Both the position numbers and the translations under genes were made by a program. The notes under the pieces are model-generated. The model saw only the letters and a list, made by a program, of their open reading frames with translations. It was not told where the DNA came from and made no database searches. Shown here in pieces: positions 1 through 64,000 of a stretch of DNA of 64,000 bases; the first letter of the stretch is position 1, and every line of letters begins with the position of its first letter. Source of the DNA: a virus. Location of the stretch: positions 2,767-66,766 of the IMG/VR virus record IMGVR_UViG_3300037851_000503; one strand, given 5' to 3'.

Positions 1-66
1 GCTCAAAAGCATGGTCTATCTCCTAGATGGAGTCTAAGACCTCCTACCAGCGGGGAGAGGGATGAG

Positions 67-2130
67 ATGCGCGCTCACTTCGATTCCCTTCTCGATAGCC
101 GGGGCTTTCTGACTCGTGACTTCACGCGAGAGGAACGCCTATGGATATTGGTCGAGAGCACTCTCTGTAAGCTTGACTTCCTTCACTTCTCTTCTTATTA
201 CGCTAAGATCGAAAACTGGGAAGCAAAGATCGTCAACTTCCATCCTAACTTAGCTCAACAGATAATCCTAAGGGTGATGGGTGAGCATGAGGAACTGGGA
301 TGGGCCTTGATGTTCATGTTTCTAAAGGCCCGCCAGTTAGGAATAACTACTCTATTCCAAGTTATTCTAGCTCAACGCGTCTTCTTTTGGAATAACGTCG
401 GCGCGTATACGGGAAGCGCTGAGGAAAAGAAATCCAGGGAGATGGTAGGAAAGCTTGAGTTCAACTGGAATAACCTTCCTTATTGGCTCCGTCCTCGCAG
501 GACAGCATATCGAGCAGGAGAGTTGATAGAGTTCAGTGATCTCAATTCCTCAATCAATGTTCAGTGGGGAAACCAAAAGGGAGGAATGGCCAGGGGAGCT
601 ACTCCTACCATCGCTCACCTCTCAGAGCTATCTACCTTCTTAGATCCGGCTCAACTGGTAGACGCTGCCCTCTACCTAGCCATGCACGAGAATCCCTTCT
701 CTCTATTAGCTCTTGAGTCAACGGCTAATGGCCTTGGTAACTGGTGGCATCGCACTTGGGAACTAATGACTAAGATGGATGTCAAGGGGCTGGCTAGATA
801 TAAGCCGATCTTTCTGCCATGGTATGTTGGAACTGATCTCTATCCTACTGAGTGGGAATGGCGAAGGCGTCCGGCTCCTGAAGGGTGGACTCCTCCTGAC
901 TATGTAGTCAAGCATGCTGAGGCCGCTAGAATTTACGTCTTATCTAATTCTCTTCTTAGGAAAGCTCTAGGAGAGGAATGGGAAATGTCCATTCGTCAAA
1001 TGTGGTGGTACTACCTGAAGTACGAGGAAGCGAGAGAGATGAAACAGCTTCACTCTCTTCTTACTGAGCTTCCCGCGTCTGCTGACGAGGCATTCCAGAA
1101 TAGTAATCCATCCGTCTTTTCTATCGAGACGATGAGTTCCTGCCGTAATGACGCTGGAAAGGCCGTGCCTATTGGAGTTTATCAGATCTCTGGAGATAGC
1201 ATTCCTTTTATTTATTCGGATCAGAAGATAGTAGGAGAGTCTATTTCAGCAAATGCTGTCTCTCAGGATGGATTCGTCCTTGATAAGTTTAGTCTTGATC
1301 CGGTGGAAAGCGACGGATGGCCGGATGGAAACCCGGATCTCAAACTATTTATCTGGGAGTGGCCAATGACAGGAGAGACTTATGGTATTTATTGTGATCC
1401 GTCTGAAGGAGTAGAACAGGATAGCTCGGTGGTTGGAGTTATCAAAAAAGCTAATCCTCTTCATCCTGACGAACAGGTGGCTGAGTGGGCTAGTAACAAA
1501 ATAGCTCCTCATGATCTATGGGCATATATCTACTGTTTGGCTCATCTCTATACTGTTCGTCATCCGGTAAATAGAAACGAATGGATAGAACCTTTAGTAG
1601 TAATAGAGACTAACATCGCGGCTGGAGATGCGGCCCAGACCGAAATGATGAAGAGAGGTTATACCAACTTCTATCAGGAGAGAGATCTTACCTTAATTGG
1701 GGACACCGGCGCGCAGTTTAATCGGCGTCCTCGCTCTCTTAAGGATAGGGTAGGATGGAGAACCACCAGGGGTAACCGTCCTAAGATGATCTCTCTGTTT
1801 CGTAAGATGGTAAGAGATGGTAATCTTCTAGTAAGATCTCCTTATCTTGTTAAGGAAATGGCTACCCTGGAGTATAATCTGGATCGTCAGAGGATAGAAG
1901 CGACAGAAGGGGAACACGATGATAGGATCATGGGTGCTTCTATCCTCCTCTGTGCATGGTATGATCCTGAAGTTTATGGAACAGTGCCGACCCCTTATGT
2001 AGATAAGAAGGATTATGAAGCTTTAGTGGAGCGTCTACCTGTTTATGTAGGAGACACGGTAACTGGCAGATCCTCTAGATATGTGGAATATATTCCTGAG
2101 TTAGTTGACTCAAGAATAGTTAGATATTAA
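67..2130 (+). CDS. terL: Terminase large subunit (N-terminus truncated by window edge; frame open to position 1)
   Basis: RNaseH-like nuclease-domain signature IYCDPSEGVEQDSSVVGV and a C-terminal HDDRIMGASILLCAW motif typical of large terminases. The frame has no stop back to position 1. It sits immediately before the portal gene. Confidence 0.65.
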   Translation: MRAHFDSLLDSRGFLTRDFTREERLWILVESTLCKLDFLHFSSYYAKIENWEAKIVNFHPNLAQQIILRVMGEHEELGWALMFMFLKARQLGITTLFQVILAQRVFFWNNVGAYTGSAEEKKSREMVGKLEFNWNNLPYWLRPRRTAYRAGELIEFSDLNSSINVQWGNQKGGMARGATPTIAHLSELSTFLDPAQLVDAALYLAMHENPFSLLALESTANGLGNWWHRTWELMTKMDVKGLARYKPIFLPWYVGTDLYPTEWEWRRRPAPEGWTPPDYVVKHAEAARIYVLSNSLLRKALGEEWEMSIRQMWWYYLKYEEAREMKQLHSLLTELPASADEAFQNSNPSVFSIETMSSCRNDAGKAVPIGVYQISGDSIPFIYSDQKIVGESISANAVSQDGFVLDKFSLDPVESDGWPDGNPDLKLFIWEWPMTGETYGIYCDPSEGVEQDSSVVGVIKKANPLHPDEQVAEWASNKIAPHDLWAYIYCLAHLYTVRHPVNRNEWIEPLVVIETNIAAGDAAQTEMMKRGYTNFYQERDLTLIGDTGAQFNRRPRSLKDRVGWRTTRGNRPKMISLFRKMVRDGNLLVRSPYLVKEMATLEYNLDRQRIEATEGEHDDRIMGASILLCAWYDPEVYGTVPTPYVDKKDYEALVERLPVYVGDTVTGRSSRYVEYIPELVDSRIVRY

Positions 2131-2139
2131 GGAGTAAGG

Positions 2140-2364
2140 ATGGCTAATTGGTTTCCAGGAAAGCCTGAGGTAGAGAAGATTAAGCAAGTTCCCTATAAGG
2201 AGAGCTGGCCCTGTCCTCAGGAGAATTGTGAGGGAGAGATGATGAACACTGGCCTTGTCTGGCCTATGGAAGATCCGGGCTATCACCATCAGTGTACCAA
2301 GTGTGGGGTAGTTTGGGTTATTCAGAAGGCTACTTATCCCAGGATAGTGTTTGAGAAGGAGTAA
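2140..2364 (+). CDS. Small zinc-ribbon protein
   Basis: CPQENCEGE...CTKCG two CxxC pairs; RBS ggagtaagg upstream. Confidence 0.4.
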   Translation: MANWFPGKPEVEKIKQVPYKESWPCPQENCEGEMMNTGLVWPMEDPGYHHQCTKCGVVWVIQKATYPRIVFEKE

Positions 2365-2366
2365 AG

Positions 2367-2885
2367 ATGCCGGGATTTCTAACTTATGAATGTAGAAAGA
2401 ATGGACACCAATTTGAAAAGTTGTCCAACAAGGATAGGACTAAGTGTCCCAAGTGCGGGTCCTGGGCTGACATTCTATGGATCTCTCCAAGATCTCCTCA
2501 CGCTCAGCTTAGAACTCCTATCGTCCTATGGAAGTATGCCGATGGGACTATCGGTGTCGCTGGAGGTGCGGACAGTAAGACTCCCCATAATGCTGAACGA
2601 CTTGAAGTACGATCCGCAATTGAATATCGGAAGTATGCTAAAGAGATAAACTCCCAACTAAAGAGTAAGGAAGATAGGAGAGAGGAAGGATTTCAAAGAG
2701 CTAGAGAGGCCATGGAAAGGGAGCTTCGTTCCAATCTTGCATATAGGATGGGACAGGAGGATGATCCTGTCGCTAAGGATATTTACCGGGAAGCCCTCTT
2801 TAACCGTCGTCCTCGTCCTGGATCTTCCTTTAGGGAGTTCTTCTCGATTGCGATGGAAAATGACAGGAGCAACTACGATGGATAA
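2367..2885 (+). CDS. Hypothetical protein with N-terminal zinc ribbon
   Basis: ECRKNGH...CPKCGSW; long ORF between terminase and portal. Confidence 0.4.
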   Translation: MPGFLTYECRKNGHQFEKLSNKDRTKCPKCGSWADILWISPRSPHAQLRTPIVLWKYADGTIGVAGGADSKTPHNAERLEVRSAIEYRKYAKEINSQLKSKEDRREEGFQRAREAMERELRSNLAYRMGQEDDPVAKDIYREALFNRRPRPGSSFREFFSIAMENDRSNYDG

Positions 2886-3132
2886 TAGATATCGAAGATT
2901 ATGTATCTATTTAGTTACTAATACTCTTCTATCTAATTGCTTGAAGGGAAAAGCTAGGATAAAGAATATTCCTGAGGATGCCGAAATTTATAGAGTTGTT
3001 CTCTATGAGCCTCAACAATGCGATAGCGTTGTCTCTGTCTGGTTCTATCATTCCTCCTTTGATGAGATTCCAGATGGTAACTTAATACCTTCTATCTGGG
3101 CAATCGGAGAAGAGATAGTAACAACGGAGTAA
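2878..3132 (+). CDS. Hypothetical small protein
   Basis: ATG at 2878 inside ORF 2737..3132, immediately after the stop of the previous gene; fills the gap before the portal. Confidence 0.25.
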   Translation: MDNRYRRLCIYLVTNTLLSNCLKGKARIKNIPEDAEIYRVVLYEPQQCDSVVSVWFYHSSFDEIPDGNLIPSIWAIGEEIVTTE

Positions 3133-3165
3133 CATAAAGTAACTAATAACTAAGAGAGGTATCAT

Positions 3166-5289
3166 ATGCCGACGACTCAAGGCGGGCAATCAGCAGCGGT
3201 AGTAACAGGAGCGGGAGCAGGTTCCAGTAGACCGTCCAAATATGAGGCTCCGTATCAGTGGGATGGTACGAGGCCAAGCGCTCAGCGTATCCTCTCCTGG
3301 ATGAATGAGTGTATTCAAGAGGGAGAGATCTTCCTTAGAGGACAGAGTGGGTATAGATTTGTCGATACCTCTCATCGAATCATGGCTGATATTGGTTTCG
3401 ATGAACTTCCTCGTACATTATCTAAGAACTCGAAAAACTTTGTTAAGAGGAATATAAGGGAGCTAGTGGGAACACTTGCTAATCCTCGTCCTATTGCTTC
3501 CTTTAAGACCGATAATAAAGATTGGGATGGACAGGCTGAGATTATAAATAAGGGATATCTTCACTGGTATCTGGCTGCCTTCGCGGATCGCAAGCTGAGG
3601 GAAGCTCTTCAATTTGCGGCGGTCGAGGGGACAGGATATCTGGTCATGGAATGGGACCCTGGTTACTGGGCTCCAGGAGATGGAGAGATATCTCTTCAAG
3701 CTCTAGGAGTTGATGCTGTTCTTCCTATCCAAATCTCTCCTGAGGATTGGGACCTCCAAAAAGCCTATGCTGTCATTATCCGGCGTCAATATCCCATCTT
3801 CCATGTGATGAGACGCTTTCCTCTTGCTGCCCATCTTATCTCTCCTGATGGAGAGGCGGTATCTAAGTGGAGAAGGTTAGTTAACAATCTGCTTGATAAG
3901 GTAACTCCGACAGTCCAGAATACCTATGGTACTAATAGAGGTTATCGGGGAGAAGACCCCGCAGGCAGACAGTTAGTAACCGTCTACGATATCTATATTC
4001 TCGATGGTCAGGTTAATATGTCTGAAGGCCCAATAAAGAAAGGGGTTTCAGGCTCTCCATGGGAATACAATGTCCCTTCCTATCGCTCTCCTATTCCTAC
4101 TGGAATAAACGATCCTTATACGGGAATGCCTATTACTCGTCAGGCGGACTACCATGACTCAAGGCTCTTTCCCTATCGCCGCCATATTACCGCCACTAGA
4201 ACTGCTATTCTCTATGATGATACGTCCAGGTGGTGGCATGGACAAGTACCCTTAGTTAAGTTCCGTCTTGACGATTGGCCGTTTGAGTATTGTGGAATCC
4301 CAAGTACCAAAGATCCAGCCAAGTCTCAGTCGATGTTCACTTCTCTCTGGAGAGCATATGATGATTCCGCCAATGCGCGCCTGCGTCCACCAGTAGGTTA
4401 CGATAAGGATAGGGTGAGCGCGGAGGCAGCTAAGATCGATCTAAGGGTGGGAGGACAGGTCATTGGAATGAGGAATATGATGGGAGAGCCCTTTAAACTC
4501 CTGGCTGATCCTCGTTACTACCAGATGGGACAAGACATCCTTCCTTTCCTGGAGCGGATCGAAGAGGGAGCTACCAAGCTGATGGGCCTTCATGACCTGA
4601 CAGCCATGGCTAAGGCGGCTCAAGTTCCGGGCGCTGACACTATTGAGAAGTTGGCTGAAATGGCTGGCCCTATTGCAACTGATATGTCACGTAACATGGA
4701 GGCATCGATCAGGGATGTAGGAGAGCTATGGAAGGCGATGTTCTTTGAGTTCTACAGTGTTAGGAAGAGATTCCAGATATTAGGAAGGGATGGAGTAACT
4801 AGAGAGGACTTTGACTTTGATCCTTCAACTCTTGTCCCTAGTAGCCTTGATCTTCCTGTCGTAGGTCGAGGGGGAACTAGGAGCGAGAGAGCAAGAGTTC
4901 ACATGAGAAACTTCCACTTCTCTATCGTTCCCAACTCTATCTATCAGATGACTCAGAGCACCAGGAGATTACTTCTCTTACAGCTTGGTAGGATGGGAAT
5001 TCCATTGTCTCCTATCTACCTGATGGAACAGTTCGATATCCCCAATCCTGAAAAGAGAGTGGAGGAGTTCTTTGAATATAAAGCGGAAGAGGCTCAGAAG
5101 ATGACTGAGATTCAGATGTTAGTCCAGGGAATGAATCCTCTAATGCAAATGGCTGGGGCTATGCAAGGAATGCTGAAGGGCGGGAATAGACAGGAGGGAA
5201 GACCTCCGAGTGGGCAGAAGCCTCCAAGGATGGAAGAAAAAACTGATGGAACAGGAGTTCCGACTAGGACGACTATTGCGGAATCTTAA
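3166..5289 (+). CDS. Portal protein (putative)
   Basis: 707-aa ORF directly downstream of the terminase large subunit; size and position are typical for a portal; RBS gagaggtatcat before the ATG. Confidence 0.5.
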   Translation: MPTTQGGQSAAVVTGAGAGSSRPSKYEAPYQWDGTRPSAQRILSWMNECIQEGEIFLRGQSGYRFVDTSHRIMADIGFDELPRTLSKNSKNFVKRNIRELVGTLANPRPIASFKTDNKDWDGQAEIINKGYLHWYLAAFADRKLREALQFAAVEGTGYLVMEWDPGYWAPGDGEISLQALGVDAVLPIQISPEDWDLQKAYAVIIRRQYPIFHVMRRFPLAAHLISPDGEAVSKWRRLVNNLLDKVTPTVQNTYGTNRGYRGEDPAGRQLVTVYDIYILDGQVNMSEGPIKKGVSGSPWEYNVPSYRSPIPTGINDPYTGMPITRQADYHDSRLFPYRRHITATRTAILYDDTSRWWHGQVPLVKFRLDDWPFEYCGIPSTKDPAKSQSMFTSLWRAYDDSANARLRPPVGYDKDRVSAEAAKIDLRVGGQVIGMRNMMGEPFKLLADPRYYQMGQDILPFLERIEEGATKLMGLHDLTAMAKAAQVPGADTIEKLAEMAGPIATDMSRNMEASIRDVGELWKAMFFEFYSVRKRFQILGRDGVTREDFDFDPSTLVPSSLDLPVVGRGGTRSERARVHMRNFHFSIVPNSIYQMTQSTRRLLLLQLGRMGIPLSPIYLMEQFDIPNPEKRVEEFFEYKAEEAQKMTEIQMLVQGMNPLMQMAGAMQGMLKGGNRQEGRPPSGQKPPRMEEKTDGTGVPTRTTIAES

Positions 5290-5569
5290 AGGTTCTATTA
5301 ATATAATCCTATTCATTTAGGATTATCCTTCTAACAGAAAGCTGGGGGAGATTGATGTCTCCCCCTTTTCTTTTAAGTATTGATGAGTACCTCAATACTT
5401 CCGCGATGTTGGATGTTATAAATAGTAGCTGTTGGATAGTGATCTTCTACGTACTCTACTATGTCCTTAACATTTCCAGCTACTATGCCTATTGTTTTAT
5501 TAGTGGCCCAGGTCTTCCCTTCCGGGGGCGGGATAGACAAATAGACCTGCCAAAACTTTAGTTCATCCA

Positions 5570-6043
5570 TTATTTTGTTAGCTCTCTAAGCTCTTTCAGA
5601 CGCTCATTGATCTTGGCTCTCTTTTCCTCAGCGGTGGCCAACTGCTCAGCCTGAAGCTCAAGACCTCTGATCTCTCTTAGCCTGTCAGCCCTTAGCTTCT
5701 CGCTAAGATCTCTACTACAGGCTCTTAGAGCCTCATCCAGTTCCTTAGGAACATCGTGACCGTTAGCCTTGATCTGGTTGGCAACCACCTGAAAGTATGC
5801 CTCAGCGATAATCAACTGAGGAATAGTGGCGGCGGTTCCGTACTCAATAGTCATAAAGCTCTTAACATACTGTCTCTCATAGGTATTCATCTTTTGCTCC
5901 CTCCTTTCCTTCATAATCTGATCTACTCTCTGTGGGGGAATTGCTCTCCCTGAGACATTTCGTCCTGGTCCTGACCAATATAGATCTTTCATTAGATCAG
6001 AAGCCAGCATTCTTGACAGTTCTTCCCAAGTCATATCAGGCAT
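5570..6043 (-). CDS. Hypothetical protein, coiled-coil C-terminus; last gene of the tRNA-rsr operon
   Basis: Overlaps the stop of the Ro60 gene by 8 bp on the same strand; no recognisable motif. Confidence 0.4.
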   Translation of the reverse strand: MPDMTWEELSRMLASDLMKDLYWSGPGRNVSGRAIPPQRVDQIMKERREQKMNTYERQYVKSFMTIEYGTAATIPQLIIAEAYFQVVANQIKANGHDVPKELDEALRACSRDLSEKLRADRLREIRGLELQAEQLATAEEKRAKINERLKELRELTK

Positions 6044-7526
6044 TAAGCACCTCCTCGATAGTAAGGAGAGGAACGTTTAAGATCTCCGTCAAGAGGCTGT
6101 ATTTATTGACTCTTAGTGTCTCAACGATGTTAGGAAGGCTATTATAGTCAACCTTTCCTCCTCTCACATCGAAGACCTCTATTCCATCCATGGACATAAT
6201 GGTAGGAAATTTAGGATCGGAGATTGCGTTCATGTCTCCATCCACGTTGAAGTGATAGACAGTCGGCTCCTTCCCATACTTATCTGAATACTTTCTATAA
6301 GCATGCACAAAGTATGGCGGCGAGTTATCTCCTCCATCCGAGACGATTGCTATCCCATCTACTTCCTCATTCATTGAGTCAAGGTAGGATAGTCCGCAAC
6401 CAATCGATGTTCCTTCTCCTGACTTTACATGTTTAGTCAGGTTATTGATCTGAAAGTAGTTCTTTCCTGTCACATCAAAAGGAGTAGGAGCGGTATTGAA
6501 GTAGATCAGCCATACCTTCCCACTAACTCTCTCAGTAATAAGAGAGGCTATTTTTCTAGCAAGCTCGATAGATGTGGACATACTACCTGAGGCATCTGCC
6601 AGTATGAGCCAGTTACCTTCAATCGATCCAAGTTGCTTTGTAGCATGAGCTTGCAAGTTAAGCAGACCATCGGCGAAGTATTCGCTTCTCTCAGCAGCGA
6701 TTCCCGCTTTAAGGACATTGAGCTTCTTGTCCTCTTTTGCTCTAAGAAGGGCAGCATTGTAAGCGGCCATAAGGACTGGATCGTTTTTCACTCCTAACTT
6801 TTCAAACATCTTGGAGTTAGTAACAATCTGGTTACCTGTAGCTCCCTCAAGTAACGCCAGAATAACATCCTTGTTCTTGATGTTACTCGTAGCTCCGACC
6901 ACTACCTGGAAAGGTATATCGTTCCCCAGAATTAGGGCCGCTGCCTCCTTGGCCGTTACCTTTCCTAACATAGCCACCTTCTCGAATACTGATCCGCTTG
7001 GATACTTTCCTTCAAAGAGAATCTCCTGCGCTCTTTTAGTCGGCTTATGATGGGACAGCCGATAAAGCCTCTTCATCGAGTCTCTATGTTGCAGGACAGT
7101 CTTGTCCCACCATTTAGGTTTCTGCTGTCTTACCTCAAGATAGCCATGAAGAGCTACTTCCAGGAGATCTCTAAAGCCGTTCTTTATTGGCTTTCCGCTC
7201 CTGGTTAGTTCCCTGGAGAAGTTATAAGCCCTAACCAGATCTCTAGGGGAAAGGGTAAGCAGATGCGCGATTGAATTCTCGGCCAGCGTTGCCTCATTCT
7301 TTCCCAGAACTCTAAGGCTAATAATAGGATAGGCGATCTTACTATCTCTTACCTTTCCTTTTATTCTATTCCATGAAATAAGATGGGCTAGAAGTTCAGG
7401 TTCAGCCCTGGCAGCCTGAAGTCCCATCTCTAGATATCCGTCCAACTTCCCATGCTCGATCTTCATTAGAGAGGCAATGAGATTCCTTCTCTCATATTCT
7501 TTTCTCTCTTCTAAGTTTCTTGCCAT
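6036..7526 (-). CDS. rsr: Ro60/Rsr ortholog (TROVE domain + vWA domain)
   Basis: Motifs match human Ro60 as recalled from memory: LYRLSHHKP vs LLRLSHLKP in the TROVE helix; vWA MIDAS ILADASGSM vs LLAVDVSASM; GEGTSIGCGL...AIVSDGGDN vs GGTDCSLPM...VFTDNET. N-terminal helical ~300 aa plus C-terminal vWA, total 496 aa. Confidence 0.75.
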   Translation of the reverse strand: MARNLEERKEYERRNLIASLMKIEHGKLDGYLEMGLQAARAEPELLAHLISWNRIKGKVRDSKIAYPIISLRVLGKNEATLAENSIAHLLTLSPRDLVRAYNFSRELTRSGKPIKNGFRDLLEVALHGYLEVRQQKPKWWDKTVLQHRDSMKRLYRLSHHKPTKRAQEILFEGKYPSGSVFEKVAMLGKVTAKEAAALILGNDIPFQVVVGATSNIKNKDVILALLEGATGNQIVTNSKMFEKLGVKNDPVLMAAYNAALLRAKEDKKLNVLKAGIAAERSEYFADGLLNLQAHATKQLGSIEGNWLILADASGSMSTSIELARKIASLITERVSGKVWLIYFNTAPTPFDVTGKNYFQINNLTKHVKSGEGTSIGCGLSYLDSMNEEVDGIAIVSDGGDNSPPYFVHAYRKYSDKYGKEPTVYHFNVDGDMNAISDPKFPTIMSMDGIEVFDVRGGKVDYNSLPNIVETLRVNKYSLLTEILNVPLLTIEEVLNA

Positions 7527-7544
7527 CCTTACTTTCTCCTTTCA

Positions 7545-7617
7545 TGGCTAGAGGGAGAGTTGAACTCCCGACACCTGGGTTTTCAGTCCAGTGCTCTACC
7601 ACCTGAGCTATCTAGCC
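7545..7617 (-). tRNA. tRNA-Phe (anticodon GAA)
   Basis: Manual cloverleaf: acceptor GGCTAGA/TCTAGCC, D arm GCTC..GAGC, anticodon loop CTGAAAA, T arm GGGAG-TTCAACT-CTCCC. Confidence 0.8.
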
Positions 7618-7661
7618 AATGCAATACAATACAATTTTCGACATATTAAATTGCAGTATAG

Positions 7662-7733
7662 AGCAGGCGATGGGACTCGAACCCACAATTCTCAGCTTGG
7701 AAGGCTGAAGCGATACCATTACGCTACGCCTGC
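7662..7733 (-). tRNA. tRNA-Gly (anticodon TCC)
   Basis: Acceptor GCAGGCG/CGCCTGC, anticodon stem TCAGC/GCTGA with loop CTTCCAA, T loop TTCGAGT. Confidence 0.75.
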
Positions 7734-7789
7734 AAAGTTAGGATAGGTCTGAGGGATTTGTTAGTCCGGCTTTGTTACCTATCCTAGAT

Positions 7790-7862
7790 AGCCCCAGGAG
7801 GACTTGAACCCCCGACCTTGCGGGTAGAAACCGCGTGCTCTAATCCATCTGAGCTATGGGGC
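7790..7862 (-). tRNA. tRNA-Arg (anticodon TCT)
   Basis: D arm GCTC-AGATGGATTA-GAGC, anticodon stem CGCGG/CCGCA loop TTTCTAC, T arm GGGGG-TTCAAGT-CCTCC. Confidence 0.75.
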
Positions 7863-7888
7863 CAAGAGGTTTGGTTATCCTATCCTAA

Positions 7889-7960
7889 TCTGGGTGGCAG
7901 GAATCGAACCCGCGTGTACTAGCTCCCAAAGCTAGCGGACAACCATTATCCCACACCCAG
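7889..7960 (-). tRNA. tRNA-Pro (anticodon TGG)
   Basis: Acceptor CTGGGTG/CACCCAG, anticodon stem CTAGC/GCTAG loop TTTGGGA, T arm GCGGG-TTCGATT-CCTGC. Confidence 0.7.
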
Positions 7961-8031
7961 AGACGATCTAGGGGAGACTTGAACTCTTTCGTAGAGGGGC
8001 CAGCAAATAGGACGATGGCACTCCCATTTAG

Positions 8032-8214
8032 TTAATCCTTCCAAGGCATTTTCATTGGGTCTTTATCAGTACCAATGGGATGGTAGTAGGTATAGAAACA
8101 TTCCTGACATAAATATAATTTGGGTCCGTATTGACAGGTTAGCATCTTTACCTTTTCCTCTTTCTCTCGAAAAGCCTTCCACCACTTCTTAAAATATTCA
8201 ATCGTTAATTTCAT
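8032..8214 (-). CDS. Hypothetical small protein (CxxC)
   Basis: 60-aa ORF, CQYG..CQEC, ends 4 bp inside the ArfB-like gene; weak. Confidence 0.2.
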   Translation of the reverse strand: MKLTIEYFKKWWKAFREKEEKVKMLTCQYGPKLYLCQECFYTYYHPIGTDKDPMKMPWKD

Positions 8215-8537
8215 TTAGGTAGATACTCTACTAAAAGATTCTCAGGACTCATCATCTCCTCAACTATCTCTTCAAGAGTCCTATTCATGCGCCTTCTAAC
8301 AACCTGCGCCCTACACCAGTTCTGAAACTCCTTAGTGTTAGCCATTCTCTGCCAAGCTGCCCTCTTATTCTGGATCTGGTGACGATGTTCTCTACTCTCT
8401 CCTCTAGCTCCGGAAGGATGATGGATGATCCTAACCCCACTCTCAGTCTTGTTCTGATGCTGTCCTCCCTTTCCTCCACTGCGAAAGGTCTGGACCTTGC
8501 AATCCTTAATTGTAACGCTGAAGACTAGATGTTTCAT
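8211..8537 (-). CDS. ArfB/ICT1-like peptidyl-tRNA hydrolase (class-I release-factor GGQ domain)
   Basis: SGGKGGQHQNKTESGVRIIHHPSG is the canonical RF-1/ArfB GGQ catalytic motif with the following VR(I/L)TH..G; basic tail; 108 aa. Confidence 0.7.
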   Translation of the reverse strand: MKHLVFSVTIKDCKVQTFRSGGKGGQHQNKTESGVRIIHHPSGARGESREHRHQIQNKRAAWQRMANTKEFQNWCRAQVVRRRMNRTLEEIVEEMMSPENLLVEYLPK

Positions 8538-8649
8538 AAATCAAAATAGGGGAATGCTCATCACTAGAACATTCCCCACGGCGGATAATAATTATTGAAG
8601 GCTAAGCGTAAAAGGATTTCGTTATTTGCCTTACCACTTAGGCTAACCC

Positions 8650-8745
8650 TCCACAAGAAAGCGGAGGGTCTAGGATTCGAACCTAGAGTCTCGGTTTTGG
8701 AGACCGAAGCATGTAATCTCTTTACTGGCCTTCAAATTTAAAATA
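8650..8745 (-). ncRNA. tRNA-like element: CCA-anticodon-like hairpin + canonical T arm + closed acceptor-like hairpin; atypical 5' half
   Basis: Minus-strand reading: TCGGT-CTCCAAA-ACCGA, then CTAGG-TTCGAAT-CCTAG, then the ACCCTCC-gctttcttgt-GGAGGGT hairpin. No canonical 5' acceptor strand or D arm was found by eye. Confidence 0.3.
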
Positions 8746-9149
8746 ACGATAGTGGCATAGCTTAAAGGGAGTTTTGGCTGTCCAGCCCCAGCAACACATC
8801 CATCAGATATGCTCCTGGCGGGTTGGACATGTAGTCTCTTCAATGGCCACTAAACTTGGCCCGAAGGGTAGGGCGTGCACGTACACCACTACGGATAAAT
8901 TGCGGATCTGCGAGTCGCACGCAGCGCAGTGGGCTTATGAGGCCCTCTTGGGCACTGACCCATCCGCAACAAATAATGATGATCGCTAAGCTCAAAGGGC
9001 TATGACCGCTTTGCTACCCCGGCATCAGATAGTCTCCCTCACTAACCTATCTTCCTCCATCACAAGTTAATAGACACAGAAAGGAAGACCATCTGGAGCC
9101 GGGGGCTGGAGTTGAACCAGCGTTGATGGCGATCAATCTCATTAGGTAC

Positions 9150-9220
9150 TCCTCAACCAGGACTCGAACCTGGGACATCTACGTTAACAGCGTAGCGCTC
9201 TACCAACTGAGCTATTGAGG
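9150..9220 (-). tRNA. tRNA-Asn (anticodon GTT)
   Basis: CCTCAAT-AGCTCAGTTGGTAGAGC-GCTACGCTGTTAACGTAG-ATGTC-CCAGGTTCGAGTCCTGG-TTGAGGA: perfect cloverleaf. Confidence 0.8.
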
Positions 9221-9244
9221 AATACAGAAGCTAAGCGACAAGGG

Positions 9245-9300
9245 ATTCCAGATTGCATAGATGGAATTGAACCACCAAATGAGCTATATGCATGTATTCT
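9245..9300 (-). ncRNA. Mini tRNA-like element (acceptor + D-arm half + T arm, no anticodon arm)
   Basis: Minus strand: ATGCATA-TA-GCTCATTTGG-TGG-TTCAATT-CCATC-TATGCAA. Confidence 0.25.
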
Positions 9301-9499
9301 CTTGTCTGGCCTCTGATCTCTTCAAATTCTCAAATAACTCTTTGTCCTCAACCGCAAGCACCTTTAGATAAAGCTCAAAAGCCTGTCTCGCATGATAGGA
9401 GACATTGTGCTTACCAGTAGGATCTTTAAGGGATCTGAGTTCTTCCCAGATCCCTTTATCTACCACAATTGTCACTCGTTTCGTCGTTTCCACGAGCAA
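9284..9499 (-). CDS. Ribbon-helix-helix (CopG/Arc-like) DNA-binding protein
   Basis: N-terminal KRVTIVVDKGIWEEL beta-strand plus helix pattern typical of RHH regulators; 71 aa. Confidence 0.4.
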   Translation of the reverse strand: MLVETTKRVTIVVDKGIWEELRSLKDPTGKHNVSYHARQAFELYLKVLAVEDKELFENLKRSEARQENTCI

Positions 9500-9694
9500 T
9501 TATACATACTCGTTCATACTCTGCAAGACCCTTTTTATTAAATATTTCTAATCCTTCTAAGTTATTCTATTGACTAATACTTAGATATTAAATAGAACTC
9601 TAAGTGAGGGAGCTTTCAGGTTCCTTGTTACATCCTTACTTCAGTGCTACGGGGGAGAGGGCAACTTCTCCTCCTTATTTGAAAGGTAATAAAG

Positions 9695-10054
9695 ATGCCA
9701 GTAATGCCACTAATGCCCGGAGGGGCTGATCAAATGGCGACTCCAATGCCAGGGGGTCCGGCAGGTGGAGCTTATCCGCCTTCGCCGACAGGTGCGGGGC
9801 CGTCAGGAGATCTTGCTTCGCTATTAGGAATTGGTGGAGTCCCTTCCATGGGTGGGGGAGTAGATCCTCTTCAGGGAGCGCTGGGACAATTCGACATGCT
9901 CGCGCAGATGATTAGTGATCTGGCGAGAGCATTCCCCGGATCGGAACAGATCGCATCCCAGATGATGGAAGCCCTCGACGCATGGCGTCAGCAGGTTTTG
10001 ATTATGGCAACTCCTCCTTCCAGCGCAATGCCGGGAGCGGATGCCATGATGTAA
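9695..10054 (+). CDS. Gly/Pro/Met-rich hypothetical protein (first gene of head module)
   Basis: RBS plus ATG; low-complexity PGG repeats; precedes the scaffold-like gene. Confidence 0.4.
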   Translation: MPVMPLMPGGADQMATPMPGGPAGGAYPPSPTGAGPSGDLASLLGIGGVPSMGGGVDPLQGALGQFDMLAQMISDLARAFPGSEQIASQMMEALDAWRQQVLIMATPPSSAMPGADAMM

Positions 10055-10147
10055 ATGCCTAAGTTACTAACCTCTTAAACCAACCCTTCCGATGGGAGTC
10101 CTACTAACGTAGATACCAACCCCGGCAGGGAGTCGAAAAGGAGTCTG

Positions 10148-11170
10148 ATGGCAAATGAAGCTATTGAGCGTGCGGTCCAATCTCTAATAGATAGTGGGCG
10201 GATCTCTCGCGATTTAAAAAACGAGTATGTCACTCATCTTGAGTCTCAGTTGCAAAATGAGATTCTTAGAGGAGCGGATTATACCAACAAGACTAAAGCT
10301 CTGGCGGCTGAGAAGAGACAAATAGAAGAGTCTCTGGCGCAGGAGAGAGCCAGACTGAATAGTGAAAGAGCTAAACTGGCCCAGTGGCAGGATCAGGTTT
10401 CAGGTCAGTTACAGGAATACGATAGGGTAATGAAGGAACTTCCTTCCCTAACTGCTAAGATTAGCGCCTATGAGCAAGCGCTGAACGACTTCCAGATTAT
10501 GGATAGGGTTCAAGTTCCCAACACCCCTGCTATTCCCTCGATTACTGACCGTAGAGAACCTCAGAGATCTCTTAATGAAAAGTCAATGAATCCAGCGGAT
10601 GTTCCATTCCTGACGAGAGATGCGGCAGCCGGTGCGCTTAGGGAGTTTGCTGTCCTCACCGGGAAGATGTCCAAGATTCAAGCTCAGCACCAGAAGCTAT
10701 TCAATGAACCTCTAGACGATGATTTGATCAGCCACTTCTTTGAGACGGGACAAGATCCTGAAGAACACTGGCGGGTTAAGTATAACGTCGAAGGAAAGAG
10801 GAACGAGATCGCAGCCAGGAATCGGGAAGCGGAGATTGCAAAGATGAGGGAGGATATTAGGACTGAGATTATGCAAAGTCTCGCTTTAGATCCTTCCAGG
10901 ATAGTCGGAGGTCAGGGACAGCAATATAAGGGAGGGCTTACTCCTGTACTTGAAAACTATGCTCAGTCTCGCGCTCTCGCCCATAACGGCATTGACCAAT
11001 CTCAACCAAAGGCCGACGACTTTATCCCTCCCGAAAAGAAGCCGGATATCGCAGCTTCCAGGGACCGTGTAAATCGGGCTGCTGAGTTATTTGCGAAGAA
11101 TTTCGATGTAGTTGGCAGACCTCTAACCGATCATGGTAGAGAGATGGCCAGAAAGTATTCTAGCGATTAG
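10148..11170 (+). CDS. Scaffolding-like coiled-coil protein
   Basis: 340 aa, highly charged heptad-like N-terminal half; located immediately upstream of the capsid candidate. Confidence 0.4.
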   Translation: MANEAIERAVQSLIDSGRISRDLKNEYVTHLESQLQNEILRGADYTNKTKALAAEKRQIEESLAQERARLNSERAKLAQWQDQVSGQLQEYDRVMKELPSLTAKISAYEQALNDFQIMDRVQVPNTPAIPSITDRREPQRSLNEKSMNPADVPFLTRDAAAGALREFAVLTGKMSKIQAQHQKLFNEPLDDDLISHFFETGQDPEEHWRVKYNVEGKRNEIAARNREAEIAKMREDIRTEIMQSLALDPSRIVGGQGQQYKGGLTPVLENYAQSRALAHNGIDQSQPKADDFIPPEKKPDIAASRDRVNRAAELFAKNFDVVGRPLTDHGREMARKYSSD

Positions 11171-11204
11171 TTATTCCCTCGCGGGAAACTTCCTGCTGGT
11201 TCTC

Positions 11205-11262
11205 CTTGCGAGTAACATAAAGTAACATAAGAGTAACATCCGAGTAACTTGATGTTACTTTG
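11205..11262 (+). promoter_or_regulatory. Cluster of 4 phased AGTAACAT motifs (+1 inverted copy) upstream of capsid gene
   Basis: gAGTAACATaaAGTAACATaagAGTAACATccgAGTAACTtgATGTTACT, spacing 10-11 bp. Confidence 0.5.
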
Positions 11263-11274
11263 AAAGGAGACAAA

Positions 11275-12471
11275 ATGCCTGATCCGATAGTGACAGCACT
11301 AACGGCAGTAACCAAGGAAGAGATCTGGCCTCGCCAGATTACTGACTCTTTCTTTAGGGCAATTCCATTCTTCTCATACCTGCGTGACAAAGCCCTGGTC
11401 ACTTTCTCTGGTATGACTTTCATGCAGTATCCCTTTCTGTTCCGCCCAATGATCGGAGGAGCTTACTCTCCCGGTCAGGCGTTCAACATCGATAAGGTTG
11501 ACTCGATTGCCGCTCTCCAGTTCAGAGAGAAGTACTATGAGGTCAACGTTACCGAGTTCAAGGAAGAGATTCAGGTTAGGAATAGAGGAGCCAACGCGGT
11601 CTTCTCCTTGCTTGATGCTGATCTGAAGAATGCAATGATGACTCTTTCGACCATCATTGCCATCTCGGCGTGGCGTCACGGTCAAGCGGCTGGCGGTACT
11701 GTCCTGGATGACAGATCCCTGGAGATCAACGGTCTGTCCGAGGCATTGAATGATGGTTTCCTTCCTTCGTTCGACGGAAACATCTTCTCTACTTATGGAG
11801 CGCAGGCCCGTAATGGCGCAGTCGGCGCAGCCCTCAATTCCAAGCCTTATTGGTTAGGTAACTCTAACGGAACTGCTGGTAAGATCACCTATGAGAGGCT
11901 TGAGGATATGTACCAGATTGCTTCTCAGGGTAATTTGAGTCCAGACCTGGGTGTTACTTCCAAGAGAGGAATGACTCTCATCAAGAACACTCTTCAGGTT
12001 CAGCAGCGCTTTATGCAGGAGTCGGACCCTCGCTATGGATTTGAGGGAGTCCTTCTCAATCGCATGAGAATCACCAAGGATGACTATGCGATGTCGGCTT
12101 CTCCTGGATTTGGAGGAACCGGAGCCAGCGATCCTATTCTTGGTAACTGGAACACGGATGGAACGGTTACATCTGGAGCTATTGTCGCAGGTATTGGACC
12201 TTTCAATACTGCTGCCCTGACTGCGGATCAGAGAGGTAACTTCCCAAGTGGCGCGGCCCAGAACTTGGAGGTTCGTGAAGTTATCTGGATGCTGAACACT
12301 GATACCTGGATTCTTCGGATCTCTGATGACGAGGAATTCCAGTTCGGATGGACCGGCTTTAAGCCTGGACAGGACAACACTAGAGTTTCAGGTCAGTCGC
12401 TCGCGGCTGTCAACCTGGAGACTCCAGCGGCCAACCGTCTGAATATTCAGGGTTACGGATTCAACAGCTAA
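11275..12471 (+). CDS. Major capsid protein (putative)
   Basis: ORF-track start 11260 is TTG inside an AGTAACAT repeat; the ATG at 11275 has RBS aaaggagacaaa. ~400 aa follows the scaffold-like gene, and the strongest motif cluster lies upstream. Confidence 0.5.
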   Translation: MPDPIVTALTAVTKEEIWPRQITDSFFRAIPFFSYLRDKALVTFSGMTFMQYPFLFRPMIGGAYSPGQAFNIDKVDSIAALQFREKYYEVNVTEFKEEIQVRNRGANAVFSLLDADLKNAMMTLSTIIAISAWRHGQAAGGTVLDDRSLEINGLSEALNDGFLPSFDGNIFSTYGAQARNGAVGAALNSKPYWLGNSNGTAGKITYERLEDMYQIASQGNLSPDLGVTSKRGMTLIKNTLQVQQRFMQESDPRYGFEGVLLNRMRITKDDYAMSASPGFGGTGASDPILGNWNTDGTVTSGAIVAGIGPFNTAALTADQRGNFPSGAAQNLEVREVIWMLNTDTWILRISDDEEFQFGWTGFKPGQDNTRVSGQSLAAVNLETPAANRLNIQGYGFNS

Positions 12472-12504
12472 GCAGACGCTTCGGCTCTCGCAACCATGTC
12501 ACCG

Positions 12505-12590
12505 CGAGGCTTAGTTACAAGTAACATGGAAGTAACATGGAGTAATATTTTAGTTATTCTATGTTACTTCTAACATGGAAGGAAAATAAC
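12505..12590 (+). promoter_or_regulatory. AGTAACAT/ATGTTACT motif cluster
   Basis: gttacaAGTAACATggaAGTAACATggagtaat...ATGTTACTtct. Confidence 0.45.
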
Positions 12591-13241
12591 ATGTTTCGTA
12601 GAAGTACTAACAATCCCTGGATCTCTCCTAGCGGCTTTCTAAACTCGGGAGGATTCGAGGCTATTGGCGGTGCGGACACAGCGCCGGGAGCAGGTCAGCG
12701 CTTTCCTGGCCTCTTGGGACAGACAGTCGTTCACTCGAACGCTACTGCCCTTAAGGCATCCAGGCTAGCTACTGGAACTCTCTTCGAGGGAATCTACCAG
12801 TTGGTCAGGTATGCTCCAGGTGTTACTACCATCTCCAGAGGACAGCTAGTCTTCTGGGATACTCTAGCCAATAACGGTATTCCTAACTTTAGAGTAACGG
12901 GAACTCCGACTGCTACTACTAACTTTAGGGCAGGAGTAGCATTAGCGGCTGAAACTGCGGGTGGTAACTTGTATGCCTGGATTCAGGTTGCCGGAATGGC
13001 GTCGATTCTGTTCGGTGCGTCTCCTGCGGCGGCTGATGGTCAGTTAGTTATTCAGGCAACCGCCGCTGATACTCCTCTCCTGACTGTCGCGACAGTCAAT
13101 ACTTTTGCGGATGCGACTGCGGTTCCAACCACGGTTGCATGGCATAAGTCTAGAGTTGGAATCAACTATGGTGTTCCTACCGCTTCTGTTCCTAACAGAG
13201 TTCTGATGGATTTGAACGCCTTCGTTCCTAACATCGGATAA
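12591..13241 (+). CDS. Hypothetical virion protein (Ala/Thr/Gly-rich, beta-rich)
   Basis: ATG 12591 with RBS ggaaggaaaa; the earlier ATG 12561 lies inside the ATGTTACT motif. Confidence 0.45.
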   Translation: MFRRSTNNPWISPSGFLNSGGFEAIGGADTAPGAGQRFPGLLGQTVVHSNATALKASRLATGTLFEGIYQLVRYAPGVTTISRGQLVFWDTLANNGIPNFRVTGTPTATTNFRAGVALAAETAGGNLYAWIQVAGMASILFGASPAAADGQLVIQATAADTPLLTVATVNTFADATAVPTTVAWHKSRVGINYGVPTASVPNRVLMDLNAFVPNIG

Positions 13242-13250
13242 GGAGGACTA

Positions 13251-13610
13251 ATGCCAGCAGTTCCAACATTTACAAGAGTAGCAGGTGCTCGCGGGATCGA
13301 CGGGACCACTCGTGAGGAATACTACGATATTGGCTTTGCCAGTGACGGAGTAAACTCCAACTATATCACGACGGGTATTCCCATCGGTCCAAGGAACATG
13401 GGTCTACTCGTGATCTTCGGAGTGGAGGTCATTGGATCGGCGCTTGTTTCAGGTGCCGCCCAAACCGTCCAGGCTGTAGCAGCTTATGATTATAAGACTG
13501 GTAAGCTTCAACTGTTCGGCACTGCCGGAAGTGCAACTGGACTGACCGAGATCGCCAACTCAGTGGATATCGCAACCTTTACGTTTAGGGTAAGGGTAGT
13601 GGGGGCTTAG
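13251..13610 (+). CDS. Hypothetical structural protein
   Basis: RBS aaggagg; tightly packed in the structural operon. Confidence 0.45.
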   Translation: MPAVPTFTRVAGARGIDGTTREEYYDIGFASDGVNSNYITTGIPIGPRNMGLLVIFGVEVIGSALVSGAAQTVQAVAAYDYKTGKLQLFGTAGSATGLTEIANSVDIATFTFRVRVVGA

Positions 13611-14836
13611 TGACCAACTTCCTGATCTATACGAATAAGCTTCGTCAGTGGGTTCCTGCCCTATCTCCCGAACAGGCTGAGGATTTTATCAATGATGCCT
13701 GGAGGGATATCAGGGAAGCGAACGATCAATGGAGCTTCTTACTGGCTCAGGAATATTGGCTCTCTCCTGGAGGGATATCTCTAGTAGGATTGGGAGTTAC
13801 TCAGTTTAGCGCCGTAGTAACATTGGACTATAGTTCCTTGTTACTTGTAGCTAACCTGAGTAACCCTCCTATTACTCAAAGGCAGTTAAGATTTATGTTG
13901 AGTGGAGGACCGATCTATGAGATTGCCTCAACTGATGCTCAACAAGTTAGTGATGGAGATATTGTAGCGACTGATCAAACTCTACAATGTCTAACCTCGT
14001 CTCCTTTCGTCTTAGGGGATGTAGGAAAGAAGATAGTAGTTGCCGGGGCCGGACTTGCTGGAGATAACCTCCAAACTACAATCGCTTCTTTTACTGCTCC
14101 TAATGAGGTGGAACTTACCGACGCCGCCTCAACTACAGTTGTAGGTGCTCAAGTAAGTTGGGGATCTAATATTACTTTAGGGAGAGTGTACAATGAGCAA
14201 ACCAATAGTGGCGCTACCGCTCTCCTATATAGAGTATACTATTCTCCTTTAACTACCGACTTTCAGAGAATAGATAACTTGATGGACCCAATAACTGGTT
14301 ACGAGTTTGGGTGGGATATCTATCCTATCGATCTTCTTAACCGAATAGATCCCCAGCGATCCGCTGTTAGGGAACCTTACCAGTTATTTCTTCATCACTT
14401 TGATACAGTAACAGGTCTTCCTGTTTATGAGTTGTGGCCGGGGCCTACTGTTCAAAGAGCTTACACTGTTACCTTCTGGAGATTGGGACTACCATTCTCC
14501 TCCGATACGGATAGTCTTCCTCCTCAGATCACTGAGGAACTACTTCTCCTAAGAGCTAGATACTTAGGATATGAATGGGGAGCGGCCAATGATCCGGACC
14601 CTAAAAAGAGACAGTCTTATGCGGATCTCATGCAGAGAGCTAAGACTAAGTACTCAACTGAGGGACAGCCGGGAAGACCTCTTGGACTTTTGGATCAGGC
14701 CCTTCGTAGGGATGAGGAAGTAGCTCTTATTCAGGGAAGACATCGCCCACGCCGTCCAGGTCCGGGATGGCCAGTTGATAGTAACTTTGCTCAAAGTCAC
14801 GCGATCCCTGGATGGTGGTCCGGCTACTCAGGATAG
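13610..14836 (+). CDS. Hypothetical structural protein (GTG start overlapping upstream stop)
   Basis: 408 aa, translationally coupled (taGTGa). Confidence 0.45.
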   Translation: MTNFLIYTNKLRQWVPALSPEQAEDFINDAWRDIREANDQWSFLLAQEYWLSPGGISLVGLGVTQFSAVVTLDYSSLLLVANLSNPPITQRQLRFMLSGGPIYEIASTDAQQVSDGDIVATDQTLQCLTSSPFVLGDVGKKIVVAGAGLAGDNLQTTIASFTAPNEVELTDAASTTVVGAQVSWGSNITLGRVYNEQTNSGATALLYRVYYSPLTTDFQRIDNLMDPITGYEFGWDIYPIDLLNRIDPQRSAVREPYQLFLHHFDTVTGLPVYELWPGPTVQRAYTVTFWRLGLPFSSDTDSLPPQITEELLLLRARYLGYEWGAANDPDPKKRQSYADLMQRAKTKYSTEGQPGRPLGLLDQALRRDEEVALIQGRHRPRRPGPGWPVDSNFAQSHAIPGWWSGYSG

Positions 14837-14935
14837 AGTCATGAATAAAAAAGAGGACTTGATCAAATACTTAATGGAGAAATGTCCAGACTCTTTATGA
14901 AAGAAAAGTTTGGATGCCTATAAGGAGAAATTTAT

Positions 14936-15331
14936 ATGCCGATGGATGATTACGCTAATGGCGCTGGTCCTGGTGGAGGACTCGGTAATAAGCATGGACA
15001 GATTGGATCTCCTCTTCAGCCCTGTCCTTACTCTATTGAGGCGGGAGGAGGAAAGTCCATCAAAGGTGGAGAACCTAATGGACCTTTCGGCAAATATCTT
15101 GAGTCTCTATCCGCTCTCCCAATCGTGGGAAGGGATGGCCTGACTGCGAATATGCCTGAGGGATTTGCCAATACTGGAGGGAATACCGGAAGAATCCGGA
15201 CTCCAATGGATAATCCGACATCCGCAATGCCCGGAGTTACTGGTTCCGATGGCACTGGCCCAACCAGTGGCGGAGGAGCGAAGATCAGTTCTCCATTCAG
15301 TTCTCCCTGGGGAGATACGGTTGGATCTTAG
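14936..15331 (+). CDS. Gly-rich hypothetical protein
   Basis: ORF with G/P-rich composition in the structural cluster. Confidence 0.3.
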   Translation: MPMDDYANGAGPGGGLGNKHGQIGSPLQPCPYSIEAGGGKSIKGGEPNGPFGKYLESLSALPIVGRDGLTANMPEGFANTGGNTGRIRTPMDNPTSAMPGVTGSDGTGPTSGGGAKISSPFSSPWGDTVGS

Positions 15332-15398
15332 TTACTATTTAGTTACTTTAAAAGTAACATAAAGTAACATCTTAGTAACAAGAGGGGTAATATAAGTA
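15331..15398 (+). promoter_or_regulatory. AGTAACAT motif cluster upstream of tail-fibre-like gene
   Basis: tAGTTACTatttAGTTACTttaaaAGTAACATaaAGTAACATcttAGTAACAag. Confidence 0.45.
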
Positions 15399-17204
15399 AT
15401 GGCACTGGGATATACACAGGGCTACGTGGAACTGGGAGGACAGGCTGTTGTCACGGATGGGCGAAGCTCCGTTACTGACGTACAGAGAAGCTTTCCTGGT
15501 GCTACAGTAACAGTCTATAACGCGGGAACTCTTGTTCTCGCCACTATCTATTCCGACGTCCTTTTTACCCCAAAGGCCAATCCCTTCGTTGCCGATAGTA
15601 CAGGGTATTGGGGATTCTTCGCGGAAGAGGGAAGCTATGATGTCCAATTTAGTGGCGCTGGCATTCCCTCTCCCTTCTCTCTTCTTAATTGGAGAATTCT
15701 AGCTACGGCAGGTATTCCCGATCCTGGATCTAATGGAATTATAGTTAGGACAGCCCTCAATACGGTAGTAGCTAGAACTATCCAGGGAACTACTTCAGAG
15801 ATAATTGTTACCAATGGGAATGGAGTAGCAGGAAATCCTACTATCTCATTATCCTCTTTCCTGGAGTTTACGGGAAAGACGATCAATGGTGGCACTTACA
15901 TTTCTCCCGGCATATCCAACTTTCAGAGCGCTCAGCATAATCATGAAAGCGCTACTGGAGGGGGACAGCTAAATGCAACTAATGTCTTTAGTACCGGGAC
16001 GGTTCCGATTTCTAGACTTCCTGTTTTTGTCGGAGCCACTGGAGTCAGCGCTGGAGTAGAGGGATTAGTCCCTGCCCCGGCTGCCGGACAGCAGAACTTA
16101 TTTCTTAGGGGAGATGGAAGCTGGCAGTCAACAGGTGGGGGCGGGGGAATTCCAGGATCTCCTAACGGATCTCTACAGTATAATAATGCTGGAGCGTTCG
16201 GAGGAGTATCTGGAGGATCGAGCGATGGAACCAATGCCATCTTTACCAGTGGAACACTAAGAGCGACCTCTCCTAGAATAACTACTTCGGTTTTTGACGC
16301 CGATGGTAATGTAATTGTTGCACTATCTCCGGTCGGCAGCGCTGTCAATCAAATAACTCTTGCCAATGCCGCAATGGGTGGCGCTCCTGTTATTAGCGCA
16401 ACAGGTTCCGATACCAATATAAATATCGTCCTCACCCCAAAGGGAACCGGAATCAACTTTACAAGCGGCAATATCCAGATTAGTAACAATGCTCCTCAGC
16501 TTGTCCTAACTGACGTAAACGATTCTAAGCAGGCTAGAATAGTACTGAACGGATCCAGCTGGCAGTGGGTGAACGATACAGCGGGACAGACTCCTATCAG
16601 TATAGATACCACTAACTCAGATATTACTACTGTAGGTAATCTATTCTTTGCTAAGGCAGGGACTATAACTATAGGCCGTCCTAGCCAACTGGATCTACAA
16701 CTAAGCAATACCACCGGTGTCTACACGTTCGGCCAGATCCCTGAACTGCCAGCTTCTAATCCTACTACCTCCAATCAGGCAGTAAGGAAAGCTTATGTGG
16801 ATGGGAAGAAGACGGCCTTCTCGTTCTCCTGGTTTATTGACGATCCTTCTACTTTCCCTGTCGCTACCCAGGATCTTCCTAAGTTCATTTGTCCTGAGGG
16901 AACCTCCATTACTCTCACTAAATCCAAGGTAGTGTTCAGCAACGGATCTCACACATCAGGAGGAGACGTAAGGTTTAACTTCCAGCAAAGGACGGCATCC
17001 AGTACTTGGACCTCCTTTACTAACTTTGGACTTATTGCCCTTAATAATACTAACAATACCCAAAACGTGGTATATGAGGTTGACTTTGGAGATGTCGTCC
17101 TATCGGCAGGCGACACTGTTCTATGCTTTATAGATTTCAGGGGAGGAACAATAACTGAGAGAGATGTTACTATTGCCTTGATTGGTACTCAGTTACTAAC
17201 ATAA
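15399..17204 (+). CDS. Tail fibre / receptor-binding-like protein
   Basis: 601 aa, Gly/Thr/Ser/Asn-rich beta composition with GGGGGIPGSPNGSLQYNN repeats; motif cluster and RBS upstream. Confidence 0.4.
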   Translation: MALGYTQGYVELGGQAVVTDGRSSVTDVQRSFPGATVTVYNAGTLVLATIYSDVLFTPKANPFVADSTGYWGFFAEEGSYDVQFSGAGIPSPFSLLNWRILATAGIPDPGSNGIIVRTALNTVVARTIQGTTSEIIVTNGNGVAGNPTISLSSFLEFTGKTINGGTYISPGISNFQSAQHNHESATGGGQLNATNVFSTGTVPISRLPVFVGATGVSAGVEGLVPAPAAGQQNLFLRGDGSWQSTGGGGGIPGSPNGSLQYNNAGAFGGVSGGSSDGTNAIFTSGTLRATSPRITTSVFDADGNVIVALSPVGSAVNQITLANAAMGGAPVISATGSDTNINIVLTPKGTGINFTSGNIQISNNAPQLVLTDVNDSKQARIVLNGSSWQWVNDTAGQTPISIDTTNSDITTVGNLFFAKAGTITIGRPSQLDLQLSNTTGVYTFGQIPELPASNPTTSNQAVRKAYVDGKKTAFSFSWFIDDPSTFPVATQDLPKFICPEGTSITLTKSKVVFSNGSHTSGGDVRFNFQQRTASSTWTSFTNFGLIALNNTNNTQNVVYEVDFGDVVLSAGDTVLCFIDFRGGTITERDVTIALIGTQLLT

Positions 17205-17800
17205 TGGCATTACTTACCCAACAACCTACAGCTAATCAAACTCCTGATGCAACTCAGGGAGGTTCGGCTGTTACTGGAATAAGTAATACTGGCCACTCAA
17301 GTACTACTTCTTCGGCAAGTGTCTCTCCTCCGATTGGTAGCGCATCCAGTTCTCAAACCAAAACGGCTAGGTGGTTTACCTTCGCCGACATATTCTCCTC
17401 TTTCCAGGTTAAGAGTAAGAGACTTAAGCTTACCTGGACTGCCTCCGGGAGCGCCGGGGCGGATAATGGCGCGGATGGAGATGCGGATGCTACTTCCTCC
17501 TTTACCATTCAATATACTTTAAATGGTGGAGGAAGCTGGACTACTATAGTAACCGATTCAGCGATAGCTAGCGCGCCGGGAACTCCAAGCGATTCCTTTA
17601 CCAATAACAACTCTGCGGATATTCTCCTTAGCTCAACTCAGGACATAACCCAGGTTCAGGTAAGGGATAATATTGCGGTTTCGGTATCAGCTACGACTAA
17701 CTCTCTTCCAGCAAGTGCTACTGGAAGTTCCACTGTTACTATCTCGTCAATCAGACTTGAGGTAGAAGTGGTGGATACAGTTCTTTTAGTGATGATGTAA
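17204..17800 (+). CDS. Ser/Thr-rich hypothetical virion protein
   Basis: 198 aa, start overlaps upstream stop (taATGg). Confidence 0.35.
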   Translation: MALLTQQPTANQTPDATQGGSAVTGISNTGHSSTTSSASVSPPIGSASSSQTKTARWFTFADIFSSFQVKSKRLKLTWTASGSAGADNGADGDADATSSFTIQYTLNGGGSWTTIVTDSAIASAPGTPSDSFTNNNSADILLSSTQDITQVQVRDNIAVSVSATTNSLPASATGSSTVTISSIRLEVEVVDTVLLVMM

Positions 17801-17807
17801 ATCCAAG

Positions 17808-18041
17808 ATGAGGCTTTTTCATAACGTGGATAACAATAGTGATACGACGGGATGGGGAGCGGTAGGTGTGCTTTTGGCGCTATTGTTGACGCCTGACATT
17901 TTCGCGCAGGCGATAGTAGTCATTCTATTTCCTGCGGTTGGATGGACCATTCTCTATTTTATAAAGAGGGAGTTAATCTATAGGTTCCCTCCTAAGATTA
18001 ACCCTAAGGAACTTAAAGATAAAGACGATCTTACTTCATAA
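17808..18041 (+). CDS. Small membrane protein (one or two TM helices)
   Basis: GAVGVLLALLLTPDIFAQAIVVILFPAVGWTILYFI hydrophobic stretch. Confidence 0.3.
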   Translation: MRLFHNVDNNSDTTGWGAVGVLLALLLTPDIFAQAIVVILFPAVGWTILYFIKRELIYRFPPKINPKELKDKDDLTS

Positions 18042-18112
18042 GTAACATAAAGTAACACATATGTTACTTTTGAGTAACATAGGAGTAACATAGAGTAACT
18101 TAGCAGGGGGCC
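18040..18112 (+). promoter_or_regulatory. AGTAACAT motif cluster
   Basis: taAGTAACATaaAGTAACAcatATGTTACTtttgAGTAACATaggAGTAACATagAGTAACTtag. Confidence 0.45.
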
Positions 18113-18115
18113 TTT

Positions 18116-19516
18116 ATGTTACTCCTATTTTTATATATGCCTTACACTCAGTATACATTCGGAGATATGAAACAGCGCCTAGCGAATGAGCTAGGAGACT
18201 CAGGGAAAGTGTTCTTCACTGATCACGAGCTTGGAAGATATATAATCGAAGCTTTGCATTGGTGGGGACTTTCCACCATGTACTTCAGAGAGACAGGCAA
18301 GATCGATACTGTCGCCAATCAGAGTTTCTACTATATAGAGAATAGTCTATCTAACGGCGCGGGGACCAGTCTTCTTCAAAGCCTCTCCATTACTGATCGA
18401 GAACTCATCAATGATATCAACTACTTCATTATGGAGAATCAGATCTCATCCTGGGCGGGAGGATGGATAGGAACAGAGATGTTCTCCTTACAGGAAATAT
18501 CCTCCATCTTATCCGACTCCAGGGATGAGTTCCTTAAGCTGACTGCCATGATAGCTGAAGGATACGATGTCCCCACTAATGACCAGAGAGTGGAACTTCC
18601 CGCCGATCACATCCGAATTCTAAGAGGAGAGGTCACCCCATCCGGGTCTGCCGGTCCTCTTCCTATCTGGGCGGTTGATCAGGTGGAACTCTATACTACT
18701 TTTAGGGAGACGAGCTTTCCTGAAGCTAGAAGACCTAAAGCCTATACAGTTAGTTATTCTCCTCAGTTGACAGTGGATATCTGGCCCGCGCCTAACGTTC
18801 CTACTCTTGTCGGCATTCAAGGGATAAAGAGCGGAGCCAGCTTAGACCCTCAGTCATCCGCCACTATTTTAAAGATCCCGGATGACGCTTCATTCCTTCT
18901 TAAGTATAGAACCATAGCGGATCTTCTGTCAGGAGACGGTTTAGCTCGCTGCCCTCAGATAGCTCAATACTGTGAGATGCGCTACATGGATGGACTCGAA
19001 GCGGCCAGCAGATATCTTTCAGTCCTATGGCAAAACGATGGGGGGCCGAGAGGGCAAATAACCTCTACTGCTCAATGGGATCAGGTAAGACCGACCTGGA
19101 GATATACTCCGACTGGCCAGCCTAGAACGGTGGCTCAGCTTAACTGGAATACTTTGGCCGTAAGACCTCTTCCAGATGATGAATATACTTTAACTTTCGA
19201 GTCTATTAGAAAGGCTCCTATTCCAACTGCGGACGGAGATTTTATCCAGGTGGGTCGAGAATCGATCCAGGCTATATATGACTATGCTCAACATATAGCT
19301 CTTATTAAGTCTCAAGGTCTGGAGTTTGAAGTAACCATGCAAAGGTATGAGAGCGCCAAGATGATGGCTGAAGAGTATCGTCAACAGGTGGCATCTCAGA
19401 GCTATCTCTATCAATCGACTCAACTTCCTTCTCTACAGGAGAAATGGTTTAGACCTTTGAGAAAGAAGATTCCAGTTCAGGCTTCGGCTGAAGACAGGCA
19501 ATTAGTGGAGGAGTAA
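18116..19516 (+). CDS. Hypothetical structural protein
   Basis: 466 aa; RBS aggggg; motif cluster upstream. Confidence 0.4.
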   Translation: MLLLFLYMPYTQYTFGDMKQRLANELGDSGKVFFTDHELGRYIIEALHWWGLSTMYFRETGKIDTVANQSFYYIENSLSNGAGTSLLQSLSITDRELINDINYFIMENQISSWAGGWIGTEMFSLQEISSILSDSRDEFLKLTAMIAEGYDVPTNDQRVELPADHIRILRGEVTPSGSAGPLPIWAVDQVELYTTFRETSFPEARRPKAYTVSYSPQLTVDIWPAPNVPTLVGIQGIKSGASLDPQSSATILKIPDDASFLLKYRTIADLLSGDGLARCPQIAQYCEMRYMDGLEAASRYLSVLWQNDGGPRGQITSTAQWDQVRPTWRYTPTGQPRTVAQLNWNTLAVRPLPDDEYTLTFESIRKAPIPTADGDFIQVGRESIQAIYDYAQHIALIKSQGLEFEVTMQRYESAKMMAEEYRQQVASQSYLYQSTQLPSLQEKWFRPLRKKIPVQASAEDRQLVEE

Positions 19517-19550
19517 GTTGATTTTGTGGTGAAGGGGGTATATAAATCCT

Positions 19551-22500
19551 TTGTTAGATGGCCTGACGCCAGTTATAGCATGGATTTTGGAATTTGTCAA
19601 CATGGCCCAATATATTAGAAAACCTCAAATATTTTTTAAGCGGGGAATGAGTATTTCTCTTCCAGGTGATCGCCTTCCAATGGAATGGTTTCAGTACGTT
19701 CAGAACGTTAGAAGCTATCTGACTGGAGAGTGGCGGCAGCGGCCTGGAATGTCCAGTCTTATTCAGGCCACGGATACTAATCCTATCTATTTCATTGCTA
19801 GGGTTAATGATAATCTGGCTGGAACATTCAGAAGATTCATAGGAACTTCGGGCGGGAATATCTATGTTGACGATGCCGCACATACCGCAGTTTCCCTGGC
19901 TGACTCAGGCTTCAGCGGTAAGAAGTACTCATCCTTAATCTCTAGACCTGATCGCTCTCCTCGTCCTTTCCTATTTGTTGGAAGCGATACCAGGAACTCT
20001 AAGTTTTCTACCCTGGGAGCTAGAACGGAATGGGGGATGGCTGCTCCGCTGGCTGCTGCTAATATTGAAACTCAAGGACTGAACTATGCTCTCATCGATA
20101 ACTGTAATGCCAATACAGGATGGACAGTAACAGGAGGTACGTCTCCTCCTACTGCTACCTCTAGAGTCAACACTACGGTAACAGCTATTCTCTATAATTC
20201 TGGAACGACAGGAATGGCATCTATTGTTCCTGCCTCAGCAGTCAATATAAATGCCGGGATGTTACTAACTGTTACTCAAGTTCCAGGCTCAGCGGAAGAG
20301 ACAGTGGTAGATGAGGTATATCCTGTCCTGCCAACGACCACTATTGCGGCTATCAATTATGACTCTGGATCGACAGGCCCTTGTACTATAGTACTTGCGG
20401 CTCCAGCTTCCGGTCTGGTTAGGAATGTAATCGTTCGTCTTAATGCCAGCGAATATGTTAGGGTTCTTTCCGTCAGTGTAGGACCGGATGGTATTCCCTC
20501 CTTTAGAACCTCAACAGTCGGAACTTTCTCCGCTACTCAATCAGTAACAGGAGCAGCTTCGTTTAGATGTTACTTAGATCTAACTCATAACACTTCTAGT
20601 ACTATTACCAGTAGCTTCCTGTTAGTTACTCCTAGCGCGCCAGGACTTGTTACTGCTCAGAAGACTTCTGCCCTTAATCTGTCCGTAGCTACTATCTCTG
20701 AGGGAGGACTGACTCCTCCCCGTCCTATCCAATCTGAGGACTTCTTCCATATTGGAATTAGAGGGCAGTTCCAATTCCTGACTGAGGTACAGCTTCGATT
20801 CGACGTTGACTCATCCACCAATGACTTTACTCGTAACTATTATTTTATAACTCTGAGGCAACCCGATCTTCAGGGAGTCATTGGTAGAACTCAATCGGGA
20901 ATAACCGCTCAGCAGACTCAGATTCAAAGAGATCAAATCGATGCCTTCGTTAGATCCCAACTTGAGGCTAGAGGATTTCAGCTTAACGAGCAGCAGATAG
21001 ACCAGTTAGGAAATCTATCGAGAGATTTCCTCGACTCAGTTAATGAGGCCGTGGGACAGGGCTTTCTGATTGGGCAAGATAACTCTCCTGTCTCTATCCC
21101 CGGCGATACCGGAGATCAGCAGTGGACGGAGTTGTTTCTTCCAGTCACGGCATTTCAAAGGGTGGGAACGGATGCTACTCGTACCTGGGCTAACGTAGCG
21201 GCCATGCAGATATCCTTCCAAACCACTTCAACGGCTACATACGGCTTTGATGATATGTGGGTCGGAGGTACTCATGGTCCAGATACAAATGAGAAGCCAG
21301 GTTACTTCTATGTCTTCAGGGCCAGGAATACTATTACTGGAAGTAGATCTAATCCCTCTCCTCCTAATAGATCTCCAATTACTACTCGTAGAAGATTAGT
21401 CAATGTAGTTATTCCTACCTATCCTGATGCCCAGGCGGATGTGGTGGATATCTTTAGAATCGGTGGAATCCTCCAAGACTATCACATGATCGGTACAAGC
21501 CCTGTTAATAGTACCTTCAGCGATGATATCTCCGATGAGGTAGCACTAAGGAATCCTATCGTTGAGTTCGATAGATTCAAGCCCTGGCCAAGGGCTGATC
21601 TTCCTAAGACAGGAACTTGTAATGTGATAGGCACAACCGTCATTAGGACAGGAGGAGATACCTTTGATACAGGATGGGTAAGAGGAACTCAGATTATAAT
21701 CAATGGTAGAGTCATGAGTTTCTATACTAATCCTACTTCCACCAGTAGAGTGGAGACGAATGAGAATGGGGGGAACCAAACAGCGGTTAGCTTCTATATC
21801 CCTGAGCCTCAGTTCGATGCTCGTCCTCTGCAAGCTATTTTCGGTCCCTATGCTGGAGCGTCAGGAGAGTTTCTCTTTGGAGTAGGAGATCCAACTAATC
21901 CAGGCTTTCTTTACTGGACGAATGGAAATGATCCTGAGAGTTCCTCTGATACTAATTTCCTTGAGTTGTGTTCACCTTCCGAGAAGTTGATGAACGGGGG
22001 AATCCTTGATGGGATCATTTATGTCCTTAGCGATAGGAGAGGATGGCGGATTCTTCCTTCCTTTGCAGGAGGACAGACGGGAGGATCGTCCGACTTCTAT
22101 GCTCAGGAAACCGCGATGGGTAAAGGACTTGCGGGCCGTTACGGACTTGCGATAGGTAATGCGATCTATATGGTTTCATATGATGGAATATATAGAACCA
22201 GAGGAGATTCGCTCGAAGATCTAACAACTGAAGCCCTTGCCCCACTCTTTAGAAGGGATGGAGCTAATACTTCCTTTGCCGCGCCGGTCAGTCCAATCTC
22301 CTTTGCGACTGCTGACGAGGATGAGATCTCCCTTACCTATTCCTTCGACGGGCTTTACTTCTCTTATCGAGGACAGGATGGAAATAGGTATACATTCTAT
22401 ATGTCCTTTATGACTATGGGATGGGTTCTGGATACGACATCGACCTTCTCTATTATTAAGTCAGGAAGAGAAATTAGATCTCAGGACGCGGATAACGTCC

Positions 22501-23528
22501 TGGTCGGCGCATCTGATGGAAGGCTTCTCCTGAGGAATAGTTCGGTCTTTACCGACAATGGTAATGCGATAGTTTGCAGGGTATGGGATAGAGAAGAGAT
22601 AGGAGATGACATCCGGGCTACTAAGAAGATAGGTGACTATATGCTGGATACTAATCCGGCTGGAGCTACCATCAACTCCACTGCTAGGTATGATAACAAC
22701 ACCTCTTCTGATATACTTGCCGCTGTAACGGGAGTAACAAGAGATCAGTTCACTCTCGATATTCCAGGACTGACCGACCGGACGGTAAGGGGAGTAGCCT
22801 TCGATATTACCTGGAGTAATGGAACCTCTTCCGTTCCATCCGTCTATGCCTGGGAACCCTCGATGCTGATCAAGTCGGAGGAGATCATAAATAGGACTAC
22901 CGACTTTGACAATGGAGGTTATACTGGAACTAAATGGTTGCAGGGATTTAGGTTACGGGGGGATACTCTGGGTCTGTCCAAGTCCTTCCAGATCGAAATA
23001 GATGGCGGGACAGCGATTCCTCAATCATTTACCTTCACGGCGAATGGTGAACAGGTCCAGACTTTCTGGCTTGATAATCCGGTTGTTTGTCATGAGATGA
23101 GGTTGAGGGGAACGGATAGCGATATCTGGAGAGAGATGGGAATCGAATGGATCTATGAGCCGGAACCTGAGATGGCTGCGGTGTGGGAGACTCAGGTTAC
23201 CTCGTTTGATCTTCCCTTCTTCCATCATATGAGAGAGGTAATGATAGCTCATCGTAGTACCAGCGACATCACGATGACCATTACTACCGATGGGGTTACT
23301 AACTCCTATGTTATTCCCAATGGAGCAGGACAGCGAATAAGAACTTATCTTCCTGTTAAGGGAATAAAAGCTAAGTACCATAAATTTAGATTTGAATCTT
23401 CATCTCCTTTCGGCCTTTGGATAAAGGATATCGAATGTAGAGTAGGACCATGGGGAAGGAATGAAGCTTATACTCTCCAGCGTCCCTTTGGAGATATCTC
23501 AAGGGAGAATGGAGGAGCTAGAATATAG
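19551..23528 (+). CDS. Large tail/baseplate or fibre protein (1325 aa; start uncertain, TTG at 19551 or ATG at 19602)
   Basis: Very long ORF, Thr/Ser/Gly-rich; RBS aaggggg before 19551. Confidence 0.4.
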   Translation: MLDGLTPVIAWILEFVNMAQYIRKPQIFFKRGMSISLPGDRLPMEWFQYVQNVRSYLTGEWRQRPGMSSLIQATDTNPIYFIARVNDNLAGTFRRFIGTSGGNIYVDDAAHTAVSLADSGFSGKKYSSLISRPDRSPRPFLFVGSDTRNSKFSTLGARTEWGMAAPLAAANIETQGLNYALIDNCNANTGWTVTGGTSPPTATSRVNTTVTAILYNSGTTGMASIVPASAVNINAGMLLTVTQVPGSAEETVVDEVYPVLPTTTIAAINYDSGSTGPCTIVLAAPASGLVRNVIVRLNASEYVRVLSVSVGPDGIPSFRTSTVGTFSATQSVTGAASFRCYLDLTHNTSSTITSSFLLVTPSAPGLVTAQKTSALNLSVATISEGGLTPPRPIQSEDFFHIGIRGQFQFLTEVQLRFDVDSSTNDFTRNYYFITLRQPDLQGVIGRTQSGITAQQTQIQRDQIDAFVRSQLEARGFQLNEQQIDQLGNLSRDFLDSVNEAVGQGFLIGQDNSPVSIPGDTGDQQWTELFLPVTAFQRVGTDATRTWANVAAMQISFQTTSTATYGFDDMWVGGTHGPDTNEKPGYFYVFRARNTITGSRSNPSPPNRSPITTRRRLVNVVIPTYPDAQADVVDIFRIGGILQDYHMIGTSPVNSTFSDDISDEVALRNPIVEFDRFKPWPRADLPKTGTCNVIGTTVIRTGGDTFDTGWVRGTQIIINGRVMSFYTNPTSTSRVETNENGGNQTAVSFYIPEPQFDARPLQAIFGPYAGASGEFLFGVGDPTNPGFLYWTNGNDPESSSDTNFLELCSPSEKLMNGGILDGIIYVLSDRRGWRILPSFAGGQTGGSSDFYAQETAMGKGLAGRYGLAIGNAIYMVSYDGIYRTRGDSLEDLTTEALAPLFRRDGANTSFAAPVSPISFATADEDEISLTYSFDGLYFSYRGQDGNRYTFYMSFMTMGWVLDTTSTFSIIKSGREIRSQDADNVLVGASDGRLLLRNSSVFTDNGNAIVCRVWDREEIGDDIRATKKIGDYMLDTNPAGATINSTARYDNNTSSDILAAVTGVTRDQFTLDIPGLTDRTVRGVAFDITWSNGTSSVPSVYAWEPSMLIKSEEIINRTTDFDNGGYTGTKWLQGFRLRGDTLGLSKSFQIEIDGGTAIPQSFTFTANGEQVQTFWLDNPVVCHEMRLRGTDSDIWREMGIEWIYEPEPEMAAVWETQVTSFDLPFFHHMREVMIAHRSTSDITMTITTDGVTNSYVIPNGAGQRIRTYLPVKGIKAKYHKFRFESSSPFGLWIKDIECRVGPWGRNEAYTLQRPFGDISRENGGARI

Positions 23529-23538
23529 TGGAGACTTT

Positions 23539-23844
23539 ATGATTACTGCAACTATTTCAATAACTGCTACTGCTACTTCGCTGCGGGATCTGGTAAATAC
23601 CGCTGTCCCCAACAAGTTGCCGGTTCGCTTCTATGGTGGGGCATTTCAGATAATTCTGATTCCATCCGCTGCCACGGTCGTCATCTCCGCTGGGGCTGGC
23701 ACTCCCGGCAACGCTGGAGTTACTCTTCCCCAAACTCCTCCTACTTCCTTTGTCGCTCCGACAGGAAATCAATTATCGGTGGACGATATCTTTCTATCTG
23801 GAGCAGGGACAGAGACAGTAGGTGTCATCATCTTCACTTGGTAG
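23539..23844 (+). CDS. Hypothetical small structural protein
   Basis: ATG 23539 with RBS ggagac, just after the stop of the 1325-aa gene. Confidence 0.3.
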   Translation: MITATISITATATSLRDLVNTAVPNKLPVRFYGGAFQIILIPSAATVVISAGAGTPGNAGVTLPQTPPTSFVAPTGNQLSVDDIFLSGAGTETVGVIIFTW

Positions 23845-23849
23845 AAAGG

Positions 23850-24707
23850 ATGCCATGTCAAACTATACTCGCAATGCCATCGTCTACATCTCCTATGAAG
23901 CGAAGTAGAAGTAACAATCTGTACCTTCCAGGTAACATAGATGGATTGTCTCCAGCAGCTACCAGAGAGGTACAGAACTTATATGATCGGGTCAACTATC
24001 TGACTCAGGAAATGGATAGGATGAAGTCCAACATTCCATCCATGATGACTTCTCTAGCTTCCAAGCAAAATCCGTCCGAAGGTATAATTACTATTCCTTC
24101 TCTAAGGGGCGACGGCTTTATTAGGGTTAGTCAGGATGGAGTCATAGTTAGTTATTCCAGTCCTCCGACAACTGGGGATGGAACATTCTCAGGATTCATA
24201 GTTGGAATCCCTAAGGTTATTCGTCTTGACACTTCTACTGTCAGTAGCGCAGGCGCAGGCCCGGACGTTCTTCATACCTATGATCTTCCACTGGGAACTT
24301 TAGCTAACGATGGAGACTTTTTAGATGTTTGGTATTCCGGCGCTACCGCAACCAACAATAACGATAAGGCTGTTCAAGCGCAGTTCGGAGGAGTTACTTA
24401 TGAGTCGATGGGTGCCTTCGACATCGACGGGCAGGTAGGTTGGGTTATAAATGTTAAGATAGTTCGCCTATCTTCCACGTCGGTGGTGGCATCACATATG
24501 ATGAACTTTAACGTAATAGCCGCTGACTCTGCGGCAGCCGTCACCACATTCGGAGCGAGCGGATTTATGATCTCCAGGAACTCAGTGATTACCGGACTCG
24601 CCAACCTCAACACTACAGCTACTACCATGAGAGTAAGATCTCTTGGAGTTGCGGCAGGAGATGTTTTTCAGAACCTATCTATAATTCGCGTTACCAAGAT
24701 GACTTAA
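23850..24707 (+). CDS. Hypothetical structural protein
   Basis: ATG 23850 with RBS gaaagga (track start 23838 is TTG); 286 aa. Confidence 0.4.
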   Translation: MPCQTILAMPSSTSPMKRSRSNNLYLPGNIDGLSPAATREVQNLYDRVNYLTQEMDRMKSNIPSMMTSLASKQNPSEGIITIPSLRGDGFIRVSQDGVIVSYSSPPTTGDGTFSGFIVGIPKVIRLDTSTVSSAGAGPDVLHTYDLPLGTLANDGDFLDVWYSGATATNNNDKAVQAQFGGVTYESMGAFDIDGQVGWVINVKIVRLSSTSVVASHMMNFNVIAADSAAAVTTFGASGFMISRNSVITGLANLNTTATTMRVRSLGVAAGDVFQNLSIIRVTKMT

Positions 24708-24708
24708 T

Positions 24709-25152
24709 ATGGATAACATAACTATAAAATTTCTAGAGCCGGAACAATATTATCTTCTCGAAGACTTCTGTAAGACTGAGGGGATTCCGATGCTCAATCC
24801 CGATTGGAGTAAGGTAGTAGCCGCGATAGATCTAAACTCTAGTAAAGTAGTGGGAATTATGGTGGCTCAGATGCAAATCCATGTCGAGCCGATCTGGGTT
24901 AAGGAAGACTATAGAAATAAAAAAGTCTCCAACCAACTGGCTGACGCTCTTGATGGATATCTAGATGGGCTGGCCCTATCGTCCGGTCAGCCGATTGGAG
25001 CCTGGGCCAATCCCTCTAATCTGGCTGCCGAGAGAATATGCCGTCTTAGAGGATTCCAACAATGTGCAAATCCAGTGTTTACAAAGACTTACACTGGTGA
25101 TAAACTATCCCAGATAGTTCTGGAACAGGAAGAAAAAGTCAAGGAGGATTAG
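24709..25152 (+). CDS. GNAT-family acetyltransferase-like protein
   Basis: VKEDYRNKKVSNQLADAL resembles GNAT motif A (acetyl-CoA pyrophosphate loop); 147 aa. Confidence 0.35.
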   Translation: MDNITIKFLEPEQYYLLEDFCKTEGIPMLNPDWSKVVAAIDLNSSKVVGIMVAQMQIHVEPIWVKEDYRNKKVSNQLADALDGYLDGLALSSGQPIGAWANPSNLAAERICRLRGFQQCANPVFTKTYTGDKLSQIVLEQEEKVKED

Positions 25153-25156
25153 AGTT

Positions 25157-26275
25157 ATGGCCTCGGCTATTCCGGCAGCAATTGGAGTGGGCTCAAGTTT
25201 GGTCGGTGGGATCTCCGGTAAGGGAGCCGCCAAGGAACAGCGGAAGCTTGCCGAGCGTCAGCTTGCAATGCTCCAGCCCTTGATCAATGCCCAGATTCAG
25301 GCATCGCAGTTTGGACTTGATCAAGCTAGACAACTCTATGGTCCTGCTGCCCAAATGTTTCAGCAGACCTATGATACTGCCCTTGCGGATAGGGATACCG
25401 CGATGGGAGGATACAACCGATTCCTTGAAGATGCCTTTGCCAAAGAGGGAGAGCTTTATGGTGAAGGGAGAAGTCTTAGTGCACAAGGAAGAGGAATCCT
25501 CACAGGCGCACAGCCCTATCTGCAAGGAGCAGCTACAGCCCTTTCGGATCTTCAACGTTTCTATCGTCCCTTTATGGATAGCGGACAGAGAGCTATCGAT
25601 GCTTTCCTGCCCTCAGCTTCCAGGATAGGAGAGGTCTATGCGTCTGACTTTGGGAATGTGAACCAGGGTTATAGATCCGCATCTGAGAATATTGCAAGAT
25701 TCGCTCCTAGGGGTGGAGGTAGAGTGTCTACCCTAGCTAGGATGGATATCGATAGGCAGAAGCAAATCTCGGATATCTTCTTTCAGGGAAAGAATAATCT
25801 AAGGGATCTTGCCTTGGGCAAGGCATTCGAGGGAGCAGCAGGAACTCAGAATGTAAGTAATGCTCTTCAAAGTCTGGGATTAGGACAGGGACAGCTAGGA
25901 CTGGGAACTATCGGGCAGGGACTCGCTACCTCAGATCTGGGTAGGAACTTCCTATCGACAGGAGGACAGCTAGCTCAGAATGCCTATGGACAGGGGCTCC
26001 AAGCGCTAGGACTGGGAATCAACTCAGCGCAAGGAACAGGCAATCTTGCAACTACAGGTCTTCAGCTCGGATTGAGCGGAGGTCAGGGGCCTTATAGTTT
26101 ATATAATCAGCAGAACCAACAGGCATTTAACTCTACCTTTGGAGGGAGTGGAGGAGACGGCAAGGGTCTTGGAGGTTATCTGGTAGATCTGTTTAACAAC
26201 AAGTCTATTCAAAATAAAATCAATGATATCTTTGGTGTAAATCCCGCTAATACCAGACCTCGTACCGTCAGTTAA
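25157..26275 (+). CDS. Gly/Gln-rich hypothetical virion protein
   Basis: LGLGQGQLGLGTIGQGL repeats. Confidence 0.35.
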   Translation: MASAIPAAIGVGSSLVGGISGKGAAKEQRKLAERQLAMLQPLINAQIQASQFGLDQARQLYGPAAQMFQQTYDTALADRDTAMGGYNRFLEDAFAKEGELYGEGRSLSAQGRGILTGAQPYLQGAATALSDLQRFYRPFMDSGQRAIDAFLPSASRIGEVYASDFGNVNQGYRSASENIARFAPRGGGRVSTLARMDIDRQKQISDIFFQGKNNLRDLALGKAFEGAAGTQNVSNALQSLGLGQGQLGLGTIGQGLATSDLGRNFLSTGGQLAQNAYGQGLQALGLGINSAQGTGNLATTGLQLGLSGGQGPYSLYNQQNQQAFNSTFGGSGGDGKGLGGYLVDLFNNKSIQNKINDIFGVNPANTRPRTVS

Positions 26276-26284
26276 GGAGGAGAT

Positions 26285-27667
26285 GTGGCTAGAGGAGAAT
26301 TTCTAAAAGACCTATCAGAAGGAATCTTTGGAAGACTATCTGAACTGAGTAAAGAGCAGCAAGTCAGGGACGATCAAAAGAAGCAGCAAACTCTTTCATT
26401 CCTATCTTCCCTTGCTGATAAGGTAGAGCCTGAGTCTCTTCCTCTCCTAATGCAGCAGATAGGAGATGTTGCCGGCATGAAAGGGAAGCTGCGAGGTTTC
26501 TGGGATGCCTTCTCTGGAATGCCTAATAGAAGTGTCGAGGATCAGCTAGGAACGAAAATGAGAGAACTTAGTGATTCTCTCATCGGTCCTGATACTGCTA
26601 GACTGTCTAGGGAAAGCAACCTTCAACAACTTCTACAACCCTATCGGCAACAGAAGTCCCGCCCTCGTTCGGTAGAGGCTCTACCTGGACCTCCTGAACT
26701 ACAGGGCAAGATGATCTTCAGAGATCCCAGGAGAGAAAAGCTTCAGGAACTTGAGGAGAGATACTCAGCGCAGGCACAGATAGCTGCTGATAGGCAAGCT
26801 CTCGGCAGCTATTATCAGTCGATGAGGCAGGAAGATCAACAGAAGTTCCAGAAAGAACTGGCTGAGTACAAGTCTGAACTCAAGGCTAAAGAGGATATCG
26901 ATGCTAGAGCCCAGATATTAGCCAACAAGTTAGGATTCGTGGAACCTAATAAGGCTATCAAGATGCAAGCTGCCCAGGAATTGGCAAGGGAACAGGGATG
27001 GAGTAACGATCAGACCAGGGCTAGAACCTCATATCTTCAGGCTAGGACTGACGAGTCTCGGGCAATGGCTAACTCAGTTCAGAAATCTGGAGGGCTAACT
27101 CCCAGCCAACAGGTTAATGTTGAGGATAGAAGAAGGGAGGCGGCTAGAAGCTTGAAGGGAGCCTTCGATAAAGCCATGGCTCGCAGGGCTGAAGCTAAAA
27201 AGATCATGAATGATATTACTGCCTTCATTGAATCCGATTTAGCCAAGAGAGGTAGTGGAGTTAAATTTGATCCAGCGACAGGATCTCTCATTACCGATCC
27301 TAAAGATCCAGATAGCGGAATTATGCGGTATAGATATCAGACTCAACTGGAACAGTACAATAAGGCTGCGGCTGATCTTGCGGGTGCGGAGACTGAGGCT
27401 AAGGGACAGTGGGGAAATCTAAGAACCTTCCCTTATAGTAAATACTATAAGCCTGGAAAGGAATTTACCGATCCGGTTAGTGAGATCGATGCTGAGAGAA
27501 CTTCGACTGGGACCGCAACTCCGGGAGCTAAGATCCAAATCCCTGCTAGAGAAGGAGTAACATATAATAAGGGTCAGTGGGTTAGTTATGGAGGTAGACG
27601 ATACGTAGTCATTGAGGTTCAGTCTGATGGTACAACTATTGCGGTTCCTTGGAAGAAAGGAATGTAA
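26285..27667 (+). CDS. Hypothetical protein, charged coiled-coil
   Basis: GTG start after RBS taaggaggag; 460 aa. Confidence 0.35.
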   Translation: MARGEFLKDLSEGIFGRLSELSKEQQVRDDQKKQQTLSFLSSLADKVEPESLPLLMQQIGDVAGMKGKLRGFWDAFSGMPNRSVEDQLGTKMRELSDSLIGPDTARLSRESNLQQLLQPYRQQKSRPRSVEALPGPPELQGKMIFRDPRREKLQELEERYSAQAQIAADRQALGSYYQSMRQEDQQKFQKELAEYKSELKAKEDIDARAQILANKLGFVEPNKAIKMQAAQELAREQGWSNDQTRARTSYLQARTDESRAMANSVQKSGGLTPSQQVNVEDRRREAARSLKGAFDKAMARRAEAKKIMNDITAFIESDLAKRGSGVKFDPATGSLITDPKDPDSGIMRYRYQTQLEQYNKAAADLAGAETEAKGQWGNLRTFPYSKYYKPGKEFTDPVSEIDAERTSTGTATPGAKIQIPAREGVTYNKGQWVSYGGRRYVVIEVQSDGTTIAVPWKKGM

Positions 27668-27670
27668 GAT

Positions 27671-30600
27671 ATGGATGAGATGATTTGGGTCAATCCTGAT
27701 GAAGTGGAGGTTGAGGTTCAGCCTACGACTCCTTCTCGTCCAAAGAAAAAGACTCCTCCAACAATTCCCACTAAACCCGTAGGAGATTCTTCTTTATCCC
27801 TAGTTCCATTCGTAACTCCTGAGAGCCTAGTAAAATCAGCTATCTCAGCGTCCCCGCCTCCTAAGCAACCTGAGCGTATTAGGGAGAGACGTAAAGAGAC
27901 TGAGATCATTCAGGACCTTGCCTCCACTGGAAAGATAAGTCAGGAAGAGAAAAGTAGACTGGTTCAGCCTAAGAGAATAACTGGCCGTCCTCTTCAAAGG
28001 GAGGAGCCGGATGTTACCGATATTGCTATCGAGGTAGGAAGAGGATTAGGTAGGACCATAGGTACTACTGCTACTGAGATTCCCAGAGGAGTGGGAGCTA
28101 CTTTAGATTTGCTGAGTGGATTAGCATATCCAGGACAGGAATTCAAGACTGAACGTTACTTGGGGAAACTATCTGACATTGGGACTAAGGCTGTTGAGGA
28201 AGCTACTCCTCTTGATCCTCAGTTTGATCAGAGCTTTCTAGTTAGAGATATCCCTTCCGCCTTTGGATCTGCTGTTACTTTCCTGGCTGGAGGAATGGTA
28301 GGTAAGGCTCTTAAGGTTCCCTCTCTTCTCTCAACGGCGGGTTTGGGTGGAGTGATCAATGTTGCTGAGGTAGCTAAGGAAGCAGACACGATGGGGATCG
28401 ATCCCTCTCGTAGGAAGCTTGCCGTCGCTGCTGCCCTTGGAAGTGGAATAACCGAAGCCGCTGGATTGGGAAGAGCCCTTGATAAGTTTGGACTAAAGCA
28501 GCCGTTCACTAGAAGGATGATAGAGATAGCTGAAGAGGGAGGACAGGAAGCGCTTCAACAGTGGCTTAATAATCTCAATGCTATCTTTGTTGGAGGTTAT
28601 GATCAGGATAGAGATAGCCTTGAAGGAGTGCTAAAGGGCGCTATCCTTGGAGGAGTAGTCGGCGGCGGATTCCAAGGACTATCATTGGCGAAGGAAACTA
28701 AGGATAGACTTGTCAGTAGACGACAGGAGAAGGAAACTCCCACTGAAGAGGTAGGAGTTCCTAGACCTCGGGCACCTCAAGCTATTGACCAACTTATTCT
28801 AAATGAGAGTAAGACTCTGGAGGATAATAAAGCTAGACTTAAGAATGCCACTGCTGCGGGTCTTCAACCTGAGGTAGAAAGGCTCAAGGGTCTTGTTGAG
28901 AGAAGTAAGAAAGTCATAACTGATTATTATTCTGCTTCTGAAATATCCGATCAACTATCTAACACCTATGAGTTCTTCCCTTCTCAGAAAGAAGGGCAGA
29001 GTCCTTACTTGGTTATTCCCAACTGGATGGCTGCGGCTATAAGTAATCCTGGTCAGACAATGGGATCCCGTGGAGTCACGGTTAATCCTCAGAATATTGA
29101 GGAAGTCAAGGCAGATATTATTAAGTATGCTCCATCCCTTGAGTATGGTAACAGTGCTATAGCAGCCTTGGATGAAGCTATGGCCAGGGCTAATCAGCAA
29201 GCTCTCTCCACCGTTGCCCTGGTCAATAGGGATGGTATTCTAATCGGACTTGGAAAGGAGACTCCTTCTCATGAGACTTTACACGTTGGACAGTATACTG
29301 CCGCGTTAGCAGGTAATAAGGAGATTACCTCTCTTCATTCTCCCGATTGGGCTACCAACAATCCTTATATCAGGAGGATGCTCGATACAGCCGAGCGCAC
29401 ATTTGTTGAGCCCATACTGGTTCCTGAAATCAGAGATGAGGATTTACTGGCAGTAGAACTACCTGCTTATATTATGAGCGGTCACTCTACTAAGTTCTTT
29501 GATTCTACCGGAGAAGCCATCGACTTTGTGATGGCTTACTTTGAGAATGTGCTGAAGACAAGTGGAGTTGATGCACTCAATACTATCGATAAGTCTACTC
29601 TCCTCATTCCTGAAAGAGAGGATATTATTCCTCTAGTTAGGAGTATGTATGAAACCTGGATCAGGGAAAAGATCGATGATGGAACTCTCAAATTTGAACA
29701 AGGATATAGGCTCCTTAAATCTCTCACTCCTCGCTCGAACGTTGCGAGAGTTGCTCCAAGCGGGCCTTCCCAGGGACCAAGCTCTGTTACAGGTCAGGGA
29801 ACTGGCGGAACTGTTGGAAATCAAGAGCAGGCTCCAGTCTCAAGAGATCTCAGAGACTACAATCTAGATAGATTTCTTGAAGGTTCGTCGGTTAGCTTTC
29901 CTGTTTATCATGGAACTAACGCAAATGTTGACTTTGATACCTTCTCTAAATCAGGAGATCTAGGCTTTCACTTTGGTACGGAGGAAGCAGCTAATAGAAG
30001 ATTGGAGAATACCGCTAAGTCGATTGATCCTACTCTCTATCCTTTAGGAGAGCCAAGATCTGAGTTGGATGCTACCTATGGACCGGATGCCAGAGTTGGA
30101 TCTTACTATCTCAGCCTTAAGAATCCTCTTAAGGTGCCTGACATCTTTCTTACTTTAGAGACTGCTGTAAAGTACCTTGCGGATAATGGCTATATAAAGC
30201 TGACTCCAGAGCTTGCGCAGGATGTCTTCTCCTTTAGCACGTTTAATAGGCAGGATGAATCTAGAAAGAAGATTCAAGATGAGGTTTATAGACAGTTAGA
30301 AGCTAAGGGTTATGATGGGTTTGAATATGTAAATGACGTTGAAGGAACCGATAAATCTACTTCATACGTCGTATTTCGACCTAACCAAATCAAATCCGCT
30401 ATAGGGAATGTTGGAACCTTCGATTCCTCAGAGAAGAGTTTCATGAAGGCCGAGCACCTAAGTCGATATGAATCTGAGGCTAGAAGAATGGCCAAAGAGA
30501 ATGGCCTCGACTGGAATCAAATGGCCTCGTACGATAAGGCCACCTATATTGATGAAGCTAGAAAGATATATGAAAGAGGAAGAGAGGAAGCTCCAGAGTT

Positions 30601-33600
30601 CCAGCAGTTATCCGAGGAGGAATACGCCAGGAGAGAACGAGAGGCACTAGAGAACATCAAACCAAGGGGGATGATGGCCCAATGGCCTGAAGAGATAAAA
30701 GTCGGTGATACCGTTAAGGTCAAGGGATATGCGAATCAGGCAGAGGTAATCAGAATCGACCCGGATGGACGGGCTAATGTTAAGTTCCCGGATGGAACTG
30801 AAGATAAGTTTAAAGTATCCGATTTATATCCTGTTACTTCTAAAGTACCTCAAGCTACTCCGTCTGTTACTACTCCTAGTGTACCTCAAAGTACCTCAGG
30901 AGTAACATCAAGTACCCCAGGAGTAACACCTCCTCTTAGTAATGTTAGTCAACCTAAACCTTATGTCCCTCCTAAGAAAGGAGTCGTTCCTTCTCTTCCA
31001 GGCAGGATGAGGATCAAGAAGACCCCAATGTGGGTTGATAGGATAGGTCCGGGAGACACGCCAGGAACAGTTAAGGTTCAGTTTGGGGATGGCACTACGT
31101 CTCAGTTTGACTTAGAGGATGTTAGGGATGCAAGTGGTAAGAAGATCAAAGATCCTCTAGTTTATATGTTGGTGGAAGATCCACCTTCTAATCCTACTCC
31201 TCCACCTCCAAAGCCTCCTTATCGGTCTTATCCTGCGGGAGGACCTTATCCTTCGTTGATGGTCGAAGGAGTTAATGTTGCATTCCAGCGACCGATCTCC
31301 AGAAGGTTCAGTGACCTGCTTGAGAATAACAACATTAACTATGACTTCTCTAAACCTCCAGCCCTTCAAGTCTATGAGGCATTGATCGAAGGAACTGTCA
31401 GGGATGAGGATGTGGAGAATGTTCTTAATGACGAAGGAGTAAGTTGGGAAGACTTTGCCGAGGATATCTATAGTACCTATTCCAGAGCGGGAGCTACCCT
31501 TCAAACTCTATCTGATATTGTTCAACGTCATTGGGTTAGATTGAAAAACGAGAACCTTGCCCTGTTTAACAAGCTCGTCTCTCCATCAAGACAGATCAAT
31601 ATGGTCCTAGAGGATCTCAATAAGACTGTCTTAGGGATGAGCCTTTGGCGCAGGTCAGGAAGACTTCTTCAGAAAGCTACCCTCACTCAGTATGCTACTG
31701 CTATGGTTAACTTCATGGGAGCTACAGGTAGAGTTCCTCTGGACGCAACAGCAGCAGGACTGGGACAGATGGTCCAGGGAATGGTAGAAGGGAAAGGAAA
31801 GTTTGCACAGAGAACAGCTAAAGCTAGAGATTCCGCTTATGAAACTTTCCTGGCAGGCTTCGAAGCTTGGAGAGCCCTTAATCCTACGCAACTTCAAGAC
31901 CTCTTTGCAGGTAGGTTAGGAAGTAACTACGAAGGATATGAGACTATTCTGGTTGAGATAAAGAAGTACTTCCCGGATATTTATCAGAGACTATTTTCCA
32001 TTCCAATGGAGGTGGATACTAAGGAGTTGAAGGATGCCGACAATCAGATCAAGGGAATGAACACGCTGCTCAATAAGATTGAAAGTAGAAGTACTAGGAA
32101 GGATCTTCAACAGCGGATAGCTAAGTTACGTAGCAAGGTTAATCAAGAGAACTCCGTCTTGATGAGGGTTGGAATGAGAGGTCCTGAGGCATTCTTCGAT
32201 TTCTTTCTCAAGCCCATGCAATTCGGGGAGTTCCTGATGCGTCGTCCTCAGTTCATCTCTCGGTTAAGACTAGAGCTTAAGGATAGAGGAATAGATATGA
32301 ACCAGATCTTGAGAAATACTCATCTCCCTCCTGATCAACTAGCTTCTCTTCCTCCAGATCAGAGGATGACCTTTGCGGGTATACCTGCGGATGCCCTTAA
32401 GGCAGCCCTTGATAGCGCTCTTGAATTTACGATGGCTCTCGATCCAAGTCGGGGACCTGACGCCAGATTAACCGAGATCGTAGGACAGAATGTAATCAAG
32501 ACGATAAACGCTCTAGGACCTCTATCGTTATTGACTGATTTAATGTTCCCACGAGCTATCTTCAGTGCGGCTAAAACTTTCTATGACTACTCTTCTCTTC
32601 CTTTCATGTTTGAGTGGGCACAGGAAGGATCATTTAGAAGAATATCTAATCAGATCTTTGGAAAAGGACTAGCTACTGATCCTAAGACTGGAGAGAAGTA
32701 CCTTAACTATCCTCCTTCGAGAGCAGACTATGAACGTCTGGGAAGAGCCTTTAGTGGTACGTTCCTTTATGCCGTTGCCTTCGCGCTACTGAAGTATGGG
32801 TTGATGGGAGATGAATGGTATGAACTTAAGACTGGCAGAAAGGATAGGGATGGTAAGCCGATTTACGATGATATTCGAAAGTTCGTTCCTTTCGCTAAGA
32901 TCTTTCAACTCGTTAGTTTGGTAGATAGGTTTGCCAACAACAGGATGAATGATATTCAGGCGGGCGCTGAGTTACTTGATATTGTTACAGGTATGAAGCG
33001 CTACGGGAATGATCAAGATCTAATCGATATGATCGATGCTGTCGCTGAATATTGGAGCGGCCCCGAGCGTAATCCGTTTACGATTGATAAAGTTAATCAG
33101 TTGGTAGGAAAGTATCCTGCGGCATTCCTCACTCCTTTCCTTAACCTGAGGAGCATCGTTGCTGCCTACGATGAAGATGAAAATGTTAGGAAGGATCTAA
33201 GAGGATATGGATTCTGGGGACCTTCAATGGACAAAATTCCATGGCTGAGGCGGCAACTTCCCGATCTTACCTATCCTACCTTTAAAGGTAAGATGGAACT
33301 ATCGCAAGATCCTCTCCTTCAACAGTTTGCGGGAGTCTCCTTAATAGAAGCCCCGATCTTCATGGGAAGGGAATTCAAGAGGATGGGAATAAATATTAGA
33401 GAATATCTTCCTAAGGATTCCGATCCGGCTATCGATAGACTTCAGAATAAGATATTCTCTTATCTGATGGAGTCCGAAGGAAAGCTGTTAGAGAAAGATC
33501 CTGAGTACAGGAATGCTTCTGATGCAATTAAGGCAGCTATGTGGGAGAATTTGATGATGGGTCCAGGAGGAATAGTCTCCTTAGCTAGACAAGGAGCGCT

Positions 33601-33718
33601 TGATGCTAATCCCATGGAAGCTGCTAGACGGCGACTAATGAAAGAAATGCCTGGAAGATTCATGAGACAGGCGACTGGACTTGCTGAGGAGCTTGAACAA
33701 ATGAGAAAGGTAAGGTAA
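27671..33718 (+). CDS. Giant multidomain virion protein (tape-measure or internal ejection protein candidate), 2015 aa
   Basis: Largest ORF, lies between tail genes and lysozyme. Contains tandem small beta-domain repeats (KVGDTVKVKGYANQAEVIRIDPDGRANVKF.../ VDRIGPGDTPGTVKVQFGDGTTSQFDLEDV) and proline-rich linkers. Confidence 0.45.
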   Translation: MDEMIWVNPDEVEVEVQPTTPSRPKKKTPPTIPTKPVGDSSLSLVPFVTPESLVKSAISASPPPKQPERIRERRKETEIIQDLASTGKISQEEKSRLVQPKRITGRPLQREEPDVTDIAIEVGRGLGRTIGTTATEIPRGVGATLDLLSGLAYPGQEFKTERYLGKLSDIGTKAVEEATPLDPQFDQSFLVRDIPSAFGSAVTFLAGGMVGKALKVPSLLSTAGLGGVINVAEVAKEADTMGIDPSRRKLAVAAALGSGITEAAGLGRALDKFGLKQPFTRRMIEIAEEGGQEALQQWLNNLNAIFVGGYDQDRDSLEGVLKGAILGGVVGGGFQGLSLAKETKDRLVSRRQEKETPTEEVGVPRPRAPQAIDQLILNESKTLEDNKARLKNATAAGLQPEVERLKGLVERSKKVITDYYSASEISDQLSNTYEFFPSQKEGQSPYLVIPNWMAAAISNPGQTMGSRGVTVNPQNIEEVKADIIKYAPSLEYGNSAIAALDEAMARANQQALSTVALVNRDGILIGLGKETPSHETLHVGQYTAALAGNKEITSLHSPDWATNNPYIRRMLDTAERTFVEPILVPEIRDEDLLAVELPAYIMSGHSTKFFDSTGEAIDFVMAYFENVLKTSGVDALNTIDKSTLLIPEREDIIPLVRSMYETWIREKIDDGTLKFEQGYRLLKSLTPRSNVARVAPSGPSQGPSSVTGQGTGGTVGNQEQAPVSRDLRDYNLDRFLEGSSVSFPVYHGTNANVDFDTFSKSGDLGFHFGTEEAANRRLENTAKSIDPTLYPLGEPRSELDATYGPDARVGSYYLSLKNPLKVPDIFLTLETAVKYLADNGYIKLTPELAQDVFSFSTFNRQDESRKKIQDEVYRQLEAKGYDGFEYVNDVEGTDKSTSYVVFRPNQIKSAIGNVGTFDSSEKSFMKAEHLSRYESEARRMAKENGLDWNQMASYDKATYIDEARKIYERGREEAPEFQQLSEEEYARREREALENIKPRGMMAQWPEEIKVGDTVKVKGYANQAEVIRIDPDGRANVKFPDGTEDKFKVSDLYPVTSKVPQATPSVTTPSVPQSTSGVTSSTPGVTPPLSNVSQPKPYVPPKKGVVPSLPGRMRIKKTPMWVDRIGPGDTPGTVKVQFGDGTTSQFDLEDVRDASGKKIKDPLVYMLVEDPPSNPTPPPPKPPYRSYPAGGPYPSLMVEGVNVAFQRPISRRFSDLLENNNINYDFSKPPALQVYEALIEGTVRDEDVENVLNDEGVSWEDFAEDIYSTYSRAGATLQTLSDIVQRHWVRLKNENLALFNKLVSPSRQINMVLEDLNKTVLGMSLWRRSGRLLQKATLTQYATAMVNFMGATGRVPLDATAAGLGQMVQGMVEGKGKFAQRTAKARDSAYETFLAGFEAWRALNPTQLQDLFAGRLGSNYEGYETILVEIKKYFPDIYQRLFSIPMEVDTKELKDADNQIKGMNTLLNKIESRSTRKDLQQRIAKLRSKVNQENSVLMRVGMRGPEAFFDFFLKPMQFGEFLMRRPQFISRLRLELKDRGIDMNQILRNTHLPPDQLASLPPDQRMTFAGIPADALKAALDSALEFTMALDPSRGPDARLTEIVGQNVIKTINALGPLSLLTDLMFPRAIFSAAKTFYDYSSLPFMFEWAQEGSFRRISNQIFGKGLATDPKTGEKYLNYPPSRADYERLGRAFSGTFLYAVAFALLKYGLMGDEWYELKTGRKDRDGKPIYDDIRKFVPFAKIFQLVSLVDRFANNRMNDIQAGAELLDIVTGMKRYGNDQDLIDMIDAVAEYWSGPERNPFTIDKVNQLVGKYPAAFLTPFLNLRSIVAAYDEDENVRKDLRGYGFWGPSMDKIPWLRRQLPDLTYPTFKGKMELSQDPLLQQFAGVSLIEAPIFMGREFKRMGINIREYLPKDSDPAIDRLQNKIFSYLMESEGKLLEKDPEYRNASDAIKAAMWENLMMGPGGIVSLARQGALDANPMEAARRRLMKEMPGRFMRQATGLAEELEQMRKVR

Positions 33719-33720
33719 GG

Positions 33721-34185
33721 ATGGATAGAAAAGTTAGTGATGAAGGACTGGAGTTTATCAAGGATAAAGAAGGGGTAGCTTTAGAAGTTTATTTAGACCC
33801 GGTGGGAATTCCTACCGTAGGAGTAGGACATGTTCTTACCAGAGAGGAGAGAAAAATATGGAAAGTAGGAATGAAGGCGGATCAGGAACAGGTGGTTGAC
33901 TGGCTTAGGGAAGATGTAAGGAAGGCTGAGGACGGGGTAAACAGTTGGGTAACTGTTGCTCTTAGTCAGGAAGGATTCGACGCGCTTGTAAGTTTTGTCT
34001 TCAATGTCGGAGTGGACGCCTTCAAGAGATCCACTCTACTGAAGAGAATAAACCAGGGAAGGATTCTAGATGCCGCCGCTGAGTTTGAACGATGGGTCTT
34101 CTCAAAGAATAGAAAACTCCCTGGTTTAGTCACTAGACGAAGTGAGGAAAAGAACTTGTTTCTTAAGGGAGAGATGGCTGACTAA
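33721..34185 (+). CDS. Endolysin, GH24 (T4-lysozyme-like) muramidase
   Basis: FIKDKEGVALEVYLDPVGIPTVGVGH matches the catalytic E...D...T segment of phage lysozymes; 154 aa. Confidence 0.85.
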   Translation: MDRKVSDEGLEFIKDKEGVALEVYLDPVGIPTVGVGHVLTREERKIWKVGMKADQEQVVDWLREDVRKAEDGVNSWVTVALSQEGFDALVSFVFNVGVDAFKRSTLLKRINQGRILDAAAEFERWVFSKNRKLPGLVTRRSEEKNLFLKGEMAD

Positions 34186-34622
34186 TCAGCCGATTTCGCT
34201 CTATCCCTAAGGTACTCGATGGCGATCTGGAGATCCCGCCTGGTCAGGGGCGTCAGGGACATAAATATATGTGCCGCCTGAAGTAGTGGCTCTCCCTCGA
34301 ATAGATTACGTGCTGACCCTACCAGGACAGTAACATCCTGTTCGACTTTGGAGTTGTTCAGGGCTTCCATCCCTGAAGTCTCCTTAATCTCCCTATCCAA
34401 TTGGGCTCGCCGAGCTTCAATTTCCGCAGTTGAAGGACGCCCCGGACCCCGGCTCGCAGTTAGAGCATCTTTAGGAAGCTTCTCAATAGAAGCCTGTCCA
34501 TTTCTTAGGGACAAGACATAACCATGTTTACGAAGATGGTTTCTATATCCTCGCAAGTCATAGTTTCCCTTGCAGACAGGGCAGACCATGGTTACTTTCT
34601 TATTCTTATATGTTCTATTCAT
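34182..34622 (-). CDS. Zinc-finger protein (CPVC...H..H)
   Basis: MVCPVCKGNYDLRGYRNHLRKHGY; motif cluster upstream on the sense strand. Confidence 0.4.
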   Translation of the reverse strand: MNRTYKNKKVTMVCPVCKGNYDLRGYRNHLRKHGYVLSLRNGQASIEKLPKDALTASRGPGRPSTAEIEARRAQLDREIKETSGMEALNNSKVEQDVTVLVGSARNLFEGEPLLQAAHIFMSLTPLTRRDLQIAIEYLRDRAKSAD

Positions 34623-34700
34623 ATGTTACTCCTTGTTATATTTTGTTACTCGAAAATAACATAAGATTACTTCGATGTTAGTCTTATGTTACTTGGTTAA
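34622..34700 (-). promoter_or_regulatory. Motif cluster (sense AGTAACAT on minus strand)
   Basis: atATGTTACTccttgttatattttGTTACTcgaaaataacataagattacttcgatgttagtcttATGTTACTtgg. Confidence 0.4.
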
Positions 34701-34942
34701 AAGATGGTCTGTTAATGTTCTGTGAGTGTTAGCCAGTCTAGCCTCCACACTAAGAAGTCTCTCCCTAAGAACCTCAAACTCTTTCCTAAGTCTGCTACAC
34801 TCAGGGCAAGATTCCCTCTCATGAAGAAGCTTAGCATCGATTCTATCCAATCAATCGGATATGTTATCGATAATGGCTCCCCTTATTTCCTCACTCTTAG
34901 TTGCCTCTACTATTTTCTCACTTACCCAGTCAGTCCATTCAC

Positions 34943-37861
34943 TTATAGCTGCACCTCCTTCATAGATCCCATGTCATGGCCAATTGAAGCATCAACTCCA
35001 CAAATAAAACCTCCAGGACAGAGAGTAGGATTAGCCAACTCCATCACAGGAAGCTGAAGAATCCTGCTAACATTCTCTAGGCACTCGTCGGCAAGCTCAA
35101 TCGGAGGATGGAAGACCATTGCATCGTGAGGAAATAGAACCAACTCATACCTATTAGTATAGTCCAGGTCGGCTAGATCTCTCAGCATCTTTCTAAACAT
35201 TCCATGAGCATGATTGGCGGGAAGGAAGGCTAACGCCTTTTCCGCATCCTCACCTCTTGCCCTATACCACTCCCCCCTTTTGTTCTTTCTTCTGGCCCAT
35301 ACATGCCAGAACCATCGCCGCGCTCCCCAGACAGATTGAAGATATGGAGTCTTTCCCCTACCTATATCCAGAGACTCTAAAAGATTCTCCTGCCATGCGA
35401 ATGTCTTGGGATAGATTCTCTTAAGAAGGAAGAGAAGTTGTTCCGCCTGAGCCTCAGACTCAAAGTACTCCTCGTTCTCAAAGTACAACCGGCGAGCGCT
35501 TTGGCCGAAGTTAGTACCGTGGTTAAGAGGCTTAGCCTGCTCATCTCTTACCTTTTTGTACTTGCTCTTTATCTCCAAGAGATATTGCTTAAGATCGTAA
35601 TCGCTCATCTCAAGCGCTTTCTCGATCCCAGGATACTTTACCAACCATCCCGCGACATAACTATGGGGATCTAACTTTGCCGTCCGCCACTTCCTGTCGT
35701 CATTCGCCAGGGAAGCAGTCGTTAGATCATGGAAGGCTTTATAATCGAACTCGATCAGGAGATGCCCAGGCTCAGCGGCCACACATCTCCTAAATCCTTG
35801 AGCCAGATCTCCTCTCCGCTTGGGAAGCGCGAAGACGTTAGCTCCTCCTTTAGAAGAGTATTGCCATGTGGAATTAGTCTTAGCTACTACTCTCAATCTC
35901 CCGTCTATGCCGGGAACCCATCCTCCTTTAGCTGTCCCATCCTCCTTAATCTTCCCTGTATAGGAGTCTCTCATTTTCTCTATCGCCCGGATATCCCTGG
36001 ACAAGGCAATAATAGGATCTCCCGTCTCGGCTTGAAGCCTCTTCATTAACTTGTCGCCGGTCGTTTCCTTCCCTTCCTTAAAGGTCTTAGGAACCTCATA
36101 ATCCCGATACTTAATGTACCTTATCATCTGATCGGACGATCTAGGATTAAAGGGGATATGGCGATATAACCTGCTACCGTCTTCTGTTACTCTTAAATCT
36201 GGAAAGGTACTCAAGACTAACTCAAGAGTACCTTCCAGAGTACCATCGAGTAACATACGATAGATGTCAGTTACTTTGATTAGGTTCTTCTTAGTGCCCG
36301 TACCACGTTTATTAGGTACAGGATCAAATAGGTCAGGATGTCTAGCATAGACGAACTCTTTTATTTCTTCGGGAAGATTCGAGAATCCATCCTTGGTTGG
36401 TCCTCGTTGGTTGAGTTCGGGAGGAATGAGCGTGGAGATCTCGCTGAATTTTCCCTCCACACTGGAAGTTAATTCCTCCCGAAACTTATCCAGTCTTTCC
36501 TTATTGACTGGAACTCCTCTCTTTTCCCAGGGAACTTCGACCTTCTCCCTTACTTCCCTAATATATCTTTCGTATCCATCCCACATCCCTAGTCTATCTA
36601 GGTCAAGAGGAAGCTTTGCGCAAATGCGCACTAGAGCGCAGACATCTGCTACCCCATAAAGGACATCGTTCGTCCCCGCCAAATGTTTCCATGGCCACGT
36701 CCAGCCATAGTCTCCAGCTAGTTGCTGAAGATTTCCCAACAGATCTGATTGTAAGGCTCGCCGCATGGAGAGGGAGTCATAGATTGTGCCTCGTACTATT
36801 GCCCCCTCCCTCTCCAAGTGCGGGAGATCGAAGTGATCTCCATTGTGGAAGACCTTAGGATTCGGCAGCGCTAAAATCTTAAACGCTAGTTCTCTGATCT
36901 TGGGGTCTTTCCATTCTCCATAGACTCCCCAGGTATCGGAGATGGCGAATTGGATAGAAAGTATGGAAGATTGTCCAGGTATGGCATCAATAGGGTCATG
37001 TCCGCCCTTGTCACAGGCTTGCTCAACGTCTGCGGATTCTCCGTCGCCTCCTTCATCCATTCCTCCCAGGTCACCGTCTCTTCCAAGTTCGATAAGCTCA
37101 TCCTCAATTCCTTCCTTTGAATAAGGTGTCTCAATGTCCGAGGCAATCCAAACCTCAGGATCTTCGCTAGCCTCTTTATATAGACGCTCTAGGGCAGCGA
37201 CTCCTTCCAACGCTTCTATCTCGGTCGAAGGGTCGATAACATATGTTAGGCGTCCCGCAGCGGCAGATCTAGCTGCATTGAGATCTTTGATGAGGAGTCC
37301 AAGGTACTTGGTGTTTCCTCTGATGATGAACGCTGGGTGGAAGCTTGGAATTGTGACGATCCCATTTGGGCCAGGAAGTGGATAACCTCGTATGTAAGTA
37401 ATGGAGCGCTTGCCTCCATGGAATCCAGTAAGCTCTCTAATAGAGATCGAGCCGAGAGAAAGAATTGCTCTTGGCTTAAGTTCTTCGATAGCTCGATTGA
37501 GATATTGACGACAATGGTCGATTGCTTCTCTTTCATATTCGGCTCCAGCTAGTACATTATTTGGAGGACGACACCTTAAGATGTTAGTAATCCAGAAGTC
37601 GTCTCTCTTCATCCCTCCAAGATCTATGGCTTTCTGGAGAATAGACCCGGCCTGAGCGTGAGGACGGAACGGAAGCGCTTCCAAGTCTTCTTCCTTCCCA
37701 CTAGCTTCTCCTATGATCATTACCCCAGAATAACCGTTACCCTCGATACGGGTAAACTTGGTTCCACTTGTACATCCTCTCTCATGAAGAGGGCAACCTT
37801 TACATTCAGGTTTGAGAAAATTAACTCCCATCCAACTCCTCCCTATAGGAGAATTCTCCAT
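34943..37861 (-). CDS. Family-A DNA polymerase with N-terminal family-4 uracil-DNA-glycosylase-like domain and 3'-5' exonuclease domain
   Basis: UDG4-like: Cys cluster CKGCPLHERGC, IIGEASGKEED...PFRPHAQAGSIL, HPAFIIR. Exonuclease: SDIETPY, HNGDHFDLPHL, YGVADV. PolA motif A LIEFDYKAFH, motif B KPLNHGTNFGQSARRL, motif C LFPHDAMVFH. Confidence 0.75.
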   Translation of the reverse strand: MENSPIGRSWMGVNFLKPECKGCPLHERGCTSGTKFTRIEGNGYSGVMIIGEASGKEEDLEALPFRPHAQAGSILQKAIDLGGMKRDDFWITNILRCRPPNNVLAGAEYEREAIDHCRQYLNRAIEELKPRAILSLGSISIRELTGFHGGKRSITYIRGYPLPGPNGIVTIPSFHPAFIIRGNTKYLGLLIKDLNAARSAAAGRLTYVIDPSTEIEALEGVAALERLYKEASEDPEVWIASDIETPYSKEGIEDELIELGRDGDLGGMDEGGDGESADVEQACDKGGHDPIDAIPGQSSILSIQFAISDTWGVYGEWKDPKIRELAFKILALPNPKVFHNGDHFDLPHLEREGAIVRGTIYDSLSMRRALQSDLLGNLQQLAGDYGWTWPWKHLAGTNDVLYGVADVCALVRICAKLPLDLDRLGMWDGYERYIREVREKVEVPWEKRGVPVNKERLDKFREELTSSVEGKFSEISTLIPPELNQRGPTKDGFSNLPEEIKEFVYARHPDLFDPVPNKRGTGTKKNLIKVTDIYRMLLDGTLEGTLELVLSTFPDLRVTEDGSRLYRHIPFNPRSSDQMIRYIKYRDYEVPKTFKEGKETTGDKLMKRLQAETGDPIIALSRDIRAIEKMRDSYTGKIKEDGTAKGGWVPGIDGRLRVVAKTNSTWQYSSKGGANVFALPKRRGDLAQGFRRCVAAEPGHLLIEFDYKAFHDLTTASLANDDRKWRTAKLDPHSYVAGWLVKYPGIEKALEMSDYDLKQYLLEIKSKYKKVRDEQAKPLNHGTNFGQSARRLYFENEEYFESEAQAEQLLFLLKRIYPKTFAWQENLLESLDIGRGKTPYLQSVWGARRWFWHVWARRKNKRGEWYRARGEDAEKALAFLPANHAHGMFRKMLRDLADLDYTNRYELVLFPHDAMVFHPPIELADECLENVSRILQLPVMELANPTLCPGGFICGVDASIGHDMGSMKEVQL

Positions 37862-37883
37862 ATAACTTTAGGGCTTTCTTAAA

Positions 37884-38312
37884 CTAACTATGATCAAAGT
37901 ACTCTACTTTTGCTTTCTTAATACCTCTATAGATTGTTACTTGCGCATGATCCCCAAAGCATGTTAGCAGAGCCTCTTCACAAGAGTTGAAATCTTTTTC
38001 TAAGGCGTCAAGTCTTTTCTCTTCCACAGATCCGTAGTCGAAATCTCCTGCGTACTTCCACTCATCCTCGTCCTCGAACTCGCCCTCGACATCTCCTATT
38101 TTGACATAAGGTTCGTTGACTCCGAATTTGCAAGGATCTCCGTCATTAAAGTAGGGAGTGTACTGAGTCCACCTTACCGCTACTACTTCCGGCCATTCAT
38201 TGAATAGCTCCTGCACTGACTCCTTAATTACTAACTTAGCTGTGTCAACTAGTTCCTTTTTTAGTTCTTCCATTCTCGCCTTGATCTCAGTTAACTTTGT
38301 CTTTGCTTCCAC
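37884..38312 (-). CDS. Hypothetical acidic protein
   Basis: 142-aa ORF. Confidence 0.35.
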   Translation of the reverse strand: MEAKTKLTEIKARMEELKKELVDTAKLVIKESVQELFNEWPEVVAVRWTQYTPYFNDGDPCKFGVNEPYVKIGDVEGEFEDEDEWKYAGDFDYGSVEEKRLDALEKDFNSCEEALLTCFGDHAQVTIYRGIKKAKVEYFDHS

Positions 38313-38320
38313 ATATCCTC

Positions 38321-38671
38321 CTAGTCTACAAGGGACACGTTAGTTACTCTTCTCACAGGTCCGCCCATCCACTCCTGCAACTCCATAGCACTTAGCCATT
38401 TGTCCAGACTTGGGATAGTACCTAAGTCCTCCAGCACATGTCTCTCAGCTATATCCCTTACACTAACTTCCACTTTGTCCGAATTAAGAATAGTGTTACC
38501 AAAGATATCCGCCATTAGATATATCCCAAAAGCTGAATGGAACATCACCCTATGTTTCACGGTCGCATGCGCCATCTTGGAACAGTCCATCTTTTCATGG
38601 ATAGCTAAGTAGTCCTCAACTCCCCCTCCCCACTCTCTTACACTAGACCTTGCATGTCTAAAAGGTTTCAT
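38321..38671 (-). CDS. Hypothetical protein
   Basis: 116-aa ORF, motif cluster upstream. Confidence 0.35.
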   Translation of the reverse strand: MKPFRHARSSVREWGGGVEDYLAIHEKMDCSKMAHATVKHRVMFHSAFGIYLMADIFGNTILNSDKVEVSVRDIAERHVLEDLGTIPSLDKWLSAMELQEWMGGPVRRVTNVSLVD

Positions 38672-38674
38672 ACC

Positions 38675-38745
38675 TTAACCTCTTAAGAATGTTACTCCCA
38701 AAGTAACATAGAGTACCTTGGGAGTAACATAGAGTAACTATTCAC
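38675..38745 (-). promoter_or_regulatory. Motif cluster
   Basis: gaATGTTACTcccaaAGTAACATagagtaccttgggAGTAACATagAGTAACTatt. Confidence 0.4.
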
Positions 38746-39487
38746 TAACCAGCAACGCCGGATCTTCCAGCGAGGAAACCTCGGCCATAGCCGACCTTTC
38801 CTCACCTGTTACCGGGTCCAGGAAGAGATGAGCCTGAGCCTCATCGACTCCTTGAAGGGCAGCCTGCGCCTTGATTCTCTTCTCACCCTTCAACTCATCA
38901 TAGATCTTCTCGGTCGTTCCAGGCTTCAAGACATAGGTGAAGATTCCAGTGGGACTTCCATCAGGATTCTTCATCTCCTCAGCCCGAGGAACGCTCTTGA
39001 TCCATCGGGTCTTGACTAAAAGCCTAACCCCGGCGTCTCCCTTCTCCTCAAACAACTCGTTGACTGTTTTCACAATCGTGTCAAAACTGCTGCCAGCTTT
39101 GATCGGCTTCCCTCCAAGCTTGCAGAGGGCAGTCAACAGAGATCCGGTCTGACCTGCGAAGACCTGGGTTGTCGGATACCACGTTCTGAGAAAGCCCATC
39201 TCCTGTTCGGCTTCCTCATCATAGATACGGCAGTCGATAGCCGCCACTACTTTACCATCGAGGATCTTACCGTCAGGAGTTCTCTTTCCCTTAACGTAGA
39301 CCGAAGGCTTTCCTTCTCGATTCGCCAGCCTAGCGTTTACCCAATGGTAACCGTCAGGCGGCGGGGCCATCCGATGTTGTTTTGGAATAGCCTCAGTATC
39401 CACCTCGGGAGCTACCTTGCCTAAGGCGGGATCATTGATGTCGAACTCTTCAAATTTCAACTCTTCTGATTCCAACTCTTCTGACAT
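38738..39487 (-). CDS. Hypothetical protein with acidic termini (possible ssDNA-binding protein)
   Basis: 249 aa, acidic N- and C-termini, position between polymerase and helicase-like ATPase; no firm motif. Confidence 0.25.
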   Translation of the reverse strand: MSEELESEELKFEEFDINDPALGKVAPEVDTEAIPKQHRMAPPPDGYHWVNARLANREGKPSVYVKGKRTPDGKILDGKVVAAIDCRIYDEEAEQEMGFLRTWYPTTQVFAGQTGSLLTALCKLGGKPIKAGSSFDTIVKTVNELFEEKGDAGVRLLVKTRWIKSVPRAEEMKNPDGSPTGIFTYVLKPGTTEKIYDELKGEKRIKAQAALQGVDEAQAHLFLDPVTGEERSAMAEVSSLEDPALLVSE

Positions 39488-39491
39488 CTTA

Positions 39492-39773
39492 CTACCTCTT
39501 CTTACTGACTGTTACTTTTCCCCTTCCATCCTCCTTGTCCCTTAGAGCCTTGAAGACCTTTGTTCCGGTTTCAGTTCTCTTATAGGTTACGGACTTGGAA
39601 GTTGCTACACTTCTACTAATGAGGCCCTTTGCCTCAAGTCCGTTGGCCCTCCTCTGAAGCTTCCATTCAGTCGGAAACTTCAGACGAATGACCTTCTTGG
39701 AGAGCAGATCGAACTGATCTCCAGTTAAGTCGTACCTAACGCCGTCTTGCGTTAGTTGATACCTTCTTCTCAC
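39492..39773 (-). CDS. Hypothetical basic protein
   Basis: 93-aa ORF. Confidence 0.3.
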   Translation of the reverse strand: MRRRYQLTQDGVRYDLTGDQFDLLSKKVIRLKFPTEWKLQRRANGLEAKGLISRSVATSKSVTYKRTETGTKVFKALRDKEDGRGKVTVSKKR

Positions 39774-39927
39774 TACTTGACTCCTTACTGCTTACTGAAA
39801 TGAGCGCGCCACAGACCGTGCATCTAACCTTAGTAGGGTCACGATGCTTAGTCAGATTGGCTACTCTATTACCCTTACCATGAAGGGCATCCTGAGGCGG
39901 GTAACTACAGATACATTTGACAATCAT
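39736..39927 (-). CDS. Small zinc-ribbon protein
   Basis: CICSYP...CTVCG. Confidence 0.25.
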   Translation of the reverse strand: MIVKCICSYPPQDALHGKGNRVANLTKHRDPTKVRCTVCGALISVSSKESSSEKKVSTNARRR

Positions 39928-40103
39928 GGATTTCTCCCAACTATGCTACTACGTTCCACTTTCTGCTACACTTACGGCAGGTAAAGTCGGCAATCTTAAG
40001 TCCATTTGCGGAGATGCCCCAAACGTCCGTACATTCCCAATGGTTTACATGGACCAGATGACACCAAATATTCTTTGCTAAGTGAGCCAGTGTATGCCAC
40101 ATC

Positions 40104-49150: not shown

Positions 49151-49332
49151 TACTTCTTCTCCTTAGCCTTATTGATGATCTCTTTTGCTGCCTCCTCGTC
49201 CCTCGCCTTCCTCATAGCCTTAGCCGCCGCGTCCTCTCCTATCTTCTCCAACTTCCTATCCCTCTCCTCGGGAGGGATATCCTTGAGGGTGTTGATTCCA
49301 AACAATCCCAGAAGCCAATCTATGAAGCTCAC
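49150..49332 (-). CDS. Small Lys/Glu-rich protein
   Basis: 60-aa ORF. Confidence 0.25.
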   Translation of the reverse strand: MSFIDWLLGLFGINTLKDIPPEERDRKLEKIGEDAAAKAMRKARDEEAAKEIINKAKEKK

Positions 49333-49565
49333 TGTTTGTCTCCTTTCTTTTTGATGAGATCATCAATATATTGCTGGATGCGTTCCGCCTGAAGATTATT
49401 AGGCGGATCGATCCTTCCCGCCGCCTGATCCAATCGGTCAACCGCCTTCCACCCCTTGAGGATTTCATGAGCGTGGTCGGGGAAGTCTCGATGGAAACAG
49501 GAGTCGCACATCTCTCCTTCATAAGAGACATCGTCATTGCAACCGCCACTACACTTAAAAGACAT
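49329..49565 (-). CDS. Small zinc-ribbon protein
   Basis: CSGGCNDD...CDSC. Confidence 0.3.
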   Translation of the reverse strand: MSFKCSGGCNDDVSYEGEMCDSCFHRDFPDHAHEILKGWKAVDRLDQAAGRIDPPNNLQAERIQQYIDDLIKKKGDKQ

Positions 49566-49739
49566 TATTTCTCTTCCTTTCTCTTATCCAAAATACTTAA
49601 AATTTTCCAGGCCACCCGATCTAGCCTCTCCTTATCTTCCTCAGTTACCGAACTATCAGGAAAGACGAAGGGATTGCTTCTAAGCTCCTCTTCACTATCC
49701 TCAAAAAGAACATCGTTGGCCGCTCATGGCCAGATCTCT

Positions 49740-49940
49740 TCAAGGTTTCTCTCTTCGCTGCCGCTCATTCTCTTCCTGCTCCTTTCTCTGACGCTCAGCC
49801 TCATCCCTTCTTCTATTTTCTTCCTCCTGTTGTCTCCTCCGTTCCTCTTCCTGCCGTCTCTGCTCAGCCCCTCTTAACAACTCAAGCTGTTCCAAAGCAT
49901 CTTGATACTCTTTTCTTAGACGCTGCTCATCATCTGACAT
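49740..49940 (-). CDS. Small charged coiled-coil protein (Arg/Glu/Gln-rich)
   Basis: RRQEEERRRQQEEENRRRDEAERQRKEQEENERQRR. Confidence 0.25.
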   Translation of the reverse strand: MSDDEQRLRKEYQDALEQLELLRGAEQRRQEEERRRQQEEENRRRDEAERQRKEQEENERQRREKP

Positions 49941-50066
49941 CTCGATCCCCTCTCTAGAATTAAAACCCGTAAGTCCTTTAAGACGGTCATGTACACCTTA
50001 TAAATAGATAGAGGTGTACACGGGTTAGTCTTGAAAGATTGTTTACGTTTTACGTAAACAATTTCA

Positions 50067-50813
50067 TTAGAATCCTCTCATTTGGCATAGTAATTGCAAG
50101 AACTTTTCTATCGCTTTGAGGTTTTTTGCCTCCTCAATCACATCGGATAGCTCCATTGCCGCCATATCCGGTCCTCCCATCCGATCCACATACTTGTTTA
50201 GTGCGCGGATCATCGACCTACTAAGAGACTTCTTGCTACGAATACGAGGCTCTCTTGCGCTTTCAGGCTGTTGGGGATAGATGAAAAAGACTTCTTCCAC
50301 TTTAGACCTAACATCCTTCTCCAAACTATCGGGAGGTATCTCCATTACCTTCGATATGTCCTTATAGATCAGAAGGTTATATCGGACCTTCGTCTTGTAG
50401 GTTTCCGTTCTCTCCTCTATTATCCGGCGCTCCACGATCTTGAAGTACTGCCCATCCTGCCAACGGAAAAACTCAGGGCACTTATCCCTCAGCCTTCTAA
50501 GAGCCCTATTCTGATGCTCCGGGTTAGAGGTGATCCTCCTGGCCATTCTCATTAGGGATATCTCATCCCAGTCCGAGCGGTCCCAGTTTCCAGTGGCATA
50601 TAAGGCAATGACGAATTCCTGAAGGACATCAGGAACTCCAATTCTATTTAAGATCATCGATAGAATGGCGACGTTTCTCTGTGAAATCCTGTTGACCTGA
50701 GATGGGGCAACCAAAAATAAGTTATTGTGACTGCTCATTTTACGACTCCCTCTTTTTGGCCTGGAAATATTTGGCGCGCTCAGGTATAATAGGGTATCTC
50801 GGCCATCGAGCAA
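50067..50813 (-). CDS. Hypothetical protein
   Basis: 248-aa ORF. Confidence 0.35.
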   Translation of the reverse strand: MLDGRDTLLYLSAPNISRPKRGSRKMSSHNNLFLVAPSQVNRISQRNVAILSMILNRIGVPDVLQEFVIALYATGNWDRSDWDEISLMRMARRITSNPEHQNRALRRLRDKCPEFFRWQDGQYFKIVERRIIEERTETYKTKVRYNLLIYKDISKVMEIPPDSLEKDVRSKVEEVFFIYPQQPESAREPRIRSKKSLSRSMIRALNKYVDRMGGPDMAAMELSDVIEEAKNLKAIEKFLQLLCQMRGF

Positions 50814-50907
50814 AAGGCGTTTAGGTGTGACCCTTATTTACTCAACGACAGACTAGAGGGGAGGAATCCAACCCTCCCCCTTCCTCTACATTTTCAGATC
50901 AAGAATC

Positions 50908-51228
50908 TCAAAGCCTCAGATCAAGAATCTCAAAGTCGTCGAACTCGTTCTTCTCTGTCTCTTCCTTATCGTAGGTGATCTTACCCCCTACTCCATGAAG
51001 GATCGCGGAGATTATCTCCACCACGGAGGCGCAACAGGTTAAGCTTCTCTCTCCCTCGATCCTGATTTCAGTAATAGGCTCAGTCAGAGAGATGAGCTTG
51101 TCAGCCATTAGCTGATCCTCATCCTTCTTGACGCTGAAGACGCTGACAACGACAACAGGGACAGGCTTACTTAACAGGCAATCTTCCTTCCCGCACTTAC
51201 ACTTTCCTCTTAAGATCATGGTTACCAT
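50908..51228 (-). CDS. Hypothetical protein
   Basis: 106-aa ORF. Confidence 0.3.
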   Translation of the reverse strand: MVTMILRGKCKCGKEDCLLSKPVPVVVVSVFSVKKDEDQLMADKLISLTEPITEIRIEGERSLTCCASVVEIISAILHGVGGKITYDKEETEKNEFDDFEILDLRL

Positions 51229-51245
51229 TTCTTATCCTCACTTTC

Positions 51246-51887
51246 TTAGCTGAACATTTTCTTCCAGATCGTTATGGCCTCCAACTTCTCAGTCCTGGTC
51301 CTGGCATACTTATATTGAGCTATGGATAGGGCCTCTGAGATGGAAGCCGCCGATAATTCTCCTCTGGTGATGGCGTTGAGGCATAAGGTCGCCTTCCTTA
51401 GTTCCTCATTTCTAATGTAATAATTAGCGAGTTCGGCCAGGGCCGGATTCCCGAACTCACCAATCGGAGTTCGATCCCATCTGAGGATCAGTTGCCGCTG
51501 TTGCTGTAGCGTGGGAAGGAAGACCCTGAAGGTCGGCATCTTCCAGCTTTGGGTTTCAGCCCTCTCGATCCTCCCCCCGGCGACCATTACCTCCCCTTCC
51601 TTCTCTCCTTGTATTCCTATCCTTAAGGAGATGTAACAGTACCATTCGGCGCGGCCAACAGGGGGAAGTTCCGGCCAGAGGACGCATCTCAGCCTCTCGA
51701 TGCAGGGAATGGGGAGGAGATAGTATCTCTCGTTGATCTTTTTTCCCCTGGCTCTCCATCCCCAATTCCCCTGCGTTGAATATCCCTTAATCGCCAGAGT
51801 CTTCTCGACCCTTCTCTTCGCCTCTCCTAGATCCATTTGATGGTTATCAGACATCGGATATCTCCCGGACGATCCACTCTCCGTCAA
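51246..51887 (-). CDS. Hypothetical protein
   Basis: 213-aa ORF. Confidence 0.35.
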   Translation of the reverse strand: MTESGSSGRYPMSDNHQMDLGEAKRRVEKTLAIKGYSTQGNWGWRARGKKINERYYLLPIPCIERLRCVLWPELPPVGRAEWYCYISLRIGIQGEKEGEVMVAGGRIERAETQSWKMPTFRVFLPTLQQQRQLILRWDRTPIGEFGNPALAELANYYIRNEELRKATLCLNAITRGELSAASISEALSIAQYKYARTRTEKLEAITIWKKMFS

Positions 51888-52317
51888 GCCGGATAAGCTC
51901 TACTCGAAAGCCGTTCTTCTCGCAGGCTTGTTTGCATATCCTGGCTGCGGCATGATCATCGTCAAAGGGAATCATTGGAATTGGAACCCCTTCTCCCCTA
52001 AGTGAATAACATAGAACAAGGCCATTCCGTGTAGCCCACTCCTCGAAGGGATTAAGACCAGCATTCCTCTTGTCTTTGACGATCCGCTCCGCTCTTTTAT
52101 TGTTCCTTCTTATCTCGTCGGCGGCAGCCCAGTCTGCCATAGGCCAGAAGACGATGAGGGAAAGATAGGTTTGAGCTAGAGAATAAAAGAGAGGCTTGTT
52201 ACTTTCCTTATGGATGGTTGCAATCTCCCGGCAATAGCGTATAACTAGAGCACAACCAATAAGGAGATAGACCTGGGAGATGAGGAGAAGAACGAGAAAC
52301 AAATCCATTGGCTCCAT
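51847..52317 (-). CDS. Membrane-anchored hypothetical protein
   Basis: N-terminal TM LFLVLLLISQVYLLIGCALVI; motif cluster upstream. Confidence 0.35.
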   Translation of the reverse strand: MEPMDLFLVLLLISQVYLLIGCALVIRYCREIATIHKESNKPLFYSLAQTYLSLIVFWPMADWAAADEIRRNNKRAERIVKDKRNAGLNPFEEWATRNGLVLCYSLRGEGVPIPMIPFDDDHAAARICKQACEKNGFRVELIRLDGEWIVREISDV

Positions 52318-52454
52318 CTTATTTCTCCTTACATAAAATCTCGTAATAGGCGATAGTCCGAGTTCTTTGGCTATCGCTCATCTTTCTCCATCCGGCGCGG
52401 GCATCCTCCTCATTCCCATCGATCCCGACCGGCTTTTGAAGCGCGATGATCATC

Positions 52455-52545
52455 TTATTCATGGCTACTCCTGAGAGTAACATACAGATAACTGGATGTT
52501 ACTTTATGTTATCCATATGTTACTCTTATGTTACTTGTTAGACAT
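52455..52545 (-). promoter_or_regulatory. Motif cluster (5 copies) between JAB gene and downstream operon
   Basis: gagAGTAACATacagataactggATGTTACTttatgttatccatATGTTACTcttATGTTACTtgttag. Confidence 0.45.
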
Positions 52546-52546
52546 C

Positions 52547-53380
52547 TTAGACATCGTAGTCGCAGGGATTGCGATATTCCCGGAAGATCTCCTCATATTC
52601 CTTCTGAGTGAGTCTTGAAGACTTGCCGATGAGGGACTTGACGGGCTGGACGATCTCAGGCGGGGGCAGATGTTGCGGGATTGAAACCCTATCGACTCCG
52701 AAGACCGCCGAGCGATACAAAGCCTTGGCTTCTCTCACTCCGCAACTTCCGATTCTAGTCGCCATATACTTGGTTCCTCCCTTCTCCTCGCTCCATTCCC
52801 CGCAGTCGCCGAGGCTGGCCGCCGATTGACCCCTGGTTTGAGGCATCACCGGACGGGTAATAAAGGGCCAGTCTTCGACGCCTATTGGAACGACCTTGAA
52901 CTGGGCGACTCCCAGCCCGCCGCACGGCAGGTTGAATCGCCCTTCGGCTTGATAGGCGAAGCCGAGGAGAGCGAACTCTCCCATCTGAGGATGAGCGCCG
53001 TCGATCTTTGAGGAGAGGACAATCGAAGAAGGGAAGCGCTGGTTGAGGCCGTTCTTCCCTGTGTCGATGGACGAGAAGAAGGCTCCCATCGTGTGATGAG
53101 AGTGGACGACCCCGACCAGATTATCCGTGACGAACGGAGGAAGAGGTTCCTCAGTCGAACAAGCTCCGTGGCTTCTCTTCTGGCGGCGGGGAACGTAGAC
53201 CTCCTCGATAGTGACGTGAAGACCTTCCTCAGTTCGCTCGCCCAATAGTACTGCGAGCCATTCATCCGGTTCATGAACCGCCCCGGCGAACATTGCCAGG
53301 ATGTCAGGATCTATTTCCATCCTGCCGATGGAGCCGGTTGCAATCGGACACTTATGAACGACTGGAATATCAAACGACAT
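52547..53380 (-). CDS. JAB/MPN (JAMM) metalloprotease, deubiquitinase-like
   Basis: Complete JAMM signature: upstream Glu (GERTEEG) and HSHHTMGAFFSSID = HxH-x7-S-x2-D. Start set at the ATG after RBS GGAGG, a few bp from the E1 stop. Confidence 0.7.
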   Translation of the reverse strand: MSFDIPVVHKCPIATGSIGRMEIDPDILAMFAGAVHEPDEWLAVLLGERTEEGLHVTIEEVYVPRRQKRSHGACSTEEPLPPFVTDNLVGVVHSHHTMGAFFSSIDTGKNGLNQRFPSSIVLSSKIDGAHPQMGEFALLGFAYQAEGRFNLPCGGLGVAQFKVVPIGVEDWPFITRPVMPQTRGQSAASLGDCGEWSEEKGGTKYMATRIGSCGVREAKALYRSAVFGVDRVSIPQHLPPPEIVQPVKSLIGKSSRLTQKEYEEIFREYRNPCDYDV

Positions 53381-53987
53381 TTGAAACCTCCTCGGGAACG
53401 GGAATAGTGAACTGGAGTTCCAGGCACTTCCCCACATACAAATAGTAGTCGACGGCGCTGGCTCCAACTCCAGCAGCCATCATGGCATGGCCGATGTGGG
53501 GCAGCTTGCCATAGCCTCCTTCTCCCGCCGCCCCTTCGGCAAAGAGAGGAGGGCCGGGAGAAACGGTGACGATCCCTAGACCGTCATAGGAGACGCGAAT
53601 GTAACTCGCCCCCGCAGCCATGGCTGCATCGAAGATCGCAACTCGTTTTGTAAGTGACATATCAGTTGCGTCCACGACTAGGGTCTGCTTCCAGGTTTCC
53701 TGGTTTCCATTTCCGAAGTCTTCAGGAAGGAAGAACTTCTCATGAACGTGGGGAAGGGGATCTCCCATTGACCACGATACCATGGTCTTAAGAAGACTGA
53801 CCTTCGTTGAGTTATCCTTTAAGGGTTTCGGAAGTCTTCTGAATCCATCTCCTCCCTCAAAGGTATCAGGATCATAGACAGTAATCGCAACCTGTTGCCC
53901 TCTCATCATCCGGCAGAGGGCGATTGCCAGCCAGTAGCCGACACCTCCCGCGCCGAGGATGAGGATCTGTTTAAACTTAGGATTCAT
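53370..53987 (-). CDS. E1-like (ThiF/MoeB-family) activating-enzyme adenylation domain
   Basis: ILILGAGGVGYWLAIAL Rossmann GxGxxG; VYDPDTFEGGDGFRRL and LVVDATDMSLTKRVAIFDAAMAAGASYIRVS parallel the ThiF blocks D.D.V..SNL.RQ and DLV.DCTDN...R...N; 205 aa. Confidence 0.6.
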   Translation of the reverse strand: MNPKFKQILILGAGGVGYWLAIALCRMMRGQQVAITVYDPDTFEGGDGFRRLPKPLKDNSTKVSLLKTMVSWSMGDPLPHVHEKFFLPEDFGNGNQETWKQTLVVDATDMSLTKRVAIFDAAMAAGASYIRVSYDGLGIVTVSPGPPLFAEGAAGEGGYGKLPHIGHAMMAAGVGASAVDYYLYVGKCLELQFTIPVPEEVSNVV

Positions 53988-53999
53988 TTAGTTCTCCTT

Positions 54000-54833
54000 T
54001 TACTCAGTAGGATTAGGATAGGGATTGCAATCTGAACAGTAACCTCTAACTAGATAGTCAGTAGGGATTAAGTAATTGCAACCTCGGCACTCTCTCGCGT
54101 GATAGGTTGTGCATGGTGAGCACCAGACCTTGGATGCGATACTGTATCGCGATCTTACTCTGGAGGTGTAGGGGGTAATCTCATGCTCGTGACATCTATC
54201 GCATTGGGTGCTGGACATCTCAAAGCATTTTTGACACCTTCCGCGCATCCGCTTCCAGTTGGGCTCGTGGAACTCCCTGACATCGAAGCACTGATTACAT
54301 CTAGTTATCTTGGCATGGTCAAGGCACTCATTAGAACACACCCTGGAGCTATCCCTTAACAGGGTAGTAAAGTTAAGTGCTGAAGACTCGGGCGCGGTGT
54401 CCTGACAGATTGGACACCTAAAATGCCTCAGGTTAGGACACTTATGCCCGATATATTTGTTGAACCAGATCTCCGTATTGTAATAGTGAGATCCGGGAGC
54501 AATCCCAAGGAATAGAGCTTCGACCAGGGTCTTACTGTTCCCTAGACAAACTCTCCCTCCTCGTGGATGAGAAATGTGAGGATGACCCTGATGGGGCTTG
54601 GCGATGGGAAGACTTGTCTTAATGTCCCAGATGTTGATGACTTCTTTTCCTGCTTCATCTATCATCCAGATTCTATTTGTCTGGATCATTTGCTGACAAT
54701 GGGGGCATCTGGCGGAAGGATCGATCAGAATCCTGATTCCCTCTCTAGCTCTCCATGTGAGATTCTCCTTGCCAGTCTTGTGGGAAGACACAGCTTCAGC
54801 AAAGGAAAGCAGAAACTCTCTCTCATTCATCTT
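54000..54833 (-). CDS. E2-like (UBC-fold) protein fused to a C-terminal multi-zinc-finger (RING-like?) region
   Basis: HPHISHPRGGRVCLGNS resembles the UBC HPN...G.ICL active-site block. The C-terminal 150 aa carry >20 Cys/His in CxxC pairs. Start set at ATG 54833 (RBS AGGAAGGAG), overlapping the upstream stop. Confidence 0.5.
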   Translation of the reverse strand, partial: KMNEREFLLSFAEAVSSHKTGKENLTWRAREGIRILIDPSARCPHCQQMIQTNRIWMIDEAGKEVINIWDIKTSLPIAKPHQGHPHISHPRGGRVCLGNSKTLVEALFLGIAPGSHYYNTEIWFNKYIGHKCPNLRHFRCPICQDTAPESSALNFTTLLRDSSRVCSNECLDHAKITRCNQCFDVREFHEPNWKRMRGRCQKCFEMSSTQCDRCHEHEITPYTSRVRSRYSIASKVWCSPCTTYHARECRGCNYLIPTDYLVRGYCSDCNPYPNPTE

Positions 54834-55446
54834 CATCTCCTTCCTGGCCGGTGAGATTCTCCTCCTCCTCCTCCTCCTCTCCTGTCTCCAGGTCAACAAT
54901 CACCCAGGCTTCATCTCCTTCGTCTACCTCCACTTCCTCTCCAGTCGGGGACCTCCACGTTACTCTCGGTCCCTCCTCGCCATTCTCGTCCTTTACCATC
55001 TTGAACTTAACGGCGATTGTCTTGCTACTTACGTTCATTGCCAGACTGTGAACGGGAGATCCACTACCGGTTTCGACCGCATACGTCTGTTGGATAGGAT
55101 GGAACACTTCAGCGATGAGCTTTGCTCCAAGGTCGAAGATCGACTTCTTGACTTCAGGATCATGTGCGATCCCGAAGAATCTAGCGACTGCCGCGAGAGC
55201 GCCAGGAACCCAGAGAGGCATCGGCTGGGACGGATCATGGCCGAAATACAGTTCGCTGGCATATCTGCCCCAGGGACTCTGGGCTCTAATTACCAGGGGC
55301 GTCCCCTTGTCCTGATCCCATAACAGGCAATAGTAGCCGGGCCACCGTGCCGGTCTGTTCTGAGCCACATAAATAATAAAATTCTTGACGTTCTGAACCA
55401 TCCCCCGGTCCATTTTGGACGGATCGATAAAAGGTACGAGATGCAT
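54823..55446 (-). CDS. First gene of E2-E1-JAB operon; acidic C-terminal tail
   Basis: 207 aa; C-terminal half KTIAVKFKMVKDENGEEGPRVTWRSPTGEEVEVDEGDEAWVIVDLETG then EEEEEE tail; promoter-like motif cluster upstream. Confidence 0.4.
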   Translation of the reverse strand: MHLVPFIDPSKMDRGMVQNVKNFIIYVAQNRPARWPGYYCLLWDQDKGTPLVIRAQSPWGRYASELYFGHDPSQPMPLWVPGALAAVARFFGIAHDPEVKKSIFDLGAKLIAEVFHPIQQTYAVETGSGSPVHSLAMNVSSKTIAVKFKMVKDENGEEGPRVTWRSPTGEEVEVDEGDEAWVIVDLETGEEEEEEENLTGQEGDEDE

Positions 55447-55529
55447 AGTTCTCCTTTGACTGTTGGTTGAAAGATGAAGTAGAAAGACAAAGTAGAAAGA
55501 GTACCTTAAAGTACTTAAAAGGAGTAACT

Positions 55530-55625
55530 ACTCTGAGGTATCGTGTTACTTTTATGTTACTCTATGTTACTTTAAGGTACTCAAGAGTAACCTAGATGTT
55601 ACTCCAGGTTACTCTTAGCCGCCGG
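55530..55625 (-). promoter_or_regulatory. Motif cluster upstream of the E2-E1-JAB operon
   Basis: ggAGTAACTactctgaggtatcgtGTTACTtttATGTTACTctATGTTACTttaaggtactcaagAGTAACctagATGTTACTccagGTTACTctt. Confidence 0.45.
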
Positions 55626-55639
55626 TCTGCGATCACATA

Positions 55640-55951
55640 TTAGATCCCCGCCTGGGCCTGATGAACAGGGCGGATCGTCTCTCCCTGGTAGGGGCGATCC
55701 TGACCATCAGTGCTCTTGAGAACCGACGAAGCTTCGGAGGTGACGATCTCCGTCTTTCCGTCCGCCCCGATTACTTCGACCATCGAAGCCGACTGAGAGC
55801 CGGACTCCCTGAGGACTTCACGGATCTTGCCCAGGAGGGTGATCGTGTCGCCGTTGGACTGAAAGGAGACTTTGTTGAACTCACCTCGGGTGACTTCAAC
55901 GCTCGATTTGTATTCAACGTTACCTTCAAATTTGACGTTCCTGATTGACAT
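55640..55951 (-). CDS. Small beta-rich protein (ubiquitin-like beta-grasp candidate, speculative)
   Basis: 103 aa, alternating hydrophobic beta pattern (MVEVIGADGKTEIV); sits just upstream of the E2-E1-JAB operon promoter. Confidence 0.3.
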   Translation of the reverse strand: MSIRNVKFEGNVEYKSSVEVTRGEFNKVSFQSNGDTITLLGKIREVLRESGSQSASMVEVIGADGKTEIVTSEASSVLKSTDGQDRPYQGETIRPVHQAQAGI

Positions 55952-56150
55952 AATAGGATTATCCTTTCTTTCTTAGCTAAGTTAGGGTTAGAGTTTTAGG
56001 AGTTTGTCGAACTCCTCGTTAAGTTCCTTCCTTCTCCGATCATTCAGCACTTTCAACTTAAAGCTGAGATACCTCCCTAAGTAGTAAGCGCCGACCAGAC
56101 CGGAGGGAAGGAGGAAAATGAGAATAGAGATAATGGCCAGCTTAATCATC

Positions 56151-56957
56151 TTATTGTTTTAAATGCAACTGTGGCGTCCCCTCGACAATCGTCAAGGAGC
56201 CTTGATGTTTAGCTATGCCGTCAGACTTCGCTCGCTGGATCTCAAGCTCCAACCTGAGCTTCTCCAGGGTGAGGAGGGCAGGATTGGCATATGTCTGCGC
56301 CTCAACCTGCTTTTTCTCTGCCTCGACTCGTGCCCTTGCCAGATCTGCCTCCGCTGCCTCTTTCGCCTTTTGATTGGCGACCACCGCCGCCGCCGCGTTT
56401 TCGATCTGATCCGGCAGGTCAGGACGACCGACGATCTGGATGGATTCAAGTTTGAGCCACATTTGTTGCCGGAGGATAGGTACTAGGGCCTCAAAGATCT
56501 TCTTTTGAATGTTCTCCTGGTTAGATAGAAGCTCATAGGCTTGGTACTCGGCGATTGCGTTCTTGGCCTCGGTGTTCACTCTCGCGTGAAGAAGGGGCTC
56601 AAGGCGGGACTTCCTATCCTCAGGAGTGAGGCCGAACTTCGTGACAAACGCCTTAATATCCTCATCGGACTGAGGCGGATCGATTGTAACCTGGATCTGC
56701 ATGCCGACCTGGGCATTGTCCTTCGTGGAGCCTTGAACGCCTTCGCTGAGAGAGAAGGTCTTGGCGTCGTACTCGAAGGTACTTATGGTCGGGCTGATGG
56801 TGGAAACAAACCCATCGCTGGGTTTGATGACCTGTTTGATCCCCGTACTATCGGTGACGATGACCCTCGTTCCAACGGAGGCGCTGGAACAGGCAAGGGA
56901 CAGGATAGTGAGGATGAGGGTTATAACGAACAATAATGTTCTTTTCGTAGTGGACAT
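56151..56957 (-). CDS. SPFH/band-7 (HflC/stomatin-like) lipoprotein
   Basis: Lipobox LSLAC after a signal peptide; SPFH-like core and C-terminal Ala/Glu-rich helix AAAAVVANQKAKEAAEADLARARVEAEKKQ. Confidence 0.55.
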   Translation of the reverse strand: MSTTKRTLLFVITLILTILSLACSSASVGTRVIVTDSTGIKQVIKPSDGFVSTISPTISTFEYDAKTFSLSEGVQGSTKDNAQVGMQIQVTIDPPQSDEDIKAFVTKFGLTPEDRKSRLEPLLHARVNTEAKNAIAEYQAYELLSNQENIQKKIFEALVPILRQQMWLKLESIQIVGRPDLPDQIENAAAAVVANQKAKEAAEADLARARVEAEKKQVEAQTYANPALLTLEKLRLELEIQRAKSDGIAKHQGSLTIVEGTPQLHLKQ

Positions 56958-57047
56958 AGGATACTCCTTCCTATTTGAAAAAGGGGAGGACGAGGTTAGT
57001 CATCCTCCCTTAGTGTGGGATTTAACTAATCGTCAGGAGTCAGCTTA

Positions 57048-57095
57048 GACTCCAGACCACGCGCCACCATACTTTTACCTAGTGGCGCGCATCTG
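57048..57095. terminator. Strong hairpin GCGCCAC-N14-GTGGCGC, terminator-like, between SPFH gene and downstream genes
   Basis: cacGCGCCACcatacttttacctaGTGGCGCgcatc. Confidence 0.35.
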
Positions 57096-57343
57096 CAACC
57101 TATCCTTCCTGTTTTTTAGCTGCGTTTCTCTCTTCCTTACGAGTTCTTAGACATTGAAGACGAAGCTTAAGGGCTTCAAGTCTTCTGTCTTGAGGTGTCT
57201 CGGCTGCCGTGTCGATATTGACCGAATTCAGAGGCTTCTTACTGGCCATTCCTATTGTCCTCCTTTCCCTTTCCTTCCTAAGTAACTAAGGATGAGAACG
57301 CTTAGGAGGAAAGCAAGAATGGAGAAGATAGCAGTTGTTCCGT

Positions 57344-57604
57344 TCATGGCAAGCTCCACTCGATAGTTGGAACGACTAACTTAACCTCAAAGATGGCAGC
57401 GGTGTTACTCGGCCAATCTGCTATGTCCTGGAGGAGCTTGACCGCTGCCTGTTTATCGGTCACAAGACAAACGTCCGTAAGTTCCTCATTGAGTCTGGCT
57501 GTCAGTTCGCTTTCCTCAAGAAGCTCTAAGTGAAACTCGTCCTCGAAACGAACCATTAGTAAATATGGCATTGTTGCTCCTAACCTATCTATCCAGGAGC
57601 CCAA
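57344..57604 (-). CDS. Hypothetical acidic protein
   Basis: 86-aa ORF. Confidence 0.3.
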   Translation of the reverse strand: MGSWIDRLGATMPYLLMVRFEDEFHLELLEESELTARLNEELTDVCLVTDKQAAVKLLQDIADWPSNTAAIFEVKLVVPTIEWSLP

Positions 57605-58178
57605 TAATCAGGACTCCTAGAAGAAGGAATAAAATGAACCAGATTATTCGACTATTCATTACTTATTATCTCGATTAAAGGAATTCAACCTTCTTTTCTT
57701 TAAAGGCATCGATCTCATTGAGAGCCCTTAATAGGGCGGGATGGAGATCGGCTTCATGATATCGTAGTGGATACGGACAGCATCCTCAGTAACGTCGATG
57801 GAGAAAGCGGGGCTGAGATTGGTTATTAGCTGTTCTTTTTCCTTCTTCTCCATCTCAACACTAAAAGATATCCCCCAGAACGATCTCCTCTTTAACTTTA
57901 TTTGAAGAATTCATAACTTTTCCTCCTAATGTTGTTGACAGAATCGTAAATCCATGCTATCTTGAGCGCAGCGAACCCAGCAAAAGAGATATATAAAAGG
58001 AAGGGCAAATAGTTAAAGTTTTACTTGAAGAAGGTAATCGATTACCTTCGCTCAGGACAACACGTTGTCCTCAAGTTTTAACTTCAACAGGGTTGACTTT
58101 TCCTTTTTAATCTATTAGGATTGAAGAACGGATAAGTGTGTTTAGGTCCCGCTATCAATCGTAAGGATGAGGTCCGAC

Positions 58179-64000: not shown

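Follow-up and report, generated by a model that had tools for sequence, protein, structure and literature searches.

Gene content of the locus

The locus described here lies within a window of 64,000 nt (positions 2,767 to 66,766 of the IMG/VR virus record IMGVR_UViG_3300037851_000503) and corresponds to a minus-strand cassette in which a gene encoding a predicted Ro60-like protein is preceded, on the same strand, by tRNA genes and by four Y-RNA-like genes of three architectures (Table 1). The initial annotation had placed four canonical tRNAs immediately upstream of the Ro60-like gene, and these were recovered by both ARAGORN and Rfam. The tRNA-Asn gene had been overlooked, as had two of the Y-like RNAs (8750-8852 and 8975-9143).

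Table 1. Coordinates of the features found at the locus (window positions)
Feature	Position	Strand	Evidence or description
Bidirectional terminator-like hairpin closing the minus-strand cassette	5344-5365	.	Terminator scan
157-aa ORF overlapping the Ro60 stop codon	5570-6043	-	ORF list
Predicted divergent Ro60 homologue, 496 aa	6036-7526	-	Predicted HEAT-repeat ring and vWA domain with MIDAS site
Four canonical tRNAs directly upstream of the Ro60-like gene	7544-7961	-	ARAGORN; Rfam, 57.7-68.9 bits
tRNA-Phe(GAA)	7544-7618	-	ARAGORN, Rfam
tRNA-Gly(UCC)	7661-7733	-	ARAGORN, Rfam
tRNA-Arg(UCU)	7787-7864	-	ARAGORN, Rfam
tRNA-Pro(UGG)	7888-7961	-	ARAGORN, Rfam
RF-1-domain protein (ArfB-like peptidyl-tRNA hydrolase), same strand block	8211-8537	-	Pfam PF00472, E 1.1e-17; PHROG 3122, E 4.7e-30
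Intrinsic-terminator-like hairpin and U tract, right after the last Y-like RNA	8549-8577	-	11 pairs, 6 of them G-C; tail TATTTTGATT
Y-like RNA, YrlA-like (class 1), 147 nt	8592-8738	-	Fold, model R1, covariation
Y-like RNA, plain long-hairpin core	8750-8852	-	Fold, generic Y-stem scan, orthologue
Non-canonical tRNA-like gene, CAU anticodon	8899-8969	-	ARAGORN (as tRNA-Met); cloverleaf fold, z = -2.5
Y-like RNA, class 1 variant (YrlA-like)	8975-9143	-	Fold, orthologues in L001 and L002
Canonical tRNA-Asn(GUU), between two Y-like RNAs	9148-9222	-	ARAGORN; Rfam, 71.8 bits
Y-like RNA, class 2 (cloverleaf in Y stem), internally deleted	9223-9318	-	Models R1 and R2, orthologues

The 157-aa ORF is probably co-translated with the Ro60-like gene; it is conserved only in the closest relatives (contigs L001 to L005) and has no Pfam or PHROG match. 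Of 75 loci, 9 have a gene with an RF-1 domain in the vicinity of the Ro gene. The region 8560-9060, previously described as a GC-rich non-coding island, is indeed non-coding but only slightly enriched in GC (0.53 versus ca. 0.44); it contains two Y-like RNAs, part of a third and the tRNA-like gene at 8899-8969, which had been seen as part of the island rather than as a gene with a CAU anticodon. This gene, conserved in L002 (5246-5322), has a 3-bp D stem and a T loop of sequence UGCGACU, is not surrounded by a Y stem and is not matched by the Rfam tRNA model. At 7961-8040, where a further tRNA-like element had been suspected, there was no significant fold (z = +0.94), no model match and no conservation.

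A divergent Ro60-like protein

The Ro60 assignment had been based on RLSHxKP and DxSGSM MIDAS blocks, which are found in the 496-aa product as RLSHHKP and DASGSM, with MIDAS residues that are invariant (D311, S313, S315, T373 and D397 across 45 homologues). The Pfam TROVE and vWA_Ro60 models give no match to this protein, whereas canonical phage Ro60, including the Ro-like proteins of actinophages, score E 1e-47 on both. A fold search with the AlphaFold2 model (pLDDT 89) returned Ro60 structures of phage phiLo, human, Xenopus and Deinococcus as the best 13 PDB matches, all of full length with ca. 500 columns aligned and TM scores of 0.53-0.67. HHalign comparison of the window family with four canonical phage Ro60 proteins gave a probability of 97.5% (E 7e-12, 353 columns) and paired up the same motifs as those named above. 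In addition, some of the viral matches of the protein are annotated as TROVE or Ro-like. As judged from sequence profiles and the predicted model, the product is a remote homologue of Ro60, and its family is a separate branch that has deeply diverged from canonical phage Ro60. Even within this branch, the Ro proteins of related contigs are only 33-67% identical to that of the window.

Four Y-like RNAs sharing a putative docking module

The four RNAs of the window share an outer helix and an asymmetric internal loop, and three of them an invariant UACAUG. The complete module consists of a 7-bp outer helix, an internal loop (5' YA(CU) / 3' G(A/C)(C/U)UU), a second helix and UACAUG, and it is associated with three types of core, namely a permuted tRNA-like domain, a complete cloverleaf or a simple hairpin.

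The first type is best represented by the 147-nt RNA at 8592-8738, whose T arm, closed acceptor stem and D arm account for the tRNA-like element initially noticed at ca. 8650-8745. This RNA displays the 7-bp outer stem, the internal loop (5' CA / 3' GCUUA), the second stem, UACAUG, a V hairpin, the T arm, the loop-closed acceptor stem and the D arm, and it folds with an MFE of -52.3 kcal/mol (z = -5.2). It was used as the seed of covariance model R1 (151 bits), while the Rfam YrlA model only produced a partial match at 8628-8687 with 21.8 bits, well short of the gathering score of 69. The initial annotation proposed to abandon its reading of the locus should the protein have no TROVE match, or should 7960-9300 have neither a covariance-model match nor a stable terminal stem; there is no Pfam TROVE match, and no Rfam match to the Y-like RNAs above threshold, yet both tests are too strict for so divergent a Ro60 branch.

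The RNA at 8750-8852 carries the same stem, internal loop and UACAUG around a plain hairpin (MFE -42.5 kcal/mol, z = -3.95); it was picked up by a generic Y-stem scan and has an orthologue in L002 (5323-5426). In the RNA at 8975-9143 (MFE -76.3 kcal/mol, z = -6.2), the outer stem and CA / GCUUA loop are followed by a T arm, an acceptor stem closed by a hairpin of ca. 75 nt and a D-like arm. Besides this long acceptor insertion, a deletion seen in synteny alignment A6 has removed UACAUG and the V arm, both of which are kept in the orthologues of L001 (1094-1250) and L002 (5112-5245); R1 detects these orthologues with 64-66 bits but not the window copy. Finally, the RNA at 9223-9318 comprises the stem, the CA / GCUUA loop and UACAUG, then an acceptor stem and T arm only, and is matched over its full length by R1 (35.7 bits) and by R2 (36.5 bits), a model of the cloverleaf inside the Y stem. 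The acceptor stem and T arm described earlier as a mini-tRNA at 9245-9300 are real but do not form a free-standing minihelix, being what is left of a cloverleaf inside the Y stem that is complete in L001 (875-1003) and L002 (4754-4883). The fold of this copy reaches a z of only -1.6, and both deleted copies, 9223-9318 and 8975-9143, may be decaying.

Covariation and linkage to Ro genes

Home-built covariance models were run on 64 related viral contigs, and in the majority of these they detect such RNAs beside the homologous gene, on its strand and, with few exceptions, upstream of it. With R1, searched over 65 sources, 49 matches were obtained at E < 1e-5 in 35 sources, all of them on the gene strand and upstream of the gene. 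In the alignment of these 49 sequences, 95.4% of the cells are paired, whereas shuffled alignments reach 61.9% and those in which the partners were slid 37-48%, and 30 of 31 pairs show compensatory changes. Moreover, the tertiary 15:48 pair, which lies outside the model, is A:U in 25 sequences and G:C in 13 with no exceptions, a covariation which is a signature of YrlA (PMC4201824). For R2, 52 of 64 loci yielded a total of 58 matches of at least 65 bits, and 56 of these matches are upstream and on the same strand; 91.6% of the alignment cells are paired versus 61.3% in shuffles, with compensatory changes in 34 of 36 pairs. The generic Y-stem scan gave 242 matches on the forward strand versus 41 on the reverse, and Y stems that are short (62-75 nt) or have a hairpin core are frequent in related loci. 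One relative's copy is aligned over its full length by the Rfam YrlA model (40.9 bits, E 1e-5).

Linkage extends beyond the divergent branch. When 921 kb of unrelated viral DNA were searched with R1, matches were confined to five stretches, four of which also contain a Ro gene; in three of these four the match shares the gene's strand and is within ca. 2.5 kb, and in the remaining one (L152) the gene is truncated by the end of the stretch. The fifth stretch is too short to judge. In Streptomyces phage Comrade, whose Ro gene is canonical, R1 also revealed an unannotated YrlA-like RNA located 670 nt upstream of that gene. The window family is restricted to phages, with only five matches among 185,579 species genomes, all on short contigs of metagenome-assembled genomes.

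A candidate phage Ro60-Y RNA module

The locus is, with good probability, a phage Ro60-Y RNA module. The fold search, HHalign, covariation and the 15:48 pair all support the central proposal of the initial annotation, that of a Ro60 orthologue embedded in a tRNA array beside tRNA-mimic RNAs of the YrlA type.

An alternative is that the long terminal stems are helices for RNase III-type leader-trailer processing, as around rRNAs, from which unusual tRNAs mature, the Ro-like gene being a mere passenger in a tRNA cassette. Phage tRNA arrays are polycistronic transcripts, the stem elements are interleaved with genuine tRNAs, and class 2 elements hold a complete cloverleaf that is often followed by NCCA. 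However, the same stem, loop and UACAUG also flank permuted T-acceptor-D cores and plain hairpins that could not become tRNAs, whereas ordinary tRNAs of the same arrays (those of the window and tRNA-Ile at 60114-60186, for instance) lack the stem. The helix is interrupted by a conserved internal loop, anticodon triplets are unconstrained, with A34 triplets as well as loops of 6, 8 and 13 nt among them, and R1 matches track both divergent and canonical Ro genes while being absent from other viral DNA, which makes this explanation improbable.

It is still less credible that the T-acceptor-D elements represent tRNA genes in circularly permuted form, or parts of a tmRNA that is permuted and made of two pieces, processed to RNAs functional in translation. 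In favour of this view, their order is T arm, acceptor 3' strand, acceptor 5' strand and D arm, orthologues of 8975-9143 give weak sub-threshold tmRNA matches, the related locus L060 has a permuted tmRNA, and the ArfB-like product encoded nearby is of the ribosome-rescue type. Nevertheless, these RNAs have no anticodon loop, their own ends forming a stem of at least 14 bp at the anticodon-stem position; a tag reading frame is absent, ARAGORN does not predict any tmRNA in the window, and the architecture is that of YrlA down to the V arm and YUAY motif. That the RNAs are tRNA pseudogenes in decay, or tRNA-like folds arising by chance in a non-coding spacer, is suggested by the two deleted copies and by 7961-8040 with just a T-loop-like word, but is just as hard to accept given the compensatory changes retained among such divergent Ro loci, the invariant motifs and the fixed position and strand; this reading is refuted for 8592-8738 and 8750-8852 and possible for the deleted copies.

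In the Ro60-Y RNA module favoured here, the four small RNAs would be transcribed upstream of the Ro60-like gene on its strand, interleaved with ordinary tRNAs, and the protein would form a ring of HEAT-like repeats closed by the vWA domain. By analogy with Ro60 of Xenopus, Deinococcus, Salmonella and phage phiLo, the stem-loop module would dock on the outer face of this ring. The variable core would be the effector end, the permuted tRNA-like core folding into a tRNA L-shape, and host proteins recognising tRNA or structured RNA might be recruited or occupied by this end. PNPase, whose binding has been shown for the phiLo system (PMC12135203), is one such partner suggested by analogy. Host RNA surveillance and decay could in this way be redirected or dampened while the phage expresses its own tRNAs.

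Comparison with known Ro60 systems

Phage Ro60 with Y RNAs has already been described as a system (PMC4201824, PMC12135203), while the protein branch and RNA types found here are uncatalogued. In bacterial Rsr/YrlA systems (Salmonella, Mycobacterium smegmatis; RF02553; Chen et al. 2014, PMC4201824), as in the window, RNA and gene share a strand and are no more than 4 kb apart. YrlA likewise has a terminal stem with an internal loop, YUAY, a V arm, a T arm, a loop-closed acceptor stem and a D arm, its 15:48 pair also covaries as A:U or G:C, and its ACUU resembles the 3' internal-loop word (C)G(A/C)CUU of the window RNAs. Unlike Rsr, the window protein escapes the Pfam models, and neither its RNA nor the best relative reaches the Rfam cut-off. 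GNCGAAN0-1G, the proposed Ro-contact motif of YrlA, is absent and replaced in the window family by YACUG or CCAG, with UACAUG invariant, so that the docking mode could differ. Several paralogous RNAs occur per locus, and there is no rtcBA operon.

Thermus phage phiLo (PDB 9KOP, 9L5Y) likewise has a Ro60 gene with two or more Y-like RNAs (Yrl1, Yrl2) just upstream, and its protein is the best structural match to the window model (E 2.4e-9) despite ca. 15% sequence identity. Its Yrl RNAs are defined by a CGAA motif and a stem-bulge-stem, and tRNA-like domains were not reported (PMC12135203). Class 2 elements share with Deinococcus radiodurans Yrn1 the orientation of the arms from the 5' end (D, anticodon-like, T; PMC4201824), but keep a full acceptor stem and D arm besides the Ro-type stem, whereas Yrn1 has partial D features and no acceptor stem. 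In architecture only, 8750-8852 and the 62-75-nt stems of relatives resemble Salmonella YrlB, a Y RNA located beside YrlA and devoid of a tRNA-like domain. Finally, among 355 phage records of "Ro-like RNA binding proteins" (actinophage and others) of the canonical type, the Ro60 gene of Comrade is located among tRNA genes with its R1-type RNA upstream, and that of Myxococcus phage Mx1 adjoins a peptidyl-tRNA hydrolase gene, both situations being similar to that of the window.

A diverged Ro60 homologue within a minus-strand cassette

The region 5344-9600 forms a minus-strand cassette between plus-strand structural genes, with a portal-like ORF on one side (3166-5289, plus strand) and further plus-strand ORFs from position 9695 on the other; its content is listed in the table below. 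GC-rich hairpins with T tracts, at 5344-5365 and 9651-9674, bracket it and, together with its opposite orientation between the portal-like gene and the plus-strand genes, suggest that the Ro/tRNA cassette is mobile or accessory. Directly past it lies a 119-aa ORF (9695-10054, plus strand) of low complexity, rich in Pro, Gly, Ala and Met. When the region was compared by blastn with 50,697 phage records, only tRNAs were matched, which indicates that there is no close sequenced relative.

Features of the minus-strand cassette, in 5' to 3' order of that strand
Feature	Position	Strand	Remark
71-aa ORF	9499-9284	-	First in the cassette
Structured RNA	9318-9223	-	
tRNA-Asn	9222-9148	-	
Structured RNA	9143-8975	-	
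Non-canonical tRNA-like gene	8969-8899	-	CAU anticodon
Structured RNA	8852-8750	-	
Structured RNA	8738-8592	-	
Terminator-like hairpin	8577-8549	-	
RF-1-domain ORF (108 aa)	8537-8211	-	ArfB-like peptidyl-tRNA hydrolase/ribosome-rescue type; Pfam E 1.1e-17
60-aa ORF		-	Between the RF-1-domain ORF and tRNA-Pro
tRNA-Pro, tRNA-Arg, tRNA-Gly, tRNA-Phe	7961-7544	-	
496-aa ORF (Ro60 homologue)	7526-6036	-	
Two small ORFs		-	Between the 496-aa ORF and the bidirectional terminator
Bidirectional terminator	5365-5344		Cassette end

The initial annotation had assigned the 496-aa product to Ro60 from shared sequence blocks, and the TROVE match that such an assignment implies was not obtained: Pfam TROVE (PF05731) and vWA_Ro60 (PF25045) both remained silent at E <= 10, and only VWA_2 was hit, below its cut-off (E 0.036). 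Two canonical phage Ro60 controls matched TROVE with E values of 1e-47 and 9e-50 and vWA_Ro60 with 5e-47 and 4e-54. Other searches with the product gave little, with nothing found by phmmer in the PDB, a single weak match among the PHROGs (phrog_850, "RNA-binding protein", E 1e-4), a marginal HMM-profile match in the PDB to the Ro60 of phage phiLo (E 0.07) and no significant HHalign result when the family profile was compared with single canonical Ro60 sequences. Against viral models, however, a crAss-like phage TROVE protein ranked among the top matches, as did the "Ro-like RNA binding protein" that Gordonia phage VanLee encodes.

The assignment itself was nevertheless borne out by fold and by profile-profile comparison. 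An AlphaFold2 model based on 45 homologues (pLDDT 89, pTM 0.79) is helical over residues 1-298 and alpha/beta over residues 300-496, corresponding to a ring of alpha-helical HEAT repeats with a vWA domain after it. In a Foldseek search of the PDB, ranks 1 to 13 are all occupied by Ro60 structures (phage phiLo, human, Xenopus and Deinococcus), which align over the full length (about 500 columns) with ca. 15% identity and a TM score of 0.67 at most, and isolated vWA domains rank below them. HHalign of the family profile with a profile of four canonical phage Ro60 proteins gave 97.5% probability (E 7e-12) over 353 columns covering both domains, and brought the initially named blocks (RLSHxKP, DxSGSM and G.GT) into register, with RLSHHKP, DASGSM and GGTS of the family facing RLAHP, DVSGSM and GGTD of the canonical proteins. 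The MIDAS motif of the vWA domain (DxSxS ... T ... D) is invariant in the 45 homologues (D311, S313, S315, T373 and D397). The 496-aa ORF is therefore a genuine, deeply diverged Ro60 homologue that curated family models fail to recognise.

More than 190 metagenome homologues were found, none of which carries a TROVE annotation, and an exhaustive profile search returned 409 clusters (50% identity) at E < 1e-30 and 1,435 at E < 1e-3. The family had 75 matches in viral contigs and only five in 185,579 species genomes, every one of them on short contigs of metagenome-assembled genomes, so that it is essentially restricted to phages.

A 157-aa ORF (5570-6043, minus strand), the start of which overlaps the Ro60 stop codon (6036-6043), has no family match and is kept solely in the five closest relatives (L001-L005); it may encode a lineage-specific partner of the Ro-like protein. 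The RF-1-domain gene sits between the Y-like RNAs and the tRNAs; of 75 related loci, 9 have a homologue of it close to their Ro-like gene.

Structured RNAs upstream of the Ro-like gene

Four minus-strand RNAs precede the Ro-like gene on its own strand, at 1.07-1.8 kb from the start codon (7526); YrlA RNAs are likewise encoded within ca. 4 kb of Ro60. In the segment 8590-8745 (z = -5.2) the predicted fold runs from an outer stem, an internal loop and a second stem to a small hairpin, a T arm, a loop-closed acceptor-like stem and a D arm. The same plan is found in 8975-9147 (z = -6.2), where a 75-nt hairpin closes the acceptor stem. The outer stem, loop and second stem recur in 8745-8855 (z = -3.95) around a long hairpin, and in 9218-9322 (z = -1.6) the same outer module surrounds an acceptor stem and T arm alone. 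Compared with the complete cloverleaves of the related contigs L001 and L002, this last RNA is missing its anticodon arm and, from the D stem, the 3' half. Two of the four RNAs are deleted versions and may be non-functional.

Three tRNA-like elements had initially been proposed in this region. The mini-tRNA at 9245-9300 is recovered as the acceptor stem and T arm of the RNA at 9223-9318, a deleted copy of a cloverleaf within the Y stem. The element at 8650-8745 proved to be the core of the folded RNA 8592-8738. The third, 7961-8040, was rejected, having neither conservation nor a stable fold (z = +0.94 against shuffled sequences for 7958-8050). At gathering thresholds, Rfam reports only tRNAs in the window; neither 9223-9318 nor 8592-8738 is among them, and both lack a complete cloverleaf with a 7-nt anticodon loop. 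The anticipated YrlA hit (RF02553) is limited to a local match at 8628-8687 (model positions 30-81), with 21.8 bits against a gathering threshold of 69, and a partial tRNA match is also seen below threshold.

A permuted tRNA or a two-piece tmRNA was considered and rejected: 8592-8738 has no anticodon loop, its ends being paired in a closed stem of 14 bp or more, and ARAGORN detects no tmRNA in the window. The reading of the Y-like RNAs as pseudogenes was also rejected. Elsewhere, in the tRNA array upstream of the Ro-like gene of the related phage contig L060, ARAGORN calls a permuted (two-piece) tmRNA at 2034-2446 with the tag peptide AEDNALPMAA.

A YrlA-like RNA family (class 1)

At E < 1e-5, a covariance model of class 1 RNAs (R1), seeded with the window copy and three relatives, had 49 matches, distributed over 35 of the 65 non-redundant sources searched. 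Without exception these lie upstream of the Ro-like gene on its strand, often with two to four per locus. In the window, R1 did not detect the copy at 8975-9143, which is assigned to the class on the basis of its fold, synteny and orthologues. Across the 49 sequences, 95.4% of cells are paired versus 61.9% after shuffling and 37-48% with slid partners, and 30 of the 31 pairs show compensatory changes.

The class 1 consensus begins with a 7-bp stem, an internal loop (5' Y-A-(C-U), 3' G-(A/C)-(C/U)-U-U), a second stem and an invariant UACAUG, and continues with a V arm, a T arm (GGUUCGAAUCC), an 8-bp closed acceptor stem, U-A, a D arm and an A-rich linker. This is the architecture of YrlA, namely a terminal stem, YUAY (present as UUAC within the invariant UACAUG), V, T, loop-closed acceptor stem and D. 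The columns equivalent to tRNA position 15, in the D loop, and position 48, just 5' of the T stem, have the highest mutual information in the alignment, being A:U in 25 sequences and G:C in 13 without exception; they are unpaired in R1, so that this covariation was not built in. Covariation of 15 with 48 was described as a signature of YrlA by Chen et al. (PMC4201824). The best relative (L033, 4147-4282) is matched end to end by the Rfam YrlA model with 40.9 bits (E 1e-5) and with all elements in the same order. Of the two fold features foreseen for a YrlA-like RNA, a stable terminal stem exists in 8592-8738, but the 5' motif GNCGAAN0-1G, the proposed Ro contact, is absent; the family consensus there is Y-A-C-U-G and the window reads GGCCAGUAA.

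Cloverleaves and hairpins within the same stem (class 2 and others)

ARAGORN repeatedly calls odd tRNAs ca. 0.2-1.5 kb upstream of the Ro-like gene, with TACAYG immediately 5' and a complementary trailer 3'. These class 2 RNAs consist of the stem, internal loop and UACAUG module of class 1 placed around a complete cloverleaf in normal order. The corresponding covariance model (R2) found 58 elements of at least 65 bits, compared with at most 61 bits for ordinary tRNAs, in 52 of 64 loci, and a cloverleaf within a Y stem thus occurs in ca. 80% of loci. With two exceptions, they precede the gene on its own strand (median distance ca. 900 nt). Pairing holds in 91.6% of cells versus 61.3% in shuffles, with compensatory changes in 34 of 36 pairs. 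The anticodon triplets are almost random (AAU, ACU, AUC, AAA, UUA and UCA among them) and some anticodon loops have 6, 8 or 13 nt, a variability that speaks for mimicry and against decoding.

When the 64 loci were scanned generically for the stem module, there were 242 matches on the forward strand versus 41 on the reverse strand, and 9225-9315, 8750-8852 and 8596-8734 were recovered in the window. Many of the matches are short RNAs (62-75 nt) with hairpin cores, which are analogous in architecture to Salmonella YrlB.

Specificity of the association with Ro genes

A loose pattern, TACATG-N(15-45)-GGTTCGAATCC, proved unspecific in viral contigs, a Ro gene being present for 13 of 59 informative matches, and the stretches obtained with it served solely as a negative-control set for R1. 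In this set of 100 viral stretches (921 kb), picked without regard to Ro, R1 at E < 1e-4 was positive in five, four of which carry a Ro gene as well, be it divergent or canonical. For three of the four, the R1 matches are on the strand of the gene and within ca. 2.5 kb of it; in L152, the remaining one, the end of the stretch truncates the Ro match, and the fifth R1-positive stretch is too short to tell.

R1 also matched Streptomyces phage Comrade (MH651172.1, ca. 68618-68749; L080, 1139-1270) with 42.8 bits. This unannotated YrlA-like RNA is located 670 nt upstream of a canonical Ro-like gene and has the 3' CGCUUA loop of class 1 RNAs. Rfam at its gathering threshold misses it and reports no YrlA in four canonical phage Ro loci; genuine phage members seem to fall below its cut-off of 69 bits. 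In Comrade, the canonical Ro gene is found among tRNAs, and in Myxococcus phage Mx1 it adjoins an annotated peptidyl-tRNA hydrolase, making the cassette context a recurring theme.

Relation to known Ro60 systems and possible role

We regard as established a Ro60-fold protein, an RNA family with a shared module and variable cores, a tRNA-like tertiary signature and tight linkage between the RNAs and the gene; the initial proposal is supported in its interpretation and partly confirmed in its observations. This kind of system is already known, since YrlA-type RNAs alongside a phage Ro60 were described in 2014 (PMC4201824) and the phage Ro60-Yrl complex of phiLo was solved in 2025 (PMC12135203). 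New are a large phage-restricted branch of Ro60 that Pfam does not detect and that hardly occurs in cellular genomes, a Y RNA family scoring below the Rfam threshold in which the stem motif YACUG and UACAUG replace GNCGAA, and the coexistence of permuted, cloverleaf and hairpin cores on one shared candidate docking module.

By analogy with Xenopus, Deinococcus, Salmonella and phiLo (PMC4201824, PMC12135203), the Ro60 ring would be the docking site of the shared module, and factors that bind tRNA or act in RNA decay, PNPase among them, might be tethered or occupied by the cores. A more specific and rather improbable proposal is that the module is a phage counter-defence device, the ring displaying tRNA mimics as decoys or sponges for tRNA-targeting host factors or PNPase. 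The mimics would then form a library of permuted L-shapes and complete cloverleaves with anticodon loops free to vary; their targets could be anticodon nucleases, tRNA-modifying enzymes, tRNA-sensing enzymes or PNPase, and they would shield the tRNA array that the phage itself encodes within this cassette. If so, the cloverleaf within a Ro stem would represent a previously undescribed class of Y RNA, occurring alongside the YrlA-type topology in most such phages.

Ro60 and Y RNAs constitute a conserved yet poorly understood RNA-surveillance system, whose role in phages is just beginning to be studied (phiLo, 2025). In known systems, Ro60 binds Y RNA at its outer surface and the ends of misfolded RNA in its central cavity, and YrlA bears tRNA modifications or is a substrate of RNase P, the CCA-adding enzyme, TruB or DusA. 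A Y RNA family with one candidate docking module and at least three kinds of effector core offers clean, testable material on three questions: the RNA features recognised by Ro60, the partner recruited by the tRNA-like end and the reason for siting the system within phage tRNA arrays. Current Pfam and Rfam thresholds under-annotate Ro60-Y RNA systems.

Other tRNAs and tRNA-like genes

The tRNA-like gene with a CAU anticodon, called by ARAGORN and not by the Rfam tRNA model, has a 3-bp D stem lacking the GG motif, and its T loop reads UGCGACU. It is kept in L002 (5246-5322) with compensatory changes, and L027, L030 and L060 have comparable "Met" calls by ARAGORN (anticodon at position 30).

A second tRNA cluster (58849-60186, minus strand) contains no tRNA with a Y stem. 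Its tRNA-Ile(UAU) at 60114-60186 is canonical (71.9 bits); it reaches 60.8 bits with R2, but its flanks are unpaired and without UACAUG, and it was set aside as an ordinary tRNA. Weaker members are Ile(GAU) at 59110-59186 (39 bits), His at 59269-59347 (47.7 bits) and Ile(GAU) at 58849-58923, which Rfam does not find.

Finally, suppressor-type anticodons (UUA, CUA) were detected in five related loci. Those of L011 (8430-8505) and L046 (3852-3926) belong to cloverleaves within Y stems, while array tRNAs seem to account for those of L015 (10981-11056), L016 (2364-2438) and L038 (9431-9516), a possible sign that some of these phages reassign or suppress stop codons.

Follow-up and report, generated by a model that had tools for sequence, protein, structure and literature searches.

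The GGQ rescue factors whose action is understood find the ribosome by a decoding-site domain, a basic tail, integration in the ribosome or a partner protein. Among the known stand-alone or truncated members, ArfB and CgPrfH are targeted by a basic C-terminal tail, PrfH by an rRNA-recognition domain, ICT1 by its integration in the ribosome and mtRF-R by a partner protein (PMC12829566). For mycobacterial tRNA arrays, Morgado and Vicente reported RF-1, Pth, and tmRNA genes in 2018 and proposed that they supply extra rescue capacity (PMC5966550). Passages of a survey of jumbo phages (PMC7824862) describe a repair and rescue cargo of tRNAs, RtcB and Rnl ligases, TROVE/Ro60 proteins with tRNA-like RNA, PTH2, and peptidyl-tRNA hydrolases, and Y RNAs beside phage Ro60 genes are already known from passages of PMC4201824. 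Phages are not mentioned in a review of release-factor evolution (PMC6514570), and we found no functional study of phage GGQ-only proteins, or of any member of the family described below, in the searchable literature.

Phage databases already carry an annotation for that family and its placement in tRNA arrays has been published; as an annotation it is not new. The protein analysed here matched 259 records of deposited phages, of which 206 are mycobacteriophages, annotated as "RF-1 peptide chain release factor". The PHROG 3122 members of Mycobacterium phages Colt (gp201) and Catera (gp202) and of prophiGD54-2 (gp125) are 47-59% identical to it over residues 2-105, and the Tunturiibacter phages Tunturi_3 and Tunturi_4 are further carriers of a PHROG 3122/RF-1 gene. 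Our gene is a divergent further member of this annotated, functionally uncharacterised family. It lies in a 64,000-nucleotide stretch of viral DNA (positions 2,767 to 66,766 of IMG/VR record IMGVR_UViG_3300037851_000503), referred to as the window, from an uncultured phage of ~67 kb, and no nucleotide similarity to deposited phages was found for positions 5000..12000. The gene and the features around it are collected in Table 1.

Table 1. Coordinates in the window of the GGQ gene and of the features around it, with the basis for each.
Feature	Position	Strand	Basis
P22-like portal ORF	3166..5289	opposite to island	weak Pfam match
157-aa ORF overlapping the Ro60 stop codon	5570..6043	minus	ORF list
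Predicted Ro60 (TROVE + vWA) orthologue, 496 aa	6036..7526	minus	fold search on AF2 model
tRNA genes Phe-GAA, Gly-UCC, Arg-UCU, Pro-UGG, between the GGQ and Ro60 genes	7544..7961	minus	ARAGORN; Rfam tRNA 57.7-68.9 bits
Putative 60-aa ORF, Cys-rich, ATG overlapping the GGQ stop codon	8032..8214	minus	ORF list
GGQ (RF-1 domain) protein, stand-alone, 108 aa, PHROG 3122 member	8211..8537	minus	ORF, ATG to stop; Pfam, PHROG, AF2 model
GGQ codons, residues 24-26, catalytic motif of class-I release factors	8460..8468	minus	direct sequence reading
Terminator-like hairpin, 11-bp stem then U-run, its end 12 nt ahead of the GGQ start codon	8549..8577	minus	consensus scan only
Structured RNA resembling YrlA-type Y RNA	8595..8745	minus	partial Rfam tRNA and YrlA matches, MFE fold, nhmmer homologues, covariation
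tRNA-Met, doubtful, upstream of the Y-like RNA	8899..8969	minus	ARAGORN only; no Rfam match at E<=1
tRNA-Asn, robust, upstream of the Y-like RNA	9148..9222	minus	ARAGORN and Rfam
Scaffold-like ORF	10148..11170	opposite to island	weak PHROG match

The gene is a real ORF with an intact RF-1/GGQ domain and not a chance motif. Pfam RF-1 (PF00472, gathering cutoff 35 bits) matched residues 7-68 of its product with 64.5 bits (E=1.1e-17), and the PHROG 3122 profile matched with 105.5 bits (E=4.7e-30), aligning protein residues 2-104 to profile positions 21-120 of 136. The translation holds SGGKGGQHQNKTESGVRIIHHPSG (residues 20-43, 8409..8480), and the GGQ within it is invariant in all 120 of the best homologues and in an alignment of 36 family members (A1). 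The same protein, without any difference, has been recorded from two metagenomes, in one of them on a contig of ~67 kb. Across the family the release-factor signature residues F18, G21-G22, G24-Q26, N29, R36, H39, S42, G46, Q54, N57, and K58 are conserved, and F71, W74, M96, and E104, which lie in the non-RF C-terminal part, are invariant or nearly so in A1. In the AF2 model (pLDDT 85), the protein consists of an RF1/RF2-type domain 3, formed by a β-strand, the GGQ loop, the HxP[ST]G β-hairpin, and helix α7, followed by a family-specific helical extension of ~40 residues with an acidic end.

To domain 3 of RF1/RF2 and of mtRF1/mtRF1a the family is joined by the shared motifs FR-SGG-GGQ-xNK, RIxHxP[ST]G, and ERSQxxNKxxA. 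A profile of the family, searched against PDB sequences, scored 55-59 bits with RF1, RF2, and mtRF1, 47-51 with PrfH, 26-27 with C12orf65, 23-24 with ArfB, and ~17 with ICT1, and the ArfB chains were matched over positions 13-36 only, which is the GGQ loop. The best structural matches of the model were to ribosome-bound structures of RF1, RF2, mtRF1a, and PrfH, and its GGQ core superposed at 2.2 Å over 58 columns on RF2 in the peptidyl-transferase centre (6c4h_v). Domains 1, 2, and 4 of RF1/RF2 are missing from the protein, and with them the PxT/SPF codon reader, the switch loop, and the RF3-interacting domain; the NCBIfam prfA and prfB models were matched in their GGQ regions only (positions 210-281), with 54-62 bits against cutoffs of 370-423. 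Since the codon-reading domains are absent, 108 residues leaving no room for them, the protein cannot be a stop-codon-specific termination factor.

The original prediction had called the product an ArfB/ICT1-like hydrolase with a class-I release-factor loop and the size of a stand-alone rescue factor, to be checked with the RF-1 domain HMM and by comparison with ArfB structures. The intact and invariant GGQ, the RF-1 score, and the length of 108 residues agree with the loop, the domain, and the size, but the family label was wrong, reasonable as the functional analogy is. ArfB (YaeJ) and ICT1 (mL62) too are GGQ proteins that stand alone, are about as long, and free the nascent chain independently of the codon; their GGQ domain, however, is of another subtype, in which the first strand after GGQ is followed by an insertion and the HxP[ST]G hairpin is missing. 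In our protein the insertion is missing and the hairpin is present in its tight RF-type form, and in the comparison of folds ArfB and ICT1 ranked lowest, below domain 3 of RF1, RF2, and PrfH. Their basic C-terminal tail senses the mRNA channel, and both this tail and that of tailed PrfH (PMC12829566) are opposite in charge to the acidic C-terminus found here. From residue 88 to the end, the net charge of the protein is -5 (family median -4.5, range -7 to 0) compared with about +13 for what we take to be the tail of E. coli ArfB. Membership of ArfB/ICT1 is ruled out by the model scores, the fold ranking, the topology, and the charge of the tail. The protein is without any recognisable targeting element of the known GGQ rescue factors.

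The family is large and its distribution is virus-associated. In a 90%-identity collection we found 1782 homologues at E<=1e-5, the best 120 of which are all 104-149 aa long, and in a search space of 1.84 billion representatives at 50% identity, 93 clusters passed E<=1e-30 and 1583 passed E<=1e-10, with short proteins throughout the best 150. When cellular contigs, one genome per species, were scanned, a full-length match was seen in one of the best 80 loci (Peptococcaceae CEB3), and the other 79 are cellular RF1/RF2 genes matched over the GGQ core only. Matches by tblastn in 'phage' records of Listeria, Salmonella, Staphylococcus, and Acinetobacter were set aside: the inspected rows covered the GGQ core only (47-66% of the query), and because of this coverage and of one annotated prfB, they look like cellular RF1/RF2 and not like family members.

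The surroundings of the gene had been described as a translation and RNA-quality-control island, next to a tRNA array and with a Ro60 gene, in the virion-gene region. The array is there: ARAGORN called six tRNAs at 7544..9222 on the strand of the GGQ gene, five of them also strong Rfam tRNA matches, and those nearest to the gene lie 250 nt downstream (tRNA-Pro) and 362 nt upstream (tRNA-Met). Together with the Ro60 neighbour, which the fold search bears out, these tRNAs support the island, and it is extended by a Y-like RNA that the earlier reader had missed. Placement among virion genes is plausible, with the island lying between portal and scaffold-like ORFs, but the matches of these two ORFs are weak and both are encoded on the opposite strand. 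Two small ORFs complete the island. The 60-aa ORF is among the genes called for this phage in two metagenomes, and has no Pfam or PHROG family and no tblastn match in 80 GGQ loci; for the 157-aa ORF no significant Pfam or PHROG family was found, and a small ORF occupies its position in related phages (gene calls in loci L086, L088, L089, and L090).

The evidence for Ro60 comes from the predicted structure. The AF2 model of the 496-aa neighbour (pLDDT 86.6) is helical over residues 1-296 and then takes a vWA fold, and the top 13 Foldseek matches in the PDB were all full-length Ro60 (TM 0.55-0.63, E 1e-9 to 1e-6), including those of the Thermus phage phiLo, Xenopus, and human and Rsr of D. radiodurans. 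At the level of sequence, there was no Pfam TROVE match and a profile search of the PDB gave E=0.044. By its predicted fold the neighbour is a full-length Ro60.

The structured RNA is situated between tRNA-Met and the GGQ gene, and in it we distinguish a closing stem of the 5' and 3' ends, a variable hairpin, a T-arm (GGUUCGAAUCC), a GC-rich stem, and a D-arm-like hairpin. Full-length homologues occur upstream of Ro60 genes in at least nine related loci (nhmmer E down to 7e-14), compensatory changes maintain 17 of the 20 pairs of the consensus fold, and the homologues do not vary in their T-loop and D-loop sequences. The Rfam YrlA model (RF02553, cutoff 69 bits) matched the RNA of the window partially, at 21.8 bits; full-length YrlA matches in L089, L131, and L133, at 36.8-40.5 bits, are also under the cutoff, and L089 carries two elements, the one behind this match at 4358-4469 and, apart from it, the window RNA's homologue at 4107-4251. 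The element in the window is a conserved, covarying, tRNA-like gene that resembles Y RNAs and adjoins Ro60, with a putative role as the Ro60 partner.

The same three genes recur together in other phages. In L088, L089, and L092-094, the closest relatives with a GGQ gene, that gene is directly ahead of Ro60 or overlaps it, and the order Y-like RNA, GGQ, Ro60 is found in the window, L088, L089, and L092, with four tRNAs and the 60-aa ORF inserted between GGQ and Ro60 in the window. In more distant phages (L131-133, L136, and L150) the GGQ gene follows Ro60 by 400-700 nt, and the Y-like RNA is upstream in the Ro60-GGQ loci. The GGQ gene is optional, as shown by its absence from the close relatives L086, L090, and L091. 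A GGQ gene within 4 kb was present in 11 of 80 Ro60 loci, and the window-type Ro60 family was in none of the best 80 GGQ loci, so the link between the two genes is restricted to a lineage; in part it may reflect the tendency of both to lodge in tRNA islands. The recurring order is not mentioned in the passages of PMC7824862 or PMC4201824 and is a new point of this analysis.

We surveyed the best 80 GGQ loci from IMG/VR. One or more tRNAs were found within 8 kb of the GGQ gene in 38 of these viral loci, within 1 kb in 26, and within 300 nt in 16, and a tmRNA was present in seven. RtcB or its remnants occurred in 9/80, and RtcB adjoins the GGQ gene in at least three lineages (L002, L007, L008, L011, L037, and L043), in L007 with one 101-aa ORF between the two. 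An RNA_ligase gene (PF09414) is directly downstream of GGQ in L006, and homologues that fall in its cluster occur in L009 and L011. L028 carries a gene for a PTH2-like hydrolase (clustered homologues in L006, L026, and L060), and L073 one for an Rv2179c-like 3'-5' exoribonuclease (clustered homologues in L078, L079, and L085); the Pfam assignment of each of these three clusters comes from a single representative. Amber-suppressor-type tRNAs are near the GGQ gene in L026, L028, and L060. In prophiGD54-2 the gene sits inside an array of 20-plus tRNAs that includes a tmRNA, ~200 nt from an RtcB-like ligase.

The most likely function of the protein, and one that we hold to be probable, is that it hydrolyses peptidyl-tRNA, independently of the codon, on host ribosomes that have stalled in the course of infection, as a minimal derivative of a release factor that belongs to the accessory cargo. 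The protein would enter the A site of a stalled host ribosome and bring the GGQ loop to the peptidyl-transferase centre, so that the nascent chain would be released without codon reading and the ribosome could be used again; ribosomes would in this way be kept available to the phage when tRNAs, rRNA, or mRNA are damaged or limiting. The gene would be carried as accessory cargo with genes for translation maintenance and RNA damage, which here would be those of the tRNAs, the tRNA-like Y RNA, and Ro60 and in relatives also those of RtcB, Rnl-type RNA ligases, PTH2, and tmRNA. We infer both catalytic activity on ribosomes and a link to host nuclease attack. A rescue of ribosomes that stall when RNA is damaged is plausible, and the idea is strengthened by the RtcB, RNA ligase, PTH2, and tmRNA neighbours in relatives. 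Against a rescue function stand several observations: the targeting elements by which the known factors of this kind find ribosomes are absent, there is no conserved protein partner (when the ORFs within 4 kb in 81 loci were clustered, no non-GGQ cluster was present in more than eight loci), 42/80 viral GGQ loci have no tRNA within 8 kb, the cluster C mycobacteriophages carry the gene between DnaE and RecA and away from tRNAs, and no RtcB was detected in the window (tblastn with phage RtcB, best E=0.14), nor any other ligase.

A rival possibility is that the protein acts in the manner of PrfH, releasing nascent chains specifically from ribosomes with nuclease-cut rRNA or A-site tRNA, after which an RNA ligase would carry out the repair, as with PrfH and RtcB2. 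That mechanism is an established one (PMC9304027, PMC9223846), which counts in favour of this explanation. The GGQ domain of PrfH is derived from RF2, which is also where the likeness of our protein lies, PrfH structures are among the best fold matches, and the NCBIfam PrfH model aligned residues 10-86 to its positions 105-179 of 200. RtcB recurrently adjoins relatives of the gene, in mycobacterial prophages and also in L007, L008, and L011, which are unrelated metagenomic phages, and in L011 it is joined by an RNA ligase and a phosphatase-like gene. However, PrfH has ~200-230 residues with an N-terminal rRNA-recognition domain, homologous to domains 2 and 4 of RF2, and this reader of the cleaved decoding site is completely absent from our protein, which starts ~10 residues ahead of the GGQ domain. 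The model score of 59.3 bits is also far under the cutoff of 166.65, and most family loci, like the window, are without RtcB or another ligase. Membership of PrfH itself is ruled out by the missing domain, and we regard a PrfH-like specificity as unlikely.

A role like that of mtRF-R (C12orf65), in which the protein would act not on the 70S ribosome but on split large subunits with peptidyl-tRNA, possibly with an S4-domain partner from the host (Hsp15/RqcP), is improbable in our judgement. Both are proteins of ~110-160 residues that combine a GGQ domain with a helical C-terminal extension and have no decoding-site module, and mtRF-R, which works with MTRES1, gave a weak collinear full-length alignment to the family. 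The likeness is far weaker than to RF1/RF2, and in sequence and fold the protein is clearly nearer to RF1, RF2, and PrfH than to C12orf65; in addition, the end of its extension is acidic, and among the clustered neighbouring ORFs we found no MTRES1- or Hsp15-like, other S4-domain, or other conserved partner.

The recurring gene order also suggests a long shot, in which the Y-like RNA, the GGQ protein, and Ro60 would form a phage ribonucleoprotein machine for ribosome quality control and the Y RNA, Ro60, or both would bring the GGQ protein to stalled or damaged ribosomes. If true, this would be a division of labour between protein and RNA loosely analogous to that of tmRNA and SmpB, and a third route of GGQ targeting besides decoding-site domains and basic tails.

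We consider it very improbable that the protein has no role in rescue, whether as the functionless remains of a prfA or prfB gene taken up from a host or as a factor that interferes with host translation by releasing chains prematurely, obstructing the A site, or titrating the PrmC methyltransferase. Among cellular proteins its nearest relatives are indeed domain 3 of RF1/RF2, no targeting module is evident, and the neighbours differ from phage to phage, but conservation over the full length, including the non-RF C-terminal part, in hundreds of 50%-identity clusters makes a decayed fragment of a host gene unlikely, and its repeated occurrence beside tRNA, ligase, PTH2, and tmRNA genes suggests that it sustains translation and does not shut it off. 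Least credible of all is a true ArfB/ICT1-type factor, whose C-terminal tail would probe the empty mRNA channel of non-stop ribosomes and license the GGQ loop, as the similar size, the stand-alone GGQ, the helical C-terminal part, and a weak match to the NCBIfam ArfB model (NF006718) are set against the extent of that match (23.7 bits against a cutoff of 100, over residues 8-40 and the GGQ loop only), the RF-type hairpin in place of the ArfB/ICT1 insertion, and the negative charge of the C-terminus.

With codon-independent release from stalled ribosomes as the preferred reading, the wider interest lies in the family more than in the window, whose own value is modest and whose most useful by-product is the recurring order of Y-like RNA, GGQ, and Ro60. 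None of the four known means of targeting is recognisable in the family, yet it is strongly conserved, and it travels with genes that phages use against attack on tRNA and rRNA. Identifying the target that it recognises would add a new rescue mechanism and a likely counter-defence function for phage tRNA islands. The gene company, and the proposed logic of sustaining translation under nuclease attack, are the same as in the passages on the cargo of jumbo phages (PMC7824862), with the differences that the peptidyl-tRNA hydrolase named in those passages is PTH2 and not a GGQ-domain protein, and that the carriers there are jumbo phages, which the phage of the window is not. The closest described relatives remain the PHROG 3122 genes of actinobacteriophages, which our protein resembles in size, GGQ loop, and C-terminal extension; the deposited copies are found beside RtcB or between DnaE and RecA, whereas the copy in the window lies between a Y-like RNA and Ro60.

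The order of Y-like RNA, GGQ protein and Ro60 is kept in the related uncultured phages L088, L089 and L092, and in each of these three blocks the GGQ gene abuts or overlaps Ro60. On the basis of its predicted fold, the 496-aa protein encoded downstream of the GGQ gene in the window is a full-length Ro60. The Pfam TROVE model matched neither this protein nor any of the 28 homologues scanned, and the phage Ro60 lineage of the window would therefore escape routine domain annotation.

Features of the window and of other viral loci
Locus	Positions	Strand	Feature	Basis
Window	6036..7526	-	496-aa Ro60 (TROVE + vWA), full-length	predicted fold
Window	8032..8214	-	60-aa Cys-rich ORF	
Window	8549..8577	-	terminator-like hairpin, 11-bp stem then U-run	
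Window	8595..8745	-	Y-like RNA, conserved and structured	fold, homologues, covariation
Window	8899..8969	-	tRNA-Met(CAT)	ARAGORN call
Window	34943..37861	-	972-aa ORF, uracil-DNA-glycosylase superfamily and family A DNA polymerase	
Window	58849..60186	-	second tRNA cluster: Ile-GAT x2, His-GTG, Ile-TAT	
L088	4225-6572		Y-like RNA/GGQ/Ro60 block	
L089	4107-6482		Y-like RNA/GGQ/Ro60 block	
L092	3418-5545		Y-like RNA/GGQ/Ro60 block	
L026	9287-9365		CUA-anticodon tRNA	ARAGORN: tRNA-Pyl
L028	8982-9059		CUA-anticodon tRNA	ARAGORN: tRNA-Pyl
L060	7112-7186		CUA-anticodon tRNA	ARAGORN: tRNA-Pyl

The terminator-like hairpin ends 12 nt ahead of the ATG of the GGQ gene, in front of which no obvious Shine-Dalgarno sequence is visible; this candidate element could terminate the Y-like RNA transcript or act as a throttle on GGQ expression. 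At the other end of the gene, the stop codon is overlapped by the start codon of the small Cys-rich ORF (C27, C36, C39, H45), for which neither a family match nor a homologue beside other GGQ genes was found.

For the tRNA-Met call, the Rfam tRNA model returned nothing at this position at E<=1, and the call may represent a degenerate or atypical tRNA-like element. The second tRNA cluster lies about 50 kb from the first. Elsewhere in the window, the 972-aa ORF joins a uracil-DNA-glycosylase-superfamily domain (residues 44-185) with the family A DNA polymerase region.

In three other phages, L026, L028 and L060, some 1-2 kb separate the GGQ gene from a tRNA that, given its CUA anticodon and ARAGORN assignment, is of the amber-suppressor type; this hints at stop-codon recoding in these phages. 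The tRNA of L028 is adjoined by a gene resembling PTH2, a type of peptidyl-tRNA hydrolase, with clustered homologues in L026 and L060.

A 5'/3' stem closes the Y-like RNA of the window, which also carries a T-arm (GGUUCGAAUCC) together with a D-arm-like hairpin and shows covariation in 17 of the 20 consensus pairs; its homologues lie upstream of the Ro60 genes in nine viral loci (L086, L088-L092, L095, L130 and L150). Its score falls short of the gathering cutoff of the Rfam YrlA model. In L089 there is, in addition, a second YrlA-like RNA, which is full-length (4358-4469). Overall, the RNA of the window is YrlA-like, resembling a Y RNA of this type.
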